Below the pieces are notes generated by a model. It searched no databases, had not been told where the DNA came from, and worked only from the letters and a program-made list of their open reading frames with translations. A program made the translations under genes and the position numbers. A stretch of 2,504 bases of DNA from Naegleria gruberi (lineage: Eukaryota), in assembly GCA_000004985.1 (NCBI GenBank), contig GG739258.1; one strand, 5' to 3'. Below are positions 1-2,504 of this stretch, one piece after another; the stretch's first letter is position 1, and each line of letters begins with the position of its first letter.

Positions 1-194
1 TTTCTGAAATGTTTGGAGGAAAAACCTTAGGTGAGTGGATGAAAAAGTTGTGCTGTCTGATTTGTGAATTGGGGGATGATAAATGGGAAACCAATAAGAA
101 GGAAACAACGACGACGAATCCTACTAAGAGTACAAGTACTGCTACTACTACTGTTGCTGCTGCTTCTGCTGTGGATTCTCAATCAAATGTTTAA
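1..194 (+). CDS. Probable 3' end of an upstream protein-coding gene, 5'-partial at the window edge (alternatively a 61-aa ORF from ATG 9). The C-terminal tail is Thr/Ala/Ser low complexity. Product unknown.
   Basis: The reading frame (codons at 3-5, 6-8, 9-11 ...) is open from the window edge to TAA at 192-194. Yeast-preferred codons are used (ACT, GCT, TCT, GGT, TTG). The translation ends ...ETTTTNPTKSTSTATTTVAAASAVDSQSNV*. A free-standing 61-aa protein with such a tail is less plausible than the C-terminus of a larger protein. I cannot distinguish the two from the sequence alone. Confidence 0.4.
   Translation, partial: SEMFGGKTLGEWMKKLCCLICELGDDKWETNKKETTTTNPTKSTSTATTTVAAASAVDSQSNV
105..170 (+). 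repeat. In-frame trinucleotide microsatellite-like stretch: (ACG)3 at 108-116, (ACT)3 at 144-152, GCT GCT GCT TCT GCT at 156-170. It encodes the Thr/Ala/Ser tail.
   Basis: Direct reading of the sequence. Short perfect triplet runs lie inside the ORF 1 frame. Confidence 0.7.
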
Positions 195-256
195 ACTAGA
201 TACCAATTTTAGACTAACGCTGAAGTAGTGAAAGTTGGCCCAAAAAATTTTTTTTC
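195..256 (+). terminator. Candidate yeast-type 3'-end formation region for the upstream gene (TAG ... TAGT ... T-run pattern).
   Basis: TAG at 197-199, TAGT at 226-229 and a T8 run at 248-255 resemble the tripartite Zaret-Sherman yeast terminator consensus TAG...TA(T)GT...TTT. The region is AT-rich and lies directly downstream of the TAA stop. This is a weak motif-level call only. Confidence 0.2.
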
Positions 257-263
257 AAAAAAA
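242..263. promoter_or_regulatory. Poly(dA:dT) tract A6-T8-C-A7. In yeast such tracts typically act as nucleosome-excluding promoter elements.
   Basis: The sequence reads aaaaaa tttttttt c aaaaaaa, about 155-175 bp upstream of ATG 417. Homopolymeric dA:dT tracts are established nucleosome-depleted-region determinants in yeast promoters. Confidence 0.3.
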
Positions 264-305
264 TGGCAAAGTCAAGAAAAATGGGCAAAAAATGCAAAGT
301 CAGAG
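259..305 (+). repeat. Degenerate direct repeat: AAAAATGGCAAAGTCAAG (259-276) versus AAAAATGGGCAAAAAATGCAAAGTCAGAG (277-305). The 9-mer core GCAAAGTCA occurs at 266-274 and 294-302, 28 bp apart. Possible paired cis-regulatory sites.
   Basis: Seen directly in the sequence. No known factor is assigned to it. Confidence 0.3.
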
Positions 306-349
306 ATTTCCCTCCTTTCAAACCAGCCCGCCAATACCGTTACGAATAA
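263..349 (+). other. Small ORF of 28 codons encoding a highly basic peptide, MAKSRKMGKKCKVRDFPPFKPARQYRYE. Possible upstream ORF or chance ORF.
   Basis: ATG 263-265 sits in the strong context AAAAAAATGG. A second in-frame ATG at 281-283 has the similar context AAAAATGG. The frame stops at TAA 347-349. The ORF is below the length cutoff of the supplied track. Whether it is transcribed is unknown. Confidence 0.12.
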
Positions 350-360
350 AATTTAAATAA
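331..360 (+). promoter_or_regulatory. Candidate core promoter elements for the downstream gene: a CCAAT box at 331-335, in a locally GC-richer patch, and a TATA-like TTTAAATAA at 352-360.
   Basis: The CCAAT pentamer (HAP complex-type site in yeast) and an A/T-rich TATA-like element lie 57-65 bp upstream of ATG 417. The spacing fits yeast TATA-to-start-site distances of 40-120 bp, which implies a very short 5' UTR. Motif-level only. Confidence 0.2.
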
Positions 361-416
361 ATTGAGAAATTTTATTCACCTTAGTATTGAATTCAACACT
401 TAAAAAAATAATTAAC

Positions 417-2504
417 ATGAACACTAACAAGGGTATCGTAGAAAAGTATATTGAAAGTTGTATTGGTTTTATTGAAGATGAAAATAATATTTCTACCAAC
501 AACCGTATCAGAGTACCTCGTAAGCTTTTGGAAAAGTATGACAATCAGGGTTATGGTGTAGAAAGCCAAGTTGCTATTAGCCAAACAGTTGTATCTGTTA
601 TGGAAGATTACATTGTTGATAAAACAAAGAGTGCTCCAATTCACAAAATTCCTCTCCAATTAAACAATCCAAAGTCCACCAAAAGAACAGTTCAAAGAAT
701 TAAGAAGCAGAATAAGGTGTTCATCAAAGACATTCCAAATGAACTGTCTAACTTCTCCAAATTCGTTGGTGCCAAAAGCAAGGACTTGTCTACCTCTATT
801 GATGATATTCTTGCTGAAGGAAGACAGTGTTGTCCTCAACTATTTGACTATCTTAAAACCATTTGCTTGAAGCCTTCTGAAAGAAAGCAAATTCCTGATA
901 GAGTGAAGAACATTCTATCTGTGTGTGTAATGTTATTGGCTAATGCCAGCAACAGAATGGCTACTTGTTTTCCTACAACTCTAGGTGCTGTTCTTTACAG
1001 CAATGGAACAAGTCAACAACTTGTTGATTTGCTTTGCAAGATGGGTATTACTTCATCATACAACACAATTACCAATCAATTAATGGGCTATATTAATAAG
1101 AGACAAGAAGAGTTCAAGAGAAAAAGCAACAATCCCAAGTACTTGCCAATTACCATCTCTGACAACTTCGAAAGGACTGTCAGTGGTAAGTTTTCAATTC
1201 ATAATACCCAAAAGGAAATGATTTCCACCATTACTACACTTGCTCTTGCTCCAGAAGTTGATTTTGATTATAACATTGTTGGTCTTAATGAAGCATTGTT
1301 GTTCTACAGAATGGACTATCCTAAAGCAGAAAGAGAAATGACACAATACGTAGAAGGTATTGTAAAGTCCTTCATGTTGAATTCTGAAAGTTACCTTACA
1401 TCCAATACTACTCACAAAAGAGACTCGTATTTGGAATACGAGTGTTGGCCTTCTTTCTTGGGCAGTGGTAATTCAAATGAGGCAAAGACCATGTATTACA
1501 CTGAACACATCAAACAAGATGTGATGAAAGAAGGTGTTGTTGTTGGTGATCAAGTATTTGCTGCTTTTGTATTAAGAGCTCAACGTCATAGAAAGTTACA
1601 AGAATTCTGGGTTGTTCCAGGTGATTGGCATTTCCATCAAGCCATGATGAGAGCTACTTTAAGACATGGCTGGTTTTTCTTTGCAAGCCTTGTTGAACTA
1701 CTCCAAAGTCGTGTCTCGATTGAAGGTAAAAACTACAACGATACACGAGTATTCCTGGAAACATTTGTTCATGGCATGAATCAATGGCTGATTCAATTAT
1801 TCTCCAACTCCTGTTGCTTTGATTCAGATCCTTCCAAGTGGGATAAATTAATCCAAGAAAAATTCTTCTTGTTTCTCCACAGAATCAGAAGTGAATCTCA
1901 AACTCTTGATGCTTTAATTCATCTCATGGAACTTGGTATTTGTTGTATTATGTTCAAACATAACACAAGACACAACAAAGGAGAAGATCAATACTTCTTG
2001 TACCTGAAAGCTCTGCCATTATTTAATGTTACAAATTCAAGAAATTATTTCCAATTAACTTCATACCATATTAATCAACTTACCTATATTAGAGAGTACA
2101 GCTCAGAATTTTACCAATTCATTGGTAAACACAGAAATTTACCAATATCTCAAAGCAAGTCTGGTAGATCCACAAGATTTGTAGCAGCAGATGAATTTAT
2201 GGAAATGAATCATTCATACATCGAAAATTCCAATATCAATGTTGATCCACTAACATTTCCACTAAACATCCAAAAGAGAATTTATGCTAAAGCACTAGAG
2301 AGAATTGCCATTTCTGGTAACGTGGAACACACTAAGCATTGGCAAATCCAACAAGGACAAATGTATTTCGTTCAAATTATGCTTGAAAGATTGGGTAATA
2401 CTTACTCAGAGGTTATTAATAAGGTTGGTTTTACAGACTGTGTTGTCGATATTTTCAATGGTGAGAAATTCAACAAAACAAAGAAGCAAAGAAGAGGTGT
2501 GGAT
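417..2504 (+). CDS. Large protein-coding gene, 3'-partial: 696 codons inside the window with no stop before the window edge. Product unknown (hypothetical protein). Single exon as far as can be seen.
   Basis: ATG at 417-419 is the first ATG after the in-frame TGA at 363-365. The frame was verified codon by codon to GAT at 2502-2504 with no TAA, TAG or TGA. Codon usage is strongly biased and yeast-like (AGA, GGT, CAA, TTG, CCA, TCT, GCT; GGT far more frequent than GGA, GGC or GGG). The A-rich start context is aaaaaataattaacATGa, with A at -3. Three antisense ORFs over this span are short and AT-driven. There is no GTATGT or TACTAAC intron signal. The translation begins MNTNKGIVEKYIESCIGFIEDENNISTNNRIRVPRKLLEKYDNQGYGVESQ and the window ends ...VGFTDCVVDIFNGEKFNKTKKQRRGVD. 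Confidence 0.85.
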   Translation, partial: MNTNKGIVEKYIESCIGFIEDENNISTNNRIRVPRKLLEKYDNQGYGVESQVAISQTVVSVMEDYIVDKTKSAPIHKIPLQLNNPKSTKRTVQRIKKQNKVFIKDIPNELSNFSKFVGAKSKDLSTSIDDILAEGRQCCPQLFDYLKTICLKPSERKQIPDRVKNILSVCVMLLANASNRMATCFPTTLGAVLYSNGTSQQLVDLLCKMGITSSYNTITNQLMGYINKRQEEFKRKSNNPKYLPITISDNFERTVSGKFSIHNTQKEMISTITTLALAPEVDFDYNIVGLNEALLFYRMDYPKAEREMTQYVEGIVKSFMLNSESYLTSNTTHKRDSYLEYECWPSFLGSGNSNEAKTMYYTEHIKQDVMKEGVVVGDQVFAAFVLRAQRHRKLQEFWVVPGDWHFHQAMMRATLRHGWFFFASLVELLQSRVSIEGKNYNDTRVFLETFVHGMNQWLIQLFSNSCCFDSDPSKWDKLIQEKFFLFLHRIRSESQTLDALIHLMELGICCIMFKHNTRHNKGEDQYFLYLKALPLFNVTNSRNYFQLTSYHINQLTYIREYSSEFYQFIGKHRNLPISQSKSGRSTRFVAADEFMEMNHSYIENSNINVDPLTFPLNIQKRIYAKALERIAISGNVEHTKHWQIQQGQMYFVQIMLERLGNTYSEVINKVGFTDCVVDIFNGEKFNKTKKQRRGVD

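Follow-up and report, generated by a model that had tools for sequence, protein, structure and literature searches.

What does a long reading frame encode when it fills most of a small eukaryotic contig and resembles no known family, and does it belong to the host or to a mobile element? The window analyzed here, a 2.5-kb orphan sequence, is an entire Naegleria gruberi contig of 2,504 bp (A+T 64.8%). On its plus strand, from position 417 to 2504, it carries 696 codons with zero stops that run off the 3' end.

A real but partial gene

The window ORF is a real gene, intact over these 696 codons. ATG 417 is the first ATG past in-frame stops at 354-356 and 363-365. The remaining five frames stay open for 92 codons at most, and with stops at a frequency of 0.074 per codon, 696 open codons would arise by chance with a probability of about 6e-24. 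The translated protein is 100% identical to XP_002668159.1 (EFC35415.1), deposited from Naegleria gruberi as "predicted protein, partial", with a gene model that stops at residue 681, ahead of GTGAGA at 2460. The initial annotation had called the frame long, 3'-partial, clearly coding, and unrecognised, in DNA that it took for yeast. Its length and coding status are borne out, and its absence from the supplied ORF list arises because that list leaves out frames running off the end. "Unrecognised" holds for that list alone, the protein being already in the public record, and the identity to XP_002668159.1 rules out a yeast origin in favor of Naegleria gruberi, a member of the Heterolobosea. Measured against an 881-aa metagenomic relative, the window probably lacks about 150-200 residues of the protein, among them an acidic C-terminal tail.

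Few and scattered relatives

At standard thresholds, the window protein had no significant match in Pfam, NCBIfam, PHROGs, or PDB sequences, and the earlier statement that it belongs to no known family stands on those terms. Hits to GGDEF_GdpP, PRK07535, phrog_7919, and SAPS in the curated libraries were sub-threshold noise. An exhaustive HMMER scan (phmmer) over 1.84 billion proteins, taken as cluster representatives, returned just three relatives that are close, at 28-33% identity, along with nine weak matches. The closest, P0002 (E 8e-88), is the 881-aa protein from metagenomes, which carries a KRKRR stretch of basic residues as well as an acidic tail. It is followed by P0003 (4e-75), which is 33% identical to the window protein and lacks any NCBI counterpart at 90% identity, and by P0004 (6e-16), also from N. 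gruberi, on a 5.7-kb contig. The contig of P0003, L003, is N. gruberi DNA as well, because a neighboring gene on it is 375/376 identical to XP_002669180.1. Each paralogue looks single-copy, with ORFs intact. Toward its 3' end, the P0003 frame is broken, and a putative 40-nt intron at 2550-2589 would restore it; a 35-nt intron was rejected as being in the wrong phase.

The family is small and patchy in distribution. Word-indexed protein searches found nothing beyond the query or input rows, one of them probably swamped by the low-complexity acidic tail of P0002. Metagenome-contig scans with a Naegleria-type profile (A2) and a fungal DUF6589 profile (A5) gave no confirmed relative, as did a scan of viral contigs, and profile searches of the PDB with A2 and A10 found no match. 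Bacterial promoter and terminator, Rfam, and tRNA scans revealed nothing relevant.

These relatives bear on the least flattering reading of the locus, that of a chance frame, pseudogene, or assembly artefact without a functional product. The contig is tiny, the gene partial, and the P0003 frame broken, as such a reading would have it, and yet the open length is far beyond chance and relatives at 28-33% identity conserve the full length together with the invariant motif residues, which implies purifying selection. The artefact reading is effectively refuted. An orphan gene, one of the three candidates offered by the initial annotation, is likewise contradicted by two paralogues in the same genome (P0003 and P0004), by P0002 in metagenomes, and by a remote homology to fungal proteins; the evidence favors another of the three, a selfish-element protein.

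A distant link to fungal DUF6589 proteins

All nine weak matches (P0005-P0013; E 1e-4 to 1e-3 by phmmer) map to residues 112-282 of the window protein. On two of their contigs, the metagenomic L004 and L005, the ORF that follows matches DUF6589 (PF20231) strongly, with E-values of 1e-66 and 3e-65 and scores of 221-225 bits against a Pfam model whose gathering threshold is 27 bits. These two matches are the first exons of intron-split DUF6589 genes that are probably fungal. Alignment of the window group with the DUF6589-gene group by hhalign gave a probability of 98.1% (E 8.4e-14) over residues 134-422, with most of the signal coming from a domain upstream of the Pfam model. The sequence link to the DUF6589 region proper, taken alone, looks weak: the GD..WH segment reaches E 0.006, the C-terminal half is not significant (E 0.34), and the Pfam model matched none of the window protein, its core fragment, P0002, or P0003 even at E <= 10. 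Through that region, MAFFT alignments (A6, A9, and A10) keep the motif order GD, W..G.WH, K/R-H/N-x-D, and D...E..N/H..IK.

Judging from these alignments, the window protein is a very distant relative of fungal DUF6589-carrying proteins. It has a domain homologous to the N-terminal domain of the L004 and L005 genes, with the common order P..L, LG..L...G.....ID.L...G.T.SY.T, followed later by DN.E, GD(Q), W...G.WH, and D...E..[NH]..IK. The differences are also considerable, as identity is just 13-24%, the Naegleria type lacks introns whereas the fungal genes are intron-split, and the Naegleria type has conserved blocks of its own (ECWPSFLGxGxSNE, GDWHFH, HLMELG, and RNYFQL). The match supplies a family name but no mechanism, since no function is known for DUF6589; for the same reason, it is not the confident match to a characterized family that, according to the initial annotation, would make this an ordinary gene, and no such match was found. 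In the library searched, a single paper named DUF6589, with no functional statement, and PF20231 had no relevant match. A rust-genome preprint lists DUF6589 among enriched domains, beside Tet-like oxygenases; neither the window nor L003 contains a TET/JBP gene.

Conserved domains and residues

The part most clearly common to the first exons of the fungal DUF6589 genes is an N-terminal helical domain at residues 105-238 (729-1130, plus strand), delimited by the phmmer matches, hhalign, and AF2 models with a pLDDT of 70-86. It conserves P140, L193, G197, and the motif G-x-S..ID.L...G-x-T-x-SY-x-T. We infer that it is a putative DNA-binding domain of helix-turn-helix-like type; no helix-turn-helix Pfam family matched the window protein.

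Beyond this domain, the alignment contains a pattern of conserved acidic residues that the initial annotation, which reported no signature, had overlooked. The candidate first catalytic aspartate is D249 (codon 1161-1163) in SDNFE (1158-1172, plus strand), at the end of a predicted beta-strand (residues 244-248) that appears in both AF2 runs at low confidence. D378, the candidate second, lies in VGDQVF (1542-1559, plus strand; GDQLT or GDALT in the fungal DUF6589 proteins) with a predicted helix after it, and is followed by PGDWHFH (1617-1637, plus strand), in which G402, W404, and H405 are invariant and whose fungal counterpart is G-L-W-H. The candidate third catalytic residue, E596, sits with D592 on a predicted helix in AADEFMEMNH (2184-2213, plus strand), where the fungal proteins have E-I-D-R-A-V-E-L-L-N..IK. 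Residues invariant in all covering rows are N250, G377-D378, W398, G402, W404-H405, D592, and E596. For D378, D592, and E596, this means six of six rows, and D249 is conserved in every covering row save the fragment P0007. The acidic residues run D, D, and then D/E after about 215 residues, a D/D/D-E motif pattern that was defined after the data were seen. In the low-confidence AF2 models, D249 ends a strand, D378 falls just before a helix, and D592/E596 lie on a helix, a predicted placement that would be the layout expected of a DDE enzyme.

Inverted repeats and upstream motifs

Two arms enclose P0003, CTAGATCGCGGGAAGT at 264-279 and, at 2996-3011, its reverse complement, with 15/16 positions matching. 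The composition-weighted score of this GC-rich, 16-nt inverted repeat is 29.5, against 15.6 +/- 2.5 for shuffled sequence, and was reached in 0/1000 shuffles. The repeats bound a 2.75-kb unit (264-3011) in which P0003 is the sole long ORF. Just inside them lies a sub-terminal motif, A(5-8)N(1-4)CAA(A)GTC[AG], three times on the plus strand within the left arm and once on the minus strand within the right arm, and nowhere else in the 6.2 kb of L003. The borders read ...AAAAC/CTAGATCG on the left and CGATCTAG/TAAAA on the right. No clear target-site duplication is present in the flanks, ...TAAAAAAC/CTAG and CTAG/TAAAATCA, which match at 5/8; the palindrome CTAG at both tips, or its inner TA, could be the duplication itself.

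The window's 220-bp upstream region is arranged in the same order as the left end of L003, while the proteins are merely 33% identical. A candidate left terminus, CTAGAT...TAGACTAACGCTGAAGT (196-226, plus strand), aligns with the left inverted repeat of L003; the likeness appears weak, and we call this the left end of an element only tentatively because the right end falls outside the window. Two direct copies of the sub-terminal motif follow, AAAAAAATGGCAAAGTCA and AAAAAATGCAAAGTCA, 28 bp apart (257-302, plus strand), so that two are observed upstream of the ATG where 0.014 would be expected. Closer to the gene is a promoter-proximal block, CAATACCGTTAC..TTAAATAAATT.GAGAAATTT (332-372, plus strand), common to L003 405-449 and conserved beyond chance (z 5.8; 0/300 shuffles), with a Myb-site-like CCGTTA core.

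This core, as CCGTTA or TAACGG, occurs upstream of all three full-length genes, P0002 included, and might indicate something other than mobility. The locus may belong to a host gene family of the Heterolobosea, ordinary or domesticated, nuclear, non-mobile, and anciently akin to DUF6589, in which the upstream blocks are promoter elements such as a Myb-like site and the L003 repeat is regulatory or due to chance. Such a family would be expected to have intact, apparently single-copy members, as all the paralogues are, and to lack matches to transposase families, as is the case here. P0002 fits this picture well. Ordinary genes hem it in at distances of 169 bp and 20 bp, neither an inverted repeat nor the sub-terminal motif occurs in its surroundings, and its acidic tail and basic stretch are typical of nuclear proteins. 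Convincing inverted repeats were also absent around the fungal genes (L004 and L005) as they were around P0002 (L001), leaving L003 as the one TIR-bounded copy seen. Among the sequences searched, the two metagenome-contig scans included, neither an empty site nor a sign of multiple copies came to light. Promoter logic, however, fails to explain why a GC-rich repeat exactly brackets P0003 with the motif oppositely oriented inside each arm, and an upstream order conserved over 220 bp is not normally expected of paralogues with 33% protein identity. The distribution is also extremely patchy across 15 billion proteins, and the copies lie on sequence that is tiny or lacks annotation. We regard a host gene family as possible but the less probable explanation.

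A putative transposase

We give a probability of about 0.5 to the reading that the window holds the left end of a low-copy TIR DNA transposon of Naegleria gruberi, together with approximately the first 80% of its only gene. The window protein would then most likely be a putative transposase, the enzyme of a rare cut-and-paste element. Its N-terminal helical domain (residues ~105-238) would recognize the sub-terminal repeats, and a core with D249, D378, and D592/E596, the second and third acidic positions being separated by a long helical insertion (residues ~404-571), would bind metal ions and, by analogy with DDE transposases, cut and rejoin DNA at the inverted repeats. Both the RNase H-like fold and the functions ascribed to the protein and its element (catalysis, DNA binding, and mobility) are inferred. 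The tiny contigs, and the lack of an NCBI counterpart for P0003, fit repeat-like or masked sequence.

The L003 unit resembles DDE transposons in carrying one ORF, inverted repeats that are short, and repeats in sub-terminal position, and the window family shares with them a conserved histidine after the strand that follows the second aspartate; the window protein differs in having no zinc finger or THAP domain. No known transposase family in Pfam matched the window protein, P0002, P0003, or the fungal ORFs. Transposases of the hAT, P, MuDR, Kolobok, or Dada groups carry a C/DxxH signature (PMC9587614), the place of which is taken in the window protein by PGDWHFH. There, a single residue separates D and H (D403-W404-H405), and the fungal DUF6589 rows have G-L-W-H with neither C nor D, a spacing that speaks against membership in these groups. 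Kolobok, which is known from Naegleria, has TTAA target-site duplications and 5'-RR..YY-3' termini (PMC9587614); the L003 flanks have no TTAA, and membership in Kolobok was rejected on this ground. These flanks also differ from those of hAT and Mutator elements in showing no obvious 8-9-bp duplication. The E-x-x-[N/H]-x-x-I-K helix of the window family recalls the Mutator/IS256 motif E-S-x-N-x-x-[IL]-K. Fungal Kyakuja-Dileera-Zisupton (KDZ) and Plavaka transposons were first recognized as uncharacterized multicopy proteins (PMC12730594), and similar fungal genomes host both these and DUF6589 proteins. Membership in KDZ or Plavaka was rejected, as the window protein, P0002, P0003, and the fungal ORFs did not match the corresponding Pfam models; apart from DUF6589 in the fungal ORFs, neither these ORFs nor the window protein matched any Pfam family.

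A selfish element need not encode a DDE enzyme. The protein might instead be a nuclease or recombinase of another kind, or it might bind DNA or play an accessory part, its acidic residues serving some other role. Such a reading could accommodate the overwhelmingly helical structure predicted for the protein, the absence of the C/DxxH spacing typical of the superfamilies that look nearest, and the lack of an assigned function for DUF6589. Against it stands the succession of an aspartate at a strand end, an aspartate before a helix, W-H, a long insertion, and a D/E helix with a basic residue behind it, an order that is classic for eukaryotic DDE transposases; and P0003, as the only long ORF within the L003 repeats, must supply any mobility function that the element encodes. 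We consider a non-DDE protein unlikely.

Implications

Should the host gene explanation be right, the locus would represent merely a lineage-restricted gene family of modest importance. If the window protein is a transposase, Naegleria, a deep-branching model for early eukaryotic biology, would gain an extra mobile-element lineage, and DUF6589 would gain its first functional hypothesis and its first element boundaries. The DUF6589 family would also reach from fungi to Heterolobosea, a range that implies great age or horizontal transfer. A broader and more doubtful proposal is that DUF6589-type proteins in general are the transposases of an unclassified inverted-repeat superfamily that spans the fungi and the heterolobosean amoebae. 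In that case, the N. gruberi elements, in the window and in the L003 unit, would be the first of its members to have defined ends: an inverted repeat of 16 bp, repeats of CAA(A)GTC in sub-terminal position, and perhaps a target site of CTAG or TA. In either form, an anonymous "predicted protein, partial" becomes testable, with three candidate residues and defined DNA motifs.

The gene and its deposited counterpart

We propose, with a probability of roughly 0.5, that Naegleria gruberi harbours a low-copy DNA transposon with inverted repeats, akin to the fungal DUF6589 family, and that the window covers its left end plus the greater part of its putative transposase gene. The initial annotation had described a long 3'-partial open reading frame absent from the supplied ORF track, and both observations are borne out. 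Positions 417-2504 (+) translate into 696 codons with zero stops, in-frame stops precede the ATG at 417, and the longest open stretch in the remaining frames of the window is 92 codons. At an A+T content of 64.8% the expected stop spacing is ~14 codons; 696 open codons in a row would arise by chance with a probability of ~6e-24. The ORF was missing from the track because ORFs running off the end are not listed there.

At 100% identity the translation matches EFC35415.1 / XP_002668159.1, "predicted protein, partial [Naegleria gruberi]", whose source contig likewise measures 2,504 bp. This overturns the earlier attribution to yeast; the window makes up one orphan contig of the N. gruberi assembly in full, and its gene is already in GenBank, with no function in its name. 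Residue 681 (…DIFN) is the last of the deposited model, directly before GTGAGA at 2460-2465, presumably the predicted splice donor in the GenBank/JGI model. This intron call appears doubtful, because the frame is open onward to 2504 and K-F-N..QR loosely resembles K-Y-N..QR of the relatives. Comparison with P0002, a close relative, suggests that the window protein is missing roughly its last 150-200 residues, acidic tail included.

Relatives and the link to DUF6589

The window protein has no significant match in Pfam, NCBIfam, PHROGs or PDB sequences, and PDB profile searches gave none, so the earlier view that it belongs to no recognisable family stands for these standard libraries. Run exhaustively against 1.84 billion cluster representatives, phmmer retrieved 13 proteins. 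Close relatives are P0002 (881 aa, E 8e-88, 32% identity) from metagenomes, P0003 (704 aa, E 4e-75, 33% identity) from a metagenome, and P0004, a second N. gruberi protein (XP_002668292.1, 358 aa, E 6e-16) that covers the C-terminal half only. Nine further matches (E 1e-4 to 1e-3), all on residues 112-282, are short proteins of metagenome contigs. After two of them, P0006 and P0012, the downstream ORF matches Pfam PF20231 (DUF6589), with E 1.5e-66 (contig L004) and 3.2e-65 (L005); in each case the gene is evidently split by an intron, and this ORF is its following exon. On L006, the contig of P0013, the downstream frame holds LYLVYGDQLTVGRVR, the counterpart of the window's VVVGDQVFAAFVLR. The 160-aa ORF called there after P0013 (P0018, ~1400-1900) misses the correct frame: the protein truly continues (…LYLVYGDQLTVGRVRACKQRR) in frame 0, which is then broken, suggesting further introns or decay in this fungal copy.

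hhalign matched the Naegleria-type alignment to the joined fungal proteins over window residues 134-422, at a probability of 98.1% and E 8.4e-14. The helical domain N-terminal to the Pfam DUF6589 model contributes most of this signal; the GD…WH segment by itself gives E 0.006, and the C-terminal half by itself is not significant (E 0.34). With MAFFT, the window protein, its relatives and the fungal proteins align end to end in the same order, and positions invariant in all covering rows include E109, P140, L193, G197, N250, G377-D378, W398, G402, W404-H405, D592 and E596, with D249 kept in all but one fragment. The homology signal and shared motif order, yet with no score from the Pfam DUF6589 model for the window protein, P0002 or P0003, therefore make the window protein, at the level of sequence, a remote relative of DUF6589-containing proteins and, by Pfam's criterion, not a member. 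No function has been assigned to DUF6589; the accessible literature mentions it once, in a rust-fungus pan-genome preprint that places it among enriched domains, beside Tet-like oxygenases.

Protein anatomy and known transposases

A poorly conserved N-terminal part (residues 1-~104) is followed by a helical domain (~105-238; AF2 pLDDT 70-86), whose motif LG..L...G.S...ID.L...G.T.SY.T seems to resemble a helix-turn-helix; the domain matched none of the HTH families. C-terminal to it lie SDNFE (D249), the conserved block ECWPSFLGxGxSNE, VGDQVF (D378), PGDWHFH (W404-H405), a helical stretch ~170 residues long (AF2 pLDDT 60-82) and, last, AADEFMEMNH (D592, E596). In both AF2 models, which are of low confidence, D249 ends a β-strand, D378 lies directly before a helix and D592/E596 sit on a helix. 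Taken at face value, these models would share the layout of eukaryotic DDE transposases, in which one D closes a strand, a second precedes a helix, a conserved His comes after the strand that follows, and, beyond a long insertion, an E lies on a helix and has a basic residue after it. Set beside this layout, the alternative that the protein serves a selfish element through a different activity seems improbable to us.

The C/DxxH signature of hAT, P and MuDR transposases, as well as of those of Kolobok and Dada (PMC9587614), differs from the D-W-H of the window and the G-L-W-H of the fungal proteins. Kolobok elements have been reported from Naegleria and make TTAA duplications (PMC9587614); no such duplication was seen here, and membership was rejected. 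KDZ and Plavaka, transposases of fungi (PMC12730594), were likewise rejected, with no match in Pfam scans.

Inverted repeats around a paralogue

The locus of P0003 (L003), labelled 'metagenome' (ERZ929261), is N. gruberi DNA, since the protein of a P-loop/GTPase-like gene at 4347-5474, 1.3 kb downstream of the right repeat described below, is identical at 375/376 positions to N. gruberi XP_002669180.1 (NAEGRDRAFT_75841; 158.6-kb scaffold). Proteins of 49-57 aa clustered with this GTPase-like protein at 90% come from a bacterial contig (L009) and were discarded as an unrelated low-complexity clustering artefact. P0003 has no NCBI counterpart at 90% identity and is either unannotated or absent in the N. 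gruberi reference strain. Its gene spans L003 473-2587, and homology to the acidic C-terminal tail of P0002 runs on in another frame (2562-2897); for the change of frame (2546-2600), a frameshift, an intron of 40 nt (2550-2589) and a mistake in the metagenome assembly are all conceivable, and this copy may be slightly decayed.

An inverted repeat surrounds the gene: positions 264-279 read CTAGATCGCGGGAAGT, and 2996-3011 carry the reverse complement (15/16 match). By match count alone, A/T-run artefacts reach this level in ~2% of shuffles; the composition-weighted score of 29.5, against 15.6 ± 2.5 in shuffles, was reached by 0/1000. Three (+) copies of the motif A(5-8)N(1-4)CAA(A)GTC[AG], with a ~29-bp period, lie immediately interior to the left arm, and one (−) copy immediately interior to the right arm; the motif is absent elsewhere in the 6.2-kb locus (4 observed against 0.05 expected, for a pattern defined post hoc, after the data were seen). 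With its single gene, this 2,748-bp unit is laid out as small autonomous DNA transposons classically are. We found no clean target-site duplication, the flanks TAAAAAAC / TAAAATCA agreeing at 5/8; each tip bears a palindromic CTAG, which could be the target duplication in its own right.

Shared upstream motifs: mobile element or host gene

Upstream of its ATG, the window has two copies of the same sub-terminal motif, at 257-274 and, with a spacing of 28 bp, at 287-302, where 0.014 would be expected (again for a pattern defined after the data were seen). The 220-bp upstream region is collinear with the left end of L003, the aligned features being a terminus-like CTAGAT…CGCTGAAGT (196-226), a candidate terminus whose right counterpart would lie beyond the contig, a GGCC box, the A-rich/CAAAGTC repeats and the block CAATACCGTTAC…TTAAATAAATT.GAGAAATTT (332-372). 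In local alignment the proximal block reached z 5.8 (0/300 shuffles) and the repeat region z 3.2 (4/500 shuffles). At 3-194 (+) lies the 3' end of another ORF (…GDDKWETNKKETTTTNPTKSTSTATTTVAAASAVDSQSNV and stop), which shares its frame with the main ORF, is rich in CTG/ACT triplets (TRF 137-171) and has no Pfam match. Its stop codon at 192-194 sits 1-2 nt from CTAGAT, the possible left tip of the element, and it is therefore probably a flanking host gene.

Ordered non-coding motifs kept by two paralogues of one genome would be easy to explain as cis-acting sites of a mobile element and hard to explain as promoter drift, because the window protein and P0003 share just 33% identity. The main alternative, in our judgement a less likely one, is a host gene family that is non-mobile or domesticated; it accounts poorly for this conserved order but fits P0002, whose intact 881-aa ORF (L001/L002) sits tightly between ordinary-looking genes (169 bp upstream, 20 bp downstream), with no inverted repeat or sub-terminal motif found at the locus. 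Each paralogue is also seemingly single-copy within the protein collection. Furthermore, a Myb-binding-site-like CCGTTA/TAACGG core (window 337-342; L003 411-416; L001 361, 391 and 420) precedes all three full-length family genes, P0002 included, and may be a shared promoter element instead of a transposon site, which fits a promoter reading at least for that block. Perhaps P0002 is a copy that became domesticated or immobilised; alternatively, the family may include host genes.

If the window does derive from a transposon, its element would be a putative variant of kinds already known, namely elements of TIR/DDE-like type and the lineage of DUF6589. Repbase or Dfam may already list DUF6589-type proteins under the name of some superfamily. 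An RNase H-like fold or an empty site, if shown, would give DUF6589 a function and possibly define a transposon superfamily that is so far unclassified.
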